DNA of 64,000 nt from Polyangiales bacterium (GTDB lineage Bacteria; Myxococcota_A; Polyangia; Polyangiales; Polyangiaceae). Positions within the stretch are counted from its first letter, which is position 1; each line of letters starts with the position of its first letter. The DNA is taken from the NCBI GenBank assembly GCA_038231275.1, contig JBBRLQ010000027.1:44841-108840 (forward strand), given 5' to 3'. A model generated the notes under the pieces. The model had not been told where the DNA came from, searched no databases, and worked only from the letters and a program-made list of their open reading frames with translations. A program made the translations under genes and the position numbers. Shown piece by piece: positions 1 through 64,000 of this stretch.

Positions 1-1143
1 CGTCGTCTCGGTGAGGCCGTACGCTTCCAGCACCTTCACGCCGGCGCCGTGGAACCACTCGGCGAGCTCCTTCGCGAGGGGAGCGCCGCCGCTGATCGCG
101 AAGCGCAGGCGCGTGCCGAAGCGAGCGCGGATCTTCTGGAGGACCAACTTGTCGGCGTAGCGGTACTTCACGGCGAGCAGGCCGCGCGGCTCTTCTCCAC
201 GCTCGCGCAGGCGCGCGACGCTGCGTCCGACGTCGACGGCCCAGTCGAAGACCTTGGCCTTGATGCTCCCCTGGGCGTGCGCCTTCTCGCCCGCCACGGT
301 GTAGATCTTCTCGTAGAGGCGCGGCACGCAGCCGATGACCGTGGGGTTGGTCTCCACGGCGTTGTCGAGCGCCTTCACGAGCGATTCGGCGAACGTCGTC
401 GTGAAGCCGGCGCGAATCGCGCCCATGACGAACACCTTCGCGAAGATGTGCGCCATCGGCAAAAAGAGGAGGTTTTCGTCTTCGGGCGTGAAATTCGCGA
501 GGGCGGCGATCACCTTCGTCTCGAAGCAGATGTTCGCGTGCGTGAGCATCACGCCCTTGGGCGGCCCGGTCGTGCCCGAGGTGTAGATGATCGTCGCCAG
601 ATCGGCGGTCGCCACCGCGGCGGCGCGCTCGCTCACGGCGCGCTTCTCGTCGCGGCTCCGCGCGTTGCCGGCGGCCAGCATCTCACGGAACGTGGTCACC
701 CGCGTCGCGAGGCCTCCAGGGGGTGCCCCCTTCGTCGCGTCGATGAGCACGATCGTGCCGAGCTTCGAGAGCGACGCGAGGGAGTCGCTCAGCTTCTCGA
801 GCGCCGCCGCGTCCTCGACGAAGAGGACCTTCGCGCCGGAGTCGGCCAAGATGTACGCCGCCTGCTCGCCGATCAGCGTCGCGTAGATCGGCACCGTGAC
901 CCCGCCCGCGAGGAGCGTCCCGACGTCGGCGATGACCCACTCCTCCCGCGTCGTCGCGAAGATGGCGACGCGATCACCAGGCTCGACTCCTGCGGCGACG
1001 AGCTCCGCCGCGATCGCCCGCGCGCGCGACTCCCAGTCGCCCCACGTCGACCCCTCCCAAACGCCCGCGCGCTTGGTCTTGAGCGCGACCCTCTCTTTTG
1101 CCTCGGCCGCCTGCGTCAGGAACAGCGAGACGACCGTCTCCAT
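1..1143 (-). CDS. Long-chain fatty acid-CoA ligase (AMP-dependent synthetase), 3' end runs off window
   Basis: Manual minus-strand translation from ATG 1143: METVVSLFLTQAAEAKERVALKTK...; AMP-binding motifs IIYTSGTTGPPKGVMLTH (~540-595) and YGLTETT (~1-21). Confidence 0.9.
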   Translation of the reverse strand, partial: METVVSLFLTQAAEAKERVALKTKRAGVWEGSTWGDWESRARAIAAELVAAGVEPGDRVAIFATTREEWVIADVGTLLAGGVTVPIYATLIGEQAAYILADSGAKVLFVEDAAALEKLSDSLASLSKLGTIVLIDATKGAPPGGLATRVTTFREMLAAGNARSRDEKRAVSERAAAVATADLATIIYTSGTTGPPKGVMLTHANICFETKVIAALANFTPEDENLLFLPMAHIFAKVFVMGAIRAGFTTTFAESLVKALDNAVETNPTVIGCVPRLYEKIYTVAGEKAHAQGSIKAKVFDWAVDVGRSVARLRERGEEPRGLLAVKYRYADKLVLQKIRARFGTRLRFAISGGAPLAKELAEWFHGAGVKVLEAYGLTETT

Positions 1144-1144
1144 C

Positions 1145-2839
1145 TCAGAACCCGAATTGCATTCCGGCCTCGAGGCCGAACGACGGCGTTAGGCCGGCGT
1201 TCCCGAACGCGAAGTTCACGCGCGGTCCCACGAGAAACGCGGCGCGCGGCGAGAACGCGTAACGAATGCCGCCGCCGACCGCGGCGAATACCGGCCCGCC
1301 GACCGACCACGCGTCGACCTGTTTGGTGCCAGTCACGCCGGTCTCGCGGACGCTGACGGCGACCTTCCCACTGAACTCGCCGTAGCCGGCCGCGACCATG
1401 ACATACGGCGCGAGCCCCGCTTTGCCGAGCGGATTTTTGCCGATCAAATACGTCCCTCGCACTTCGATGTGCACGGGCCCTATTTGCGACGCTTTGCCGT
1501 CGTTCGCCGCGGCGGCGCCAGGATACCGGAGGAGGATGATGCCCGCGCGCACGCCCGCGAGGATGTTCGCCGTGATGGCGACATCGAGCGAGAGGAGCAT
1601 GCGCACGTTGCCGATCGTGCCGCCGCCGGCGACCTTGTCGGTCTTGCCGTCCTTGACGATGTTGATGTTCTGCTGGCCCGATCGATCGTTGCGGTCAGGG
1701 TAGTCGGAGCCCCCGGAGTCGACGCAGTAGTACCCGGCGGTGTTGAGCGGCGCGGCTGCGGCGTCCTGCGAGAGCTTGCACACGTCCTCCGCCGAGCCGA
1801 CGAGCGTGAACTCCGCGCCGACCGAGAAGCCGACCCAGATGCGCTTGAAGGCGGACTTTTCCTCGGGCTTCGTGCACTTGTTGTTCTTGCACTTGCCGCT
1901 CGCGCAGACGCTGTCCTCCTCGCACTCCTCGTCCTGGGCCTTGCCCTTGGGCGTCTCGTCGGTGACCGGCGGCTTGCCGCTGTGGCATCCGGGGAAGTCG
2001 GGCGGGCAGTCGCCGGTGTCGGCGCATTGCGCGGGCGCGGGCTGATCGGGCAGGTGCGGCGGATCGCCTTCGATCTTGTCGCGCTTGACGGGGACTTTGT
2101 ACGGGTGGTTGCGATCGCCGGCCGTGGCGACTGGATCGTTCTGCTCGTTGAAGCCCTGGAGGTAGTACTGCAAGTCCCCCTGGATGACGTCGAGGCACGG
2201 GATCTGGCCGCCCCAGCCCTTGCCCGTCTTCTTGAGCTCGGCGCTCTTCCACTCCGTCATGCCGAAGCCCTTGTAGCGGGCGACGACCTTTACGATCGCC
2301 TCGGACCCGCCGTACTCGGCGTAGACCGGCACCGGCGTGCGAACGAGCTGCATCGCGACGGGCGTGTGCGTGAAGTCACCGGCCGGCGCGGGGCCAGGTC
2401 CGGGAGGCGCGCCCCCGCCCTTCTTCGCCTTCTCCCACGCGTCCTCGACGTCCTTCGTCTTCAGGTCCGGATCGAGCTGCACGGTGGGGTCGATGGCCAT
2501 CGCCTCCGCGAAGTTTTTGACGGCCTCGTCCTTGTTGATGTTGCCGCCGATTTGGACGACGCCGAGATCGCGTTTCAGCTGGGCGCGGATCGGGGGAGAA
2601 CACTTGTCCGTCCCGCAGAGCTGCATGGCCTTGTTCAGCTTGTCGGACGCCTTCCCGAACTCGGTCGTGAGGTAGTCCTCGTCCATCGCTTTCTTCTGGA
2701 GCTGCTTGGCCTGCGCTTCGACCGCCTTGTTCTGCGCACGCGCGGTGCGTGGCACGGCGAGCGCGAGGACCGCGAAGGCGAGCGCGACAAGGAGGGCAAA
2801 GCGAGGGGGAAGTCGCGAGAGGACGGGGAGGCGTTCCAC
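1145..2839 (-). CDS. Secreted/outer-membrane myxobacterial hypothetical protein (helical N-term, beta-rich domain, Cys-rich linker, C-terminal beta-barrel-like region ending in F)
   Basis: Signal peptide (..ARA|QN), DCPPDFPGC motif, amphipathic strands ending GMQFGF; stop abuts the ligase start. Confidence 0.75.
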   Translation of the reverse strand: MERLPVLSRLPPRFALLVALAFAVLALAVPRTARAQNKAVEAQAKQLQKKAMDEDYLTTEFGKASDKLNKAMQLCGTDKCSPPIRAQLKRDLGVVQIGGNINKDEAVKNFAEAMAIDPTVQLDPDLKTKDVEDAWEKAKKGGGAPPGPGPAPAGDFTHTPVAMQLVRTPVPVYAEYGGSEAIVKVVARYKGFGMTEWKSAELKKTGKGWGGQIPCLDVIQGDLQYYLQGFNEQNDPVATAGDRNHPYKVPVKRDKIEGDPPHLPDQPAPAQCADTGDCPPDFPGCHSGKPPVTDETPKGKAQDEECEEDSVCASGKCKNNKCTKPEEKSAFKRIWVGFSVGAEFTLVGSAEDVCKLSQDAAAAPLNTAGYYCVDSGGSDYPDRNDRSGQQNINIVKDGKTDKVAGGGTIGNVRMLLSLDVAITANILAGVRAGIILLRYPGAAAANDGKASQIGPVHIEVRGTYLIGKNPLGKAGLAPYVMVAAGYGEFSGKVAVSVRETGVTGTKQVDAWSVGGPVFAAVGGGIRYAFSPRAAFLVGPRVNFAFGNAGLTPSFGLEAGMQFGF

Positions 2840-3002
2840 GGGGAGCCAAATACAACGAAATTGCCCCGGCTTGGGGACAAAGAATCAAACCCGCTCTCGA
2901 CCCTCTAACGCCCCCGTGAAATCCTCGTGCGAAGCACGATTCGCCGCAGGCGATTAGGGGAGGCTCGAAGCGGTATCTTCGAGGGGGCGGAGCCTCACCT
3001 GC

Positions 3003-4129
<1,127 letters not shown>

Positions 4130-4133
<4 letters not shown>

Positions 4134-4441
4134 GGGTTCTCCCCTTTGCGCTTCTGCGACTGCGACAGCTCGATGGCTTTGTTCGCGTACTCCTCGGCCG
4201 TCTCCGCGTAGGCGGCGGCGTCGCTGTAGCTCGCCTCGCTCGCCTCGACCTGGGCCTGCCGCAGGTGCTCCTTGGCGAAGTAGTACTCGTACGGCGCGAA
4301 CTGCTCGGCGCCGACCGCCTTCGCGTGCTCGAGCCGGCTCGACGCCGCGTTCACCGTCGCCGCGTAGTACACGCCGCCGCACGCTTGAACCGAGAAGGCC
4401 GCAAGCATCAACGCAGCGCCGACGAGGAAGCGAATGCTCAT
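4130..4441 (-). CDS. DUF4398-like small lipoprotein
   Basis: Lipobox-like VQAC; helical AEQFAPYEYYFAKEHL segment; typical partner upstream of OmpA. Confidence 0.7.
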
Positions 4442-4490
4442 CTGAACTCGACGCTAACTCAGCAGGTCCGCCAGCGGCAAGACCGTCCTA

Positions 4491-5177
4491 TCAGATCCGG
4501 CGGAAGACGCCGACGACCACGCCGAGGAGCATCGTCGGCTTGAAGTCCATCGCGCGGACGAGGATGGGGGCCATCGTCTTGTTCGCGGGCTGGAAGCGGA
4601 CGTAGTCCTTCTCCGGGTAGTAGTACTTCACGGTCGCCTCGTCCCCGATGAGGGCCACGACGATGTCGCCGCGCTGCGCCGTGAGCTGCTTTCGCACGAA
4701 GATGTAGTCGCCGGTCAGGATCCCGGCGTCGATCATCGAGTCGCCGTGGACCTTGAGGCCGAAGACCTCTCGCCCGCCCTTCAGGAGACCGCGGTCGATG
4801 CGGACCGTGTCGATGACCTGCTCCTCGGCGAAGAGCGGAAGGCCCGCCGCGACGCGCCCAAGGATCTGGACGTCGATCATGTCGTCGTCGTTCGCGGGAA
4901 GGGCGAGCGGAACTTGGTCGCCTGCGCCCGTCTTTGCGGCAGCGCCGTTCATGCCGTTGGGCGGCGACGTCGTCGGGCGGAGGGCGCGGGACTTCATGTC
5001 CTCCCGCGTCAGGTAGCCTTTACGCTCGAGCGCGCGGAGGTGATCGTTCACCCCGTTCGTCGAGCGGATGCCCATTCGGGCCCCGATCTCGCGGAGCGTC
5101 GGGGGATACCCGCGGTCCGTGATCGACTGCCGGATGAAATCCAGGACCATCTGCTGACGTTGGGTGAGACCCTGCAT
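4491..5177 (-). CDS. lexA: SOS repressor LexA
   Basis: LTQRQQ..LDFI..GYPPTLREIG wHTH; Ala-Gly cleavage site (GRVAAGLP); GDSM serine and ATVK lysine. Confidence 0.97.
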   Translation of the reverse strand: MQGLTQRQQMVLDFIRQSITDRGYPPTLREIGARMGIRSTNGVNDHLRALERKGYLTREDMKSRALRPTTSPPNGMNGAAAKTGAGDQVPLALPANDDDMIDVQILGRVAAGLPLFAEEQVIDTVRIDRGLLKGGREVFGLKVHGDSMIDAGILTGDYIFVRKQLTAQRGDIVVALIGDEATVKYYYPEKDYVRFQPANKTMAPILVRAMDFKPTMLLGVVVGVFRRI

Positions 5178-5179
5178 GG

Positions 5180-5215
5180 CTGAACAAGGATACTGAACAC
5201 CCGTCACCGCGTCAA
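5180..5215 (-). promoter_or_regulatory. Sigma70-like lexA promoter (TTGACG-N17-TATCCT) with TGTTCAG direct repeats flanking the -10 box
   Basis: Minus strand reads TTGACG CGGTGACGGGTGTTCAG TATCCT TGTTCAGCC ATG. Confidence 0.65.
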
Positions 5216-5377
5216 GTATTCCGGCGCAAATATGCGTACCTGTGCGCCACAGCTCGCGTAGCTCTCCACATCTTCTCCAGTTTTTGCCCTGTTTTTCCCC
5301 AACTTACACGTGCGCGCGTCTCTCACCTGAGGTGCGAGAGCGATCGCGCGGCGGGGAGTGCTCGACGGCCGACGTCG

Positions 5378-5866
5378 TCAGAATTTCCCGCTCGTCGACA
5401 GGAAGGTCAGCTTGTCGTTCGTCTCGCGGAGGCGGCCGGCCAGGGTACGGACGCAGCTCCAGAGGACCTCGTAGGCGAGGTCTTTGTGCAAAAAGAGGAG
5501 ATCGTCGAACGAGTCCTTCGCGATCACCAGCAAGCGGCAGCGCTCGTGGGCGCGCGCATCGGCCGAGCGCGTCGCCTCGTCGAGGAGCGCCATCTCCCCG
5601 AACACCTCGCCCTGCGCCAGCACGGCGAGGGCCTCTTCGCCCATCCCCGCCACCTCTCTCGAGATGCGGACCTTGCCCTCGAGGATGATGAAGAGCTTGT
5701 CGCCGAGATCGCCGTACTGGAAAATCCGGGTACCCAGCGCGTGCGTCTCTTCGGTGGTGACCTGAGCGATCAGCGCCATCGCCTCGCGGGTGAGCCCCTC
5801 GAAGAACGACACCTTGGCGAGCTGTTCCTCGCGTTCGGAGAGCTGGCTTTGCGGGGCGGCGGTCAA
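5378..5866 (-). CDS. Cyclic nucleotide-binding domain protein (stand-alone cNMP domain)
   Basis: FIILEGKVRI...GEVFGEMALLD..RSADA motifs; no HTH. Confidence 0.9.
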   Translation of the reverse strand: MTAAPQSQLSEREEQLAKVSFFEGLTREAMALIAQVTTEETHALGTRIFQYGDLGDKLFIILEGKVRISREVAGMGEEALAVLAQGEVFGEMALLDEATRSADARAHERCRLLVIAKDSFDDLLFLHKDLAYEVLWSCVRTLAGRLRETNDKLTFLSTSGKF

Positions 5867-5931
5867 GTGATGGTCCAGGTTACCCTCGTCCTTTTCAAAG
5901 TGCGAGATTGCGCCGATGATGCGTCCCGAGC

Positions 5932-6651
5932 ATGGACCAACATCAACCGATCGTGGTGCTGGGCTTCGGAGAAGCCGCCGGCCATTGGGCGCAGGCGCTG
6001 AGCCACAACGGCCACCGCGCCGTCCTCGCGGACCCGTTCACATTCGTCCCCCCTTCGCCGGGCCACGGGCCGCGCCCCATCAAGTGCGTCGTCATCGACA
6101 CCGCCCTCGACATCACGCCAAACCTCCTCCAAGCCGTCCGCGGCGCCGGCATCCCCGCGATCCTCGCGACCAGCCCTCACATCCCGCAAAACCCCAACCG
6201 CGATCCCCTCACCCACTACGGCACGTGGATCGCGGACGCCTACGTCGGCTCCGCCGAAGAGCTCGTTCACGCCGTCCCCATCGTCCTCGACACGAACACG
6301 AGCCCGGACGGCGCCGCGCTCCACCTGACGTATCGCGGCTCGATCCCCCCGATGGAAGCCGCCTTCCCCATCGGCACCGCCTTTCCCCTCCGCGAAGGCG
6401 CCGCCTGCTTCATCGGCCGCAGTCGCGCCAGCACCGTCATGCTCGGCTCCCCCCACGTCGGCCGCATGCACGCCATGATCGCCGCCATCCCCGGCGGCGA
6501 AAAACGCGCAGCCATGATGGATCTCCAATCCCACAACGGCTCGTACGTCAAAGGCCAGCGCGTCGGCGGCGACGTCCTCTCCCCCGGCGACGAGCTCGCA
6601 ATCGCCGGCTACCGCTTCGTCTTGGAGTGCTTGCCTTCTTATTCGGCGTGA
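5932..6651 (+). CDS. FHA domain-containing protein
   Basis: C-terminal IGRS...VGRMHA...DLQSHNGSYVKG...LSPGDELAIAG. Confidence 0.8.
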   Translation: MDQHQPIVVLGFGEAAGHWAQALSHNGHRAVLADPFTFVPPSPGHGPRPIKCVVIDTALDITPNLLQAVRGAGIPAILATSPHIPQNPNRDPLTHYGTWIADAYVGSAEELVHAVPIVLDTNTSPDGAALHLTYRGSIPPMEAAFPIGTAFPLREGAACFIGRSRASTVMLGSPHVGRMHAMIAAIPGGEKRAAMMDLQSHNGSYVKGQRVGGDVLSPGDELAIAGYRFVLECLPSYSA

Positions 6652-6812
6652 GCCGAATAAGAATTTACTGGTTGTGTGGGCTCGCCGCCCCCCCATCGCT
6701 TCGCGCTGGGGGCCCCCCGGCATCGCCTACGGCGAAGGCGCGCTGCGCACGCCGGCGTCGGGAAACGCGGTGGAGATGGCCGTCGTGGTGCGGAAAGAGA
6801 TAATGACGGGCA

Positions 6813-7238
6813 ATGGGAGCGCTCTCGCATCTCCACGATGGACGGATCATCGGGTACGACGTTCGCGGCGAAGCCCGGCGCATTGTCATTTACGTGAGGC
6901 CGGAGGCCACCGATGCACGCCTCCAGCTCCTCACGTTCGAAGGTGTGATCGCCTATCGCTTCGACGACGTAGCCGACGTCAGCATCCTTCTCGACGTCGA
7001 AGAGATCGCGCCCGCCCGCTTCCTCGCGAAGGAGTGGCCACAAATTAGTGCGGGCTACCACAGATCAGGAGCCCCCGGCGGCCCCGCGCCATGGGGAACC
7101 TCGCAGGAGAAAGTCCTCGCATACCTCATCGAGCACGCCACGAAGGCCTTCGTCCTCGAGCCAACCTGGGGCATGTCAGGCTGGGTCCTCGCACGGTCCG
7201 CCGTCGTCACCGAAGCCCCCGCAAACCGCGACCCCTAA
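6813..7238 (+). CDS. Hypothetical protein
   Basis: 141-aa ORF with normal protein composition (LHDGRIIGY...WGMSGWVLA); no family recognised. Confidence 0.65.
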   Translation: MGALSHLHDGRIIGYDVRGEARRIVIYVRPEATDARLQLLTFEGVIAYRFDDVADVSILLDVEEIAPARFLAKEWPQISAGYHRSGAPGGPAPWGTSQEKVLAYLIEHATKAFVLEPTWGMSGWVLARSAVVTEAPANRDP

Positions 7239-7266
7239 AACCACACCCTGGCAACGAGCGTCCAAA

Positions 7267-7409
7267 GCCTCCTTGCCCGGGGCGTCGCGCGGCGCCGAGC
7301 ACAACTGGAAAAGGCGTGACGGCGCGAGCCCGCCCCTTCCGTGCGCTCCGTCGCGCCGGCGCGACTTTTCCGGCTCCGAGGCGCGGCGCGGCGCCCCGGG
7401 CAAGGAGGC
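7267..7409. repeat. ~143-bp long imperfect inverted repeat (hairpin) between convergent genes
   Basis: GCCTCCTTGCCCGGGGCGTCGCGC (7267-7290) pairs with GCGCGGCGCCCCGGGCAAGGAGGC (7386-7409); inner stems GGAAAAG/CTTTTCC and GCGTGACGG/CCGTCGCGC. Confidence 0.8.
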
Positions 7410-7417
7410 GTGCGTGC

Positions 7418-8386
7418 CTAGTGCTCGCCGTTCATGGCAAGCCAGCGCTCCGCCTCGAGCGCCGCCATGCAGCCGGTCCCCGCCGCGGTTACTGCCTGGC
7501 GGTACGTGAAGTCCTGCACGTCGCCGCACGCGAACACGCCGACCTTGCTCGTCTGCGTCGTCCCCGGCTTCACCTTGATGTAGCCGTTGTCGTGCAAGTC
7601 GAGCACGCCCGTGAAGAGGTCCGTGTTCGGCGTGTGCCCGATCGCGACGAAGAACCCGGTGATCGGGACCACCATGGTCTCGTTCGTCTTCATGTTCTTC
7701 ACGCGCGCGCCCGTCACCGCCTGCTTCGACACGTCGAGGATCTCCTCGATCACGGTGTTGTAGAGCACCTTCACCTTCGGGTTTTTCAGCACGCGATCCT
7801 GCATCGCCTTGCTCGCGCGGAACTCCTCGCGACGGTGCACGAGCGTCACCGACTTGCAGATCCCCGACAGGTACATCGACTCTTCCATCGCCGTGTCACC
7901 GCCGCCGATGACCATCACGTCCTGGTTCTTGAAGAACGCGCCGTCGCACACCGCGCACGCCGAGACTCCGTAGTTCTGCAGCGCCTTCTCGCTCGGCAGC
8001 CCCAGCCACTTCGCCTGCGCGCCCGTCGCGATGACGATCGTCTCGCCGTAGTGATCGCTCTCGCCGTCGAGCCCGCTCGCCGTCACCTTGAACGGGCGCT
8101 TCGACAGATCCACCTTCACCACGTCCTCGGTCACCACCTCGACGCCCTGGTGGATGGACTGATCGCGGAACGCCTTCATGAGATCCGGCCCGGTGATCTT
8201 CGCGGGGAAGCCCGGGTAGTTCTCGACCTCGTTCGTGATCATGAGCTGCCCGCCGGGGATGCCGCCTTTGGTCATGCCCTCGAACATCAACGGCTTCAGG
8301 TTCGCGCGCGCCGCGTAGATGCCGGCGGTGTGACCCGCGGGGCCCGAGCCGATGATGATGACCTTGCGGGGGGTAGTGCTGCTCAT
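7418..8386 (-). CDS. trxB: Thioredoxin-disulfide reductase
   Basis: IIGSGPAG, GGQL..T.EVENYPGF, CAVCDG redox motif, GGGDTAMEE, GDVQD..YRQAVTAAGTG. Confidence 0.97.
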   Translation of the reverse strand: MSSTTPRKVIIIGSGPAGHTAGIYAARANLKPLMFEGMTKGGIPGGQLMITNEVENYPGFPAKITGPDLMKAFRDQSIHQGVEVVTEDVVKVDLSKRPFKVTASGLDGESDHYGETIVIATGAQAKWLGLPSEKALQNYGVSACAVCDGAFFKNQDVMVIGGGDTAMEESMYLSGICKSVTLVHRREEFRASKAMQDRVLKNPKVKVLYNTVIEEILDVSKQAVTGARVKNMKTNETMVVPITGFFVAIGHTPNTDLFTGVLDLHDNGYIKVKPGTTQTSKVGVFACGDVQDFTYRQAVTAAGTGCMAALEAERWLAMNGEH

Positions 8387-8420
8387 GCGTCCTTCCTTGT
8401 GCGAAACGAGCTCGAACGGC

Positions 8421-10118
8421 TCAGAAGCGGTACGCGACGCCGAAGTTGATGGTGTTGACGCTGTTCCAGATGGTGCCGAGGTTGACGGGCCAGTTCGTCC
8501 GGTACTTCTGCTTCCCGTCGGTGCACGTGTCCGGCTGGCTCGGCGACCCGGGGTTGTTCCCAGAAGGATTGCACGCAACGCCTGCGATGCCATTCATGCC
8601 GGGCGCGTTCCTGTCGTTGGCGCCTTGGTCCTGTTTGGCGAAGAAAATGTGGCCGTAGCCGAGCGAGAACTCGAGCGCGCTCTTGCTCTCCGAATTGCCG
8701 AGCTTGAGGCGGTAGGTGCCGCCGAGCGCGAAGCCGAAGCGCGCGGCGCCGGCGAAATCGATGCTCTGGTACTGCTGATCTTGGCCGTTCGTCTCCGCGA
8801 AGACGCCGCCGCGAAGTGCGAGCTGATCCGGCAGCACGTTGTAGTCGCCGCCGAGGCGCACGCCGAAGACGTCCTTGAAGTGCTTGGGCACGTCGGCGCT
8901 CGGCGGGAGCGTGCCGCCGGCGATGCCGTTGACGGGGATGACGCCGTCGCCGTTCGCGTTGCCGGGGAAGCGGATCTTGAACGAGTCGAGCGCGCTGTTG
9001 TTCGCCCACGTCAGATCGAGCTCGGCGTCCCACGCGTCTTGCGACATCGGATCGCGGCGGTGCGTCAACTTCGGCGTGGGCGGCGGCTCTTCTCCCTCGA
9101 CCACCGGCGTCGCACGCAGCTTGTGGTAGCGGAAGCCGAGCTTGGCCTCCATGGGGATTGTCGCCTTGATGGTCGCGTTCTTCCCGCTGCCGCAGATGTT
9201 GGTGGACTGGCCGTAGCCGCAGTCGGCCGCCGACGTGTCGGTCCCCTTCACGCCGGCCGTGTCGCCCGACTGCACCGCCTTGGTGAAATAGTTCGAGTCG
9301 GTGACGACGTCGCCGGTCGCGTTGATCGGCGCGCTCCACTTGTACCAAGCGGCGATGTCGATCGACGGCGTGGCGCTGTAAATCGCGCCGAGCGTGAAAC
9401 CGGGGATGAAGAACTGCTTCACTTGAACGAGACCGCGGACATCGTTCTGATCGGGGCGCGTGCTGTCGGCGTTCAGCGCCATGCTGGAGTTCTGGAGGTG
9501 GAGGCTCGCGATGCCAAACTGGAAGCTCCCGCCGATGCGGAGGTTGTCGATCACCTCCCAGCCGACGGCGAGCGTCGGGTTGAACTGGAGACCGTCGGTC
9601 TTGAGGAGCAGGTAGCGCTGCGGCGCGGGGTTTGCGCCGTTCACGAACTCCGGCCATTTCTGGCGGCCGGCGGCGTTGGGGCCGAGCAGAGAGATCGCCA
9701 GGCCGAGGCGCTCGTTGACGCGGTACGCGAACGAGATCTGCGGGTTCAAGAACGGCGCGATGTCGTTGCACACGCGCGGGAAGAGCGCGGACCTCGGATC
9801 GTTCGGATCGGACGAGAGGAGCCCCGACTCGAGCGTCGTGTCGCCGGCGGCGTACACGCGCGACATGCACGTGTGCTGCACGATCACGTTCACGTCGAGC
9901 GAGAGCTTCGTGTCCTGCCCGGCGAGCCCGGCCGGGTTGTAGTACGCGGCGTTCGGCGTACTCGCGCGCGCGACCCACGCGCCGCCGCGCTGCATCTGTT
10001 CGGAGCCGCCTTCGCCGACCTCGAGGACGTTGGAGGCGCCGGCGCCGCGCGCGGCGAGCACCCCCGCCGAGACGGTGGAAAGCACGAAGAGTGAGCGAAG
10101 GCGATTGGACAAAGCCAT
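8421..10118 (-). CDS. FadL/TodX/OmpP1-like outer-membrane transporter
   Basis: Signal peptide, then GGAWVA..STPNAAYYNPAGLA N-terminal hatch motif; beta-strands; terminal YRF. Confidence 0.8.
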   Translation of the reverse strand: MALSNRLRSLFVLSTVSAGVLAARGAGASNVLEVGEGGSEQMQRGGAWVARASTPNAAYYNPAGLAGQDTKLSLDVNVIVQHTCMSRVYAAGDTTLESGLLSSDPNDPRSALFPRVCNDIAPFLNPQISFAYRVNERLGLAISLLGPNAAGRQKWPEFVNGANPAPQRYLLLKTDGLQFNPTLAVGWEVIDNLRIGGSFQFGIASLHLQNSSMALNADSTRPDQNDVRGLVQVKQFFIPGFTLGAIYSATPSIDIAAWYKWSAPINATGDVVTDSNYFTKAVQSGDTAGVKGTDTSAADCGYGQSTNICGSGKNATIKATIPMEAKLGFRYHKLRATPVVEGEEPPPTPKLTHRRDPMSQDAWDAELDLTWANNSALDSFKIRFPGNANGDGVIPVNGIAGGTLPPSADVPKHFKDVFGVRLGGDYNVLPDQLALRGGVFAETNGQDQQYQSIDFAGAARFGFALGGTYRLKLGNSESKSALEFSLGYGHIFFAKQDQGANDRNAPGMNGIAGVACNPSGNNPGSPSQPDTCTDGKQKYRTNWPVNLGTIWNSVNTINFGVAYRF

Positions 10119-10150
10119 CTGGGTGGTCCCCGGAAACTGGTTAGTGGGAG

Positions 10151-12142
10151 CTAATCCTTGATCGGCGTCGCCTTGAGCGAGGCGCGGCCTTCCTTCACGT
10201 AGACGGCGAACCTTACACGCTTGCAGCCGTGGCGTTGCATCAGCGCGTCGCGGTTCTTGCGCAGGGTCTGGGCGAATTTCTCGAAGGTGAGGCCCTCGGT
10301 CGGCTCGCCGCATTCGCGCTTCTTGCGGATGAAATCGTCGTAGACGCCGAGCCACTCCTCGGTTCCGTCCTCGGCGGCCCTGGCGCTCTCGCCGGTCGCG
10401 GCCGCGAGGACGTCCGCGGGAACTTGGCCGACCATCGTGGCCTCGTCCTCTTCGGCGGGCGTGTGCAGGCCGGGGACGCCCCCTTGAAGCGGCGACAGCG
10501 CGGCTTGCGTCGGCTCGTACGCGTCGGCGGGGTGCTGCTGGTGGTGCTGCGCGCCTGGCGACGACGGAGGCCCGCCGAGCGCGGTCGTCTGCGCGAAGGG
10601 AGACGTCGCGGGCATGCCGGCGTTCGGGCGCGGCGGCGGGAACGGATTGGGACCTGCGTTGGGACCTGCGTTCGGGCGCGGCGGCGGACCCGGCGGACCC
10701 ATGTGACCGCCGTGATGCTGCTGTTGTTGCTGCTGCATCTGGTGACCGAAATTTCCAGGACCGTTCTGCGGCGGCCCTTGCGGGCGCATCTGGTGCGAGC
10801 CGGTGCCAGGGTTCGGCTGCGGCGGACCCGGCGGACGGAACGGGCTCGGCGGTGGGCCACCCGGACCACCCGGGCTCATCTGCGGCGGAACGGAGCCGTC
10901 GGGCAACGGGAACGAGAACGCGCTCATCGCGGGCTGCGCGGGGACCGGTCCCAGGATGGACTCCAAATCGGCGGGCTTTCGCGCCGCGCCGCCGCCCCGC
11001 TCCAGCACGCGCTCGATGCCCTGGTTCACGTCCTGCGCGATCGGGCGGTATCCGCCGCGAAAACGCGGGAGCTGGAAATAATCGAGCTCTCCCTTGCGAA
11101 GCTTCCTCGCCTGCGCCGCGAGCTCTCCCATGGGCAGCGAGTGCTCCAGGAACGAGAAGAGGATGCCGAGCGTCGCGCCGAGGAGGACGACGGCGGCGAG
11201 CACGAACCAGTTGACGCTCTTCTTGTCGGTGTCGTCGGCGCCCGAGAGAAATCCGAGCGGCCCTTTGATGCTGACGCGAGGACGCAAGACCGAGAAGCCC
11301 GCGCCGAGATCCCACGCGTCGCCGGGGAGGCGCGCGTACATGGCGCCGACGTCGGGCGAGAGCGCGTGCACGTCGCTGCGGCCCGAGTCCTTGTAGATCT
11401 TGTCGTCGACGAGCTTCGGCAGATCGGCCGCGAGGAGCTCGAACGCGGCGTCGTCGAATTTTTCACCGGAGCCTTCGTACGACGCCATCGCGACGCGCTG
11501 GTTGCCGGCATAAAAGGCGATGTTGGTGCGCGCGCGCTTCGCCAGATCCTTGGCGAACTGCGGATCGACGGCGCGGATCGCGACGATGGCGCCGACCGGC
11601 GGCTGCGTCGAGTCGTCCTCTACCGGGCGAGAGACCACGCGATAGATCTTGCCGCCCCACACCCAGGTGTCGTCGCGCAGGTAGCCATGCAGCGCATCGA
11701 AGACCGCGGGGTAGCCGCCGAGCTCGAACTCGCCGTTGCTGTTTACCTGCTCGAAGCCGACCTGGGCGATGACCCGGCCATCGCGATCGACGGCGAAGAT
11801 CGCGTCGGGTTTGTAGTCGACGAATTTGCCCTGGATGTCCCCGAGCGCCCTCTTCGCGTCGTCGCGCGCCTTCTGCGGGATCTTGTCGGTGTCTTTGCCG
11901 TTGGCGGCGCCGAGCGACGCGCGCACGGTGGGATCGACGCTGCCGGGCAGGAGCAAATCGAGCCGCCTGCGCGCATCGATCTGGAGCGCCCAGCCGACGG
12001 TCTGGCTGTCCGACGCGAGGCCTTCGTTCATCGCCACGCCGTTGCGCCGGTTGTACTGCCCGACGGCCACGTACACGGCGTAGAGCGACACGCCGAGCAA
12101 GATGCTGATGAGCACGTACCAGAAGCGCGACAGGAGCATCAT
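10151..12142 (-). CDS. MXAN_5187-family-like membrane protein (2 TM, Pro-rich linker, conserved C-terminal domain)
   Basis: C-terminal CGEPTEGLTFEKF...GCKRVRFAVYVKEGRASLKATP. Confidence 0.75.
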   Translation of the reverse strand: MMLLSRFWYVLISILLGVSLYAVYVAVGQYNRRNGVAMNEGLASDSQTVGWALQIDARRRLDLLLPGSVDPTVRASLGAANGKDTDKIPQKARDDAKRALGDIQGKFVDYKPDAIFAVDRDGRVIAQVGFEQVNSNGEFELGGYPAVFDALHGYLRDDTWVWGGKIYRVVSRPVEDDSTQPPVGAIVAIRAVDPQFAKDLAKRARTNIAFYAGNQRVAMASYEGSGEKFDDAAFELLAADLPKLVDDKIYKDSGRSDVHALSPDVGAMYARLPGDAWDLGAGFSVLRPRVSIKGPLGFLSGADDTDKKSVNWFVLAAVVLLGATLGILFSFLEHSLPMGELAAQARKLRKGELDYFQLPRFRGGYRPIAQDVNQGIERVLERGGGAARKPADLESILGPVPAQPAMSAFSFPLPDGSVPPQMSPGGPGGPPPSPFRPPGPPQPNPGTGSHQMRPQGPPQNGPGNFGHQMQQQQQQHHGGHMGPPGPPPRPNAGPNAGPNPFPPPRPNAGMPATSPFAQTTALGGPPSSPGAQHHQQHPADAYEPTQAALSPLQGGVPGLHTPAEEDEATMVGQVPADVLAAATGESARAAEDGTEEWLGVYDDFIRKKRECGEPTEGLTFEKFAQTLRKNRDALMQRHGCKRVRFAVYVKEGRASLKATPIKD

Positions 12143-12894
12143 TTCGGAGGTGCTCCCGGCGCGGGCGGGGCGGGTGCCTCCGCCAGGTTGAACGGGTCCT
12201 TCATCGTGAAGGGCCCCTTGTCCTTCACGGTCACGGCCGACGTCCCGACGAGCCGCCCGTTGAAGAACGCCTTCAGGACGTACTCGCCGGACGAGAGGTT
12301 CAGCTCGAACGCGCCGTCACGACCGGGGTACGCGATGTCGGCGACGAACTGATCGACGAGGATGAACGAGCGCAGGCTCGGGAAGAGCTCGTCGCGCACC
12401 TCGAACTTACCGCCGCCCGCGGGCAGCGAAAACTCGCGCTGCATGTTCGGGTTGATCGTCTCCGCGCGCCAGGTCTGGCTGTCCTTGATGTAGAGGCGGT
12501 GCGGGAACGGATCGAAGTTCTTGAACGCGAGGCGCGTGCCGTTCGAGATGGCGATCGTCGCCGGGACGGTTCGTCCCCCCGTGATCTTGATGAGGTGGGC
12601 CGGCTCGTGCGCGGGCTGCTGCTGCTGCGAGATCGCGGCGACGCAGATCTCGCGGAGCGGGTTGCCCGAGAGGACGCGGAACTCCGGCTTCACCGTCGGT
12701 GACGGCTCGCGCCAGGTGTACCGGTGCGCGTCGGGCTTCGCGGCCTCGGCGTAGACGTCCGGGACGAGCTTCTCCTGGCCGTTGATCCGACCGCGGACGG
12801 GACCGGCGAAGGCCGCGCCGGTGGCGACGAGGATCGCGAAGGCGAGGAGCGTGGAGCGTTGAATCGAGGGAAGGTGCCGAATCATGCATTTCAT
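12139..12894 (-). CDS. Secreted hypothetical protein, cupredoxin/carboxypeptidase-regulatory-like folds
   Basis: Signal-like hydrophobic N-term; FKNFDPFPH motif; stop overlaps downstream start (ATGA); start codon uncertain (12885 or 12894). Confidence 0.6.
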   Translation of the reverse strand: MKCMIRHLPSIQRSTLLAFAILVATGAAFAGPVRGRINGQEKLVPDVYAEAAKPDAHRYTWREPSPTVKPEFRVLSGNPLREICVAAISQQQQPAHEPAHLIKITGGRTVPATIAISNGTRLAFKNFDPFPHRLYIKDSQTWRAETINPNMQREFSLPAGGGKFEVRDELFPSLRSFILVDQFVADIAYPGRDGAFELNLSSGEYVLKAFFNGRLVGTSAVTVKDKGPFTMKDPFNLAEAPAPPAPGAPPK

Positions 12895-13023
12895 CCGCGC
12901 GACTTCGGCCCAAGACGGCAGAGTTGCGAAGCGGCGGCGCGAGGGGTCTTCTAACTTTGCGAGACTGCTTGCGAAGACAAACGGTACCCTTATGCCGCAA
13001 CCGGTGTAAACGGCTTTGGAAGC

Positions 13024-14832
13024 ATGGCAGCCCGCGCCACGTCCCTGAACGCGCCCGAAGGCCCGGTTCGCCTGCTGCCGCGCGGCGATGGGCCTGCGCC
13101 GCTCGTATTTCGGCAGGGGGCGCGCGCCCCGTACGCCGTGCGCTGGTACGGCGTGACCTCCCTGTTCGGGCACTTTCGTAACTTCATCGCCCGCGCGATC
13201 GCCAGCGAATCGGTCGACTCGCGCGACTGGATGCGACCCCTCGAGGCCGACGAGATGCTCAAGCGCGCGGTTCGAGTCCTGGGAGGGGACCCGAACGCCA
13301 CCTCTCTAGTAGAGGGGCTCGGGCGGCCCATGTGGCTCGACTTCGTCGCCGACACCGGGGACGACCGAGACGTGAGCGCCGCGGTCGGGCGCCTCGTCGC
13401 CGCCACCTACACAGTGAAGGACGACGCCGGCGAAGAGCGCACGCTGCCCCGTGGCGAGGTCTTGCTCTTCGGCGGCGACACCGCGTACCCCGTCGCGACG
13501 GCGGAGGAGATCGATCGACGCCTCGTGCAGCCGTGGAACGAGGCGTTCGGCGAACCGGACGAGACGCCGCGCCTACTCCTCGGCATCCCGGGGAACCACG
13601 ACTGGTACGACGGCCTCGACGGCTTTGGTCGCTTGTTTCGTCGCGGGACCGGCGGCGGCGCCACGCATCACCCCAAGGAGGGATCGCGCCTGCTTCGCCG
13701 CCTGCGCCGCGGTGCGCGGACCCGCGAGGTCGGCCTCGCCGTGCGCGAGCTGCACCTCGACGAGGTCGGGGGCTTCTTCCGCCTGCTCGCCAACACCGCC
13801 CGCAGCGTCCGCGCATTCTTCCGCGGCGTCGGCATCAAGCGAGCGAAGCGCCTCGAGCTCGCGGGGTACACGCCGGTGCAGGAGTCGAGCTACTGGGTGC
13901 TGCCGCTCGCGGCGGGCATCGATCTATGGGGCGTCGATCGTCAGCTCGGACGCCTCGACTACCGCCAGCGTCAGTTCTTCCGGCGACGAAAGCGCGAGAC
14001 GCCCGAGCGCGCCAAGGTGTTCGTCGCGCCCGATCCGGCCGTCGGCTTCGGCGAGCCGTGGGATGCCGGCCAGCGCATGCTCGCCGGCTGCAAGATGTCC
14101 CTCGAGGACGAGCGGATGTTTTACCTCACGGGGGATTTGCACCACTACGAGCGCCGCGAGGTCGGCAAGTCGCTCCACGTGATCGCCGGCGGCGGCGGCG
14201 CGTTCTTGCACGGCACCCGCATCAGCCCAGCGCCGATGGGCCCGGCGAAATGCATGTACCCTACATCTTCCATGACGCAGAAGCTGACGGCGCAGGTCCC
14301 GCTGTCGCTGATGCTCGGGCGCGGCGGCTTCCTCACGCACATCGCGCTCGCGCTGGTGGCGTCGCTGGAGCTCGGCGCCGCTCTCGAAGGCGACGCGGCG
14401 CTGGTGGGCACGGCGGTGCTGGTGACGATCGCGATGAGCGTCGCCTTCTACCTCATCGCGGGGCACCAGCGCGCGCACCCGCGCACGATCGCAGCGGCGA
14501 GCGTGCCGTTCGGTGCTGCGTTGGGGTTGGCGCCGATGCTGCTCAAGCTCGCGATCCCGAAGGTGGTGCCGACGCTCGCGGGCGACACGGCGGTGATGGT
14601 GGCGTACGCGTTCTTGGGGACGTTCGTGTTCGGCGTCTTCCTGGCGTCGGTGGCGGTGGCGGGGCTCGAGCAACAGCAGGCGTTCGCGGCGCTGAGTCAT
14701 CCGGGGTTCAAGCACTTCGTGAGGTTCTGCGTGCATCCGGGGGGGCGGATGGAGGCGTGGGTGATTGGGAAGGATGATCCGCTGGCGAAGGCGGACGCGA
14801 CGCTGATCGACCGATTCGAGTGGGGGCCGTAA
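13024..14832 (+). CDS. Calcineurin-like metallophosphoesterase with C-terminal TM helices
   Basis: DFVADTGD, GGDTAYP, PGNHDWYDG, GDLHHYER, GGGGAFLHGT motifs. Confidence 0.85.
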   Translation: MAARATSLNAPEGPVRLLPRGDGPAPLVFRQGARAPYAVRWYGVTSLFGHFRNFIARAIASESVDSRDWMRPLEADEMLKRAVRVLGGDPNATSLVEGLGRPMWLDFVADTGDDRDVSAAVGRLVAATYTVKDDAGEERTLPRGEVLLFGGDTAYPVATAEEIDRRLVQPWNEAFGEPDETPRLLLGIPGNHDWYDGLDGFGRLFRRGTGGGATHHPKEGSRLLRRLRRGARTREVGLAVRELHLDEVGGFFRLLANTARSVRAFFRGVGIKRAKRLELAGYTPVQESSYWVLPLAAGIDLWGVDRQLGRLDYRQRQFFRRRKRETPERAKVFVAPDPAVGFGEPWDAGQRMLAGCKMSLEDERMFYLTGDLHHYERREVGKSLHVIAGGGGAFLHGTRISPAPMGPAKCMYPTSSMTQKLTAQVPLSLMLGRGGFLTHIALALVASLELGAALEGDAALVGTAVLVTIAMSVAFYLIAGHQRAHPRTIAAASVPFGAALGLAPMLLKLAIPKVVPTLAGDTAVMVAYAFLGTFVFGVFLASVAVAGLEQQQAFAALSHPGFKHFVRFCVHPGGRMEAWVIGKDDPLAKADATLIDRFEWGP

Positions 14833-15000
14833 CGCGGTCGTGGTCGCGGTTCGTGGTCGCGGTCGGGGTCGGGGTCGCCGTCACGGCATCCCCCCTGGTT
14901 GGTCGCTGGTCACCGTTTGCAGGATCTTCGCCGACCCACGCCCGACCTCCGCGCGTGTCCAGCCACACAGTATTGCTGGAACAATCCGCGCTTCTCCTTC

Positions 15001-15016
15001 TGGCATACTACGTGCA
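15001..15016 (+). promoter_or_regulatory. Candidate sigma54 (-24/-12) promoter
   Basis: TGGCAT-ACTAC-GTGCA; GG-N10-GC spacing; just upstream of ATG 15029. Confidence 0.35.
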
Positions 15017-15028
15017 CCTACATGTCGT

Positions 15029-16594
15029 ATGCCGCTTCGACCTCGGCTTCTTCTTCTAGCCCTGAGCACGAGCATTCTCGCTCCCCTCGCCTGCTCGTCT
15101 GCCGCGCCCGCGACCGCTTCCGCGGAGATTGTCCGCGTCGACGCGCTCCTCAGTGGTCGGCGCGCGACGCTTTTGCGTGCTCGTACGACACGCGAGGTTC
15201 GGCCGCTCGCGCCTGGCGCGCCCGCCGGCGAGCCCGGCGTTCGTTGGGAACTGATCGACCCCACCGGAGCACGAATCGCCCGAGGCACCGGACCCGACGT
15301 CCACGCCGCGCGCTACGAGTTCGGCGAAGGAGAGCAAGTCGACCCGGTGGCCAATCCACGCAGCGCGGTCGGGACGATCTCGATCGAGATCCCCAACGTC
15401 GACGGGACGCTGCGCTTCTGGGACGCCGACGGCACCGCGGCAGGCGAGGTGCCGTTCCACGCCCTCGGCGCGCCAGCACCTGGCGTGAGCGAGTCGAGCC
15501 TCGTGAACTTGTCCACCGACGTCCTCGGCGCACCCGTCGCGCTGGTCGATCACGGGGACGCGCGAAGCCACGTGAACTTCCTCTTCTTGCCCGAGGGGTA
15601 CACGGAGGAGGAGTTGCCGCAGTTCCACGAGCAGGCCGCGCGGTTCGCGAGCGGGCTCTCGCAGATCGCGGGCTACTCCGATCATTGGGACGAGGTGAAC
15701 GTCTATTACCAGGACGTCCGCTCCAAGAGCTCCGGCATCGCCGATCCGACGCGACCGGACGCGACGAGGAGCACCGCGTTCGAGGCCACCTTCGGCGACG
15801 GCGTCAGCTCGCCGCAGCGGTGCATCCTCCCGTCGCACCGCGTGAGCGCCGCGGCCATCGCGAGCGCGCACGCGATCGCGCGGAAGGTCGCCGCCGATCA
15901 AATCGTGATCGTCGCCAATACGAGCGTATACGGCGGCTGCGCGATTCCCGCCGATCGCATCGCGGTCATCTCCGCGAACGACGCGGCCATCCGCATCGTG
16001 GCGCACGAGGTCGGCCATTCGCTCTTCAAGCTTGCCGACGAGTACGCCTACAACCCGCCCACCTGCGATGTTGCGCGCTGGAAGAAGGGGACCGCGAACG
16101 TGTCGAGCGACCTCGCCGCGTTGCCCTGGCAGGACCTGATCCCGGACGGCACGACGCTCCCGAGCGAACCGAACGACTCGGCGACGCCCATCGGCGCGTT
16201 CGAAGGGGCCGGATACTGTGCGACCGGCGCGTATCGACCGTCCGACAAGTGCATGATGAACCTCCTCGCGGACTCGTTCTGTCCCGTATGCAGGCGCGAA
16301 ATCGATCGCTACTTCGCAAAGCGTACCGGGGCAGGCCCCATCAACGACGTGCGCGTGCGCAACGCGAGCGGCGCAGGGCTCTTCGTCGGCTGCGACGGCA
16401 CGACGTCCGAGACGTGCTCGGAGCTCACGTACATCGCAGCAGGCAAGACCGCGCTGATTCACACGCAGGACGGCTCGATGATCCTCGACAACCAGACGGT
16501 CCCCAACGCGCCGGTCGCCATGTCCTTCCAGCACGTCACCGCCGCCTCCGCGGACGTGACGGTCGGCGCCGACGCGACCCATCCTCTTCGGTGA
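15029..16594 (+). CDS. Peptidase M64 (IgA peptidase-like) metalloprotease, probable lipoprotein
   Basis: LAPLAC lipobox; FLPEGYT..E; zinc motif AHEVGHSLFKLADEY; GAFEGAGY...YRP...CMM...FCPVCR. Confidence 0.85.
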   Translation: MPLRPRLLLLALSTSILAPLACSSAAPATASAEIVRVDALLSGRRATLLRARTTREVRPLAPGAPAGEPGVRWELIDPTGARIARGTGPDVHAARYEFGEGEQVDPVANPRSAVGTISIEIPNVDGTLRFWDADGTAAGEVPFHALGAPAPGVSESSLVNLSTDVLGAPVALVDHGDARSHVNFLFLPEGYTEEELPQFHEQAARFASGLSQIAGYSDHWDEVNVYYQDVRSKSSGIADPTRPDATRSTAFEATFGDGVSSPQRCILPSHRVSAAAIASAHAIARKVAADQIVIVANTSVYGGCAIPADRIAVISANDAAIRIVAHEVGHSLFKLADEYAYNPPTCDVARWKKGTANVSSDLAALPWQDLIPDGTTLPSEPNDSATPIGAFEGAGYCATGAYRPSDKCMMNLLADSFCPVCRREIDRYFAKRTGAGPINDVRVRNASGAGLFVGCDGTTSETCSELTYIAAGKTALIHTQDGSMILDNQTVPNAPVAMSFQHVTAASADVTVGADATHPLR

Positions 16595-16628
16595 TGAGTG
16601 GAGCGAAGCGCAGCGGAGCGAAACGCTC
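16592..16628 (+). repeat. REP-like motif TGATGAGTGGAGCGAAGCGCAGCGGAGCGAAACGCTC
   Basis: First 20 nt identical to 61770-61789 (reverse strand); 31 nt identical to part of the 58-bp tandem unit at 63796+. Confidence 0.75.
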
Positions 16629-16633
16629 TTGAG

Positions 16634-17005
16634 CTAGCGCGAAGCTGAGAGCTCCACGACCACCGCGTCCACGCTGTGCGTCGTCGGGACCCTCACCTTC
16701 GACACCGACACCCTGATGTGCGTCGCCGGCGTCTCCGCGAGGAGCCGATCGAGCAAGAGGCGCGCGTACGTCTCCAGCAGTCGATGCGAACGCGCGGTTC
16801 CTTCTTCGACGACGAGGCGCGCGACCCAGTCGTAGTCGAAAACCTCGCGAACGTTGTCGCTCTGGGGCATCCGCTCGAACGGCAGCGTCACGTCGACGTC
16901 GACCGACACGTCTTGCGGAATGTCGCGCTCGGAGCGGGAGGCGCCCATCCTCGCGCGGAAACGGACGCCACGGAGGGTGATGCGGTACGTCTTGGTCGGC
17001 TGCAC
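16634..17005 (-). CDS. folB: Dihydroneopterin aldolase
   Basis: ITLRGVRFRARMG...ERDIPQDVSVDV...FDY...LLETYA...VSVSK; GTG start at 17005 inferred. Confidence 0.75.
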   Translation of the reverse strand: MQPTKTYRITLRGVRFRARMGASRSERDIPQDVSVDVDVTLPFERMPQSDNVREVFDYDWVARLVVEEGTARSHRLLETYARLLLDRLLAETPATHIRVSVSKVRVPTTHSVDAVVVELSASR

Positions 17006-17019
17006 GATCGCGAGTCTAC

Positions 17020-17137
<118 letters not shown>

Positions 17138-17142
17138 AGCGC

Positions 17143-18393
17143 TCACTCTTTTCGCCGTGACGCCGCCCGAACCAGATACCCCAACACCAGCGCGCCCGCC
17201 GCAGTCCCCCACTCCGCGCGCGTCCCATGGGCGACGAGGAGCAGCGGCGCCACCAGCGCCGGAATCGCGAGCCACCCATCCCGTGGGACGAAGCCGTGTC
17301 GGCGCCGCACCGACAGCCATGCCAGCGCCGCCGCGGCCGACGCGAACTGGCAGAGCACCGCCACGCTCGACATCACGAGGAGCTGATCGAGGTGCGCGCC
17401 GAACGCGACCGCGAGGCCGACGACGAGCGCCAGCGTCACAACGAGCGCGCGGCGCGGGACGCCGTGATGCATCTCGGAGAGGCGCCCCGCGAGGGACTCT
17501 TGCGCGGCGAGCGCGGCGAGGTAGCGCGGCGTCATCGAGATCATGCCGAACGCGATGCCCAGCGCGGACAGCGACGTGCCCCAGGTGAGGAGCGCGCGCA
17601 TCCCCGCCCCTCCGACGGCCCCCGCCGCGTCGGCGAGCGGCGCCTCCGACGCTCCTAGCGCGCCGCCGAGCGCGCGCGTGCACACCGTCTGGAGCACGAG
17701 GTAGAGAAGCGTGGCCGCGCCGAGCGATGCCACCGTCGCGAGCGGCACCGCGCGGCCGACCGATCTCGCCTGCCCCGCGACGACGGGGACGATCTCGAAG
17801 CCCTGGAACGCGAACGTCGCGAGCAGCGCGGCGCCGAGCCACGATCCGCCTCCGGGCGCCGTCGCCGTCGCCGCGACGACCGGCTCGGCCGCGACCGGAG
17901 ACACCGCGAGCCCGACCACCGCCAGCGCGAGCAGCGGCACGAGCTTCAGCGCCGTGAGCCCCGTCCACACGCGCGCCGAGAGGACGATCCCGATCGCGCA
18001 CAGCGCCGCGAGCGCCGCCGCTACGAACGCCCCAAGCGCGCGCGCCCCTCCCGTACCGACCAGCGCCTGCGCCAACCCCACGCACGTCGACGCCGTGCTC
18101 AAGACCGCGCTCACGTACGCCATCCACCCCACGGCAAACGCGATCCACGGCGGAAATGCCGCGCGCGCGTACAGCACCGGCCCGCCGTCCTCCTGGAACC
18201 GCCGCGAGAGGCGCGCGTACACGAGCGCGACCGGAGCGAGCAGCGCCGCGGTCAGCGCGAACGCCATCACACTGCCACCGGGCGGCGCCGCGCGCGCGAT
18301 CTCCGCCGGCGTGAAGAAGATCCCGACGCCGACGATGCCGTTCAGCCCGAGCGCGAACAGGCTCGGAAAGCCGAGCGGCCGCCGCTCGCTCAC
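17143..18393 (-). CDS. APC-family amino acid permease
   Basis: GIVGVGIFFTP, GGPVLYARAAF, FAFQGFE motifs; ~12 TM. Confidence 0.9.
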   Translation of the reverse strand: MSERRPLGFPSLFALGLNGIVGVGIFFTPAEIARAAPPGGSVMAFALTAALLAPVALVYARLSRRFQEDGGPVLYARAAFPPWIAFAVGWMAYVSAVLSTASTCVGLAQALVGTGGARALGAFVAAALAALCAIGIVLSARVWTGLTALKLVPLLALAVVGLAVSPVAAEPVVAATATAPGGGSWLGAALLATFAFQGFEIVPVVAGQARSVGRAVPLATVASLGAATLLYLVLQTVCTRALGGALGASEAPLADAAGAVGGAGMRALLTWGTSLSALGIAFGMISMTPRYLAALAAQESLAGRLSEMHHGVPRRALVVTLALVVGLAVAFGAHLDQLLVMSSVAVLCQFASAAAALAWLSVRRRHGFVPRDGWLAIPALVAPLLLVAHGTRAEWGTAAGALVLGYLVRAASRRKE

Positions 18394-19700
18394 CGGACGC
18401 GTGCGGGGATCTTCAAGACGAAACGCGTCCCGGTCGGCGTCACCGCCTCCGCGTGGATGTCCCCGCCGTGTCCCTCGAGGATGTTCTTCACGATCGAGAG
18501 GCCGAGCCCCGTGCCCTTGCCGTCCGTCTTCGTCGTGAAGAACGGGGCGAAGACGTGCGGGAGGTTCTCGCGCGAGATGCCGTGCCCGTTGTCCTCCACG
18601 AGGACGAAGACCGTCCCGCCCTCCACGCGCGTCGTCACCACGAGTCGTCCGTTGCCGGCCGGCATCGCGTGACAGGCGTTGGTGACGAGGTTCACGAAGA
18701 CCTGCGCCAGCTGTTCGGGCATGCCCTCCACTTCGGGCAGCTGCGCCGCGTAGCGCCGCTCGACCTTCGCGCCCGCCTCGTCGAGGACGTGCTCGCAGAA
18801 CGCCAGCGCCCGATCGACGACAGTCTGCACGGAGACCGCCACCGGCGACTCGCTCGACGGCCGCGCGTACGTCACCAAATCGCGCGTGAAGCGGAGCATT
18901 CGCCCCGCGCTCTCGTTCACCCGGCGGAGGCGCTCGAGATCGTCGGCGTCGCCGCGCGCCTGCGCCCGCCGCGAGAGGTAGTCCGTGTACGCGACGATCG
19001 ACGTGAGGGGGTTGTTGAGCTCGTGGACGACGCCCGCCGCGATCTGCCCGAGGCTGGCGAGCTTCTCCGCCTGCACCATGTGCGAGTTGAGCTTGCGCAG
19101 ATCCGACGCGGCGGACTCGGCGATGGCGTACTTGCGGGCCTGAATCAGGCCTCGCTGCATCACCTGCGCCGCGCGGAGCATCAGGAGGTTGGCCGGCGCC
19201 CGCGAGTCGGTGGTCGCCGGATCGTCGGAGGCGATGTGCAGCGTCGTGCCCGCAGCGTTGCCCTCGACGTCGTAGACGCGCTCGTGCACGTACCCCGGGA
19301 AGAGCCGCGCCGGATCGACGCCCACCGAGCGGTGCTCCTCGCCAGGAGGCACGACCTTCGACACCTTCTGCTCACCGCCGCCGCCCGCCACGGTGTCCAC
19401 GAGGCACGCGCCGACGCCCCAGTCGGGGAGGAGCGCCGCGAGCGTATCGATGATCGCGTCGACGACGCTCGCCTCTCCCTCCTCGACGGGGAGCGTATTG
19501 GACGTGATGAGGAGGGTGTCGAGCCACGCCGCCGGGACGTCGAGCACCACGCTCCGCCGAAGCGTCTTGGCCTCGTGGCTGATCGGGATCGACGAGACGG
19601 TGACGCGGTCGTGCGGCTCTTGCGTACCGCTGCTGATGAGCGCTTGCGAGTCGCGCGTCGTCTGCGGGATGGAGTCGCGCGGGTTGCTCGACCGCGTCAT
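18390..19700 (-). CDS. Sensor histidine kinase (HisKA + HATPase_c)
   Basis: QAEKLASLGQIAAGVVHELNNPL; NLVTNACHA; DNGHGI; FAPFFTTK..GKGTGLGL. Confidence 0.92.
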   Translation of the reverse strand: MTRSSNPRDSIPQTTRDSQALISSGTQEPHDRVTVSSIPISHEAKTLRRSVVLDVPAAWLDTLLITSNTLPVEEGEASVVDAIIDTLAALLPDWGVGACLVDTVAGGGGEQKVSKVVPPGEEHRSVGVDPARLFPGYVHERVYDVEGNAAGTTLHIASDDPATTDSRAPANLLMLRAAQVMQRGLIQARKYAIAESAASDLRKLNSHMVQAEKLASLGQIAAGVVHELNNPLTSIVAYTDYLSRRAQARGDADDLERLRRVNESAGRMLRFTRDLVTYARPSSESPVAVSVQTVVDRALAFCEHVLDEAGAKVERRYAAQLPEVEGMPEQLAQVFVNLVTNACHAMPAGNGRLVVTTRVEGGTVFVLVEDNGHGISRENLPHVFAPFFTTKTDGKGTGLGLSIVKNILEGHGGDIHAEAVTPTGTRFVLKIPARVR

Positions 19701-21715
19701 CGTCGGGGCTCCTCTCTCATCGGGATCGTCTCCCCCGACTCCGCCTCGCTCGCCTTGTCCAGATCGAGGATACGCGCGTGTCCGACGTACATCTTCGTCT
19801 CGTACTTCGTGATTTTGCCGATTTTCTTCACGATCTCGGCCATGCGATCGGCCTCCGACGAGATGACGTCGACGGCGTGGAGCGCTCCCGGTGTCTCGAC
19901 CCAGCGCTTCAGGAGGAGCGCGTAGTTGATGACGGCCGTGAGCGGCTGATTGAGCTCGTGCGCGGCGGCGCCGGCGAGCTCGGCGATGATGGCCTGGCGC
20001 TCCTGCGCGAGGATCTGCTCCTGCGCCGCCTGAAGGCGCTGCTCCATGCGCATGCGCTCACGCAGGTCGGTGAAGATGCCGACGGAGCCGGTGGGCGTGT
20101 CTCCCTCGAAGATGAGCGCCGCGGAGAGCGACACCGGCACGAGCTCGCCCTTCGCGCTCAGGACCTCCGTTCTCAACCCCTCGACGCGACCGCCGCCGCT
20201 GCGAATGAGCTTCATGATCTCCTGCGCGGTGTTGCCCGGGTAGAGCACGCGCACGTCGGTGCCGAGCATCTCCGCGCTCGTCTTGCCGTAGATGCGCTCG
20301 GCGGCGCGGTTGAAGAGGAGCACGCGCCCGCGCATGTCGGCGCTGATGATGGCGTCGACGGAGGCGTCGATGACGCGTTGCAGGAAGTCCTTCGTCTTCA
20401 CGAGCTCCATCTCGACGGCGCGCTCCTGCGTGACGTCGCGGAAGCTCGAGAGGACCGCCCCCTCCTCGCGCAAGACCGAGTTGAAGTTGACGCTGACGGT
20501 GATGATCCGCTCGTCTTTGCGGCGGATCCTGAGATCGACACCCTGCGGGAAGCGCCCCTTCATGAACCCGATACGGAGATCGTGAGCGCGCTCAGCGTCT
20601 TCGGGCGCGAAGAGATCGCCGAGGCGGCGCCCGCGCAGGTCGTTCTCGTCGTAGCCGGTAATCTCGCGCGCCTTGGGGTTCGAGAAGAGGAGGCGCCCCT
20701 CGTGGTCGAGAACGACGATGCCGTCGGCGGCGCTCTCGAAGAAGTCGGCGTAGCGCTGGAGCGACTTGAGGCGGCGCTCGGCCTCGAAGCGCGCGACGGT
20801 GACCTGCTGCGTCTGATCGCGCAGCGACTGCAGCACGCGCGCGTTGCGGAGGGCGATCGCCATCGCGCTCGAGACGGTGCGGCAGAGCGAGACCTCGTGC
20901 TCGCCGAACGCCGACGAACGGCGCGCGCGCAAGAAGAGGACGCCGAGCGGCCGGCCTTCGTAGAGGATCGGCAGAATCGCGAGCGAGCTGAAGGCGCGGG
21001 CGTGCGCGTCGTGGCGCACGATCTCGAGCAGCGTGGAGGTCGCGGCGTCGTGGATGACGAGCGGCTCTCCGCTCGTGAGCACCTGCTGGATCTCGGGGTA
21101 CTTCGAGAGATCGATCGGGAGATCGCGGAGGTGCTCGTCGTCGCTCGCGGCCACGACGTAGCCGATCTGCCCTTGCTCGCGCACGAGGACGATCGACACG
21201 CGATCGACCTTGGCGACCTCGGCGATGCGCTGGACGACGGTGAAGAGGATGCCGCGAAAATCTAGGTTCGACGCGAGCGCCTGCGTGAGCTCGAGGACGA
21301 CGTTCGCGTCCTTCTCCTTCTTCGCGAGCTCGTCCATCACGCCGCGCAGGCGGAGCTGACCGCGGATTCGCGCGACGAGCTCGACGGGCCTGAAGGGCTT
21401 CTTCACGAAGTCGTCGGCGCCCGCCTCGAACGCCTTGGCGATCTCGTCCTCGGCGTCGAGCCCGGTGAGGACGACGACGGGGAGATCCTTCGTCTCGGCG
21501 CGCGCGCGGAGAATGCGCAGGACCTGGTACCCGTCGGGCGCCGGCATCACGAGATCGAGGAGGACGATCGACGGCTTCACCCGCTCGATCTGGGCCAGGG
21601 CTTCGCTCCCGGAGGCAACCGCCACGTAGGGGAGCTCGGCGCTCGCGAGCGCCTGCACCAACACGTGTCGGCTGACCGTATCGTCGTCGACGACCAGGAC
21701 CGGACCGCCCAGCAC
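19697..21715 (-). CDS. Receiver-GAF-PAS-PAS-HisKA signalling protein lacking an ATPase domain
   Basis: VLVVDDD...LLDLVMP...KPF receiver; GAF; two PAS (DGIVVLD, DAIISAD); AAAHELNQPL then ends about 75 aa later; GTG start inferred. Confidence 0.85.
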   Translation of the reverse strand: MLGGPVLVVDDDTVSRHVLVQALASAELPYVAVASGSEALAQIERVKPSIVLLDLVMPAPDGYQVLRILRARAETKDLPVVVLTGLDAEDEIAKAFEAGADDFVKKPFRPVELVARIRGQLRLRGVMDELAKKEKDANVVLELTQALASNLDFRGILFTVVQRIAEVAKVDRVSIVLVREQGQIGYVVAASDDEHLRDLPIDLSKYPEIQQVLTSGEPLVIHDAATSTLLEIVRHDAHARAFSSLAILPILYEGRPLGVLFLRARRSSAFGEHEVSLCRTVSSAMAIALRNARVLQSLRDQTQQVTVARFEAERRLKSLQRYADFFESAADGIVVLDHEGRLLFSNPKAREITGYDENDLRGRRLGDLFAPEDAERAHDLRIGFMKGRFPQGVDLRIRRKDERIITVSVNFNSVLREEGAVLSSFRDVTQERAVEMELVKTKDFLQRVIDASVDAIISADMRGRVLLFNRAAERIYGKTSAEMLGTDVRVLYPGNTAQEIMKLIRSGGGRVEGLRTEVLSAKGELVPVSLSAALIFEGDTPTGSVGIFTDLRERMRMEQRLQAAQEQILAQERQAIIAELAGAAAHELNQPLTAVINYALLLKRWVETPGALHAVDVISSEADRMAEIVKKIGKITKYETKMYVGHARILDLDKASEAESGETIPMREEPRR

Positions 21716-21867
21716 AGGCTCAAGTGTAGCGGATCGCAGCTTCGTCGATGAGAAAGAAGCGCCGGTCTCGCAGAATCGCCTACACGTCACGCGCGCGGCA
21801 CGAAATCGCCCTTTTTTCTCGGCGATGGCGAGATGAGGGCCCGACGCGCGCGTGCTAGGTTGAGCCA

Positions 21868-22365
21868 ATGCGGGGACGTTCGCTCATGGCCGCCGGCCTC
21901 GGCGTCGCGATCGCGCTGGCGGGTTGCTCCCTGCTCGCGCCCTCCGATCACGATCTCCAAAAGGGGCTCGAGGGCAGCAGCGGAACCAGCGGTGGTACCA
22001 GCGGCAGCGGGAGCAGCGGAGCGACCAGCGGCGGAGCCAGCAGCAGCGGCACCAGCGGCGGTACGAGCGGGGCGAGCGGCGGAACCAGCGGCAGCGGCAC
22101 GAGCGGCAGCGGCGACAGCGGCGCGAGCGGCAGCGGCGACAGCGGCGCGATCGACGGCTCGGATCCGAGCTGCGTTCCGGTTTGCGCGCTCGTTCCGCCC
22201 GCGTGCGACGTGCGGCAGTGCGCGTGCGCTGGGCGGCACTGCAACATCCAGGACTGTTCGGCCGTCGGCGGTACCACGACGCTCACGTGCGACAAGGTCG
22301 CGTGCACGCTCTCGCTTACCGCGAAGACGTGCATCGTCGACTCGCTCGTGTGCAAATGCCCGTGA
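21868..22365 (+). CDS. Small lipoprotein with Gly/Ser-rich linker and Cys-rich C-terminus
   Basis: LAGC lipobox; SGGTSG repeats; 11 Cys in C-terminal ~65 aa. Confidence 0.7.
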   Translation: MRGRSLMAAGLGVAIALAGCSLLAPSDHDLQKGLEGSSGTSGGTSGSGSSGATSGGASSSGTSGGTSGASGGTSGSGTSGSGDSGASGSGDSGAIDGSDPSCVPVCALVPPACDVRQCACAGRHCNIQDCSAVGGTTTLTCDKVACTLSLTAKTCIVDSLVCKCP

Positions 22366-22374
22366 CGCGCTGAT

Positions 22375-23193
22375 TCAGAAGTGAAGCGCCGCGCCAAAGC
22401 CGCCGGGCACCGGGACGACGGACAGCGACGCGCCGCTTCGAGGCGACGCGGCGGGACCGGGCTGCACCGCCCAAACGACCACGGCCGAGGCGCCGAGCGC
22501 GAGGGCGCCGATCCATCCGATGTCGGCGAAGAGGTAGTCGCGGTGAATCGTCCGCACCTCGTCGTCGGAGCAGCGCGGCGAGCAGCCCTCCGCGCTCTTT
22601 CCGGCGAGCGCGAAGGCGACGAACAGGCCGCCGGCCGCGAGCGCGACGCCGCCGAGCACCCAGCTCGCGACGGGGACACCGCGCGACGCCTGCAGCGCGG
22701 GCCCAGCGGGGCCGGGCGCCGTCGGGTCGGCGAACTCGCCGCGGACATTGCGGAGCGCCCCCTCCGCGAGCACGACGTCGACCTTGACCGTGCGGCCGCC
22801 CCACTCGAAGCGGACGACGTGCGGCCCGGGATCGAGGCGCTGCGCGCGACCGTCGAGCGAGCTCGCCACGCGCGCATCGTCGACGAAGACGCTCACGTTG
22901 GTGAGATCGTGCCCTCGACCGTCCCCGGCGGAGAAGACCACCGACGGTTGCATGCGCTCGACCTCGCGGCTCCACTCCGCGCAGTCCTTCACCACGAACG
23001 CAGGGCACCCCTTCGCAGCGCAAACGACGAGCTGGTCTTGCGCCGCGCGCAGGTGCCCGTCCTTGCGGAGGCGTTGCGCCTTCTCGTACGCGTCGAAGCA
23101 CGTGTCGGCGCCGCCGGCGCGCGCGTCGGTCTGCGTGACGAGCAACGCCGCGGCCAAGAGCACGCCGGACGTCGATGCTGTCACCACGCGCAT
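22375..23193 (-). CDS. Secreted/membrane PEGA-like partner of Ser/Thr kinase
   Basis: Signal peptide; C..AYE.AQ...C...CP..V..DC..W helical motif; LDPGPH beta domain; C-terminal TM; alternative TTG start at 23220. Confidence 0.7.
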   Translation of the reverse strand: MRVVTASTSGVLLAAALLVTQTDARAGGADTCFDAYEKAQRLRKDGHLRAAQDQLVVCAAKGCPAFVVKDCAEWSREVERMQPSVVFSAGDGRGHDLTNVSVFVDDARVASSLDGRAQRLDPGPHVVRFEWGGRTVKVDVVLAEGALRNVRGEFADPTAPGPAGPALQASRGVPVASWVLGGVALAAGGLFVAFALAGKSAEGCSPRCSDDEVRTIHRDYLFADIGWIGALALGASAVVVWAVQPGPAASPRSGASLSVVPVPGGFGAALHF

Positions 23194-23220
23194 TGGATCG
23201 ATGCTAGCCGCGGCGCCCAA

Positions 23221-24795
23221 TCATAAGCAATGTCGCTTCGGGATGCGGACGCCGTCTGCGCCGAGCGTGTAGGGAGGGTCGCAGTCGTTCTTCGGAGGTG
23301 GCGGGGGCGGGAGGACGCGATGCGGACCCGGCGCGCGCGCTGGTGACGTGACGCTGCCGACCGGCGCGGATGCGCTGGCACTGTACGGAGGAGGTGGAGC
23401 AGGGGGAGCGGACGGGACGACCAGCGCAGGCGCGCTGGGCGCGGGGACCGACCGGTCCGCGAGCGTGGACGTGGTGGCAACCGGCGCAGACCGCGCGGCG
23501 CTCGACCCGCCACGCACGGCGAATGGGACGCCGACGAGGAGCACGCCGGCAAGGGTCGCGAGCGCGGCGATGACGAAGAGACGTCTTCGCGACGACGTAG
23601 GCGGGCGCGGCGCATCGACGAGCACGGGCGTGCGCGCGTCCTCTTTCATGGGTCCCGGCCCGGCATAAGGGCTCGTGGTCGCCGCGGTGTCGTCTTCCAC
23701 GACCCGCACGCGCTCGTCGACCGTCAAGAGCGCGTGCTGCAAATTCTCCGACGTCATCTGGCTCGTGGCGGCGATCGACGCGCTGGCGAGCGCATCCATC
23801 TTGGCGCGCAGCTGCGCCGCGCTCTGCGCCTGCTCGCGACGCTTCGCCAGCTTCTGCCCAGACTTTCTCTGCACGAACGCGGCGACCTCGGGCGGCTCGG
23901 CGACACGTACCAGCAGCGCCGAGTGACGCGCGAGCTCGCTCGCCAGCGCGGCGGCGGTCGGGGTGCGCTTCGAAATGTCCGGCTCGAGCGCCGCGGCCAC
24001 GGTCTGCTCGAGCGCCGCCGGAATCTCCGGCGCCACGGTGCGGAGGAGCGGCGGTCGCTCGGACACGACCTTCAAGAGCGTCGCGATCCCGTCCTGCTCG
24101 GTGTACAGGCGCCGCCCCGCGAGGATCTCCCAGGCGACGACGCCGGCGGCCCACACGTCCACGCGCCGGTCGATCGCGACGCCCCGCGCCTGCTCGGGCG
24201 CCATGTACGAGACCTTCCCCTTCACTACGCCGGTCGCCGTGTTCACGTCGCTGTTCGCCGCCTTCGCGATCCCGAAATCGGTGAGCTGCGCGATCCCGTC
24301 GACGCCGACGAGGATGTTCTGCGGGGAAAAATCGCGGTGAACGACGTTCAGCGGCGCGCCGTTCTCGTCGTGGAGCTCGTGCGCCGCATGCAACCCCGCG
24401 AGGGCGTCGAGCAAGATGCGGATGCCCACGCCTACCGGCAGCGCCTCTTCGCCCCCGGCGCGACGCTGGAGGCTGCTCAGCGTGTCCCCCTCGACGTAAT
24501 CCATGACGAGGAAGAGCCCGAGCGGATCCTCGCCGACGTCCAGGATCGAGACCACGTTCCGGTGGCGGATGCGCGACGCGAGGTTCCCTTCGGCGAGCAG
24601 CACCGCCGCGAACGCGCTCTCCTCGTTGAGGTGCGCGTGGGTCAGCTTGACCGCGACGTGACGCTCGAAGCCGCGCGCGCCGCGGCTCTGCGCGAGGTAC
24701 ACCGTCGCCATTCCGCCGCTCGCGATGGGAAGAAGGATCTCGTAGCGCCCGATGCGCGGCGGAACGGGCGCGGCGACGCGGGCGCGCGAGCCCAT
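23221..24795 (-). CDS. Hanks-type Ser/Thr protein kinase with TM
   Basis: IASGGMATVY, VAVK, HRDFSPQN, DFGIAK, YMAPEQ, DVWAAG. Confidence 0.95.
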   Translation of the reverse strand: MGSRARVAAPVPPRIGRYEILLPIASGGMATVYLAQSRGARGFERHVAVKLTHAHLNEESAFAAVLLAEGNLASRIRHRNVVSILDVGEDPLGLFLVMDYVEGDTLSSLQRRAGGEEALPVGVGIRILLDALAGLHAAHELHDENGAPLNVVHRDFSPQNILVGVDGIAQLTDFGIAKAANSDVNTATGVVKGKVSYMAPEQARGVAIDRRVDVWAAGVVAWEILAGRRLYTEQDGIATLLKVVSERPPLLRTVAPEIPAALEQTVAAALEPDISKRTPTAAALASELARHSALLVRVAEPPEVAAFVQRKSGQKLAKRREQAQSAAQLRAKMDALASASIAATSQMTSENLQHALLTVDERVRVVEDDTAATTSPYAGPGPMKEDARTPVLVDAPRPPTSSRRRLFVIAALATLAGVLLVGVPFAVRGGSSAARSAPVATTSTLADRSVPAPSAPALVVPSAPPAPPPPYSASASAPVGSVTSPARAPGPHRVLPPPPPPKNDCDPPYTLGADGVRIPKRHCL

Positions 24796-25857
24796 CTACT
24801 CGAACAGGCCCCCCTGCCCCGGCCCTTGACGCTTTGGCTCCTTCTTCCCGAGGTGCTCGTACGCCTTGCGCGTCGCGATGCGTCCGCGCGGCGTCCGTCC
24901 AAGGAAGCCCTGTTGCAAGAGGAACGGCTCGTACACGTCCTCGACGGTGTCGCGCGGCTCCCCGAGCGCGGCGGCGAGCGTCTCCACGCCGACCGGTCCG
25001 CCGTCGTAGTCGTCGATGATGATCTTGAGGAGACGCCGATCCATCTCGTCGAACCCCGCCGCGTCGACCTCCAACCGCTCGCACGCCCCCAAGACCGTGC
25101 GCGCGTCGATCGCGCCCGTGCCGAGCACCTCGGCGAAATCGCGCACGCGGCGAAGGAGGCGGTTCGCGATGCGCGGCGTCCCGCGAGACCTTCGTGCGAT
25201 CTCGGTCGCGGCCTCCGCTTCGCACGGGACCTCGAGCAAGCTCGCGCTGCGCGTGACGATCTTGGCGAGATCCTCGACCGGATAGAAGTCGAGCCGCACG
25301 ATGTGGCCGAAGCGCGAAAAGAGCGGCGCCGTGAGGAGCCCGGTGCGCGTCGTCGCGCCGACGAGCGTGAACGGATGAATCTGGATTTGGATCGCCGACG
25401 CGAACGCGCCTTCGCCGGTCATCACGTCGATCCGAAAGTCCTCCATCGCGGGATAGAGGCTCTCCTCGACGATCGGATTGAGGCGATGCACCTCGTCGAT
25501 GAACAAGATGTCGTTCGGCGCGAGCTTGGTGAGGAGCCCCGCCAGCGCGCCTTTGTGCTCGACGACCGGACCGTTCGTCATGTGGAGCTGGACGCCCATC
25601 TCGTGCGCGAGGATCTGCGCGAGCGTCGTCTTGCCGAGGCCCGGAGGCCCACACAAGAGGAGGTGGTCGAGCGGCTCGCCACGTCGACGCGCCGCCTCGA
25701 CGAAGACCTTCAGGTTCTCCTTGTGCTTGGTCTGTCCGATGTAGTCGTCGAACGTCTTCGGCCGCAGCGTCCGGTCGTAGCGCGCGTCGTCCCCCTGGAG
25801 GGCCCCGTCGATCGGACGCGCGCCCGTCTCTTGCGTGATCGGCTTCGCTTTCGGCAT
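24796..25857 (-). CDS. ruvB: Holliday junction branch migration helicase RuvB
   Basis: [64 protein letters not shown]. Confidence 0.98.
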
Positions 25858-25879
25858 GGGCCGAAGCAGCCTACCGCCG

Positions 25880-28869
25880 TCAGTTCGTCCAGTCGAACTC
25901 GACGACCGTGGTGGTCGTGTTCGGAACCACCATCTGGCGATTGCCCTGGCCGTTCAGCTCGAAGCGAACCGACTCGTTCTTGCCGACGACGCCCTTCCAC
26001 TCGATGCGGGCGCCCTGCGGGAAGCTGGCGTGGCCGGTGTAGCGGAAGCGGCCTGCCGGGTCCGAGTCGGTCTGCGTGAGATCGAGCCCGGGGTCGGCGG
26101 CGCGCCAGTTGCTGAGCGGGTCCGGACCACCGAGCGATCCGATGCCCTGCGGCGGGGTCGTCTGGCCGAGCACGCGAAGCGCCTCGCTATTCGGATCGAA
26201 CTGCGGCTCGTTGATGTCGGTGCGAATGGTGAACGTGATCTCACACTCGGGGACACGCGGGTTGTGCACTTGCCCAACCCACGCGTTGATGGCGTTGATG
26301 GCCGCGCCGTCCTGAATGAGCTTGAACTGCTGGAACGCCGACTGCGGCATCTGCGGCAGCGTGAGGCGCTGCGGATCGTTCGCGATCGGGAAGATCAGCT
26401 GGTGGAGGAGCACGTCCGCGCCGCTCGAGACCGACAGGTTCTGAACGAAGTCGTACTTGTCGAGATCGGTGTTGTTGTAGCGGTGGCAGCTGGAGCAATA
26501 CGGCCCGATGAGCTTCGAGTAGAGGTCCACCTTGGACTGCTTGTACTGCGCGGAGACGCCGTCGGCGTTGTCGGTGAAGCTCTTGGGGATGTGGCGCGGA
26601 TCGTCGTTCGAAATCGCGGGAGCCGCGCCGGTGGGGTACATCGAGCCGATGTAGTCGACGATGGCCTGGGTCGTCGGGACGCCGTTGGCGAGGGGCTGCG
26701 TCGCGGTGCCGCGCACCTTCTGGTTCGTCGCGCGAATGATCTGGTTCAAGGCGAACCACTGCTGCTCGGCGTCGTCCTGCGTGACGGTCGGATGGCGCTT
26801 GAGCGCGGAGGGCTCGAACTCGCGGAAGATGGAGCCGACGTCGGCGCTGCCGGCGTAGGTGCCGCCGTGGCACGGCGTGCAGAGCGCGGGAGCGACCTTC
26901 GCGCCTTCCCCGTCGAGCACGGCGAAAGGCTGGATCGTGTGAGGCGCCTTGCCTCCGAACACGTAGAACCGCACCTGCCCGGTGGGGCTCAGGTTCATCG
27001 TCACGGTGCCGAGGTTGGTCTTCTCGTCGCCGAGCTGGTTCGGATCGGGCACCAGCGCGTTGCCCCTGCGCGGGTCGGAGTTCGGATCGTCCGTAGGCGG
27101 CCAGTTGGTGACGGCGCAGCCGCCGACGCCCGGCGAGATGTCCTTCGTGCACGACATCTGCCGCCAGAAGCCGAGATCCAGATCGTTCTTGTAGAGCGCG
27201 GTGATCTTGTCACCGGCCATGAACTGCGCCTTCCACTGGGCGAGCGTGAAGTCCGGCTCCTTGAACGCACCGAAGTCTTTCACGTCCTTGGGGACCTGCG
27301 CGGAGTTGATGCGGAACGCGCCGAGCTGCGGGACGTCGGGATTCGCGAGGACGAGGTACTCGAGCCCTTCCTGGAAGCCGAGGATGCCCTGCTTCGAGAG
27401 GAAGACGTACGAACGCGCGTTCGGATCCGGCAGGCGCGGGCACGAGCCGGGGACGACGCGGTAGATGCCGCCGTGGAAGCCGAGCGCGAGGATCTCGCCG
27501 GCCGAGTCGGTCTGAAAGCTCGTGATCATCTCGCCGTTGCCGATGCGCAACGGCGTGAGAGGGCCACCCGCGGCGCGGAGGTTCGCGGGCATCTTGGCGT
27601 TGTCGACCGTCGCGTAGACCTGCCCGTTCTGGAAGTCGGCGTAGACGAAGTGGCCGACGAGCGACGACATGCCCGACGCGCGGCCGCGGTATACGAAGCC
27701 GCCGGTGACCGACGAGGCGACGTAGCCGCTGGTGTTCTTGGTGAGCGGATCGTTCGGATCGGCGCGTGCGGGACCTCGATCATCGGATCGGTCAGCGGCT
27801 TGTCGGTGGCGCAGCGGTCCTTGCTCGCGTCGCACACGCCGAGCGGCGCGCCGAGGCAGTTGCCGAACTCTTTGCAGAACTGCTGGCGGTGGAGCGCCTC
27901 TTTGACGTTCCAGCCGTAGTTGTGGGCTTTTCGGACGATGTTGATCTCTTCGAACGCGTCCTGCCCGACCTCGGCCTCCCAGATGTCGACCTGGCCGTCG
28001 TGCTGATCGAAGTTCCAGCGCCAGGGGTTGCGGTGACCCCAGGAGTAGATCGTCGGTAGGCCACGCGGCGTCGTCGTGTTGCCGGTGACGACCGGCGGGA
28101 ACTCGCCGCGGGGGCCGAACGGGTTGTCCTCGGGCGCGCCGAACTCGACGCCCTTCTGCGCGCGGGTCGCGGCGTCGAGGACGTCGATGCGGAGGAACTT
28201 GCCGAAGATGGTGTTCGTGTTCTGCGCGTTGCCGAGCGGGCCCTTCGCCTGCTCCGAGTCGCCGATGCTGATGTAGAGGAGCGGCACGCCCGTCACGCCG
28301 ACCTCGGTCGGGTGGAAGTTCATCTGCCCGCCGTTGTGCTCGCTCGCCGGCTTGTTCGCGGAGAAGAGGATCTTCTCGGAGGCCCGGTCGAGCGTCTTGC
28401 CGCCATCCTTGCTCGAGAAGCGCGACATGCGCCACTGGTAGCCTGTGCCGTCGACGAACCCGTCGTACGTCACGAACACTTCGGGGACGCTCGGCCAGCT
28501 CGGGTGGATCGCGAGCCCGTTGATGCCGGGCTCGCGGTCGCCGCTGTTCACGCGATCGCGGATGTCGAGGAGGACGTCGGCGCTCTGCACGTCGTCGCGG
28601 TTGGGGAAGCTCTTGATGGTGCCGCCCTTCTCGGCGACGAACCACGTCGAGTCGTCGGGCGTGCGCACCAGCGTCGTCGGGATGACGAACTGGAGGTTCG
28701 CGAACGCGGGAGCGAGCCGGACGCCGCCGACCGGAGAGTTGCACGTCGTGTCCGCCGACTCCGAGGAGCCGTCCGGACCGCCGGAGCTCGAGCACGCGAA
28801 GCCGGACGCGGAGGCCGCGGCGACGCTCAGGGCGAGGACGGCGACGTGAAGCAAATGGCGGGGGTTCAT
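25880..28869 (-). pseudogene. PQQ-dependent glucose/sorbosone dehydrogenase-like lipoprotein fused to two CxxCH motifs and a CBM20-like domain; reading frame broken near 27765
   Basis: N-half (28869-~27766): GFAC lipobox, HNGGQM.F, GKFLRID, WGHRNPWR, VGQDAFEEIN, NYGW. C-half in another frame: SVTGGFVYRG, YADF, ITSFQTD..GEI, CTPCH, CSSCH, C-terminal LSNW..IEWK..NR..DW. Confidence 0.75.
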
Positions 28870-29185
28870 GGGAGCTCGCTGGGGTCACGAAGCGGTGGCG
28901 ACGCAGAAGAAGAGGGCGACCGACCGGCGCCGATGTAGGTCTTTTGCACACTCCGAGCCACGGCGAATGTGCAACGCGACGCGTAATTTCAATCAGTTGA
29001 CGCGGTAATTTTCTAAGTAAGGTGGTCTGAGGTATGACCAGGTGGTTTTTATGACACCTGGATGTACGCCGCGCCGCGTCAGGGGAGGGCGGCCGATCCA
29101 CCCGCCTGACACCTCATGCCCGCGCACGTCGCAACCTGGGCCGTCGCCTTCCTTCGAGCCCGTCCGTGTGGGAAGCTCCGCGCAC

Positions 29186-30328
29186 GTGCAGCGCGTCCAA
29201 CAGATCCGCGTTCCATTCGACTATCCGGTGGTCTTCACGCGGGGCGCGCTCGACGAGGGCAACACGGCGCTCGCGGACGTCATCGCGCGTCGTGAGCCGG
29301 AGCGACGCCACCGCGCGCTCTTCGTGATCGACGACGGGCTCCTCGCGGCGACGCCCGGCCTCGGCGACGCGGTCGCTCGTTACGCGCGCGCGCACGATGC
29401 GCGTCTGACGCTGAGCGGCGAGCCGCTCGTGGCGCCCGGCGGAGAGCGCGCGAAGAACGAGCACGAGCACACTGACACGGTCCTGGCGCGCATCGAGAAG
29501 GACAAGCTCGATCGCCACGCGTTCGTCGTCGCGATCGGCGGCGGCGCGATGCTCGACATGGTCGGGTACGCGGCGGCGATCGCCCACCGAGGGATCCGCG
29601 TCGTTCGGGTGCCGTCGACGGTGCTCGCGCAAGCAGACAGCGGCGTCGGCGTGAAGTGCGGCGTGAACCGGTTCGGCAAGAAAAACTTTCTCGGGGCCTT
29701 CGCGCCGCCCTTCGCGGTCGTGTGCGACGCCGCGATGCTCGAGACGTTGCACGTGCGCGATCGTCGCGCGGGCATGGCCGAGGCCGTGAAGGTCGCGCTC
29801 GTGAAGGACGCCGGGATGTTCGAGTGGATCGGCGCCAACGCGGGGCGCCTGGCCGCGGGAGACCGCGCCCTCGTCGGCGAGCTCGTGAAGAAGAGCGCGG
29901 ACAAGCACCTGGACCACATCGCGACCGGCGGCGATCCCTTCGAGATGGGCAGCGCACGGCCGCTCGATTTCGGCCACTGGGCTGCTCACAAGCTCGAGTC
30001 GCTCACCGCGAACGCGCTGAAGCACGGCGAGGCGGTGGCGATCGGGCTCGCGCTCGACGCGATCGTCAGCCAAAAGATGCGGCTGTGCGACGGCAGCGTC
30101 CCCGATCGCACGATCGCGACGTTGCGCGCGCTGGGCTTTCGCTTGTGGGACGACGCGCTGGCGCGCCCGGAGCGCGTGCTCGCCGGCCTCGAAGAGTTCC
30201 GCGAGCACCTCGGCGGAGAGCTGACGGTCACGATGCTCACGGAAGCCGGAGTCGGGCGCGAAGTACACCACGTCGACGAGGGCCACGTTCGCGACGCGAT
30301 CGCGCGCCTGCACGAGGAGGATCGATGA
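29186..30328 (+). CDS. eboD: EboD, 3-dehydroquinate synthase-like sugar phosphate cyclase
   Basis: GGE.AKN, IGGGAMLDMVGYAAA.AHRG, QADSGVGVK.GVN.FGKKNFLG, GDPFE.GSARPLDFGHWAAHKLE; ebo context. Confidence 0.85.
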   Translation: MQRVQQIRVPFDYPVVFTRGALDEGNTALADVIARREPERRHRALFVIDDGLLAATPGLGDAVARYARAHDARLTLSGEPLVAPGGERAKNEHEHTDTVLARIEKDKLDRHAFVVAIGGGAMLDMVGYAAAIAHRGIRVVRVPSTVLAQADSGVGVKCGVNRFGKKNFLGAFAPPFAVVCDAAMLETLHVRDRRAGMAEAVKVALVKDAGMFEWIGANAGRLAAGDRALVGELVKKSADKHLDHIATGGDPFEMGSARPLDFGHWAAHKLESLTANALKHGEAVAIGLALDAIVSQKMRLCDGSVPDRTIATLRALGFRLWDDALARPERVLAGLEEFREHLGGELTVTMLTEAGVGREVHHVDEGHVRDAIARLHEEDR

Positions 30329-31479
30329 AGCTCGCCGCGCTCCCCGGAGCACCACACCTGACGTACTGCACGAACATCCACCCTGGCGAGTCGTGGGCCG
30401 ACGTGCACGAGGTGGTGCGGACGAAGGTGTGCGAGGTCAAGGCGAGGGTCTCTCCCGATGCACCGTTCGGCATCGGGTTGCGCCTCTCGGCGCGCGCCGC
30501 GGCGACCTTGGAAGAGCCGGCGGAGCTCGCGCGGTTCCGCGAGACACTGGACGGGGCGGGCCTCTACGTCTTCACGATCAACGGGTTCCCCTACGGCGAT
30601 TTCCACGGGACGCGCGTGAAGGAGACCGTGTACCGACCGGACTGGACCGAGTCGTTACGTGTAGATTACACGCTCCGACTGGCACGCCTCCTCGCGGCGC
30701 TCCTCCCGGCGGACGTGCGGACGGGCAGCGTGAGCACCGTGCCGCTCGGCTTTCGTGCGGCCGGCGCGGCGGGCGTTCGGGGCGCGGCGATGGCGGACGC
30801 GCTGCGGCGGGTCGCGCGGGAGCTGCGCGACCTCGCGCGCCAGACGGGGCGACACGTGACCCTCGCGCTAGAGCCCGAGCCGGCGTGCGCCCTCGAGACG
30901 ACTACGGACGTCGTGCGCTTCTTCGAGGACGTGCTCTTCGCGCGCGCCGCGGCCGACGAAGGGATCGTGCGCGCGCACGTGGGGGTTTGCCTCGACGCGT
31001 GTCACGCCGCCGTCGGGCTCGAGGACCCCAAGGATGCCGTCACGCGGCTCTCTCGCGCGGGCATCACGATCGCGAAGATTCAGCTCACCAACGCGATCGA
31101 GGCGCGCGGACCGGAGGCGCTGGCGGCGCTCGCCCGCTTCGCCGAGGACACGTACCTGCACCAGTGCGTCGTTCGCGGCCAAGACGGCAAGGTGACGCGC
31201 TACCTGGACCTGCCGGAGGCCTTGAAGCACGATCACGGAGCGGACGCCGTGCTCCGCACCCACTTCCATGTACCCATTTTCCTCGAGCGCCTCGGTGCGC
31301 TGAGCGGCACGCAGGGATTCTTGCGCGCGCTTCTCGCGCTCGTGAAGACGCGCGCGCTGAGCGAGCACCTCGAGGTCGAGACGTACACGTGGGACGTCCT
31401 GCCGGCGGAGTATCGACAGCCGAGCATGGTCGACGACATCGCCCGAGAGCTCACGTGGGTGCGCGAGGCGCTGGCGTGA
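30325..31479 (+). CDS. eboE: EboE, TIM-barrel (xylose isomerase-like) protein
   Basis: HLTYCTNIHPGESW, FTINGFPYGDFH..VKE.VY.PDW, LEPEP, YLHQ, HFHVP, HLEVETYTW.VLP; ATGA overlap. Confidence 0.9.
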   Translation: MKLAALPGAPHLTYCTNIHPGESWADVHEVVRTKVCEVKARVSPDAPFGIGLRLSARAAATLEEPAELARFRETLDGAGLYVFTINGFPYGDFHGTRVKETVYRPDWTESLRVDYTLRLARLLAALLPADVRTGSVSTVPLGFRAAGAAGVRGAAMADALRRVARELRDLARQTGRHVTLALEPEPACALETTTDVVRFFEDVLFARAAADEGIVRAHVGVCLDACHAAVGLEDPKDAVTRLSRAGITIAKIQLTNAIEARGPEALAALARFAEDTYLHQCVVRGQDGKVTRYLDLPEALKHDHGADAVLRTHFHVPIFLERLGALSGTQGFLRALLALVKTRALSEHLEVETYTWDVLPAEYRQPSMVDDIARELTWVREALA

Positions 31480-32336
31480 CCGCGCCGAGCAAGCTGACCG
31501 TCTATCTGCGCCTTGGACGCGTGTCGAACCTGCCGACGGTGTGGACCAACACACTCGCCGGCGCACTGCTCGGCGGCGGCGGGGGCGTCCTCCTGGGCAT
31601 CCCGAAGCTCGTCGGCCTCGCCGCGACGATGTCGCTCTTCTACGTCGCGGGGATGTTCCTGAACGACGCGTTCGATCGCGAGATCGACGCGAAGGAGCGC
31701 CCCGCGCGGCCGATCCCGTCAGGTCATGTCCGCGCGAGCGAGGTGTTCTCGGTCGGGTTCGGCGCGCTCGGAGGCGGCGTGGGCCTCCTCTATTGGCAAG
31801 CGGGGCTCGTGGCGGCGCTCTTCGGCGTGCTCCTCGCTGGCAACATCGTGCTCTACGACGCGTGGCACAAGAACAACGCCCTGAGCCCCGTGCTCATGGG
31901 AGGGTGCCGTGTCCTCGTGTACTTCACCGCTGCGGTGGCGGTCGGCTCGCTCAACCTCGCGGTGATCGCCGGCGCGGGTGTCCTCTTCGCGTACCTCATC
32001 GGCCTCACGTATGTCGCGAAGATCGAGGGGAAGAGCGGCGCGGCGCTTTGGCCGCTCGGATTTCTGGCGATCCCGTTCGTGAAGGCGGGTCTCTCGGCGT
32101 GGCGCGACGTCGTGTCATCCGTCTTGTTCGTCGCGCTGCTCGCCCTCGTCGTGCACGCGGTGCGGCTCGTGCGCGAGAAGAAGGCGATCGGCAAGGCGAT
32201 CGTGGCGCTCCTCGCCGGGATCTCGATCCTCGACGCGCTGACGATCGCCGGCGCCGGTCACGCAACGGCTGCGGTGGCGTCGACGTTCGGGTTCTTCGCG
32301 ACGCGCGGGCTACAGCGCTGGGTGGCGGGAACGTGA
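31476..32336 (+). CDS. eboC: EboC-like UbiA-family prenyltransferase
   Basis: RVSNLPTVW, GMFLNDAFDREIDAKERPARPIPSG, YDAWHK, MGGCR; multi-TM; GTGA overlap. Confidence 0.85.
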   Translation: MTAPSKLTVYLRLGRVSNLPTVWTNTLAGALLGGGGGVLLGIPKLVGLAATMSLFYVAGMFLNDAFDREIDAKERPARPIPSGHVRASEVFSVGFGALGGGVGLLYWQAGLVAALFGVLLAGNIVLYDAWHKNNALSPVLMGGCRVLVYFTAAVAVGSLNLAVIAGAGVLFAYLIGLTYVAKIEGKSGAALWPLGFLAIPFVKAGLSAWRDVVSSVLFVALLALVVHAVRLVREKKAIGKAIVALLAGISILDALTIAGAGHATAAVASTFGFFATRGLQRWVAGT

Positions 32337-32900
32337 GCCGGCCGCGCGCAGGTGCCGCGTGAGGACGACGAGCGCGGCCACGTTGAGCGCGCCGGCCGCG
32401 ACGAGCACCTTCATGAGCGGCCCGCCGAGGAGCGCGTCCTTCGCGCCCCACGTGATGTCGAACGATCGACCCGGCGCCCAAAACCCCGCGTAGGTCGTCA
32501 CCGTAAAGGCGCGACGCCAGAGCACGCCGAAGATCATCGCGAGGAGCAGCGTCCACCCGACGGCAAAGACCGCGGTGAGCGTCCGCCCGCGCCCAGCGGA
32601 GATCGCGCGCGCGCCGAGCAGGTATCCCGCGACGTAGAGAGCGACAAGGGCGACCGTCTGCGCCGCGCCCATGGCAAGGAGCCCCGCCGGCGTCGGCTCA
32701 AAGTCGACGACGTACATCGTCTGCCACGCCGGACCCAGCGCCAGCGCGGCCATCGCGCTCGGGACGTAGAGCGCGCCGGTGACGAGCATCCCCTCGCGAA
32801 ACGACGGCTCCACGAAGCGCACGGCGGCGCGCGTGTCCGATCGCAACGCCGCGCAGAACGCGCCGAGCGTGAGCTCGTAGGCGAGATCGAACGAGATCAC
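32310..32900 (-). CDS. Hypothetical membrane protein
   Basis: About 5 hydrophobic segments, PAWQTMY motif; divergent from the GMC gene. Confidence 0.6.
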   Translation of the reverse strand: MISFDLAYELTLGAFCAALRSDTRAAVRFVEPSFREGMLVTGALYVPSAMAALALGPAWQTMYVVDFEPTPAGLLAMGAAQTVALVALYVAGYLLGARAISAGRGRTLTAVFAVGWTLLLAMIFGVLWRRAFTVTTYAGFWAPGRSFDITWGAKDALLGGPLMKVLVAAGALNVAALVVLTRHLRAAGSRSRHPAL

Positions 32901-32989
32901 GGGGTCGCCTCGGCGCGCATTCGGGCCCTTCTTACACCGAATTCAGCGCCCGGGTCACAGGTGACTTGTACTACCGTACCGGCCTTCGG

Positions 32990-34639
32990 ATGAGCGGCAG
33001 CAAGAGGAGGCGCGTGGCGGTGATCGGGTCCGGCTTCGGCGGCGCGATCATGGCCTGCCGCCTGGCCGAATCGGGCCTCTTCGACGTCCAGGTCCTCGAG
33101 CGCGGCGCCCGCTACGGACGCGGCGAATTTCCGCGGCTCCCCGACGCGCTCCCCAAGGCGTTCTGGTCGCCGGAGACCGGCGCGTTCGGACCGCTGGAGT
33201 ACCGCTCGTTCGTGCGCTCGCGCGTCGATGTCCTGACCGCGGCCGGCGTCGGCGGAGGCTCCCTCATTTACTCGAACGTCCTCTACCGGATGCCCGACGC
33301 GTTCTTCGACGCGTGGCCCGGCGGCATTCGTCGTGCGAGGCTCGAACCGTTCTACGATCGCGCGATCGCGATGCTCGAGGCGACGCCGTATCCGGTCGCG
33401 CGCGACGACTGGCCGTATTGGCACGGCACCCCGAAGGCGCGAGCGCTGGCGGAGGCCGCTGCGAAGATCGCCGCGAGCGCGGACGGTCACCCGCACGTCG
33501 CGCTGACGTGGCCGCCCCTCGCGATCCAATTCGGACCCGAGCCCGGAAGAGAGCTGACGAACGCGCAAGGCGTCGCGCAGACGACCTGCGTGATGTGCGG
33601 CGAATGCAACATCGGCTGCAACACCGGCGCGAAGAACACGCTGGACTTGAACTACCTCGCGCGCGCGGAGAAGTACGGCGCGAGGGTGAGGCCGAATGCC
33701 CACGTGCGCAGCGTGGCGCGACGCGCAAAGGAGACCGCTGGCTTCGACCTCCACGTCGCCGATCCAAGACGAGGCCCAGCCGACGCCGGATCGACCGAGT
33801 CGTTCGATCTGGTGGTCCTCGCCGCCGGTTCGCTCGGATCGACCGAGCTCGTGCTCGGCATGCGCGGCGACGTCGAGGTACCTGCGGCGGCCGGGACGCG
33901 GTGGTCTCCGAACGGCGACATCCTCGGCTTCGTGCTCGGCACCGACTGGCCGCTGGAGCCCTCGTCGGGCCCCGTCATCACCGGCGCGCTGCACGTCGAG
34001 TCCGCGCGCTACCCCGACGGCTTCCCCGCGGGCGCGTGGATCGAGGACGGCGGCGTACCGAAATTCCTCGCGTGGTCTGCTCGCAGCCGAGCCACGCGCG
34101 TAGGCGGCGTCGTCGGCGCCGTGCGCGGCCTCGTCGACTACCTCGCGCGCATGGCGACCACGAAGGGCTCCGCGAACGTCGGCGGCGACGTCGGCGCCGT
34201 CCTTTTCGGGACCGGTGGCTTCTCCGACGACACGCTGCTCATGCTCGGAATGGGCCGCGATCGCGCGCGCGGGACGTTGTCGCTCGAGGGCCCCGATCGC
34301 AGGGTCGACCTGAACTGGAGCCCCGGTGAAGGCGAGCTCCACTACCAGCGCGCGCGCAGGGTCATGGACCGCGTCGCCGAGGCGCTCGGCGGCACGTTCG
34401 TCGAGAACCCCCTCGACGATATCCTCTCGCGCTACGTCTCGGTCCACCCGGTGGGCGGCTTGCCGATGGGCGACGACGCGAGCACGGGCGCCGTCGACGC
34501 GCGGACCGCCGAGCTCTTCGGCTGCAAAGATCTCTTCGTGGTCGATGGCAGCATTCTCCCGGAGGCCGTCGGCCCCAACCCTTCCCTCACGATCGCGGCG
34601 CTCGCCGAGATGTACGCCGAGCGGTTGTGCCATGCGTGA
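32990..34639 (+). CDS. GMC oxidoreductase, cholesterol oxidase-like
   Basis: VIGSGFGG, LERG, GVGGGSLIYSNV, C..CGECNIGCN.GAKNTLDLNYL, VHPVGG, VVDGSI.P...GPNPSLTIAALAE. Confidence 0.9.
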   Translation: MSGSKRRRVAVIGSGFGGAIMACRLAESGLFDVQVLERGARYGRGEFPRLPDALPKAFWSPETGAFGPLEYRSFVRSRVDVLTAAGVGGGSLIYSNVLYRMPDAFFDAWPGGIRRARLEPFYDRAIAMLEATPYPVARDDWPYWHGTPKARALAEAAAKIAASADGHPHVALTWPPLAIQFGPEPGRELTNAQGVAQTTCVMCGECNIGCNTGAKNTLDLNYLARAEKYGARVRPNAHVRSVARRAKETAGFDLHVADPRRGPADAGSTESFDLVVLAAGSLGSTELVLGMRGDVEVPAAAGTRWSPNGDILGFVLGTDWPLEPSSGPVITGALHVESARYPDGFPAGAWIEDGGVPKFLAWSARSRATRVGGVVGAVRGLVDYLARMATTKGSANVGGDVGAVLFGTGGFSDDTLLMLGMGRDRARGTLSLEGPDRRVDLNWSPGEGELHYQRARRVMDRVAEALGGTFVENPLDDILSRYVSVHPVGGLPMGDDASTGAVDARTAELFGCKDLFVVDGSILPEAVGPNPSLTIAALAEMYAERLCHA

Positions 34640-35579
34640 TCGCGTCTACGTCTCGCACCGGCTCCTCCGCATCGCATGCGTCGCCGTCGCCGGCGCGGGG
34701 TGTGCGGGCAACCTCGTCACCGCGGTCGGGTACCCTTTGACGTTTCCGATTCTGGGCATCGCGGCGCCGAAGGATCCGCACCTCTTCGTCGTCACGTCGC
34801 TCTTCGCGTTCACGCTGGGTCTCGTGGCGCTCGTCGCGCTGCTTCGACGGCGGGCGGCGTCGCTCCTCGCCCTGGCGATCTTGGGGAACGTCCTCTTCGC
34901 CGCGCCGACGTTCGTGCTCTGCGCGGTCGGCAGGGCAGACCCGTTCTACTACTCGCCGGTGGCGTGGAGCGTCCTCGAGATTCACCTCTTCTTCCTCTTT
35001 TGGATCCAGGCGAAGGGGGAGGCGCTCTTCGCCCTCCAGCTCGACGTCTTCGAGGGCATCGACGTGCCGGCGCGAAGCGGCAGCACGCGGGCGCTCTTGC
35101 TCGGGGTGACAGTCGAAGGGAAATCGGCGCTCGATGGCGTCGGCGCAGGTCTGAAGCGACGCGGCTACGACGTCGACGTCGTCGAGATCGGCGCGGAGCC
35201 TCTCGTGCTGCCCGAGCGACAGGACTGGGATCTCGTCGTCGTCGTGTCGCCGGACGATCGGCTGGCGGCGCCCGCGCGCGTCGAGGAGATCCTTCGCGCG
35301 GCGGCCTACCGCGAGGTCTTCCAGGGGCGCGACGCGGCGGTGATCGTGACGTCGCGCGGCGCGGCGCGGCGCACGATGGCGGCGATCGCGCTGCGGCTCG
35401 AGCGCGCCGGGGCCAACGTCGTCGCCGCGCGCGCGATCGCCGATGCGACCCTTCCGTCGGCGCGCACCGAGCTCGAGAGCCTCGGGGTCAGCCTGGCCGA
35501 TCGTGCGCACACGCGGCCGCATTGGACGCTCCTCCTGCGCGGTCTCCGCAGTGCGCCTGCCGAGGATCGGCATGCCTGA
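34632..35579 (+). CDS. Membrane protein with C-terminal degenerate flavodoxin-like domain
   Basis: About 4 TM N-term; WDLVVVVSP...GRDAAVIVT...LERAGANVV alpha/beta pattern; overlaps GMC stop. Confidence 0.55.
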   Translation: MRDRVYVSHRLLRIACVAVAGAGCAGNLVTAVGYPLTFPILGIAAPKDPHLFVVTSLFAFTLGLVALVALLRRRAASLLALAILGNVLFAAPTFVLCAVGRADPFYYSPVAWSVLEIHLFFLFWIQAKGEALFALQLDVFEGIDVPARSGSTRALLLGVTVEGKSALDGVGAGLKRRGYDVDVVEIGAEPLVLPERQDWDLVVVVSPDDRLAAPARVEEILRAAAYREVFQGRDAAVIVTSRGAARRTMAAIALRLERAGANVVAARAIADATLPSARTELESLGVSLADRAHTRPHWTLLLRGLRSAPAEDRHA

Positions 35580-35973
35580 GCCTCGGCTCGTCGATCTCTT
35601 CGCGCTGTCCCCTACCCATTGGGCACAGTGCACCGCGCTCCTGGCCGCGTTCGCGTCCTCGTGCGCGCTCCTCCGTACCGCGCTGATGCTCGAGGCCGTT
35701 CTCTCGCGCGGCGTGCGGTTGGCGATACGTGTACTTTCCATCCTTCCGAGCCCGGTGGTCGCCGCCGTGCTCGTCCTCAGCGCGGCGCGCTACCCGACGC
35801 GCGCGTGGATGAACCTCGGGCTCGCGACGATCGTGCTCATGGCCTGGTACGCGGGCGCGCTCCTCCCTCGCCTCGTTCGCCCCGACGTCGACCGAGACGA
35901 CACACGCTCGGTGCTCCTCGGCGCGTGCATCGCGCTCGCGACCGGCCTCGTCGCGGCGCTCGTCGTCGGCTGA
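35572..35973 (+). CDS. Small hypothetical membrane protein
   Basis: 4 hydrophobic segments; overlaps upstream stop, operon-like. Confidence 0.55.
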   Translation: MPEPRLVDLFALSPTHWAQCTALLAAFASSCALLRTALMLEAVLSRGVRLAIRVLSILPSPVVAAVLVLSAARYPTRAWMNLGLATIVLMAWYAGALLPRLVRPDVDRDDTRSVLLGACIALATGLVAALVVG

Positions 35974-35978
35974 ACGAG

Positions 35979-38285
35979 ATGCGAGGCGTGACCCCTCCCC
36001 GGCCCACCGCACGAATCGCGTTCGTCGTGGCGGCGATGCTCCTCGGCGCGTTCGTCGACGTGAGCGCCCATGTGCCGAGCCTCGCCGCGAGTCTGCGCGC
36101 CGCCGAGACCGCGACGGTCCTCCAGTACCTCATCCTGGCCGGCGTCTCGATCTTCGCGACGCAGTGGGCCCTGATCCTCGCCGTAAACGTCGTCGCCGGC
36201 TGCGCGTACCTCGTCGCGACGCGACGACGTGCCACGCGGATGCTGGAGACGCGTATCGCGTTCGTCGTCGTCTTCCGGCAGCTCGGCTATCAGCAAGCGC
36301 TCTTTCCGTGGGTGGTCCTCGCGCTCGCCGTCCCGTTGCCGAACGGCGCCCCCGCGTGGACCCTTCGCCTCGCCGCGGTGGCCACTACCTTCGCCCTCGG
36401 CGCCCGCGTCGTCGATCGCGTCGCCGCGCGACTCCGTTCGCCGAGCGCGTCGTCCGACGAGCTTTCCACTTGGCGACGTGCCGTGCGGCGACAGCTCCTC
36501 TTCTTCGGCGCGTCGCTCGTCGGGTTTTTCGGTCTCTTCGCCGTCGCGCCGACACAAGCGACGGTCCTCCTTCCACTGCTCGGCGCCTTCGCCGTCAGCG
36601 TCCCGTTCCGCGTGATCGAGCTCGCCAAGCGGGACCGCGCCGTGGACCCCGACGCTCCTCCGCCGGTTTGGCGACGTTCGATCGCCGCGCGCCGCTACGA
36701 CGTCGCGTTCGTCCTCCTCGCGCAGATCGCCATCGCCGTCACGCTGCGCGCGAAGATCGCCCCCGCCTACGCCGCCGAACAGCGCGACGCCGCAACGCGC
36801 GCGATGGAGGTCCGAACGACCCCTGAAGGACGATCGCCGGCGCGTCCGCCTCCCTCTCCTTCCATTCGCCTGTTCCTCGTGGCCGACAACCATTTTCACG
36901 AGCTCTCCGGCGAGCGCAGCGGCGTCCACCTCGATCTCGCGGATTCGATCGTGCGTGTCGCCGTTCGACCCGTCGAGCTCGATCTGCTGAGCGGCTTCAC
37001 GCTCGCACGCTTCGCGATCGCCCACGCGATGCTGGAGCGATCGCTCGCGGCAGAGCTCCCATGGATCCACCTGGGCGATGACGGAGATCTCGGCTGCAGG
37101 TCCGAGCTCGATCGCCTCGCGCCGTTCGTCGGCGTCTTCGGACGACCGCCGCTCGCCCTGGTCCCCGGCAATCACGACAGCCATTTCGTCGGCAATTTCG
37201 TGTGGCATCCGAGCTGGGACGCCGCGTGCGCGGGGTCGCCACGCGCGACCAATCCGGTTGCCGACACGATCCTCGCGCGAAGCTCGCCGAGCGCTACGAT
37301 CGTACGTCACGCCGGATCCCGCACGGCGCTCGCGGCGGTGCGATCCCTGGGCCGCGTCGCCCAGAGCGACGTGGTCGGCGTCTTCGTGGACACCACCGAC
37401 GATTCGTCGATCGGCGTCGCCGGCGTGCAAGGCGAGATCTCGCCCGCGCAAGAGGCGTTCCTGAAGGGCGAGCTCGCGAAGTGGACTGCGCCTTGGATCG
37501 TGTTCTTCATGCACCATCCGTTCGACGAGCTCACGTGGGGCTCACAACGGTGCCTCGGGCGCCTCGTGACCGGCGCCGCGCGCCCGCTCGCGGTCGTCTC
37601 CGCGCATACCCACCTAGCTGCGCTGCGGAGCGTCACGCTCGCGGGGACCGCAACGCCGGAGCTGGTCATCGGCTCAACGACCGATCCTCCTGCCGAGACC
37701 GCGCTCCTCGAGATCGGCGCGGGCGAGCGCGGCGGCGTGGCGATGCGCCTCCGAACGCTACCCGCGATCGCGCGGGAGGGCGCGACCTGCGGCACCGAGG
37801 CCGACGCGGTGGTCTCGTGGAAAACGTGCGCCGACGTCTTCGCGCGCGCGAAACGAACCTGCGCGGACGTCGTGGGGCACACGGAGACTCCTGTCGAAGC
37901 GCGTCATCCTCAATCGCCCGCCGAGGTGAAAGCCGGCCAGCAAGTCCGCGCGCGGGCGCTCTTGCGGTGCGTGCACGAGCTCGACCTCGTCCCCGATACC
38001 TTCACCGATGCCCCACTCGACGACCCCACGCTGTTCCCGAAGCTCGACGCGCACGCGAAGGCCCTCGCCGCCGACGGTAGCCCCGCCGCGCGCGCGCGCC
38101 TCGACGCGCTCACCTGCTTCGCGTGGGCCGGCTCCGCGCTCCAACGTCACAAGGGCGAGACTGGATGGAGCTACGCGCATGCCCTCGACGTCGCGATGGA
38201 TCCGGCCACCGTCTTCGCCGCCGCCGAGATGACCTACGAGACCGAGGGCGACGTCGGCACGCAGCGCGCGTGCGTGACGAAATAG
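35979..38285 (+). CDS. Membrane-anchored calcineurin-like metallophosphoesterase
   Basis: Multi-TM N-half; ADNHFH, HLGDDGD, PGNHD, MHHP, SAHTH motifs. Confidence 0.75.
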   Translation: MRGVTPPRPTARIAFVVAAMLLGAFVDVSAHVPSLAASLRAAETATVLQYLILAGVSIFATQWALILAVNVVAGCAYLVATRRRATRMLETRIAFVVVFRQLGYQQALFPWVVLALAVPLPNGAPAWTLRLAAVATTFALGARVVDRVAARLRSPSASSDELSTWRRAVRRQLLFFGASLVGFFGLFAVAPTQATVLLPLLGAFAVSVPFRVIELAKRDRAVDPDAPPPVWRRSIAARRYDVAFVLLAQIAIAVTLRAKIAPAYAAEQRDAATRAMEVRTTPEGRSPARPPPSPSIRLFLVADNHFHELSGERSGVHLDLADSIVRVAVRPVELDLLSGFTLARFAIAHAMLERSLAAELPWIHLGDDGDLGCRSELDRLAPFVGVFGRPPLALVPGNHDSHFVGNFVWHPSWDAACAGSPRATNPVADTILARSSPSATIVRHAGSRTALAAVRSLGRVAQSDVVGVFVDTTDDSSIGVAGVQGEISPAQEAFLKGELAKWTAPWIVFFMHHPFDELTWGSQRCLGRLVTGAARPLAVVSAHTHLAALRSVTLAGTATPELVIGSTTDPPAETALLEIGAGERGGVAMRLRTLPAIAREGATCGTEADAVVSWKTCADVFARAKRTCADVVGHTETPVEARHPQSPAEVKAGQQVRARALLRCVHELDLVPDTFTDAPLDDPTLFPKLDAHAKALAADGSPAARARLDALTCFAWAGSALQRHKGETGWSYAHALDVAMDPATVFAAAEMTYETEGDVGTQRACVTK

Positions 38286-38299
38286 GCTTTAAAGCGCGC

Positions 38300-39289
38300 T
38301 CAAAAGCGACCGTCAAGCGACGCGCCGAACGGCGACACACCGACGCGCACCGACGGCGACGTGCTCCCCGTCTTCGACGATCCACCTGACGAGAGCGCGA
38401 GGTACGTCGTGACACCGGCGCCGAGGATCGCGCCGAGGCCGAGGAGATCGGTCACGAGGGCGTCGCGCTTCACCTTCGAGCGCGCGTCGTCGACGTCGGA
38501 GGGCGCGACGCCGTACTGTCCGGCCACGCGATCGAGATCCTTCTTCGCCGACAGCGTGACGAGACCGAAGACGACGGCGCCCGCGGTCAGCGCGCCGGTC
38601 ACTGCTACGCCAATCCATACCGGCGTCGTCGAGCGCGGCTCGGGCGGAGGCTCGACGCGCCGCGGCGGTTCGACTGGCGCAGTCGTCGGACGCGCAGCCG
38701 GCGGCTTGCTCGGCTCGCCGAGATCGATCTTCACGTCGACTCGATCGCCGCCTGCGACGTCGACGGCGCGCGTCGAGGTCGGGTTGGGCGGGAGCACGAC
38801 TTGGATGGTGCGCCGTCCCGCGCTCACGAGGATCGCGTCGGCGAGCGGCGTCTTGCCGATCGACACGTTGTCGAGGAGCACCTCGGCGCCGGGCTGGTCG
38901 ACGACGACGCGGATGTACCCCACGAGCTTCTGGAGGCGCTTGACCTCGTTCTCTGCCGTCGTGCGGCGATCGGCGGGGACCTCGGCTTTGCCTTCCGCGA
39001 GGTACCGCTCGAACGCGCGAAGTCCGCACGCGTAGTCCTGGAGCTCGACGCACGTCTGCCCGATGTTGAACTGGAGCCGAAAATTCGGCGCGGTCTGGTA
39101 GGCGCGGTTGAACTCGATCAGCGCGCCGCGGTAGTCGCCGTCGCGATAGAGCTCGACGCCGCGCTGGAACCGGCTGCGCGCTTCTTCCTTTTGATCGCGC
39201 TCCTGCGCAAAGGCCGGCGGCGAGACGAACGCGGAGGCGACGGCGGCGGAGAGCAGCGCGGCGACGAGGCGAGAGCGACTACGCTTCAT
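38300..39289 (-). CDS. TPR + PEGA domain protein
   Basis: Signal; EARSRFQRGVELY..GDY..AL.EF..AY TPR; GAEVLLDNVSIGKTPL PEGA; C-terminal TM. Confidence 0.85.
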   Translation of the reverse strand: MKRSRSRLVAALLSAAVASAFVSPPAFAQERDQKEEARSRFQRGVELYRDGDYRGALIEFNRAYQTAPNFRLQFNIGQTCVELQDYACGLRAFERYLAEGKAEVPADRRTTAENEVKRLQKLVGYIRVVVDQPGAEVLLDNVSIGKTPLADAILVSAGRRTIQVVLPPNPTSTRAVDVAGGDRVDVKIDLGEPSKPPAARPTTAPVEPPRRVEPPPEPRSTTPVWIGVAVTGALTAGAVVFGLVTLSAKKDLDRVAGQYGVAPSDVDDARSKVKRDALVTDLLGLGAILGAGVTTYLALSSGGSSKTGSTSPSVRVGVSPFGASLDGRF

Positions 39290-40959
39290 TTATAGGGATC
39301 CTGATCATCGATGGGGCGCGTCGTGCGGTTGCCCTTCGGCTCCTTGTTGAGGTCGACGTCGTCGGGTCCCGCTGTCGCGCCCGGTTTCGCGCCCGGCCTT
39401 CCGACGGGCACGTACGTGCCGCCGCCACCTGCGCGCAAGAGCGCGACGCTCTCGGTGTGATCGCGATCGAGCGTTACGCTGCGCGAGAGCGGCGCATACC
39501 CGCGCGCGGCGACATCGAGCTTGTGCGGCGCGCCGTCGGCCGGACGACGCACCTCGAACGGCGGCGCGAGGAGCACGCCGTCGAGCCGGACCGTCGCGCT
39601 CGCGGGCGTCACGTCGAACGACACGACCACCGGACCGTCTTTCGGCGCGGCGGTCACGGACGACGGAGGATTCGGCGCGGGCGGCGCGATCGGCGGCGGG
39701 ACGGCCTGGATGGGCTGCGCCGGTGGGACGTCGAGGGTGGCTTGCGTCGCGGTCGGCGGCGCGTGCTTTCGCGGAAATCCGAAGAGCGCGGCGCCTGCGA
39801 TCGCCGCGATCGCCGCGAGGCTCGCCGTCGTGACGATCGCGCGCGTCCACCTCCGCCCGCGCGGCGCGATCGCCGTCTCGGTCGGCGGGAGATCGGCGTC
39901 GACGAGCAGCGCGCCGTCGCTCGGCCGATTGCGCGGCGTGTCGCGCGTCTGCGTCGCGTTGAGCATCAAGATCGGCGAGGAGGTCGGCGCGCTCCGCACC
40001 TGCTCCTCGACGAGCCGCTTCATCTTCGCGCGCTCCTCGGCGAAGTGCTTGTCGAGGATCGCCGCCAGATCCGCCGCGTCGGCGTTCGTCGTCTTCTTCA
40101 GGTACGCCTCGAGCACCTCGCGCATCTCGGCGGCGCTCGTGTAGCGATCGTCGGGATTGAGGGCCATCGCCTTCTCGCAAATGGCCACGAGCTCGTCGGG
40201 CGCCTCGGCGTTGATCTCTTTGACCTTCGTCTCCTCGCCGCTCAGGCGCCGGCGCAGCACGGCGACCTCGCCGTCGCCGACTTTGTGGAAACGCGCCATC
40301 GTGAGCGCCTCCCACAGCATGACGCCGATCGAGAACACGTCGGCGCGCCCGTCGATCCCCTTCGACAGCGCCTGCTCGGGGGCCATGTACCCGAGCTTGC
40401 CCTTCATCGCGCCTTCACGCGTGAGCGCCGCGGAGCCCGCCACCTTGGCGATCCCGAAGTCGACGAGCTTCACCTGCCCCGGGTACGTGACGAAGACGTT
40501 TTGCGGGCTCACGTCACGGTGCACGATCGACAGCGGGCTCCCGTCGTAGTCCGAGAGGCCATGCGCGTACTGCAGCCCCGCAAGCACCTCGCAGAGGACG
40601 CGAATCTGCACGGGCAGCGGCACGTTCTTGCGACCGAGGCGCGCGACGATCGTGTTGAGCGCCTGCCCCTCCAGGTACTCCATCGCGATGAAGTGCTGAT
40701 CGCTATCGACGCCGATCTCGTACGTGTGGATGACGTTCGGGTGATTGAGCCGCGCGGCGACGCGGGCCTCGTTCAGGAACATCGACCGGAACTCCGGATC
40801 GGCGACGAGCTCCTCGCGCAGCAGCTTCAAGACGAAGAGCTTGTCGAACCCCGGCTTCTGCGAGAGCGCCAGGTACACGCGCGCCATCCCGCCCGCGCCG
40901 AGCCCGGCAATGACTCTGTACGGTCCGATGACACGAGGGTCGGATTTGGTTTCGCTCAT
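39286..40959 (-). CDS. Hanks-type Ser/Thr protein kinase with TM and PEGA-like C-domain
   Basis: LGAGGMARVY, HRDVSPQN, DFGIAK, YMAPEQ. Confidence 0.95.
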   Translation of the reverse strand: MSETKSDPRVIGPYRVIAGLGAGGMARVYLALSQKPGFDKLFVLKLLREELVADPEFRSMFLNEARVAARLNHPNVIHTYEIGVDSDQHFIAMEYLEGQALNTIVARLGRKNVPLPVQIRVLCEVLAGLQYAHGLSDYDGSPLSIVHRDVSPQNVFVTYPGQVKLVDFGIAKVAGSAALTREGAMKGKLGYMAPEQALSKGIDGRADVFSIGVMLWEALTMARFHKVGDGEVAVLRRRLSGEETKVKEINAEAPDELVAICEKAMALNPDDRYTSAAEMREVLEAYLKKTTNADAADLAAILDKHFAEERAKMKRLVEEQVRSAPTSSPILMLNATQTRDTPRNRPSDGALLVDADLPPTETAIAPRGRRWTRAIVTTASLAAIAAIAGAALFGFPRKHAPPTATQATLDVPPAQPIQAVPPPIAPPAPNPPSSVTAAPKDGPVVVSFDVTPASATVRLDGVLLAPPFEVRRPADGAPHKLDVAARGYAPLSRSVTLDRDHTESVALLRAGGGGTYVPVGRPGAKPGATAGPDDVDLNKEPKGNRTTRPIDDQDPYK

Positions 40960-41102
40960 GACGACGAACGCTTCGAGAAAGAGATCGAAAAGCGGACGCC
41001 GGCGCGCCCCCAGCTATTTTCGTCAATGCGGGGGCACCGCGCCACGTTTTCTTTGGGGTTCGAGGAGGTACGCAGCGCCCACCTTTGCGCACACACTGCG
41101 CG

Positions 41103-42053
41103 CTAGGGGGCGCTCGGCGTGATGATCACGTAGGTGATGTAGTCGGCGCGCAGCGCGACCGACACCTTCCCCATGAACTTGGTGGTGTCGTGAAACCGGG
41201 CGGTCAGCGTCGCGGTACCGGGCGGCAAGTTCAAAAAACCACCTTTGCCACCTGGATCCGTTTGGACCTCGTCTGCAAGAGGGAGGTTGTCGGCGTTGAA
41301 ATAGAATCTGCGGGTGCGACCCAGAGTGTCCTGCTTGTCGACGTCGACGGAGATACCCGAGAGCGAATTGTCCTGGCAGTCATGGGTGCGGAAGAAGAGG
41401 TGCGCGAGGCCGGACGCCACCGCGCCCGCGTCGAAGACGAGCGACGCGACGCCGGCGAACGTAGCGGGCGAGACCATTAGCGCATTCGGACCGACGGACG
41501 CGTCCTGAATGAGCGGCGGATGGATCTGAATGAGCGCGGGCGTGACGTACTGCTGCCCGCCGTCGAGGTTGTTGACCTCGAGAAGGCCTGCGAAGCCGTA
41601 ACCCACTTGGACCGTGACGGTCCCCGCGGCGTTCGGAAAAATGGTCGTTGCGCCGCCTTGATCGCGCGGACTCAGACAGGTCTGATCGAAGAGCGAACAG
41701 ACCCGTACGCCGATCTCCGTTAGGCCTTGGTTGCCGCTCGCGTTTTGAAAGGTCCGCGAGTAGGTGACCAGATGGGTCAGACTCTCTTCCGTCGGGTAGG
41801 GCGTATTCGCGCAGGCGAACAGCGCGTCGGGGCCCGAATCCACGCTCGCCTCACCGCCCCCCGAGTCTGCGGAGGGCTGCACGCAGACGCGGCTCACGCA
41901 CGTCGCGGTCGCGAATTGGCCGCCGCGTGACGCGCAGTCGCCGTCCGTCGTGCACTGGAACACGTCCGAGCTGACCAAGAACTGACACGCGACCGCAGGC
42001 GCAAGAAGAACGGCCGCCAGGAGCGCGTAACGCGCATGGACTGGGTTCGCCAT
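41103..42053 (-). CDS. Hypothetical lipoprotein (Cys-rich N-term, beta-rich C-term)
   Basis: AVAC lipobox; QCTTDGDC...CVSRVC. Confidence 0.65.
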   Translation of the reverse strand: MANPVHARYALLAAVLLAPAVACQFLVSSDVFQCTTDGDCASRGGQFATATCVSRVCVQPSADSGGGEASVDSGPDALFACANTPYPTEESLTHLVTYSRTFQNASGNQGLTEIGVRVCSLFDQTCLSPRDQGGATTIFPNAAGTVTVQVGYGFAGLLEVNNLDGGQQYVTPALIQIHPPLIQDASVGPNALMVSPATFAGVASLVFDAGAVASGLAHLFFRTHDCQDNSLSGISVDVDKQDTLGRTRRFYFNADNLPLADEVQTDPGGKGGFLNLPPGTATLTARFHDTTKFMGKVSVALRADYITYVIITPSAP

Positions 42054-42072
42054 CACGACAGAGGCTACCACG

Positions 42073-42708
42073 TCACGGGCAAGGGGCACCGGCGTCGAGC
42101 CACGCGCGGACGTGCCGGACGAGCTCCTCGTGGCTCACCGGCGGCAGCGTTCGACCCGGCCCAGGCGCGAAGCCCCAGAGGACGATTTTGTCGCTCGCGA
42201 AATGCTCCTCGAGCTGCGCAAGCGTGCGGTGACCGTTCTTCTCGGGGTCTTTGAGCGACTCGCAGAGCTGGCGCGGCGTGAGGCCCTCGAAGACCATCGG
42301 CGTCTCCTTCGGCGGCAGCCGCCAGTCGGGCACACCCGGCGGACCGTGCGGCCGGTCGGAGTTCTTCTCGCGGTGGCAGGTCGTGCAGGGGAGGCCGGAT
42401 TCCTCGCTCTTGCGCGAGATGTTCATCGGGTGGAGGCGGAAGTGATCGCCGACGTGCGGCGCGTCGCCGATGGGGTGGCAATTCACGCAGCGAGGGGAGA
42501 GGAGATCGCGGGCGATGGGCAGGAAGTGATCGGACGCGGTCGGAGTCGGAGTCGGAGTCGGAGTCGGAGTCGGAGTCGGAGTCGGGGTCGGGGTCGGCGT
42601 CGGGGTCGCGGTCGGGGTCGAGGTCGGCGTCGAGGTCGGCGTCGAGGTCGAGGTCGAGGTCGCGGAGAAGGAGATGACGGTCGCGAGGACGAGGGCGGCG
42701 CGGGTCAT
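42073..42708 (-). CDS. Cytochrome c-like accessory subunit of isoquinoline 1-oxidoreductase-type enzyme
   Basis: SPRCVNCHP and CTTCH heme motifs; PPG.PDWRL.P; (TP)n linker. Confidence 0.8.
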   Translation of the reverse strand: MTRAALVLATVISFSATSTSTSTPTSTPTSTPTATPTPTPTPTPTPTPTPTPTPTPTASDHFLPIARDLLSPRCVNCHPIGDAPHVGDHFRLHPMNISRKSEESGLPCTTCHREKNSDRPHGPPGVPDWRLPPKETPMVFEGLTPRQLCESLKDPEKNGHRTLAQLEEHFASDKIVLWGFAPGPGRTLPPVSHEELVRHVRAWLDAGAPCP

Positions 42709-44939
42709 TTTGCTTCCTCCATCGCGCGACGAATTGGAAGCCGGCGAACTGGACGGCCCGTCGCGCGCAGGATCGCGTTCGCGATCGTCGGCGCGACGAG
42801 AGGGACACCGGGCTCACCGATTCCGGTGGGCGGCTCCTCGCTCGGAACGATGTGCACCTCCACGACGGGCATCTCGTGCATTCGGAGCGACGGGTAGTCG
42901 TGGAAATTCGATTGCTCGACCCGCCCCTTCGCGAGCGTGATTTCCTGCGACATCGCCGCGCCGAGGCCGAAGCCGACGCCGCCCTCGATCTGCGCGCGAA
43001 CGAGATCGGGATTGATGACTTTGCCGCAATCCACCGCGACGACCACGCGGTGACAGCGAACGTGACGGCCTTCGACGGTGACCTCCGCGACCTGCGCGAT
43101 GCTCGTTCCGAACACCGTCGTCTGCGCGATGCCCCGCGCGACACCCGGCTTCAGCGCCGTCGTCCACCCCGCTTTTTCCGCGGCAAGCTCGAGGACACGG
43201 CGCGCGCGCGGCGCGTGGGCGAGTAAATCGCGGCGCATCTCGAACGGATCCTTCTTCGCCGCGCGCGCGACCTCGTCGAAGAACGCCTCCACCGCGAAGA
43301 CGTTGTTCGACGTGCCGATCGATCGCCACCACCCGACGGGAACGCTCACGTTGATCGCCGCGAACTCGGCCTCGATGTTGGGGATCGCGTAGGCGATGTC
43401 GCGGCCCCCTTCGAGCGACGACGGATCGGTAATCGCTCCGCCGGAATAAAGCGTCGCGGCGCCGCGCGCGGCCAAGCTCTTCATCGCGAGCGGCAGCGAA
43501 TTCGGGACGATGCTCTGCCCCCACTCCTCGGCGATTTGTCCGATGATCGACTGGCACGCCATCCGCTCGAACCAACTCGTGAGCGTGCCGTCGCGCGAAA
43601 GCCCCGCGCGCATCTGCGTGACCGACATCGGGCGGTAGACGTCGTGCGTCGTGTCGTCCTCGCGCGACCACACGATCTTGACCGGCTTCTTGATGCGCAG
43701 CGCGATCGTGACGGCCTCCAGGACGTAGTCCTGGGCGAGGCGCCTTCCGTAGCCGCCGCCGATCGCGGTCTGGTGCATGACGATGTCGTGGTAGGCAAAC
43801 CCGGTGAGGCGACGGATGCCTTCGCGCGCGAGCCCGAACGACTGGCTCGGCGCCCACACTTCGCAGCGACCGTCTTTCACGATCGCCGTTGCGTTCTGCG
43901 GCTCGAGTGTCGCGTGCGCGAGGTACGGCGTCTCGTAGATCGCCTCGAGCACGGTCGCCGCCTCGCCCTCGGCCCTCGCGACGGAGCCGTCGGCGCGCAG
44001 CACCTTGCCGGGCTCACGAAGGCGCGCGTGAAATGCGGCGCGAAGACGCTCGGTGTCGAGAGCGATGGCGCCTTCGGTCCACTCGACCTTCACGAGCGCC
44101 GACGCGCGACGCGCGCGCCAGTACGACGACGCCACGACCGCGACGCCTGTGGGAACCGCGAGGACGTGCGACACACCCGGCTCGCGAAGTGCCGCCGATC
44201 CGTCGAACCCCTTGAGCTTCGCGCCGATGGCGGGCGCGCGGAGGATCACCGCGGTGAGGAGGCCCGGCAGCTTCACGTCGATGCCGTAGATGGTGCTCCC
44301 GTCGACCTTCGCGGGCGCGTCGAGGCGGGGGACGCTCTTTCCGATCCACTTGAACGCGCTCGCGGGCTTCAGCGCGGGCACCGCAACGCGCTCGTTCGCG
44401 GCGGCGATCGCCAGCTCCCCATACCGCGCAGTCCGTCCGCTCGAGGGATGGGTGATCGCGCCGTTGTCGGCGACGCACGAGGTCACGGCCACTCCCCATC
44501 GCCGTGCGGCCGCGGCCTTCAGGAGCTCACGCGTCGTCGCGGCGGCAGCGCGCAGCGGCTCGTACGACGTTCGGACCGAGGTGCTTCCACCGGTGACCTG
44601 CATGAGGAGGAGCGGATCGGGGTTGTCGTACGCGCGACCCGCCGGCGCCGTCGCGATGACGAGGCGCGCCGGATCGATCTCGAGCTCCTCGGCGACCATC
44701 TGCGCGTGCGACGTCGTCGTCCCCTGCCCCATCTCGACGCGATCGAGCACGAACGTGACGCGATCGTCGGGCGAAATGATCAGCCACGCGTTCGGAACGA
44801 AGACGCCGCCGCGCACGCCCCCAAATCGCGGCGGTGCGCATCCCGGCACCGCGATCTGCACGAGCAACCCGCCCGCCGCCGCCGCGCCGAAGCGCAGGAC
44901 GTCACGACGCCCCACGTCGCTGGGCGAAGGCTCGCTCAT
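42705..44939 (-). CDS. Xanthine dehydrogenase-family molybdopterin subunit (IorB-like), Tat signal
   Basis: GRRDVL Tat motif; EMGQG, TGGSTS, HATLEP.N, GGGYGRR, GWWRS, GIGEPG. Confidence 0.9.
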
Positions 44940-45427
44940 GGCTTCGGATCCGGTTCTTTTGGCGCGCCGTCGCCTGCGAGCTTCTCCGCCGCGAGATGAA
45001 TGGCGCTGCGGATGCGCACGTACGTCGCGCAGCGGCACAGGTTCGCGCTCATCACCGAATCGATCTCGGCATCGGTCGGCCGCGGCTTCGCCTTCAGCAG
45101 GGAGATCGCCGACATGATCTGCCCCGACTGGCAGTACCCGCACTGCGGCGTCGAGTGTGCGATCCACGCCTCTTGGACCGCGCGCATCGGCGTCGCGGCG
45201 ATCCCTTCGATCGTCGTGACCTCTTTTCCCGCGACCTCACCTACGCGCGTGGTGCAGGAGCGGAGCGGCTTTCCATCAAGGTGTACTGTGCACGCGCCGC
45301 AGAGCGCGATTCCGCAGCCGTACTTCGTGCCGGTGAGGCCTAGCTCTTCGCGAAGGACCCACAGGAGCGGAACGTCATCAGGGACGTCCACGTCGTGATG
45401 CGCGCCGTTGACGGTGAACGAGATCAC
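44936..45427 (-). CDS. (2Fe-2S)-binding subunit (IorA-like)
   Basis: [33 protein letters not shown]. Confidence 0.93.
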
Positions 45428-45437
45428 GATGCGCTCC

Positions 45438-46004
45438 TCACCACAGGCTGAAGCTGGCGGTGAGCTGCGTCTTCGGCGCGAGCAGCGCGTCGACCGCCGT
45501 GAACGGGAGCACCGCCGTCACCTGCGCGTCGAGGGTGAAGTTGCGGCCGTAGAAAATGTACGTCCCGAGCGACGCCTCGGCGAGCGCGCGGCTGCCGAGA
45601 TCGGTCTCCCACAGCGCGCCGATGCCGCCTCCCCAATACGGGATCAAATAGCGGCGGCTCGCGTTCCCTTCGAACGAGACGAGCCAGCCGAGGCGATAGA
45701 CGAGCATCGCGCGATGATCTTGGGACGGCATGTACGCGACGCCGAACCGCAGCGCGCCTTGCGACGGACCGAACGCGTCGTTGTTGTTCGACCACGACAG
45801 CGCCGCGAACTCGACGCCCGGTCCGACGTACGGATTCAGCCCACCGCGCGGGAAATACGCGACGCCCGCGACCGCAGGCATCAGCACCGAGACGAGCGTC
45901 TCGCACGCCGGATCGTCGGGCTTCTCGTCGGGACACTTCGCGTGCGCGCCCGCCGCAAATCCGAATACCGCGAGGGCGACCGCCCACCCGAGCGCCTTGT
46001 TCAT
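45438..46004 (-). CDS. Hypothetical secreted/outer-membrane beta-strand protein
   Basis: Signal peptide AHA|KC; amphipathic strands; terminal W. Confidence 0.6.
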
Positions 46005-46047
46005 TGCGCTCCTTCCCTACCACAGGAACTGCCGAGGGAGGCCGTTC

Positions 46048-47424
46048 TCACTCGAACAGGTGATCGAGGATGATGCGCTTCACGTCCGTGACGTGGGCAC
46101 CCTCCTTCGGCAAGAGCGACGGCTCCGTCGAGAGGAGCACCGGCTGCTCGTCGGGCTTCGTGCTCGGGACGCCGTGCGAGCCCTTCACGAGCGACGCGTC
46201 GAGCGGGATGACGTCCATCAAGTAGCGAAAGCCGAGCATCTTCTGCGCGAGGCGGAAGGCGACCTTGAGCTGCGGGATCGGGAGCGCCGGATCGACGAAG
46301 AGCTCGACGGGGTCGTAGCCAGGCTTCCGGTGGATGTCGACGGTGCGTGCGTAGTCGGGGGCTTTGGCGTCGTCGTTCCAGAAGTAGTACGTGAACCACG
46401 CGTCGCGATCGGCGAGCAGCACCAAATCCCCGCCGCGCTCGTGGTGAATGGCCCGGGCTTTCTGGCCTTCTGCGTCGAGCACCTCGGCGACGCCCGGCAG
46501 CTTCGCGAGGAGCGCCTTCACCTCGGGCAGGCGCGTGGCGTTCTTCACGTACACGTGCGCGATCTGGTGATCGGCGACGGCGAACGCCTCGCTGCCGCCG
46601 CAGTCGAGCTTCTCGGTGCCGCGCTCACGCCGCACGCGAAGGAGGCCGGCGTCGCGGAGCGCGCGGTTCGGATGCACGGCGCGCGACACCTTGGTAATGA
46701 CGTACTCGGACACGATCATCACGCGCGCGCCGGCCTTCGTGAAGTGATCAACGAGATCGCCGACCACGTCGTCGACCTCGCGGAGGGCCTTGGCGATGCG
46801 CGGATCGCCGGGCCCGAAGCGCTGCAGGTCGTAGTCGAGGTGCGGCAGGTACACGAGCGAGAGGGTCGGCTTCTTCTCGTCGAAGACGCGCTTGGACGCC
46901 TCGGCGATCCACTGCGTCGAGCGAATGCCGGCGCGCGGCCCCCAGAAGTCGAAGAGCGGAAACGCGCCGAGCGACGCGTTGAGCTCGTCACGCAAGTCCT
47001 CGGGCTCGGTGTAGATGTCCGGGATTTTCAGCCCGTCGGCGGGGTACATCGGCCGCGGGGTCACCGCGAAATCGGCCGACGAGTACATGTTGAACCACCA
47101 GAACATCTTCGCGCACGTCACGCTGGCGTCGCGTTTGCGCGCGGTCTCCCAGACCTTCTCGCCGATGGTGATGCGGTTCACCTGACGCCAGAGGAGGACC
47201 TCGGCGAGATCCTTCCAGTACCAACCGTTGCCCACGACGCCGTGCTCGGAGACCGGAAGACCCGTGAGCATCGACGCTTGCACACTGCATGTAACCGCCG
47301 GAAGCAGCGTCGTGAGCGGCCGCGCGCCGTCCTGCGCCTTCGCGAGGCGCGCGAGGTTCGGCGTGTGCTCGCCGATGAGCCCGGTGGCGAGCCCGACGAC
47401 GTCGAGGACGACGGTGCGCTTCAA
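46048..47424 (-). CDS. eboF: EboF, alkaline phosphatase/nucleotide pyrophosphatase superfamily
   Basis: VLDVVGL, PAVTCSVQ, HGVVGNGWY, YLPHLDYDLQRFGP, DHQIAHVY, VDIHRKPGYDPVELF, VKGSHG. Confidence 0.9.
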   Translation of the reverse strand: MKRTVVLDVVGLATGLIGEHTPNLARLAKAQDGARPLTTLLPAVTCSVQASMLTGLPVSEHGVVGNGWYWKDLAEVLLWRQVNRITIGEKVWETARKRDASVTCAKMFWWFNMYSSADFAVTPRPMYPADGLKIPDIYTEPEDLRDELNASLGAFPLFDFWGPRAGIRSTQWIAEASKRVFDEKKPTLSLVYLPHLDYDLQRFGPGDPRIAKALREVDDVVGDLVDHFTKAGARVMIVSEYVITKVSRAVHPNRALRDAGLLRVRRERGTEKLDCGGSEAFAVADHQIAHVYVKNATRLPEVKALLAKLPGVAEVLDAEGQKARAIHHERGGDLVLLADRDAWFTYYFWNDDAKAPDYARTVDIHRKPGYDPVELFVDPALPIPQLKVAFRLAQKMLGFRYLMDVIPLDASLVKGSHGVPSTKPDEQPVLLSTEPSLLPKEGAHVTDVKRIILDHLFE

Positions 47425-47434
47425 TGGGCCCGTC

Positions 47435-48316
47435 TCACGTGCGCGCGGGCGTTTGGCCGCGGAGGACCGAGTTGCCCTCGAAGAGCTCCGCTTGGTCGTA
47501 CGACGCGTTCGACGCGAGATCGGCCGCGACGATGCGCCCGGTTTGGCCGAAGAACGCGATCGGGTTCTTCCACACGATCGTCTCGATGTCGGCCGCGACG
47601 ATGCCGGCGTCCTTCATCGCGATGGCGGTCTTCGGCACCTTGAGCGGATCGCTGACGCCCCAATCGGCGGCGCTGTTCACGATGATGCGCGACGGCCCGT
47701 ACTTCTTCACGAGAGCGGCCATGCGCGGCTCGTCCATCTTCGTGTTCGGGTAAATCGAGTGCCCTGCCCAGCACCCCGTCGCGAGGACGAGCGGCAAGGT
47801 CTCCTCGTTGTTGTGGTCGATGAGGACGCGCTCTTCGGCGAAGCGCTGCTCCTTCACGACGGCGAGGCTCCGCTCGGTGCCGCGCTTCTTGTCGCGGTGC
47901 GGGGTGTGGATGAGGACCGGCAGATCGAATTTCTTCGCGAGCTCGAGCTGCGCGGCGAAGAACTTCTCCTCGGCCGGCGTCTGATCGTCGAAGCCGATCT
48001 CGCCGACCGCGACGACGCCGTCCTTTCCGAGGTAGTGCGGCATCAAGTCCAGCACGCCCTGGGCGACGTTCGGGTTGTTCGCCTCCTTCGGGTTCAGGCC
48101 GATGGTGCAGAAGTGCGTGATGCCGAATTGGCTCGCGCGGAAGCGCTCCCAGCCGAGGAGGGCCTGGAAATAGTCCTCGAACGTGCCGACCTTCGTGCGC
48201 GGCTGGCCGAGCCAGAACGCGGGCTCGATGATCGCGCGGATGCCCGCCTTCGCCATCGCCTCGTAGTCGTCGGTCGTGCGGCTCGTCATGTGGATGTGCG
48301 GGTCGAACAGCTTCAC
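47435..48316 (-). CDS. eboB: EboB, TatD-like hydrolase
   Basis: DPHIHMTSRTTDDY, EPAFWLGQPRT, ERFRASQFG, LNPKEAN, HTPHRDKK, NSAADWG.SDPL. Confidence 0.9.
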   Translation of the reverse strand: MKLFDPHIHMTSRTTDDYEAMAKAGIRAIIEPAFWLGQPRTKVGTFEDYFQALLGWERFRASQFGITHFCTIGLNPKEANNPNVAQGVLDLMPHYLGKDGVVAVGEIGFDDQTPAEEKFFAAQLELAKKFDLPVLIHTPHRDKKRGTERSLAVVKEQRFAEERVLIDHNNEETLPLVLATGCWAGHSIYPNTKMDEPRMAALVKKYGPSRIIVNSAADWGVSDPLKVPKTAIAMKDAGIVAADIETIVWKNPIAFFGQTGRIVAADLASNASYDQAELFEGNSVLRGQTPART

Positions 48317-48894
48317 GAGGCCACCTCTTTCATGATTCCTGACAAGTCCGCGGGAACCGGCCTTCCCGCGGCGCGACGCTCGGCGGCGAAGTCGGCGGCC
48401 ATCCGCGCGAGCTCGTCGTTCTTCCGCGCGGCGAGACCGACGATGCGCGCGAGGGCCACGCCGTTGAATGACGCCTTCAGCACCATCTGGTTGAAATTCA
48501 GCTCGGGGAAGAAGCGCTCGGGGTACGTGTTCTCGCAGGCGATCGCCTCGAAGATCGTGAGCACGTTGGTGCGACATGCCTCGATGGCGAGCGGCAGGAA
48601 TCGCTCAGGATCGGCGAGGAGCGGGAGCGCCTTCAGCACGGCCTGGCGCTCACGGTTGTCGCCGCGATCGTAGAGCTCCTCGGGCGACACCGACGCCGCG
48701 CCGCGAACCAAGAGCGCCGCGCGCGCGACCTCGTCGGTGCCCCACGTGCCGCGGCCCGGAACGACGCACGGCTCCTTGCCCACCGCGCGCGCGGCGCCGG
48801 AGAACGCCGCGAGGAGCGCGAGGCGATCGTCGGCGGCCACCGACACGACCCACTCGTTCGCCGTCGCCGGCAGCGCGTCGAGGAAGACCGTCAT
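48313..48894 (-). CDS. eboA: EboA domain protein
   Basis: W..DEVAR..LL, GD..E..AVLKAL, ACRTN..F.AIACEN.YP, NQMVLK, ERRAAGR.VP. Confidence 0.85.
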   Translation of the reverse strand: MTVFLDALPATANEWVVSVAADDRLALLAAFSGAARAVGKEPCVVPGRGTWGTDEVARAALLVRGAASVSPEELYDRGDNRERQAVLKALPLLADPERFLPLAIEACRTNVLTIFEAIACENTYPERFFPELNFNQMVLKASFNGVALARIVGLAARKNDELARMAADFAAERRAAGRPVPADLSGIMKEVAS

Positions 48895-48956
48895 CGAAGG
48901 CCGAACGTAGCACGCGGACCGGCGTGCGGCGGCGGTCGGTGGTAGAGAGATCGGCC

Positions 48957-49394
48957 ATGGATCTCCCCGCGGACTACGACAAGGCGCTCGAGCTCATTTT
49001 GGCGGATTTCAAGGCCCAGATCGGCACGATCCACGTCCTCGAAGCGGACGGGATGCTCCACTTGCGCGCGCACTCGCGAGGGATTCCGGAGCCGGTCTTG
49101 GCGGCGAGCCGAGTCATCCCGATCGGCAAGGGGATCGCGGGCCTCGCCGTCGAGCGCAAGGCTCCCGTGAATCTGTGCAATCTACAAACGGACAAGAGCG
49201 GCGACGCGCGGCCGGGGGCGAAGGCGACGGGCGCGATGGGATCGCTCTGCGTCCCGATGCTCGACGGCGAGCGCGCGGTGGGTGCGCTCGGCATCGCGGC
49301 GATGGGCGAACGAAACTTCACGAAGGAAGAAGAGGATCGGCTCCTCGACCTGGGCCGGCAGCTGGCCTCGCGCGCCTCCCCTCGCGCCTCCTGA
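48957..49394 (+). CDS. Stand-alone GAF domain protein
   Basis: IPIGKGIAGLA, SLCVPM..GE..VGALGI...F..EE. Confidence 0.8.
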   Translation: MDLPADYDKALELILADFKAQIGTIHVLEADGMLHLRAHSRGIPEPVLAASRVIPIGKGIAGLAVERKAPVNLCNLQTDKSGDARPGAKATGAMGSLCVPMLDGERAVGALGIAAMGERNFTKEEEDRLLDLGRQLASRASPRAS

Positions 49395-49456
49395 GGAGCG
49401 CGCCCGAATCGGCCTCCGCGAGGCGAGCGGTGCTATCCTGGTCGCTGGAGGACGCG

Positions 49457-50374
49457 ATGCGAAGAGCGCTCGGTCTTGCGGTTTCCTTCGTGGTGCTCGC
49501 GACCGCGAGCTGTAGCTCCGACTCGAGCGCCCCCTCGGCGCCGGGCCCCGTGAACGGAGCCGACGGCGGCCTCGTTGCCGATGGCACCGCGCCGCCGGGT
49601 GACGGTAGCCTTCCGCCACAAGACAGCGGCGCAGCCGTCGATGCCGCAAAGGACGGCAATGCGCCTCCTCCTCAAGACGGGTCCACCGCGCTGACGTGCG
49701 CGAGCGCCGGACTCCTCTTTTGCGACGACTTCGAGTCGTACCCGCTCGGCACCGCGAAGGGCGGTAAGTGGACGCCGGTCACGAACAACGGGACCCTCAC
49801 GATCGACACGGCGCACGTGCGCGGGGCGAAGGCGCTCCACGTCAGCACGCAGTTGAATGGCTTCGCGTACGCGCGCCTCGGAGCGTTCGCGCCGCCGAAC
49901 AACAGCTTCTTCGGGCGCATGTACGCGTGGGTCACCGCCTACCCGAGCGCGCCGGACTACGCACACTTCACGCTGGTGGAAGCGGCGGCCGGCAGCGGCA
50001 CACTCGTTCGCCCCATCGGCGGGCAGTACGTCCCCAACCAAGGTCCGCTCCTCGGCACCGGCAGCGACGGCGGTCCGACGGGGGATTGGGAGAATTGGAA
50101 GGCGTCGGCCCCCGCGCAAGCAGGCGCGTGGAAATGCTTCGAGTGGGAGCTTCGCGCGAACGACAACGTCGTCAACGTATGGGTGGACAGCATCGCCAAG
50201 ACGGATCTCACGGTGTCGACGAAGTCGCATGGTGGCACCCAGGTCGACTTCGTCTTTCCGACGTTCGATCACGTCTGGTTCGGCTGGTGGCTCTACCAGG
50301 GTGGCTCGACGCCGACCCAGTTCGACATTTGGCTCGACGACATCGTGCTGAGCACGACGCGAATCGGCTGCTGA
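49457..50374 (+). CDS. Lipoprotein with beta-sandwich (Cip1-like/polysaccharide-lyase-like) domain
   Basis: TASC lipobox; FCDDFES, W.CFEW, DIWLDDIVLSTTRIGC. Confidence 0.65.
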   Translation: MRRALGLAVSFVVLATASCSSDSSAPSAPGPVNGADGGLVADGTAPPGDGSLPPQDSGAAVDAAKDGNAPPPQDGSTALTCASAGLLFCDDFESYPLGTAKGGKWTPVTNNGTLTIDTAHVRGAKALHVSTQLNGFAYARLGAFAPPNNSFFGRMYAWVTAYPSAPDYAHFTLVEAAAGSGTLVRPIGGQYVPNQGPLLGTGSDGGPTGDWENWKASAPAQAGAWKCFEWELRANDNVVNVWVDSIAKTDLTVSTKSHGGTQVDFVFPTFDHVWFGWWLYQGGSTPTQFDIWLDDIVLSTTRIGC

Positions 50375-50377
50375 CGC

Positions 50378-51760
50378 ATGAGGGGCTCCGCGTGGAGGAC
50401 CGGCGTACGTTTCGCGGGGATCGCCCTCGCGCTCGCCCTCGCGCTTTCGAGCGCGCGCGTGGCGGCAGCACCGCGCGTGGTCGTCGTGTGGGTGGAGGGA
50501 CCGGACGCGGAGAAGGCCAGAGCCCAGGCCGCCGCGCAGCTCGGCGCGGATTTCACGGTCGTCGATCCGGCGGCGTGGCTCGCGGCGCTCGCGAAGGAAG
50601 GGGCAAAACCGCCTTTTTCGGCGATTGTTCGTGACCCACGAAAGCGCGGGAAGCTGATGTCCCAGGCGCGGAAGGCTGCCCGCGCCGTCAACGCCGAGGA
50701 CGTCGTGTTCGTGACGACGAGCGGCAAGCGCAAGGCGGAGAAGGCGGACGTCCTCGTGGTGGATGTCGCGGACACCGCGAGCGAAGCGCACGTTTCGCTC
50801 GCGGCGGAGGACGCGCTCGCGAGCGCCGTCGCGGGAGAGCTCGCAAGGGCGCACCCCGCGAGCGCCAAGCCCTCTCCCGCCACGCCACCGCCCGCGGATC
50901 CGACCACGACGTCGACCGCGACCACGACCTCGACCGCGACCCCGACCGCGACCCCGACCCCGACCCCGACCGCGACCCCGACCGCGACCGCGACCTCCGA
51001 CGTGACGCCCGATCGCCCCTCCGCGGCCACCCCGCGACCGCGTCACGTCGTCGGCACCGACCTCTTCGACGTCTCCCTCGGCCTCGAAGCGGGGCATCGT
51101 CACTTCCGGTACAACGACGGCCTCACCTCGAACCTGCGCAGCTACAACCTCGCCGTCGCTCCGCTCTTCTCGATCGCCGCGTCCGTGCACCCCTTCGCCG
51201 ATGCGTCCTCGCCGATCTTGGCCGGGATCGGCGTCTTCGGTGACTACGCGCGTGCGTTCGCGCTGTCGTCGTCGTCGTCGAGCGGCGGCGGTGTCGACAC
51301 GGCGTTCTGGCGCTTCGACGTCGGCGCGGGTCTCCGCGTTCGCGCTGGGGGAGAGAAGGCGCCGGTCTTGGGCCTCTCCGGCGCGTACGGACAGGAAACG
51401 TTCACGCTGACCTCCGCGGATCTCGCGACGACGGCGCCGTCCGCGTCGTACCGCTTCGTCCGGGTAGGCGCAGACGCGCGCATCCCCATCGGCCCCGCCG
51501 CGATCGTGGCCGGATTCGGCTACCGCTTCGTCCTCAGCGCAGGGGACGTGGCGGGACGCTTCACCGGCGCGTCCGTCGGCGGAGTCGACGCCGAGCTCGG
51601 AGGCGCGCTCGCTGTCGCTGCAGGCCTCGAGGTGCGCCTCACCGCGAGCTACCGCCGCTTCTTCTACACGCTCCACCCGGTCCCGGGCGACGCGTACGTC
51701 GCGGGCGGCGCGCTCGACGAGCTCATGGGACTGAACGCGAGCGTGGCCTATGTCTTTTGA
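50378..51760 (+). CDS. Hypothetical outer-membrane beta-barrel protein with Thr/Pro linker
   Basis: Signal peptide; (TP/TA)n linker; amphipathic strands; terminal YVF. Confidence 0.65.
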   Translation: MRGSAWRTGVRFAGIALALALALSSARVAAAPRVVVVWVEGPDAEKARAQAAAQLGADFTVVDPAAWLAALAKEGAKPPFSAIVRDPRKRGKLMSQARKAARAVNAEDVVFVTTSGKRKAEKADVLVVDVADTASEAHVSLAAEDALASAVAGELARAHPASAKPSPATPPPADPTTTSTATTTSTATPTATPTPTPTATPTATATSDVTPDRPSAATPRPRHVVGTDLFDVSLGLEAGHRHFRYNDGLTSNLRSYNLAVAPLFSIAASVHPFADASSPILAGIGVFGDYARAFALSSSSSSGGGVDTAFWRFDVGAGLRVRAGGEKAPVLGLSGAYGQETFTLTSADLATTAPSASYRFVRVGADARIPIGPAAIVAGFGYRFVLSAGDVAGRFTGASVGGVDAELGGALAVAAGLEVRLTASYRRFFYTLHPVPGDAYVAGGALDELMGLNASVAYVF

Positions 51761-52232
51761 CGTCCGCCCGTTCGTCGTGACGCTCGCGCTCGGCCCGGTC
51801 GGTGTGCTCGCCGGCTGTCCGGGGACGCTCGCCAACCCCGATGCGTTTCGCGACGCCGGCGAAGCGGCCGAGGCGGCGCCAACCGAAGCTGGCCCCACGT
51901 GCCCCGACGTCCCCACTACGATCCTCGCGCCGCAGTGCGGGACCGCGGGGTGCCACGCGGCGACGAGCCCGGCGGCCTCGCTCGATCTCGTCTCCCCCGA
52001 CGCGTTCGCACGGATGTCCGGCAAGAACGCGATCGGCGGCGCCGGCGCGCTCGTCGATCCAGGGCGCGATCCGGACAAGAGCATCTTCTACGAGAAGCTC
52101 CTCGCGACGCCTCCGTTCGGGGCGCGCATGCCCCAAGTCGGGCCGCTCTCCGACGCGTCCCTCGCGTGCGTCGCCGCGTGGATCCGCAGCGGCGGAGCGA
52201 GCGGCTCCCCCGGCGACGCCTCCGCGAAGTAG
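51750..52232 (+). CDS. Small lipoprotein, cytochrome c-like (CX4CH ... RMP)
   Basis: LAGC lipobox; CGTAGCH; PG.PDKS..YEKL; GARMP. Confidence 0.65.
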   Translation: MSFDVRPFVVTLALGPVGVLAGCPGTLANPDAFRDAGEAAEAAPTEAGPTCPDVPTTILAPQCGTAGCHAATSPAASLDLVSPDAFARMSGKNAIGGAGALVDPGRDPDKSIFYEKLLATPPFGARMPQVGPLSDASLACVAAWIRSGGASGSPGDASAK

Positions 52233-52254
52233 CGCTGTCCGATCTCTCGATCTG

Positions 52255-53703
52255 TCAGACCAAGAGCTGCGCGTACTGACCGTCGGCCAAGCTCGAGTGG
52301 CCGAAGTGCGTGTACGGCTGTCCGTTGTTCTTCGCGCCGCACGCGTTGAGCAGCGTCGTGAGGAGCAAATTGTGCCCCGCGCTGTCGTCGCCCAAAATCA
52401 TGTTGCCCTTGAAGTTGCCATTCGAGTCGGTGGACGGCGCGGGCGCGCTCTTCGTGAGGTTCACGTACTGCCCGGTCTTGAGCGCGCCGCCCGCGCCGCC
52501 CGCGATGACGACGGGGAGGTCGTGGTACTGGTGGTAGTCGCCGTCGGAGAGCTCGTTGATCCAGAGCACCGCGCTGTTGTCGAGCACGCTGTTGGCGCCC
52601 TCTTTGTACGCGTCGAGCTTGTCGAGCAGGTACTTCATCTGCGTCGCGTGCCACGTGTCGATCTGGAACAGCATGTCCATGAAGCCGGCGATCGGCGATC
52701 CGAGGCCGCTGCCGCTGCCGCCGTGCGAGATGGCGTGGTGATTGAACGCGAAGTTCATCCCGTCCCACTTGAACACCGGGCCGCCTGAACCGCGGCCCCA
52801 GAGGATCGACGCGACGTTGCTGCGGTTGCACGCGACCGCGAGCGTGAGGATGTCCATCGTCAGCTGCCCGAGCGCTTTGAAGTTGGCGTCGTCACCGACG
52901 GTCTTCGGGTTAATCGCGCCGGTCGCGGAGGCGAGCTCGGGCGCGATCGTGCACGAAAGACCGCTCGCGCCGTTCTCCGCAGCACGGAGGTTCGTGAGGT
53001 GCATGTCGAGCTTCTGCTGGTCCGCCGCGGAGAGGCCCTTGCGCTTGAGCGCCGCGAGGTCGGTGCTGACGAGGTCGAGGACGCTCTGGCGTCGCGCGTT
53101 CACCATCGCCTGCGTCTTGGTGTCGGCGGTCGCGAGCCCGAGGCTGTCCAAGAGAAGCTTGGGGTTGTTCTGGCCCTTCACCGGCGCGTTGGGGCCGCTG
53201 TACGAGATGATCCCGAGATCGTCGGAGCCCTGCGTGCCGACGGACGCGGTCAGCGCAGAGACGCCGGCAGGGTTGAGGCTCTTGGCCATCTCCTGATCGA
53301 CCGAGATGCCCGTCGGGTACCCGGTGACGTCGGCCGACGACTTCGGCTGCGCCGTGAGCTTGTGCGCCATGCCGACCTGATGATCGCAGCCCATCGTGAC
53401 GGGCGACTGCATGTAGCCCTTTGGCTCGGTGTGGAGGCCGCGCGGAATGAGGAGGCGGCTCGCGTACGGCGCAAGCGGCGCGAGCGCGGTCCCGGCACCA
53501 AACGAAGCCGCGGTGAGCGGACCGAAGCCGCCCGTCGGGAAGAACTTGTCCATGTTGACGCCGTTGCACTGGAAAAAGCAGATGAACCGCTTCGACACCG
53601 GCGGCGGCGTGCCCGCGCGGACGCCGCGCATCTCGATGCTCTCCAGGAAAGGCAGCGCGAGGACGACCCCGCCGATGCCACGAAGGAATGCGCGTCGATG
53701 CAT
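52255..53703 (-). CDS. DUF1552 family protein (Tat-exported)
   Basis: HRRAFLRG..G..LALPFLES; SVDQ; SVLD; KLD.HL..LR; SVLDNS; PVVIAGGAGG. Confidence 0.85.
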   Translation of the reverse strand: MHRRAFLRGIGGVVLALPFLESIEMRGVRAGTPPPVSKRFICFFQCNGVNMDKFFPTGGFGPLTAASFGAGTALAPLAPYASRLLIPRGLHTEPKGYMQSPVTMGCDHQVGMAHKLTAQPKSSADVTGYPTGISVDQEMAKSLNPAGVSALTASVGTQGSDDLGIISYSGPNAPVKGQNNPKLLLDSLGLATADTKTQAMVNARRQSVLDLVSTDLAALKRKGLSAADQQKLDMHLTNLRAAENGASGLSCTIAPELASATGAINPKTVGDDANFKALGQLTMDILTLAVACNRSNVASILWGRGSGGPVFKWDGMNFAFNHHAISHGGSGSGLGSPIAGFMDMLFQIDTWHATQMKYLLDKLDAYKEGANSVLDNSAVLWINELSDGDYHQYHDLPVVIAGGAGGALKTGQYVNLTKSAPAPSTDSNGNFKGNMILGDDSAGHNLLLTTLLNACGAKNNGQPYTHFGHSSLADGQYAQLLV

Positions 53704-53705
53704 GA

Positions 53706-55391
53706 CTAGCTCCCGTCTCCGGGTCGGAACAAGAACGACCGCGTCTGCGTCAGGTCGAGGATGAAGCTCTGGACGTCGTAGGCCGGGTCCGCCAGCTTCG
53801 TGGTGAACGCGTCGATGACCGGCGTGTCGGCGGTCGCCTCCTGGTGGGCGTAGGCGTACCGCATCCAGTTCGTGACGAAGCAGCGGCGCGCCTGCGTGCT
53901 CGCGGCGAGCTTGTGGGCGAAGTCGACGGCGTCGGTGAACGAAACGTCGGCGCCGTCCATGCGGATCGTCGCTGCCGCATCGACCGGAGCGCCGTTGTCT
54001 TGATCGCGCCACGCGCCGATGCCGTCGTAGTGCTCGAACGCGAAGCCGCCCGGGTTGATGATCGACGTATGGCAGCCGTTGCATGGCGCGCCCGCGGTGT
54101 GCGCGGCGACGCGATCGCGCGTGGTCTTCAGCGTCGCGCTCGGCGGCGGGATCGTCGGGTTGACGCCGGGCGGCGGCGGCGGGATCTGGTTGCAGAGCAG
54201 CTGGCGCTGGATGAAGACGCCGCGGTGAATCGGCGAGTCACCGTCCGCGTACGCGTGCGAGGCCAGGAACCCGACCTGCGTGAGGTACCCGGCTCGCTGC
54301 GCGGGGTTCAGCTGCACCTTCTGCAGATCCTTGGTGAAGGTGCCCTGGACTCCGTAGATTTTCGCCGTGTCGGAGTTCACGAAGGTGTACGGCGCCGTCA
54401 TCAGCGCGCTGAATCCGCCCTTGTCGTCGAAGACGACGGAGCTGACGAACTGCGTCGCCTCGAGCTGCAGCGTCGCGCCGGTGTCGGCGGAAAATCCCGG
54501 GTAGGTCGCCGGATTCTTGGTGAGGTAGTTGGTCGCGTAGCGACTGAGCTGGAGCCACTGCGAATGAAAATCGGCGATCGTCTCGCGCGCCCGCGGATCG
54601 GCGAGGAGGCGGAGCGCCTGCGCGCGCACCTGGTCGAACGTGTGCATCTGCCCGGCGTCCGCGGCAGCGGCGAGCGAGTCGTCGGGCATCGTGTTCCAGA
54701 GGAGGTAGGACGTGCGCGACGCCACCTCGTAGTCGCTCAGTGGGATCGCGCCGTCGGCGGCCTTCGTCTGACCGAGCTCGGCGCGGTAGAGGAAATACGG
54801 AGACTGGAGCATCGACTCGATGACGAACTGCACGCCGTTGTCGAACGCGTTGGTCCCTGCGTACGACGCGGCCGCTTTGGTGAAGCCGGCGAGATACGCG
54901 GCGGTCTCCGCGTCCTCGAGCGGACGGCGGAACGCGCGCCGGCCGAACTTCTGGATGAACTCTTTGGCGCACGCCGAGCCGTCGCCGGCGGGCGTGCACG
55001 TCACGAGCTTCGCGAGCGACTTGGTGACGGCGCCGGCCGCGAGCGCCTCTGCCGACTGCTGGTACTGCTGAACGAGCACGTCGCTCGCGGTGAGCCCGTC
55101 GGCGTTGTTGTCGTACCCGGCGAAGCTCGAGTCCGCGAGAAAGGAGAGCGACGGCGGCGTGTCCGGCGTGTACCGCAAGAGGTCCGCGACCGTGTTGTCG
55201 TATTGTTTGTGGGTCAGTCGGGCGATGCGCGTGAGGGGGCCGGTGACCGCGGCGGTGGGGCCGCCGACCCCGGGGCCGCCAGGATCCCCAGGGATGCCTT
55301 GCCCCGTGGATCCGCCGCCGTCGCCGACGGTGCCGACGCACGCGGCGACGACGACCAACGGCGCGAGCACTCCAAGCGTGCTGAGTTTCAC
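53706..55391 (-). CDS. DUF1592/DUF1588/DUF1595-type multidomain protein (PSCyt/PSD family)
   Basis: RLTHKQYDNTVADLL, FGRRAFRRPL, LQSPYFLYRAE, YEVASR.SY.LW.TMPD, SPIHRGVFI, CNGCH, GFAFEHYDGIG.WR. Confidence 0.88.
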   Translation of the reverse strand: MKLSTLGVLAPLVVVAACVGTVGDGGGSTGQGIPGDPGGPGVGGPTAAVTGPLTRIARLTHKQYDNTVADLLRYTPDTPPSLSFLADSSFAGYDNNADGLTASDVLVQQYQQSAEALAAGAVTKSLAKLVTCTPAGDGSACAKEFIQKFGRRAFRRPLEDAETAAYLAGFTKAAASYAGTNAFDNGVQFVIESMLQSPYFLYRAELGQTKAADGAIPLSDYEVASRTSYLLWNTMPDDSLAAAADAGQMHTFDQVRAQALRLLADPRARETIADFHSQWLQLSRYATNYLTKNPATYPGFSADTGATLQLEATQFVSSVVFDDKGGFSALMTAPYTFVNSDTAKIYGVQGTFTKDLQKVQLNPAQRAGYLTQVGFLASHAYADGDSPIHRGVFIQRQLLCNQIPPPPPGVNPTIPPPSATLKTTRDRVAAHTAGAPCNGCHTSIINPGGFAFEHYDGIGAWRDQDNGAPVDAAATIRMDGADVSFTDAVDFAHKLAASTQARRCFVTNWMRYAYAHQEATADTPVIDAFTTKLADPAYDVQSFILDLTQTRSFLFRPGDGS

Positions 55392-55553
55392 GGGCCTCTC
55401 CTCTTCATGCGTCCTCGGAGCGCCGGGTGGATCTCGACGGCTCCATGTGCTGCAACTCGCGACAACTGCCTACGCGAACGAAATCGCGCCGACGAGCGAC
55501 GCTGCTGACGGAGGCACACGCCATACCGAAGGGTTGGAAGCCACGAAGAAACT

Positions 55554-56027
55554 TCACCCGAGGAGCGCCTTGCGCCGGGCGAGGCTCTCCGCCGGCCAGA
55601 GCGCAGTGCGATCGTAGTACTCCTCGAACGCGGGCGTATTGGGCGGCAGCACGATCCACGGCTGCTTCGTCGACGTGAAGATGTGGACGTCGGGCGGCAA
55701 GTCGCCGGGCGTGTCGAGCGTGCCGATGCGGACGAAGCGGACCTTGTCGCCGGCCCCCGCGTAGTTGCTCCATAGGGCGATCGAGCACGTCGGGCAGCGG
55801 GCGATCTTCTGACCCTTCCCGCTGTTCGACGGCGTGGCGAAGACCTGCGGCTCGCCTTGCAGCAAGACGACGCGATCGGCCTCCATCATCGCGTTGAGAG
55901 CGAACGATGCGCCGGTCTCGCGCTGGCACCACGTGCAATGGCAGCAATGGACGAAGATTGGTCGGCTCGTGAGCCGGTAGCGAACGGCGCGGCACGTGCA
56001 GCCGCCTTCGAGAAAGGAATCGCTCAT
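55554..56027 (-). CDS. GFA (glutathione-dependent formaldehyde-activating) family protein
   Basis: GGCTCRAVRY, CHCTWCQR, CPTC, HIFT..KQPW. Confidence 0.9.
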   Translation of the reverse strand: MSDSFLEGGCTCRAVRYRLTSRPIFVHCCHCTWCQRETGASFALNAMMEADRVVLLQGEPQVFATPSNSGKGQKIARCPTCSIALWSNYAGAGDKVRFVRIGTLDTPGDLPPDVHIFTSTKQPWIVLPPNTPAFEEYYDRTALWPAESLARRKALLG

Positions 56028-56072
56028 ACGAGAGACGATAGACCGAAGGCGGCGCGCGTGAAATTGCGCGCG

Positions 56073-56798
56073 TCAGCGCCGCGCGGAGAGGCCATACTTT
56101 TTCTTCGCGGCCTTGATCGCGCGCGCGAGGAGCTCCTCTTCGTCGACGCTCTGCAGCGGCTCGTCCTCGGCCGACGCGGAGCCGCAGTAGCCGTCCCACG
56201 CGCAACGGACGCCCTCGCGACAGTCGGCGTCGAAATGGCACGCGCCGCGGCGAACCGCGTAGGCCGGGCAACCCGGAAACTCGGGAGGGCAGTCGGAGGG
56301 ATCGTGGCAACGAATCGGCAGCGCGCCACCGGAGATCGCGTGCGGTCCTTCGGGGAGCGCGCCCACGATCGTCGCGACGTGCGGCCACTCCGGCGAGCCG
56401 CTGCCGACGACGGCCTCGCCGGACGGATCGAGCGCGAGGAAAAAGTAGCGCGTGTCGCCGGTCACCGTGGAGACCTCGCGGCACGAGACCTCGCCCTCCC
56501 ACGTCTGGCCATCGCGCGCGAGCTCCATCGTGCTCCATCCGCGCGAGCCCCAGGTGTGAAAGAAGACGAGGACGCGATCGGCGCCGTAGCGCGACGGAAG
56601 CCGAACGCGAAGGGGCAGCGGCGTCAGGATCTCCTGCTGGGTGACGTACTCGACGACGGGCGCCGGCACTTCTTGCCGCGGCGTCGCGGGCGGGCGACCG
56701 CAGCCCGCGAGGAGCGCGCCGACAAGGGCCAGGGGGATGGGGGAGAAGAGGCCGAGAAGGGCGCGGAGGCCCTTCGAATGAAGGTGGTAATTAAGCAT
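56073..56798 (-). CDS. Hypothetical lipoprotein, partial paralog of 1145-2839
   Basis: LAGC lipobox; DCPPEFPGC motif and Cys-rich tail. Confidence 0.7.
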   Translation of the reverse strand: MLNYHLHSKGLRALLGLFSPIPLALVGALLAGCGRPPATPRQEVPAPVVEYVTQQEILTPLPLRVRLPSRYGADRVLVFFHTWGSRGWSTMELARDGQTWEGEVSCREVSTVTGDTRYFFLALDPSGEAVVGSGSPEWPHVATIVGALPEGPHAISGGALPIRCHDPSDCPPEFPGCPAYAVRRGACHFDADCREGVRCAWDGYCGSASAEDEPLQSVDEEELLARAIKAAKKKYGLSARR

Positions 56799-56810
56799 GA
56801 CCCCTCATAG

Positions 56811-58130
56811 ATGGCCCGGAATCGAGCTTCTGGCACGGACGCGGGCGATTTTTTCCGGCATGGCGGGAGCTGGTACCCTCCACCCGACGCCATGTTGGAT
56901 CCGCGAGCCGCGCGCGCAACCCTCGGCGACTCGCACAATTTCGGGCGACGCGTGTCGATGCGCGGGCGGCGGGTGCACAAACCTCGCACGCTCGTGTGGG
57001 AGTGGCTGCTCCTCTCGGCGGAGAGCCCCCTGCGGCGGCTGCTCGACGAAGCGGCGTCGCGGGATGGGCTGGGACGCGACGCGTTCGGGTTCTTGCCCGA
57101 GCTCAAATTCTTCCCGGCGCGGCCCGAGGCCGACGGCGAGGTGGAGCGCGTCGTGCTGGAGCCGCTGCCCCCGCCGTCACGCGATCGCAGACACGCCCTC
57201 GCGAAGATCGTGGGACGCGCGATCGCGCTCTTCAGCTGGCTCGGGGTCTCGGATCTGCACTGGGAGAACCTCGTGCTGGGGATCGATCGTCGCGGTCACG
57301 TGGTCTTCGCGCCACTCGACGTCGAGATGATCCTCTCGGACCTCGCGCTGCCGACGGAGACGAAGCTGGTGCCCGACGCCGATCCGGAGGTCGCGGCGAT
57401 CTGTCGGCACGCGTGCGGCGTCCGGCGCGTCCTGCCGTACCTCGGCAAGCCCGTCGCCGCGGCGGATCTGGTCGCGCTCGTCGCGGCGTACGGCCGCACG
57501 CTCGCTTTTTTCGACACTCACGCGCGGAAGATCGCCGACGTGATCGCGCACCTGCCCGCACTTCGGGAGACGCCCATTCGTGTATGCCTGCGTGGAACGG
57601 ACGAGTACGTCCTCGCGCGCACGAGTTCGGGTCACGCGCTCTGGCCACCGTTGCTCGAGGAAGAGGTGGAGCAGCTGGCTCGCGGGGACATCCCGTATTT
57701 CTTCCGCTTGTACGGCCGCCGAGGCATTCACTACTACGCCGAGGCGACGCTCCGCCGGCTCGGGAGGCTTCCTCTCGAAGGCGACACGCCGCAGCTCGAG
57801 CCGCTCCTTGGTCTGTCGCGCGGCCTTCGCTCGCCGTCGCGGAGGAGCTTGCGCGAGGAGGGGCTCTTCACGCTGATCGGAGCCTTCGACCATCCGTCGC
57901 TGACCGGCACGCACGAGAGCGAAGGGCTCGAGATCACGTTCATGGCTCGAACGCTGGTCGTGAAGCAGCAAGAGGAGCTGCGTTCGACTCGGAACCTGAG
58001 CGCGTTCGTCGGCAGCGTCTACTTGCCATGCCGCTGCGGGGAGGTGCGCACCGTCTTCGTCCCCGAGAAGACCATTTGCGAGGCGGGATCCGCCCGATTC
58101 TCGCGTGCACGGCCCAAAGAGAAGTGGTAA
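56811..58130 (+). CDS. Stand-alone LanM-type dehydratase domain (DUF4135-like)
   Basis: GDSH..G..V, KPR, SDLHWEN, LDVE, RVCLRGT..Y, EQLARGDIPYF in LanM order; no LanC cyclase domain; start may be 56892. Confidence 0.8.
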   Translation: MARNRASGTDAGDFFRHGGSWYPPPDAMLDPRAARATLGDSHNFGRRVSMRGRRVHKPRTLVWEWLLLSAESPLRRLLDEAASRDGLGRDAFGFLPELKFFPARPEADGEVERVVLEPLPPPSRDRRHALAKIVGRAIALFSWLGVSDLHWENLVLGIDRRGHVVFAPLDVEMILSDLALPTETKLVPDADPEVAAICRHACGVRRVLPYLGKPVAAADLVALVAAYGRTLAFFDTHARKIADVIAHLPALRETPIRVCLRGTDEYVLARTSSGHALWPPLLEEEVEQLARGDIPYFFRLYGRRGIHYYAEATLRRLGRLPLEGDTPQLEPLLGLSRGLRSPSRRSLREEGLFTLIGAFDHPSLTGTHESEGLEITFMARTLVVKQQEELRSTRNLSAFVGSVYLPCRCGEVRTVFVPEKTICEAGSARFSRARPKEKW

Positions 58131-58795
58131 CTCGCGAAGCTGTGACGGGTTCCTCTTGTGAGACGTGCCGGCGCCCGACCGTCGCGTGCGTGTGCGATCG
58201 CATCGTGCCGTACCCGACCGAGCGGCGAATCCTCATCTTGCAGCATCCCCAAGAGCAGGACGCGCTCCTCGGGTCCGCGCAGATCCTCGTTGCGAGCCTC
58301 CCGAAGGCGAAGCTCGTCGTCGGGCTCAGCTGGCGCGGTCTGGCGCACGCGCTCCGCGAAGAAGACGTCGACGTCGCGAAATGGGCGGTCCTGTTCCCCG
58401 ATCGCGAGTCGGAAGGCGATCAGGTCGCGGCGCGAGGCGGCGTCACCCTCGCGCCGAACGAGCTGCATGGCATCGTGGTGCTCGACGGGACGTGGTCCAA
58501 GGCCAAGACGTTGTGGTGGCGCAATCCTTGGCTCTCCAAGATGAACCGCATCACGCTCAAGCCCACCAAGCCGTCCATCTACGGCAAGCTCCGCGCGGAG
58601 CCGCGGCGCGATTTCGTCTCGACGCTCGAGTCCGTCGCGGGCGCGCTCACGCTCTGCGGCGAGTCTCCGGAGATCGAGGTCGGCCTCTCGCGCGTCTTCC
58701 GCACACTCGTGCAGCGCGTCCGCGACGCGAACATTCCGACGGCCGCGCGACGGTTGCCGCGCGCTACCCGCCCTCCGCGGACGCCCGAGTCTTAG
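58124..58795 (+). CDS. DTW-domain tRNA-uridine aminocarboxypropyltransferase (TapT-like)
   Basis: CETCRRP...CVC, ILQHPQE, VLDGTWSKAK, STLES; start 58124 or 58142. Confidence 0.88.
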   Translation: MVTREAVTGSSCETCRRPTVACVCDRIVPYPTERRILILQHPQEQDALLGSAQILVASLPKAKLVVGLSWRGLAHALREEDVDVAKWAVLFPDRESEGDQVAARGGVTLAPNELHGIVVLDGTWSKAKTLWWRNPWLSKMNRITLKPTKPSIYGKLRAEPRRDFVSTLESVAGALTLCGESPEIEVGLSRVFRTLVQRVRDANIPTAARRLPRATRPPRTPES

Positions 58796-61689
58796 CGGCG
58801 ACGCCTTCGCGCCGTCACGAGCGCGAGCGCAAACGCCAGACCAAACGCCGACGCGGAGCCGCCATCGCGCCGATCCGCCGCGCGGCATCCGCACCCGCTC
58901 GATGCGCCGCCACCTGGCGATGCACCGACACCGCCGTCCGCGCCGCCAGCGCCGCCGCCTCCGATGCCCCCGTCGCCGCCTGCCCCGCCGTCACCGATCC
59001 CCGCGCCCAGCGGCTCGATCACGACCTTCGCGTTCACCGGCAGCGCCGTCGTGTCGATCGACAACACCTTCTTCTGCGCGTCCCACGTCGCGATCGCCGG
59101 CACGCCGTTCACTTGCATCGCGATCGCGACGGCGAGCCCGTGCAAATGCACGTGGTACGTGCGCGCGACCGGCGCGCCGACGTAGGTCCCGTCGTCTGCC
59201 GCAATTTCGAGGCGCGTCGCAGCGTCGCTGTACGTGATCTGCGTCAGAGCGCGTTGTCCACTCTGGTAGCCGTCGCTGAGACCGTCGTCCTCGAACTGCG
59301 TCGCGTGCCCGTCGGCGCCGGCGTACACGTCGAGCACACGCACGCTGCGATTCCATGCTTTCGTGCCGATGCCCGCGAGCGCGCCCATCACGATCCCGCC
59401 TGCCTTCGCGAAGATCGGCAAGCGTCCGATCTTCGTCGCGACCGCCAGCGTGGAGCCGCCCGCGTGCTTCGTGTCGTCCCAGTAGTCGTACCAATCGCCC
59501 GGCGGCAGCCACGCGTTCACGGTCCCGCCGCCGTCGCTCGCGTCGGGCGCGACGAGCAGCGCGTCGCCCCACATGTACTGTTGGTCGGCCTTCCACGCAT
59601 CGGGCAGCGCGCGGTAGTCGATCACCATCGCCCGCGCGATCGGCATGCCCGTCGTCGCCGCGCGCCACGCCGCCGAGTAGAGGTACGGCAAGAGCTGCAT
59701 GCGGAGCGCGCCGTACGTGCGCATGTCGTCCTGCGCGGCTTGCGAGAACTGCCACGGGAAGCGAAGGCCGATCCCGTGCGGCTTCCACATCGGCGAGAAG
59801 CTCCCCATCGCGACGCCCCACTGCCGGTACATCGCGTCGGAAGGCAACGTCTTGAATCCGCCCGCGTCGTGCGCCCAGAACGGGAACGCGGAGAGACCGG
59901 CCGCGAGCATGCCGCGGATCTGGAGCTTCATCTCCGCGTACGTGTCGTCGATGTCACCGCTCCACACGGTGCCCCACCGCTGCGCGCCCGCGGTCGCGCC
60001 GCGCATCATCACGTACGGCCGCTTCTTTCCCTGGAACGTCGCCTCCCACCCCTCCCCCACGGCCTGCAGCTCGAGGAAGAAGTAGTAGTTGCCGTCCTCC
60101 GCCCACGCGCGGCCGTCGGCGAGCGGGCCGGTGGGTGTGACGGGATCGTCGGGCTCGTCGAGCCACAAGAAATCGCCGGGGTACTTGAGCGCCGGATCGA
60201 ACGATTTGGTCGACAGCAGGTTCCAGAACCACTGGCGCACGAGCGGCGACGAAAAATCCGGATAGTCCGTCGTGCCCGGCATCAGGTACGAGGCCTTCCA
60301 CCCGTCGGAGAGCGTGTCGTCCGCGCGATTGAAATCCAGCTGATTCGTGATGCCAACGGATTGGCAGAAACTCTCGTATTCTGTCGGGTCGGGAAAACGC
60401 TGCGGGCTCCATTGCCACGGCGCGGTCTTCCCGTTTCGCCACGAGTTGTCGTGGATGACGAGATCGAACGGCCACGTACCGTCCTTCATTTTCTGGATCT
60501 TGTCCTTCCACCACGACTCGTCGCTGGGGAGCGAGTCGTCGAGCTTGTCGCTGAGGCCCAGGCCGAACGCGGCGAGCGGAGGCAGGCGCGGACGGCCAGT
60601 GAGCGCGGTGTAGCGATCGAGCACGTCGCCGATCTCGGGGCCGAGGAGGACGAAGTAGTCGACCTGCCCGCCGGCGAGCGAGAAGCCGTAGGACGTGTCG
60701 GTGAACGCGAACGAGTTGTCCCACGTGCTGTTGACGAAGACGCCGTAGCCGCGCGACGAGACGTAGAAGGGCGCGAGGATCGGCGCTTGGTACTCACGGT
60801 TGCGCGCGATCGTTTGGCCTCGGAGATCGAGCGACGCGACGCGCCCGAAGCCGCCGTAGCCGAGGCCGACGAAGTGCTCGTCCGGTTGCGGCGTGAAGAG
60901 CTGCTGCGCAGGGGCGCCGTTTGCGTAACGAATGTCGACCGGGAACGTGCCGGCGGCGCCGACGCTCACGGTGAACTCGACGTAGTCGTTCGCGTCGTTC
61001 TGAAAGTCGACGTAGCCGGTGCCGGTGTAGCCGGCGTTCTGGTTGCCGAACGTCGCGCCGGAGCGCGTGCCGCTCTCGGCCTCGTACGTGATGCCGCCGA
61101 TGGTGAGCGAGTCGACGTTGCCGCCGTTCGCGCCGGCGGCGGTGAGGCGGACCGCGTTGGGGCCGGCCTTGAGCGTGACCATCGCCGTCGACGTGCTCCA
61201 CGTCGTCCACGCGCCGCTGACCGGGAACGGCATCGCCGCGTTCACGATCGCGCCGTTGACCGTGAGTCGTAGCGGACGATCGCCCGTCAGTAGCCCGTAC
61301 GGCGCGCCCTCGCCGATGAGCGACGCGCCGTTCGCGCGGACGTCGACGCGCACCGGGGACTTTCCGACGACGACCTGCATCTTCGGGCCGGCAAAGGTGA
61401 CGCTGGTCGCGGCGTCGGTCGCGGTGAAGGCGCCGGGGCCGTCGTGGCGCAGGACCATCTGGTAGCGATCGTCGCGCGTGAACGGCGCGGCCGAGGAGGC
61501 CCCCTGGACCCGCACGACCGAGTCGCCGTAGGGCGTGAGGCGCAGGCGCTGGCCGTCGGTCGTCGTGACGACGAAGCCGCGCCCATCCGCCGCGTGGCTC
61601 GCATAGTCCCCGAGCGCGGGCGTCGCCGCCGAGGCCGTGCCGGCCGCGAAGAGCGACGGAATCAGGAAAAAAAGCGGGGCGCGGCGCAT
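58792..61689 (-). CDS. Glycoside hydrolase family 31 with inserted CBM35-like module and MYXO-CTERM anchor
   Basis: Y.ALTGRP.LPP..AFG, RFPDP, WLDE nucleophile region, WSGD, W.HD.GGF, LLPYLYS, QYMWGDALLVAP, LPPGDWYDYW; tail GCGC...TM-RRRRR. Confidence 0.9.
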   Translation of the reverse strand: MRRAPLFFLIPSLFAAGTASAATPALGDYASHAADGRGFVVTTTDGQRLRLTPYGDSVVRVQGASSAAPFTRDDRYQMVLRHDGPGAFTATDAATSVTFAGPKMQVVVGKSPVRVDVRANGASLIGEGAPYGLLTGDRPLRLTVNGAIVNAAMPFPVSGAWTTWSTSTAMVTLKAGPNAVRLTAAGANGGNVDSLTIGGITYEAESGTRSGATFGNQNAGYTGTGYVDFQNDANDYVEFTVSVGAAGTFPVDIRYANGAPAQQLFTPQPDEHFVGLGYGGFGRVASLDLRGQTIARNREYQAPILAPFYVSSRGYGVFVNSTWDNSFAFTDTSYGFSLAGGQVDYFVLLGPEIGDVLDRYTALTGRPRLPPLAAFGLGLSDKLDDSLPSDESWWKDKIQKMKDGTWPFDLVIHDNSWRNGKTAPWQWSPQRFPDPTEYESFCQSVGITNQLDFNRADDTLSDGWKASYLMPGTTDYPDFSSPLVRQWFWNLLSTKSFDPALKYPGDFLWLDEPDDPVTPTGPLADGRAWAEDGNYYFFLELQAVGEGWEATFQGKKRPYVMMRGATAGAQRWGTVWSGDIDDTYAEMKLQIRGMLAAGLSAFPFWAHDAGGFKTLPSDAMYRQWGVAMGSFSPMWKPHGIGLRFPWQFSQAAQDDMRTYGALRMQLLPYLYSAAWRAATTGMPIARAMVIDYRALPDAWKADQQYMWGDALLVAPDASDGGGTVNAWLPPGDWYDYWDDTKHAGGSTLAVATKIGRLPIFAKAGGIVMGALAGIGTKAWNRSVRVLDVYAGADGHATQFEDDGLSDGYQSGQRALTQITYSDAATRLEIAADDGTYVGAPVARTYHVHLHGLAVAIAMQVNGVPAIATWDAQKKVLSIDTTALPVNAKVVIEPLGAGIGDGGAGGDGGIGGGGAGGADGGVGASPGGGASSGCGCRAADRRDGGSASAFGLAFALALVTARRRRR

Positions 61690-61769
61690 TTCGAGACCGT
61701 CACTCATGAAAGAGTGTCGGACCCGCGGGTTCTGCCACATGCGCCGCAGCGGCGCCAGCCTCAGCGCCC

Positions 61770-61789
61770 GCGCTTCGCTCCACTCATCA
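61770..61789 (-). repeat. Second copy of REP-like motif TGATGAGTGGAGCGAAGCGC
   Basis: Identical 20-mer to 16592-16611; begins at the TGA stop of the upstream gene in both cases. Confidence 0.7.
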
Positions 61790-62962
61790 GTTGCAGAGAT
61801 CGCTGCCGCCGAAGTCGCCGGCGTAGCACCCGCTGGAGCAGAAGGCCGAGTCGCTGACCGTTCCGTAGGAGCACGTGTAGAGCGTTCCGGGATCGCCGTG
61901 GACGCCGTTCGAGCCGCAGTACGTGCCGTCCGACAGACCCGTGCAGTCCGCGCCGCCGCCGCCCGAGGTGTACGAGCAATAGTCGTCGGTGTTGCTCGAG
62001 CCGACCGTGCAGCCGTTGGCGCACGGCTGCGAGCCGGTGAGGCTTCCGCCCTTGCAGGTGTAGAGCGTGTTCGGATCGCCGTTCACGCCGTCGGAGCCGC
62101 AGTACTTGTAGTCGGGCAGGCCCGAGCAGCTCACGCCGCCACCACCACCGCCGCTCGAGGTCTCGCAGTAGTCGTTGATCGCGGGGTCGGGGTTCGTCAC
62201 GCAGCCGTTGGCGCACACCTGTGAGCTGGCGACCGCGTCGTTCTCGCAGTCGTAGAGCGTGTTCGCGTTGCCACCGACGCCGTCGCCGCCGCAGAAGAGG
62301 CCGCTGTGTCCGGAGCAGTTCGCGCCGCTCGTTCCGCCGCCGCCGCCGCTACCGTTGCAGGAGTCGTCGACGCCGGGGTTCGTCTTGCAGCCGTTCGGGC
62401 ACTGCCGGACGATCGAGATGCTGGAGCCGCTGCACTGGTAGAGCGTGTTGGGATCGCCGTTGGGGCCGTCGTTGCCGCAGTAGAGCGCGCCCGACGTGAG
62501 GCCGGCGCAGCTGGGTCCGTGGTTCGGCGGCGGGTTGGTGATGCCGGCGCAGTTGAAGGTGACCATCGCACCGCCGCAGATGAGCTCGTTCTTCTTGCCG
62601 GTGGCGAGGAGGCAGCCGACCTGCTCGAGGCTGTTGGTGAGCTTGCTGCAGCACGCGCTCAGCGCGAGGCACGTCGGGCCGGGGCCGGTGTTCTCGGGCC
62701 CGCCTGCGTCCTTGTTCCCCTTCGCGGGCGGCGGCGGCGCGGCGTCGGGGCTCGCGGCGTCGGCGACTTGCTTCGCGCCACCGTCGGCGGGCGGAGTGCT
62801 CGGCGGCTTTGACGGCGGCGTGCCGGTGCCGGAGTCGAGCTTGCCGGTGCTCGGCGCCTCCTGTCCCTTCAAATCATCCGAGCCGCTCGACGCGCCTCCC
62901 GCGCAGTGAACGAGGGCGAAGGCGGAAGCGACCGTGGCGAGGGCGAGGATAACGTTGCGCAT
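61787..62962 (-). CDS. Secreted lipoprotein with four tandem 6-Cys repeats
   Basis: LVHC lipobox-like; 4x C..G...YCG.DG..GDPNTLY.C......C..GC......D.C joined by poly-Gly. Confidence 0.8.
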   Translation of the reverse strand: MRNVILALATVASAFALVHCAGGASSGSDDLKGQEAPSTGKLDSGTGTPPSKPPSTPPADGGAKQVADAASPDAAPPPPAKGNKDAGGPENTGPGPTCLALSACCSKLTNSLEQVGCLLATGKKNELICGGAMVTFNCAGITNPPPNHGPSCAGLTSGALYCGNDGPNGDPNTLYQCSGSSISIVRQCPNGCKTNPGVDDSCNGSGGGGGTSGANCSGHSGLFCGGDGVGGNANTLYDCENDAVASSQVCANGCVTNPDPAINDYCETSSGGGGGGVSCSGLPDYKYCGSDGVNGDPNTLYTCKGGSLTGSQPCANGCTVGSSNTDDYCSYTSGGGGADCTGLSDGTYCGSNGVHGDPGTLYTCSYGTVSDSAFCSSGCYAGDFGGSDLCN

Positions 62963-62977
62963 GATGCCCAACCATGG

Positions 62978-62993
62978 TGCAAATGTACGACCA
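62978..62993 (-). promoter_or_regulatory. Candidate sigma54 promoter
   Basis: Minus strand TGGTCGTACATTTGCA, GG-N10-GC spacing, upstream of ATG 62962. Confidence 0.3.
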
Positions 62994-63184
62994 TGTGGGT
63001 ATGAGTGGGCGGTACTGTCGCAGGTATTCGACTCTGCTTGAAATTTTCCAGACCGCTCCGCCGCGCGGGCGGGACGGTGGTCTCCAACGGAGACGCTTCG
63101 TGGACTTCGTGATCCACCAGGGCGACGCGAGCGGCGGTCTAGGTCGCTGCTGCGTTTGCCCGTTCCGTTCAAACCACGTCCGCT

Positions 63185-63772
63185 CTACTCGGCGGTGACC
63201 ACGCTCTTGCCGCCGAGCCAAAGAGGCAACCCCACGGCGAGAAAGACCGCGCCGGTGATCAAGATCGTGAGGCCGAAGCCGCGCACCGTCGCCTCGGCGT
63301 CGGTGCTCGTGATGTTCTTCGCGTAGAGCGACGAGACGCCGCCGACGACGGTGAAGATCGCGCCGAACGTCGTCAGCCCGATTCCGGCGTCGTGGAGGAA
63401 CGCCGAGCGCGTATGGACGTGGAGCGACACGGCCCCCTTCCCGGAGGGCAGCGTGAAGGTCGACGAGGCGGCGACGCCGTCACCGGTCGCGCGGTAGGTC
63501 GAGTTGGGGTCGAGCTTCACGCGGCACGGCGCGACGCACGACGGCTCCCACTGCTGCGTCGCGGAATAGACGGGGATGCCGAGGGTCGTCTGCCAGCCCT
63601 CGACCGTATTGGCGCGGCGCTCGATCGTCGCGCCGGGGCCGTCGGCGTCGACGCTCACGTCGATGCGCTTCTCGGCGGCGTCCGGCGGATTCGCGGGGGG
63701 CGCATCGTCGGCGCGCGCGACACCGGCAATGCCTGAGAGCGCGACCGCGAGGAAAATGACCCGAAGGCTCAA
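63185..63772 (-). CDS. Hypothetical secreted/membrane protein
   Basis: Signal ..ARA|DD; CVAPC motif; two C-terminal TMs; TTG start inferred (the ORF-track extension runs through the tandem repeat). Confidence 0.65.
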   Translation of the reverse strand: MSLRVIFLAVALSGIAGVARADDAPPANPPDAAEKRIDVSVDADGPGATIERRANTVEGWQTTLGIPVYSATQQWEPSCVAPCRVKLDPNSTYRATGDGVAASSTFTLPSGKGAVSLHVHTRSAFLHDAGIGLTTFGAIFTVVGGVSSLYAKNITSTDAEATVRGFGLTILITGAVFLAVGLPLWLGGKSVVTAE

Positions 63773-63795
63773 GGCCCGACCGGAAAAGCCGGTCA

Positions 63796-64000
63796 GGCCT
63801 TTCCCCCAGGAGCGTTTCGCTCCGCTGCGCTTCGCTCCACACAAGGCCTCACCGGCCTTTCCCCCAGGAGCATTTCCCTCCGCTGCGCTTCGCTCCACAC
63901 AAGGCCTCACCGGCCTTTCCCCCAGGAGCATTTCGCTCCGCTGCGCTTCGCTCCACACAAGGCCTCACCGGCCTTTCCCCCAGGAGCGTTTCGCTCCGCT
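63796..64000. repeat. 58-bp tandem repeat, at least 3.5 copies, truncated by window end
   Basis: Unit GGCCTTTCCCCCAGGAGCGTTTCGCTCCGCTGCGCTTCGCTCCACACAAGGCCTCACC starting at 63796, 63854, 63912, 63970; 1-2 substitutions between copies. Confidence 0.95.

Follow-up and report, generated by a model that had tools for sequence, protein, structure and literature searches.

A minimal, predicted stand-alone LanM-type kinase/phospho-lyase domain conserved beside a TapT-type DTW gene in Polyangiaceae

LanM dehydratases are known from leader-peptide-guided enzymes of ~1000 residues. Here we describe mini-LanM, a protein of a Polyangiales bacterium in which the DUF4135 core, ~370 residues with a complete set of catalytic residues, stands alone and is strongly conserved, and which is encoded directly ahead of a gene for a DTW-domain protein. 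The evidence supports mini-LanM as a genuine, conserved, stand-alone LanM-type domain, with kinase/phospho-lyase activity that we infer from its fold and residues. We posit, with a probability of roughly 0.4, that mini-LanM and the DTW protein form one functional module, in which a dehydratase of Ser/Thr residues in peptides or proteins has an RNA-modifying partner. The window, that is, the whole 64,000-nucleotide stretch of DNA that was analysed, contains both genes, and their features are collected in Table 1.

Table 1. Features of the mini-LanM-DTW locus (positions in the window)
Feature	Position	Strand	Remarks
Divergent intergenic region, 93 bp	56799..56891	.	From lipoprotein gene (start 56798, minus strand) to mini-LanM start
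mini-LanM gene	56892..58130	+	412 aa, DUF4135 domain only; alternative upstream ATG 56811 gives 439 aa
GDSH P-loop motif	56925..56936	+	D13, H15 = CylM D252, H254 (phosphate elimination)
KPR	56979..56987	+	K30 = CylM K274 (activates ATP gamma-phosphate)
DLHWEN catalytic loop	57252..57269	+	D121, H123, N126 = CylM D347, H349, N352
DVE	57318..57326	+	D143 = CylM D364, metal ligand
Cys-Arg-His in insertion after DVE motif	57402..57410	+	Clade-specific by alignment
RVCLRGT	57579..57599	+	R230, T236 = CylM R506, T512 (phosphate elimination)
EVEQLARGDIPYFF	57663..57704	+	Best-conserved stretch of the family; piece matched by Pfam DUF4135
Clade-specific C-x-C...C tail, CRCGEVRTVFVPEKTIC	58029..58079	+	C380, C382, C396
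TapT-type DTW gene	58124..58795	+	223 aa; GTG start overlaps mini-LanM stop codon
CETCRRPTVACVC, four-Cys zinc finger of TapT-type DTW proteins	58157..58195	+	By alignment
DGTW motif of DTW domain	58484..58495	+	Aligns to LDGTW stretch of E. coli TapT

Counted from its first ATG, the mini-LanM open reading frame (56811..58130) encodes 439 aa. ATG 56892, the start of the 412-aa protein in our protein collection, is the likelier start because homologues begin 5-14 residues ahead of GDSH; 11 residues would then precede this motif and 38 if ATG 56811 were used, in agreement with the ceiling of 38 given in the initial annotation. The motifs that the annotation had listed in an ORF of ~410-440 aa were all recovered by translation, in the same order and at the same positions. 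In the available text of a CylM mutagenesis study (PMC4550811), D347, H349, N352, D364, and K274 act in phosphorylation, and D252, H254, R506, and T512 act in elimination. Judged by alignment, mini-LanM has counterparts of all nine, a full predicted set for phosphorylation and phosphate elimination. D13, H15, K30, D121, H123, N126, D143, and R230 are kept in all 46 aligned rows (24 from the Polyangiaceae-type clade and 22 distant ones), and T236 is Thr in 44 rows and Ser in the other 2.

The proposed HMM check places the protein in DUF4135: PF13575 scores 36.2 bits against a gathering cut-off of 29 (E 5.1e-9), with a match that spans only ~30 residues (269-298). The NCBIfam LanM model TIGR03897 gives 19.3 bits, below its cut-off of 304. 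The single sequence retrieved no solved structure, and LanM was recovered by the family profile only (LicM2, 2e-7; CylM, 5.4e-7). The AlphaFold model (pLDDT 86.5, pTM 0.88) has the fold of PI3K-type kinases by structure comparison; CylM (3.8e-8) and LicM2 (5.9e-8) are the two best folds in Foldseek and reach Z scores of 14.9 and 13.5, respectively, in VIA. The suggested superposition on CylM aligns residues 4-369 of the model with residues 242-686 of the CylM chain (rmsd 3.2 Å, 280 residues aligned). Two absences claimed at the outset are thereby borne out: the model aligns from CylM residue 242, so that ~240 N-terminal residues are missing, and the protein ends at residue 412 with no LANC_like match in a Pfam search.

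Mini-LanM belongs to a family with 849 members at E<=1e-3 when 8000 candidates were scored. The best 120 of the 849 are 366-433 aa long, and PF13575 is annotated (precomputed) in 118 of the 120 listed, the exceptions being mini-LanM itself (P0001) and one other protein (P0045). Homologues of 390-420 aa number in the hundreds, nearly all in Polyangiaceae-type genomes; a phylum-wide search found mini-LanM in 5/401 genomes, all of clade type, and short DUF4135-only proteins are present in several phyla. A search for fused or longer forms among the 8000 candidates returned one match, a 759-aa protein (P0273) that is a frameshifted gene call, a slight hint that the family may lack fused forms. At two loci (L028 and L052) a single stop codon separates mini-LanM from DTW, so these are two genes. 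The gene might be suspected of being what is left of a full-length LanM gene after truncation, since mini-LanM is shorter than any LanM and falls far below the TIGR03897 cut-off. This candidate is ruled out by the hundreds of homologues of the same length, with conserved ends and every catalytic residue retained, and the sole longer match is the frameshifted call; we give the remnant explanation virtually no chance.

The Polyangiaceae-type clade carries cysteines that its distant relatives lack. In the Cys-Arg-His loop, C171 is present in 22/24 clade rows and falls in a gap in 22/22 distant rows, and H173 is present in 24/24 clade rows and falls in a gap in 20/22 distant rows. The tail that had been singled out as YLPCRCGE lies within the C-x-C...C stretch of Table 1; each of its three cysteines occurs in 24/24 clade rows and is missing from 22/22 distant rows, and model confidence is low there (pLDDT about 46-58 from ~residue 380). 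The tail is probably a zinc site, and together with the loop it probably forms a structural zinc site that would replace the missing N-terminal cap. The conserved tail (VGSVYLPCxCGE....VPxVTxC) might alternatively be a fused core peptide that mini-LanM modifies on itself: it contains Ser/Thr in addition to three Cys, is modelled with low confidence, and is restricted to a clade without a precursor gene. We regard this as very unlikely, as the invariance of the tail cysteines and His173, with Cys171 nearly so, is easier to reconcile with a zinc site than with a core peptide, and neither a protease nor an exporter is linked.

The intergenic region upstream of mini-LanM leaves no space for a precursor gene, and there is no gap downstream of the DTW gene. 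Neighbours within ~5 kb comprise DUF1552, a DUF1585-1595 protein, GFA, GH31, a family-less lipoprotein, and a family-less Cys-rich protein; neither a precursor nor LanC, a transporter, or a protease is among them, which fits the lack of a precursor, transporter, and protease noted from the sequence. Apart from DTW, no conserved flanking ORF of at least 35 aa is common to more than 13/80 loci; the tested member (at L037) of the top cluster, which reaches at most 13/80 loci, is a Pkinase/AAA_16 protein. An RsmE-type RNA methyltransferase lies directly upstream of mini-LanM in 8/80 loci. The divergent lipoprotein gene, suggested as another conserved neighbour, proved to be one at only 1/80 loci, and the proposed search for a stand-alone LanC found a sole LanC-like domain in the genome, on another contig and fused to a protein kinase domain. 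Neither the mini-LanM nor the DTW protein matched PADLOC defence families at E<=0.01. A promoter scan found no promoter-like site at the locus; two terminator-like sites both lie inside coding sequence and are no more numerous than in shuffles.

Distant relatives of mini-LanM (29-39% identity, about 360 aa) occupy another context. At three loci (L108, L157, and L166) a small ORF lies upstream, followed by SBP_bac_5 and a sensor histidine kinase, with no DTW; the three small ORFs have in common an E/Q-V/I-I-D/N-L/I motif and a Ser/Thr/Gly-rich end. This arrangement occurs neither in the window nor at the clade loci, and a narrow leader-motif regex built from the three cassette peptides found no cassette-type precursor in the genome of mini-LanM itself.

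The gene that follows mini-LanM is, by profile and alignment, that of a TapT-type DTW protein, with predicted acp transfer to tRNA U47. The protein matches PF03942 (DTW) with 135.2 bits (cut-off 33.7), its profile matches TapT 9kyt (1.6e-7), and the alignment, with TapT residues taken from the available text of PMC12630136, retains C12, C15, C22, C24, D121-W124, and VSTLE. As the initial annotation had it, the genes overlap or abut: the first DTW start, GTG 58124, overlaps the mini-LanM TAA stop (58128-58130), and a second GTG lies at 58142. Two further DTW genes are present in the same genome. In a tree, the DTWs linked to mini-LanM form one clade (SH-aLRT 99, branch 0.85). A predicted complex of mini-LanM and DTW scored 0.01 (mark 0.32), which counts neither for nor against contact.

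DTW, the other proposed conserved neighbour, follows mini-LanM in 66/80 genome loci (within 300 nt in 64 of them) and follows it in 62/73 metagenome clade loci; it also lies beside mini-LanM in 9/10 informative loci from the sample of the order Polyangiales. The two genes stay adjacent even where mini-LanM identity falls to 55%, and do so in several families of the order. In the order-level sample of 151 genomes, the linked-DTW clade is found only where mini-LanM is present: of the 11 other genomes with mini-LanM, 9 have a DTW at least 62% identical, against 0/139 genomes without mini-LanM. The linked DTW and a sister DTW type (47-56%) never occur in one genome of this sample, and the contexts of the sister type are variable, with no common partner. 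DTW is missing at 12/78 informative genome loci, a state that requires 4-7 changes when mapped on the tree of mini-LanM. On a complete chromosome of 9.9 Mb (G464), mini-LanM is present and the best DTW is only 40% identical, and in another genome (G130) the DTW beside mini-LanM is in two pieces, with a TGA. The coupling is thus genuinely conserved but not obligatory. The initial annotation had named three outcomes that would count against its proposal; what was found is a DUF4135 protein with a kinase fold, a family of homologues of its own size, and a conserved DTW adjacency.

We posit that mini-LanM is a minimal LanM dehydratase domain that begins at the ATP P-loop, binds ATP/Mg, and would phosphorylate a Ser or Thr hydroxyl, presumably in a polypeptide, after which it would eliminate the phosphate to leave dehydroalanine or dehydrobutyrine. 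In the Polyangiaceae clade, the substrate would be encoded away from the mini-LanM gene. Mini-LanM appears translationally coupled to a TapT-type aminocarboxypropyl transferase; the DTW enzyme would still modify a uridine in RNA and mini-LanM a protein connected with the DTW enzyme, with DTW itself and proteins associated with translation as the first candidate targets. The frequent adjacency with its stop/start overlap and the single DTW clade restricted to mini-LanM genomes argue for such a module; the small ORFs upstream of the three distant relatives, as putative peptide substrates, are consistent with it, and the RsmE-type gene at 8/80 loci leans slightly the same way. Several observations pull in the opposite direction. 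No substrate was found for mini-LanM, the Pfam match is short, and dehydration and acp transfer have no connecting chemical logic. DTW is absent at some loci and only distantly matched in G464, and the linked copy is split in G130. Finally, the linked and sister DTWs never co-occur, and therefore the linked DTW may be the ordinary tRNA enzyme of the lineage.

That last point leads to an account that we consider possible, if somewhat unlikely, in which the two genes share an operon but no target: the DTW protein would be an ordinary tRNA acp3U transferase and mini-LanM an independent peptide dehydratase with its precursor elsewhere in the genome. Mutual exclusion of the linked and sister types in 151 genomes is what is expected of orthologues, the neighbours of the sister type vary, mini-LanM stands without DTW at 12/78 informative loci, as it does in G464, a complete genome, and the distant relatives sit in peptide cassettes without DTW. 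Against this account stand the overlapping start and stop codons, the adjacency across several families, and the linked DTWs themselves, which branch off on a long stem, carry a loop deletion plus a basic tail extension, and occur in none of the 139 genomes without mini-LanM; the regex search for precursors also came back empty. Alternatively, mini-LanM may act only as a kinase that regulates a target protein, perhaps the DTW enzyme, by switching it through Ser/Thr phosphorylation, with no subsequent elimination. The PI3K-type fold would allow this, and EmbM of the phospeptin pathway, a cyclase-less LanM-like enzyme, phosphorylates only; however, EmbM differs at the elimination residues (both points from the available text of PMC9505594), whereas mini-LanM keeps all four (D13, H15, and R230 in 46/46 rows, T236 in 44/46), and we think this explanation improbable. 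We give similarly little credence to a substrate other than a polypeptide, on which mini-LanM and the DTW enzyme would work together: the hydroxyl would belong to an amino acid linked to RNA (seryl- or threonyl-tRNA, a threonine-bearing nucleoside) or to a small molecule. The RNA-modifying context (DTW at most loci, RsmE-type at 8/80), the absent precursor gene, and a median pI of 9.0 in the clade versus 6.2 in distant relatives, a difference confounded by GC content, fit such a substrate; the catalytic set is nevertheless identical to that of peptide-modifying relatives, and the linked DTW is missing from some genomes that encode mini-LanM. We know of no precedent for a LanM fold acting on RNA. 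A long shot is that mini-LanM and its dedicated DTW act on the same macromolecule and introduce a modification that is new to science. In the boldest form of this proposal, mini-LanM would phosphorylate and dehydrate a Ser/Thr-type hydroxyl of an amino acid linked to RNA, as in aminoacyl-tRNA or an amino-acid-bearing nucleoside, on a tRNA that DTW marks with acp; in a sister form, DTW would transfer acp to a protein residue on the mini-LanM target. If the boldest form holds, no LanM-type enzyme before mini-LanM would have been known to act on RNA.

The near-fixed pairing of mini-LanM and DTW joins the LanM-type and tRNA-type aminocarboxypropyl transferase families, which are unconnected in print: a search for literature on the DTW domain together with lanthipeptides found none, and the DUF4135 papers listed, judged by title or abstract opening, do not address the pairing. 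A common target of the pair would hint at a modification, so far unknown, that myxobacteria make to a protein or to their translation apparatus; without one, mini-LanM would offer a compact scaffold for substrate recognition by LanM-type enzymes without N-terminal and cyclase parts. The question is testable, as Minicystis rosea DSM 24000, Polyangium fumosum DSM 14668, and Polyangium jinanense SDU13 are carriers available in culture.

Mini-LanM has the fold and the nine catalytic residues of the LanM dehydratase domain (CylM, PDB 5DZT; LicM2, PDB 6ST5) at 15-18% identity to CylM and LicM2; it lacks CylM residues 1-241, which precede the P-loop, and the entire LanC cyclase domain, and carries an additional Cys-rich tail. 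Unlike class II lanthipeptide systems, its locus has no LanA, LanT, or protease. The DUF4135 proteins of the SBP_bac_5/histidine-kinase cassettes have the invariant residues and the short N-terminus in common with the mini-LanM clade but lack the Cys-Arg-His loop and C-x-C...C tail of the DTW-linked proteins. In the available text of PMC9505594, PoyF (polytheonamide dehydratase) and EmbM (phospeptin kinase) are cyclase-less LanM-like enzymes and, likened to mini-LanM by description only, stand-alone dehydratases or kinases without a zinc cyclase; they adjoin a precursor in RiPP clusters, whereas mini-LanM has no linked precursor and is partnered by DTW. CcaM (LanMbC) of the dehydrazole pathway is likewise a DUF4135 dehydratase and works without a leader peptide, but, as described in the available text of PMC10676384, it has 1015 residues, carries a fused cyclase domain of class III type that it needs for activity, and adjoins YcaO genes; the network of that study comprised DUF4135 proteins of at least 500 aa only, leaving out those of mini-LanM size. 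The "undescribed use of the LanM fold" announced in the initial annotation therefore has to be narrowed: stand-alone and leader-independent uses have been published, and it is the minimal form and the DTW pairing that appear undescribed. The linked DTW, for its part, has the four-Cys finger and DGTW in common with TapT (YfiP) of E. coli, the tRNA acp3U47 aminocarboxypropyl transferase (PDB 9KYT), and by our reading of the alignment keeps only two of the four basic residues that form the helix patch in TapT; it differs from the 47-56% sister type in a loop deletion and a Pro/Arg-rich basic C-terminal tail, and from TapT in falling in a separate clade found only beside mini-LanM.

The description that best fits the mini-LanM protein, whose only recognized domain is DUF4135, is that of a minimal LanM-type enzyme predicted to combine Ser/Thr kinase and phosphate lyase activities. 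Its open reading frame occupies 56811..58130 on the plus strand of the window (439 aa); the protein collection entry (P0001, 412 aa) starts at ATG 56892, the likelier start because homologues have their start codon 5-14 residues ahead of GDSH. All motifs named in the initial annotation translate at the positions it gave (see table), and its claim that a cyclase is absent agrees with a Pfam search, which returned no LanC domain. The DUF4135 match exceeds its cut-off of 29 bits with a score of 36.2 but spans just 30 residues; the NCBIfam LanM model scored 19.3 bits, below its cut-off of 304. A single-sequence search of solved structures gave no match for mini-LanM; against all solved structures, a profile from 42 family members found the class II lanthipeptide synthetases LicM2 (2e-7) and CylM (5.4e-7). 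AlphaFold produced a high-confidence model (pLDDT 86.5, pTM 0.88), whose top Foldseek matches are CylM (3.8e-8) and LicM2 (5.9e-8), followed by the PI3K, VPS34 and ATM kinases. VIA-align places model residues 4-369 on residues 242-686 of the CylM chain (Z 14.9, rmsd 3.2 Å, 280 residues aligned) and gives Z 13.5 for LicM2; these superpositions bear out the proposed dehydratase fold, and mini-LanM is therefore equivalent to a LanM dehydratase domain that starts at the P-loop. The residues reported for CylM phosphorylation (K274, D347, H349, N352, D364) and phosphate elimination (D252, H254, R506, T512) (PMC4550811) have as counterparts K30, D121, H123, N126 and D143, and D13, H15, R230 and T236, respectively; each is present in 46/46 aligned sequences except T236, found in 44 and replaced by Ser in the other two.

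Coordinates of the features discussed (window positions unless a contig or locus is named)
Feature	Location	Strand	Basis or content
GDSH	56925	+	translation
KPR	56979	+	translation
DLHWEN	57252	+	translation
DVE	57318	+	translation
RVCLRGT	57579	+	translation
EVEQLARGDIPYFF	57663	+	translation
mini-LanM tail with CRCGE	from 58029	+	translation
Cys-rich repeat ORF	61787-63172	-	461 aa
DUF1552 gene and neighbour	52255-55391	-	
Kinase-LanC-like fusion	window's genome (G000) contig C43, L001 133-2526		797-aa ORF, LanC-like behind kinase
Further DTW genes of the window's genome (G000)	C15:196467-197021 (L025); C3:25107-25658 (L026)		
Split DTW	genome G130, C11:2134790-2135436 (L022, L205)		internal TGA
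RsmE-type genes, examples	L035 2649-3434; L040 5042-5998	that of mini-LanM	PF04452
mini-LanM and DTW in one frame	L028 5989-7938; L052 4493-6412		single stop codon between
Small ORFs directly upstream of distant mini-LanM genes	L108 5712-5930; L166 5623-5964; L187 5897-5974		
Mirror-image mini-LanM ORFs	L157/L158 contig, 1512-2708; 5893-7089	minus; plus	398 aa each

A family of similar-length homologues rules out that mini-LanM is a remnant of a LanM. A word-indexed search (8000 candidates scored) found 849 proteins at E<=1e-3, of which the 120 matches listed are 366-433 aa long and 67-100% identical; an exhaustive search of 50% representatives found 453 at the same threshold, many of 340-390 aa and 29-40% identity, and the ESM Atlas holds further short DUF4135 clusters from Bacillota (385 aa) and Pseudomonadota (445 aa). 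The single match among longer proteins, a candidate fused form, proved to be a frameshifted gene call. The close clade is patchy, occurring in 12/151 sampled genomes of the order and 5/401 of the phylum; its named records are nearly all Polyangiaceae or Myxococcales, along with one bin from Sandaracinaceae and two that carry the label Acidobacteriota. Clade members carry C380, C382, C396 and H173 (each in 24/24 sequences) and C171 (22/24), all missing from the 22 distant sequences, and the Cys tail is present with or without an adjacent DTW gene. We infer from these residues a putative structural zinc site that would anchor the tail on the loop following DVE; such a site may stand in for the capping elements reported to stabilise the CylM activation loop (PMC4550811).

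The ORF that follows encodes a DTW protein (135.2 bits, Pfam); it begins with GTG at 58124 and overlaps the mini-LanM stop (TAA, 58128-58130), as initially annotated. Given this overlap, a divergent lipoprotein gene starting 93 bp upstream of mini-LanM and a convergent GH31 gene ending within the last DTW bases, the two genes form a tightly bounded pair. The adjacency, which the initial annotation had proposed to test for conservation, is conserved: DTW follows mini-LanM at 9/10 order loci with downstream DNA, at 66/80 genome-collection loci (64 within 300 nt, 2 at ~2.1 kb) and at 62/73 metagenome clade loci, counts that are not independent since the sets partly overlap and include relatives. 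The remaining loci comprise 2 without room and 12 with room but no DTW in the genome collection, and 10 and 1, respectively, in the metagenomes. The lipoprotein gene, for which the same test had been proposed, is not a conserved neighbour, being found at 1/80 loci, and no flanking ORF of at least 35 aa other than DTW is common to more than 13/80. At 8/80 loci, mini-LanM is immediately preceded by a same-strand gene for an RsmE-type RNA methyltransferase, which in this subgroup makes up an RNA-modification gene trio with mini-LanM and DTW. At two loci (L028, L052), mini-LanM and DTW share a frame interrupted by one stop codon; hypothetical read-through would yield a fusion protein.

DTW matches occur in 95/151 order genomes. 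A DTW of at least 62% identity is present in 9/11 other genomes carrying mini-LanM, the exceptions being G012, whose contig ends 95 nt past mini-LanM, and G121, where the top DTW match reaches 54% identity and lies on another contig; among 139 genomes without mini-LanM there is none, the best reaching at most 56%. These tallies include one unpublished genome (G123), on which alone no claim depends. A sister DTW type (47-56% identity) is common where mini-LanM is absent, has no constant neighbour, and co-occurs with the linked type in none of the 151 genomes. The linked DTWs group as a single clade (SH-aLRT 99, stem 0.85) in a tree built from 35 of them, 9 of 10 retrieved sister-type sequences and both remaining copies from the window's genome. 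The window's genome has three DTW genes in total; the C15 copy is 35% identical to the window DTW, and the branches that connect the C15 and C3 copies to the rest of the tree are very long, at 4.85 and 7.8. Compared with residues reported for E. coli TapT (PMC12630136), the linked DTW retains the four-Cys finger, LILQHPQE, DGTW and VSTLE, and its profile matches the solved TapT structure at 1.6e-7; it differs from the sister type in lacking part of a loop and in carrying a Pro/Arg-rich tail. The DTW-less state requires 4-7 changes on the mini-LanM tree, and one complete chromosome (G464) has mini-LanM with a best DTW just 40% identical. In genome G130, an intact mini-LanM lies beside a DTW that is in two pieces, owing either to gene decay into a pseudogene or to an error in sequencing. 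Dependence looks one-sided in these samples, the linked DTW never occurring without mini-LanM while the reverse occurs, and mini-LanM with its private TapT-type DTW clade is a conserved, non-obligatory two-gene module.

On five distinct contigs, 7/80 metagenome loci encode distant relatives that are 29-39% identical to the window protein, and none of the seven has a DTW match. At three of them (L108, L157, L166; GC 0.51, 0.67, 0.28), the mini-LanM relative is followed by SBP_bac_5 and then a hybrid histidine kinase; at L187 a kinase gene is convergent with it. The small upstream ORFs at L108, L166 and L187 have in common an E/Q-V/I-I-D/N-L/I...I/L-E motif and a Ser/Thr/Gly-rich C-terminus; they are likely precursor peptides, which supports the view that the minimal family originally acted on peptides. 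A regular expression for this motif had no match in the window's genome. On the L157/L158 metagenome contig, a sigma-54-type gene together with a mini-LanM occurs twice in mirror image, the result of either inverted duplication or misassembly. The sole LanC-like domain of the window's genome is fused to a protein kinase on another contig, a class III/IV lanthipeptide-synthetase-like architecture. PADLOC defence models matched neither mini-LanM nor the linked DTW. Elsewhere in the window, an ORF without a Pfam match has a Pro/Ala-rich linker followed by several Cys-rich repeats (...YCG.DG..GD.NTLY.C...C..GC...), the appearance of a repeat protein that is secreted. A DUF1552 gene adjoins a DUF1585/1587/1588/1592/1595 gene; because the listed ORFs share ~380 bases, translation of DUF1552 probably begins downstream of the first ATG.

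The initial description of mini-LanM was accurate and the finding is real. A literature search found no paper joining "DTW domain" and "lanthipeptide", and the dehydrazole study, in its stated selection, retained only DUF4135 proteins of at least 500 aa (PMC10676384). Relative to CylM, mini-LanM is missing the first ~240 residues and the entire cyclase; without these parts and without a cluster, it is not a LanM. PoyF and EmbM, covered in a review (PMC9505594), are cyclase-less LanM-like enzymes.
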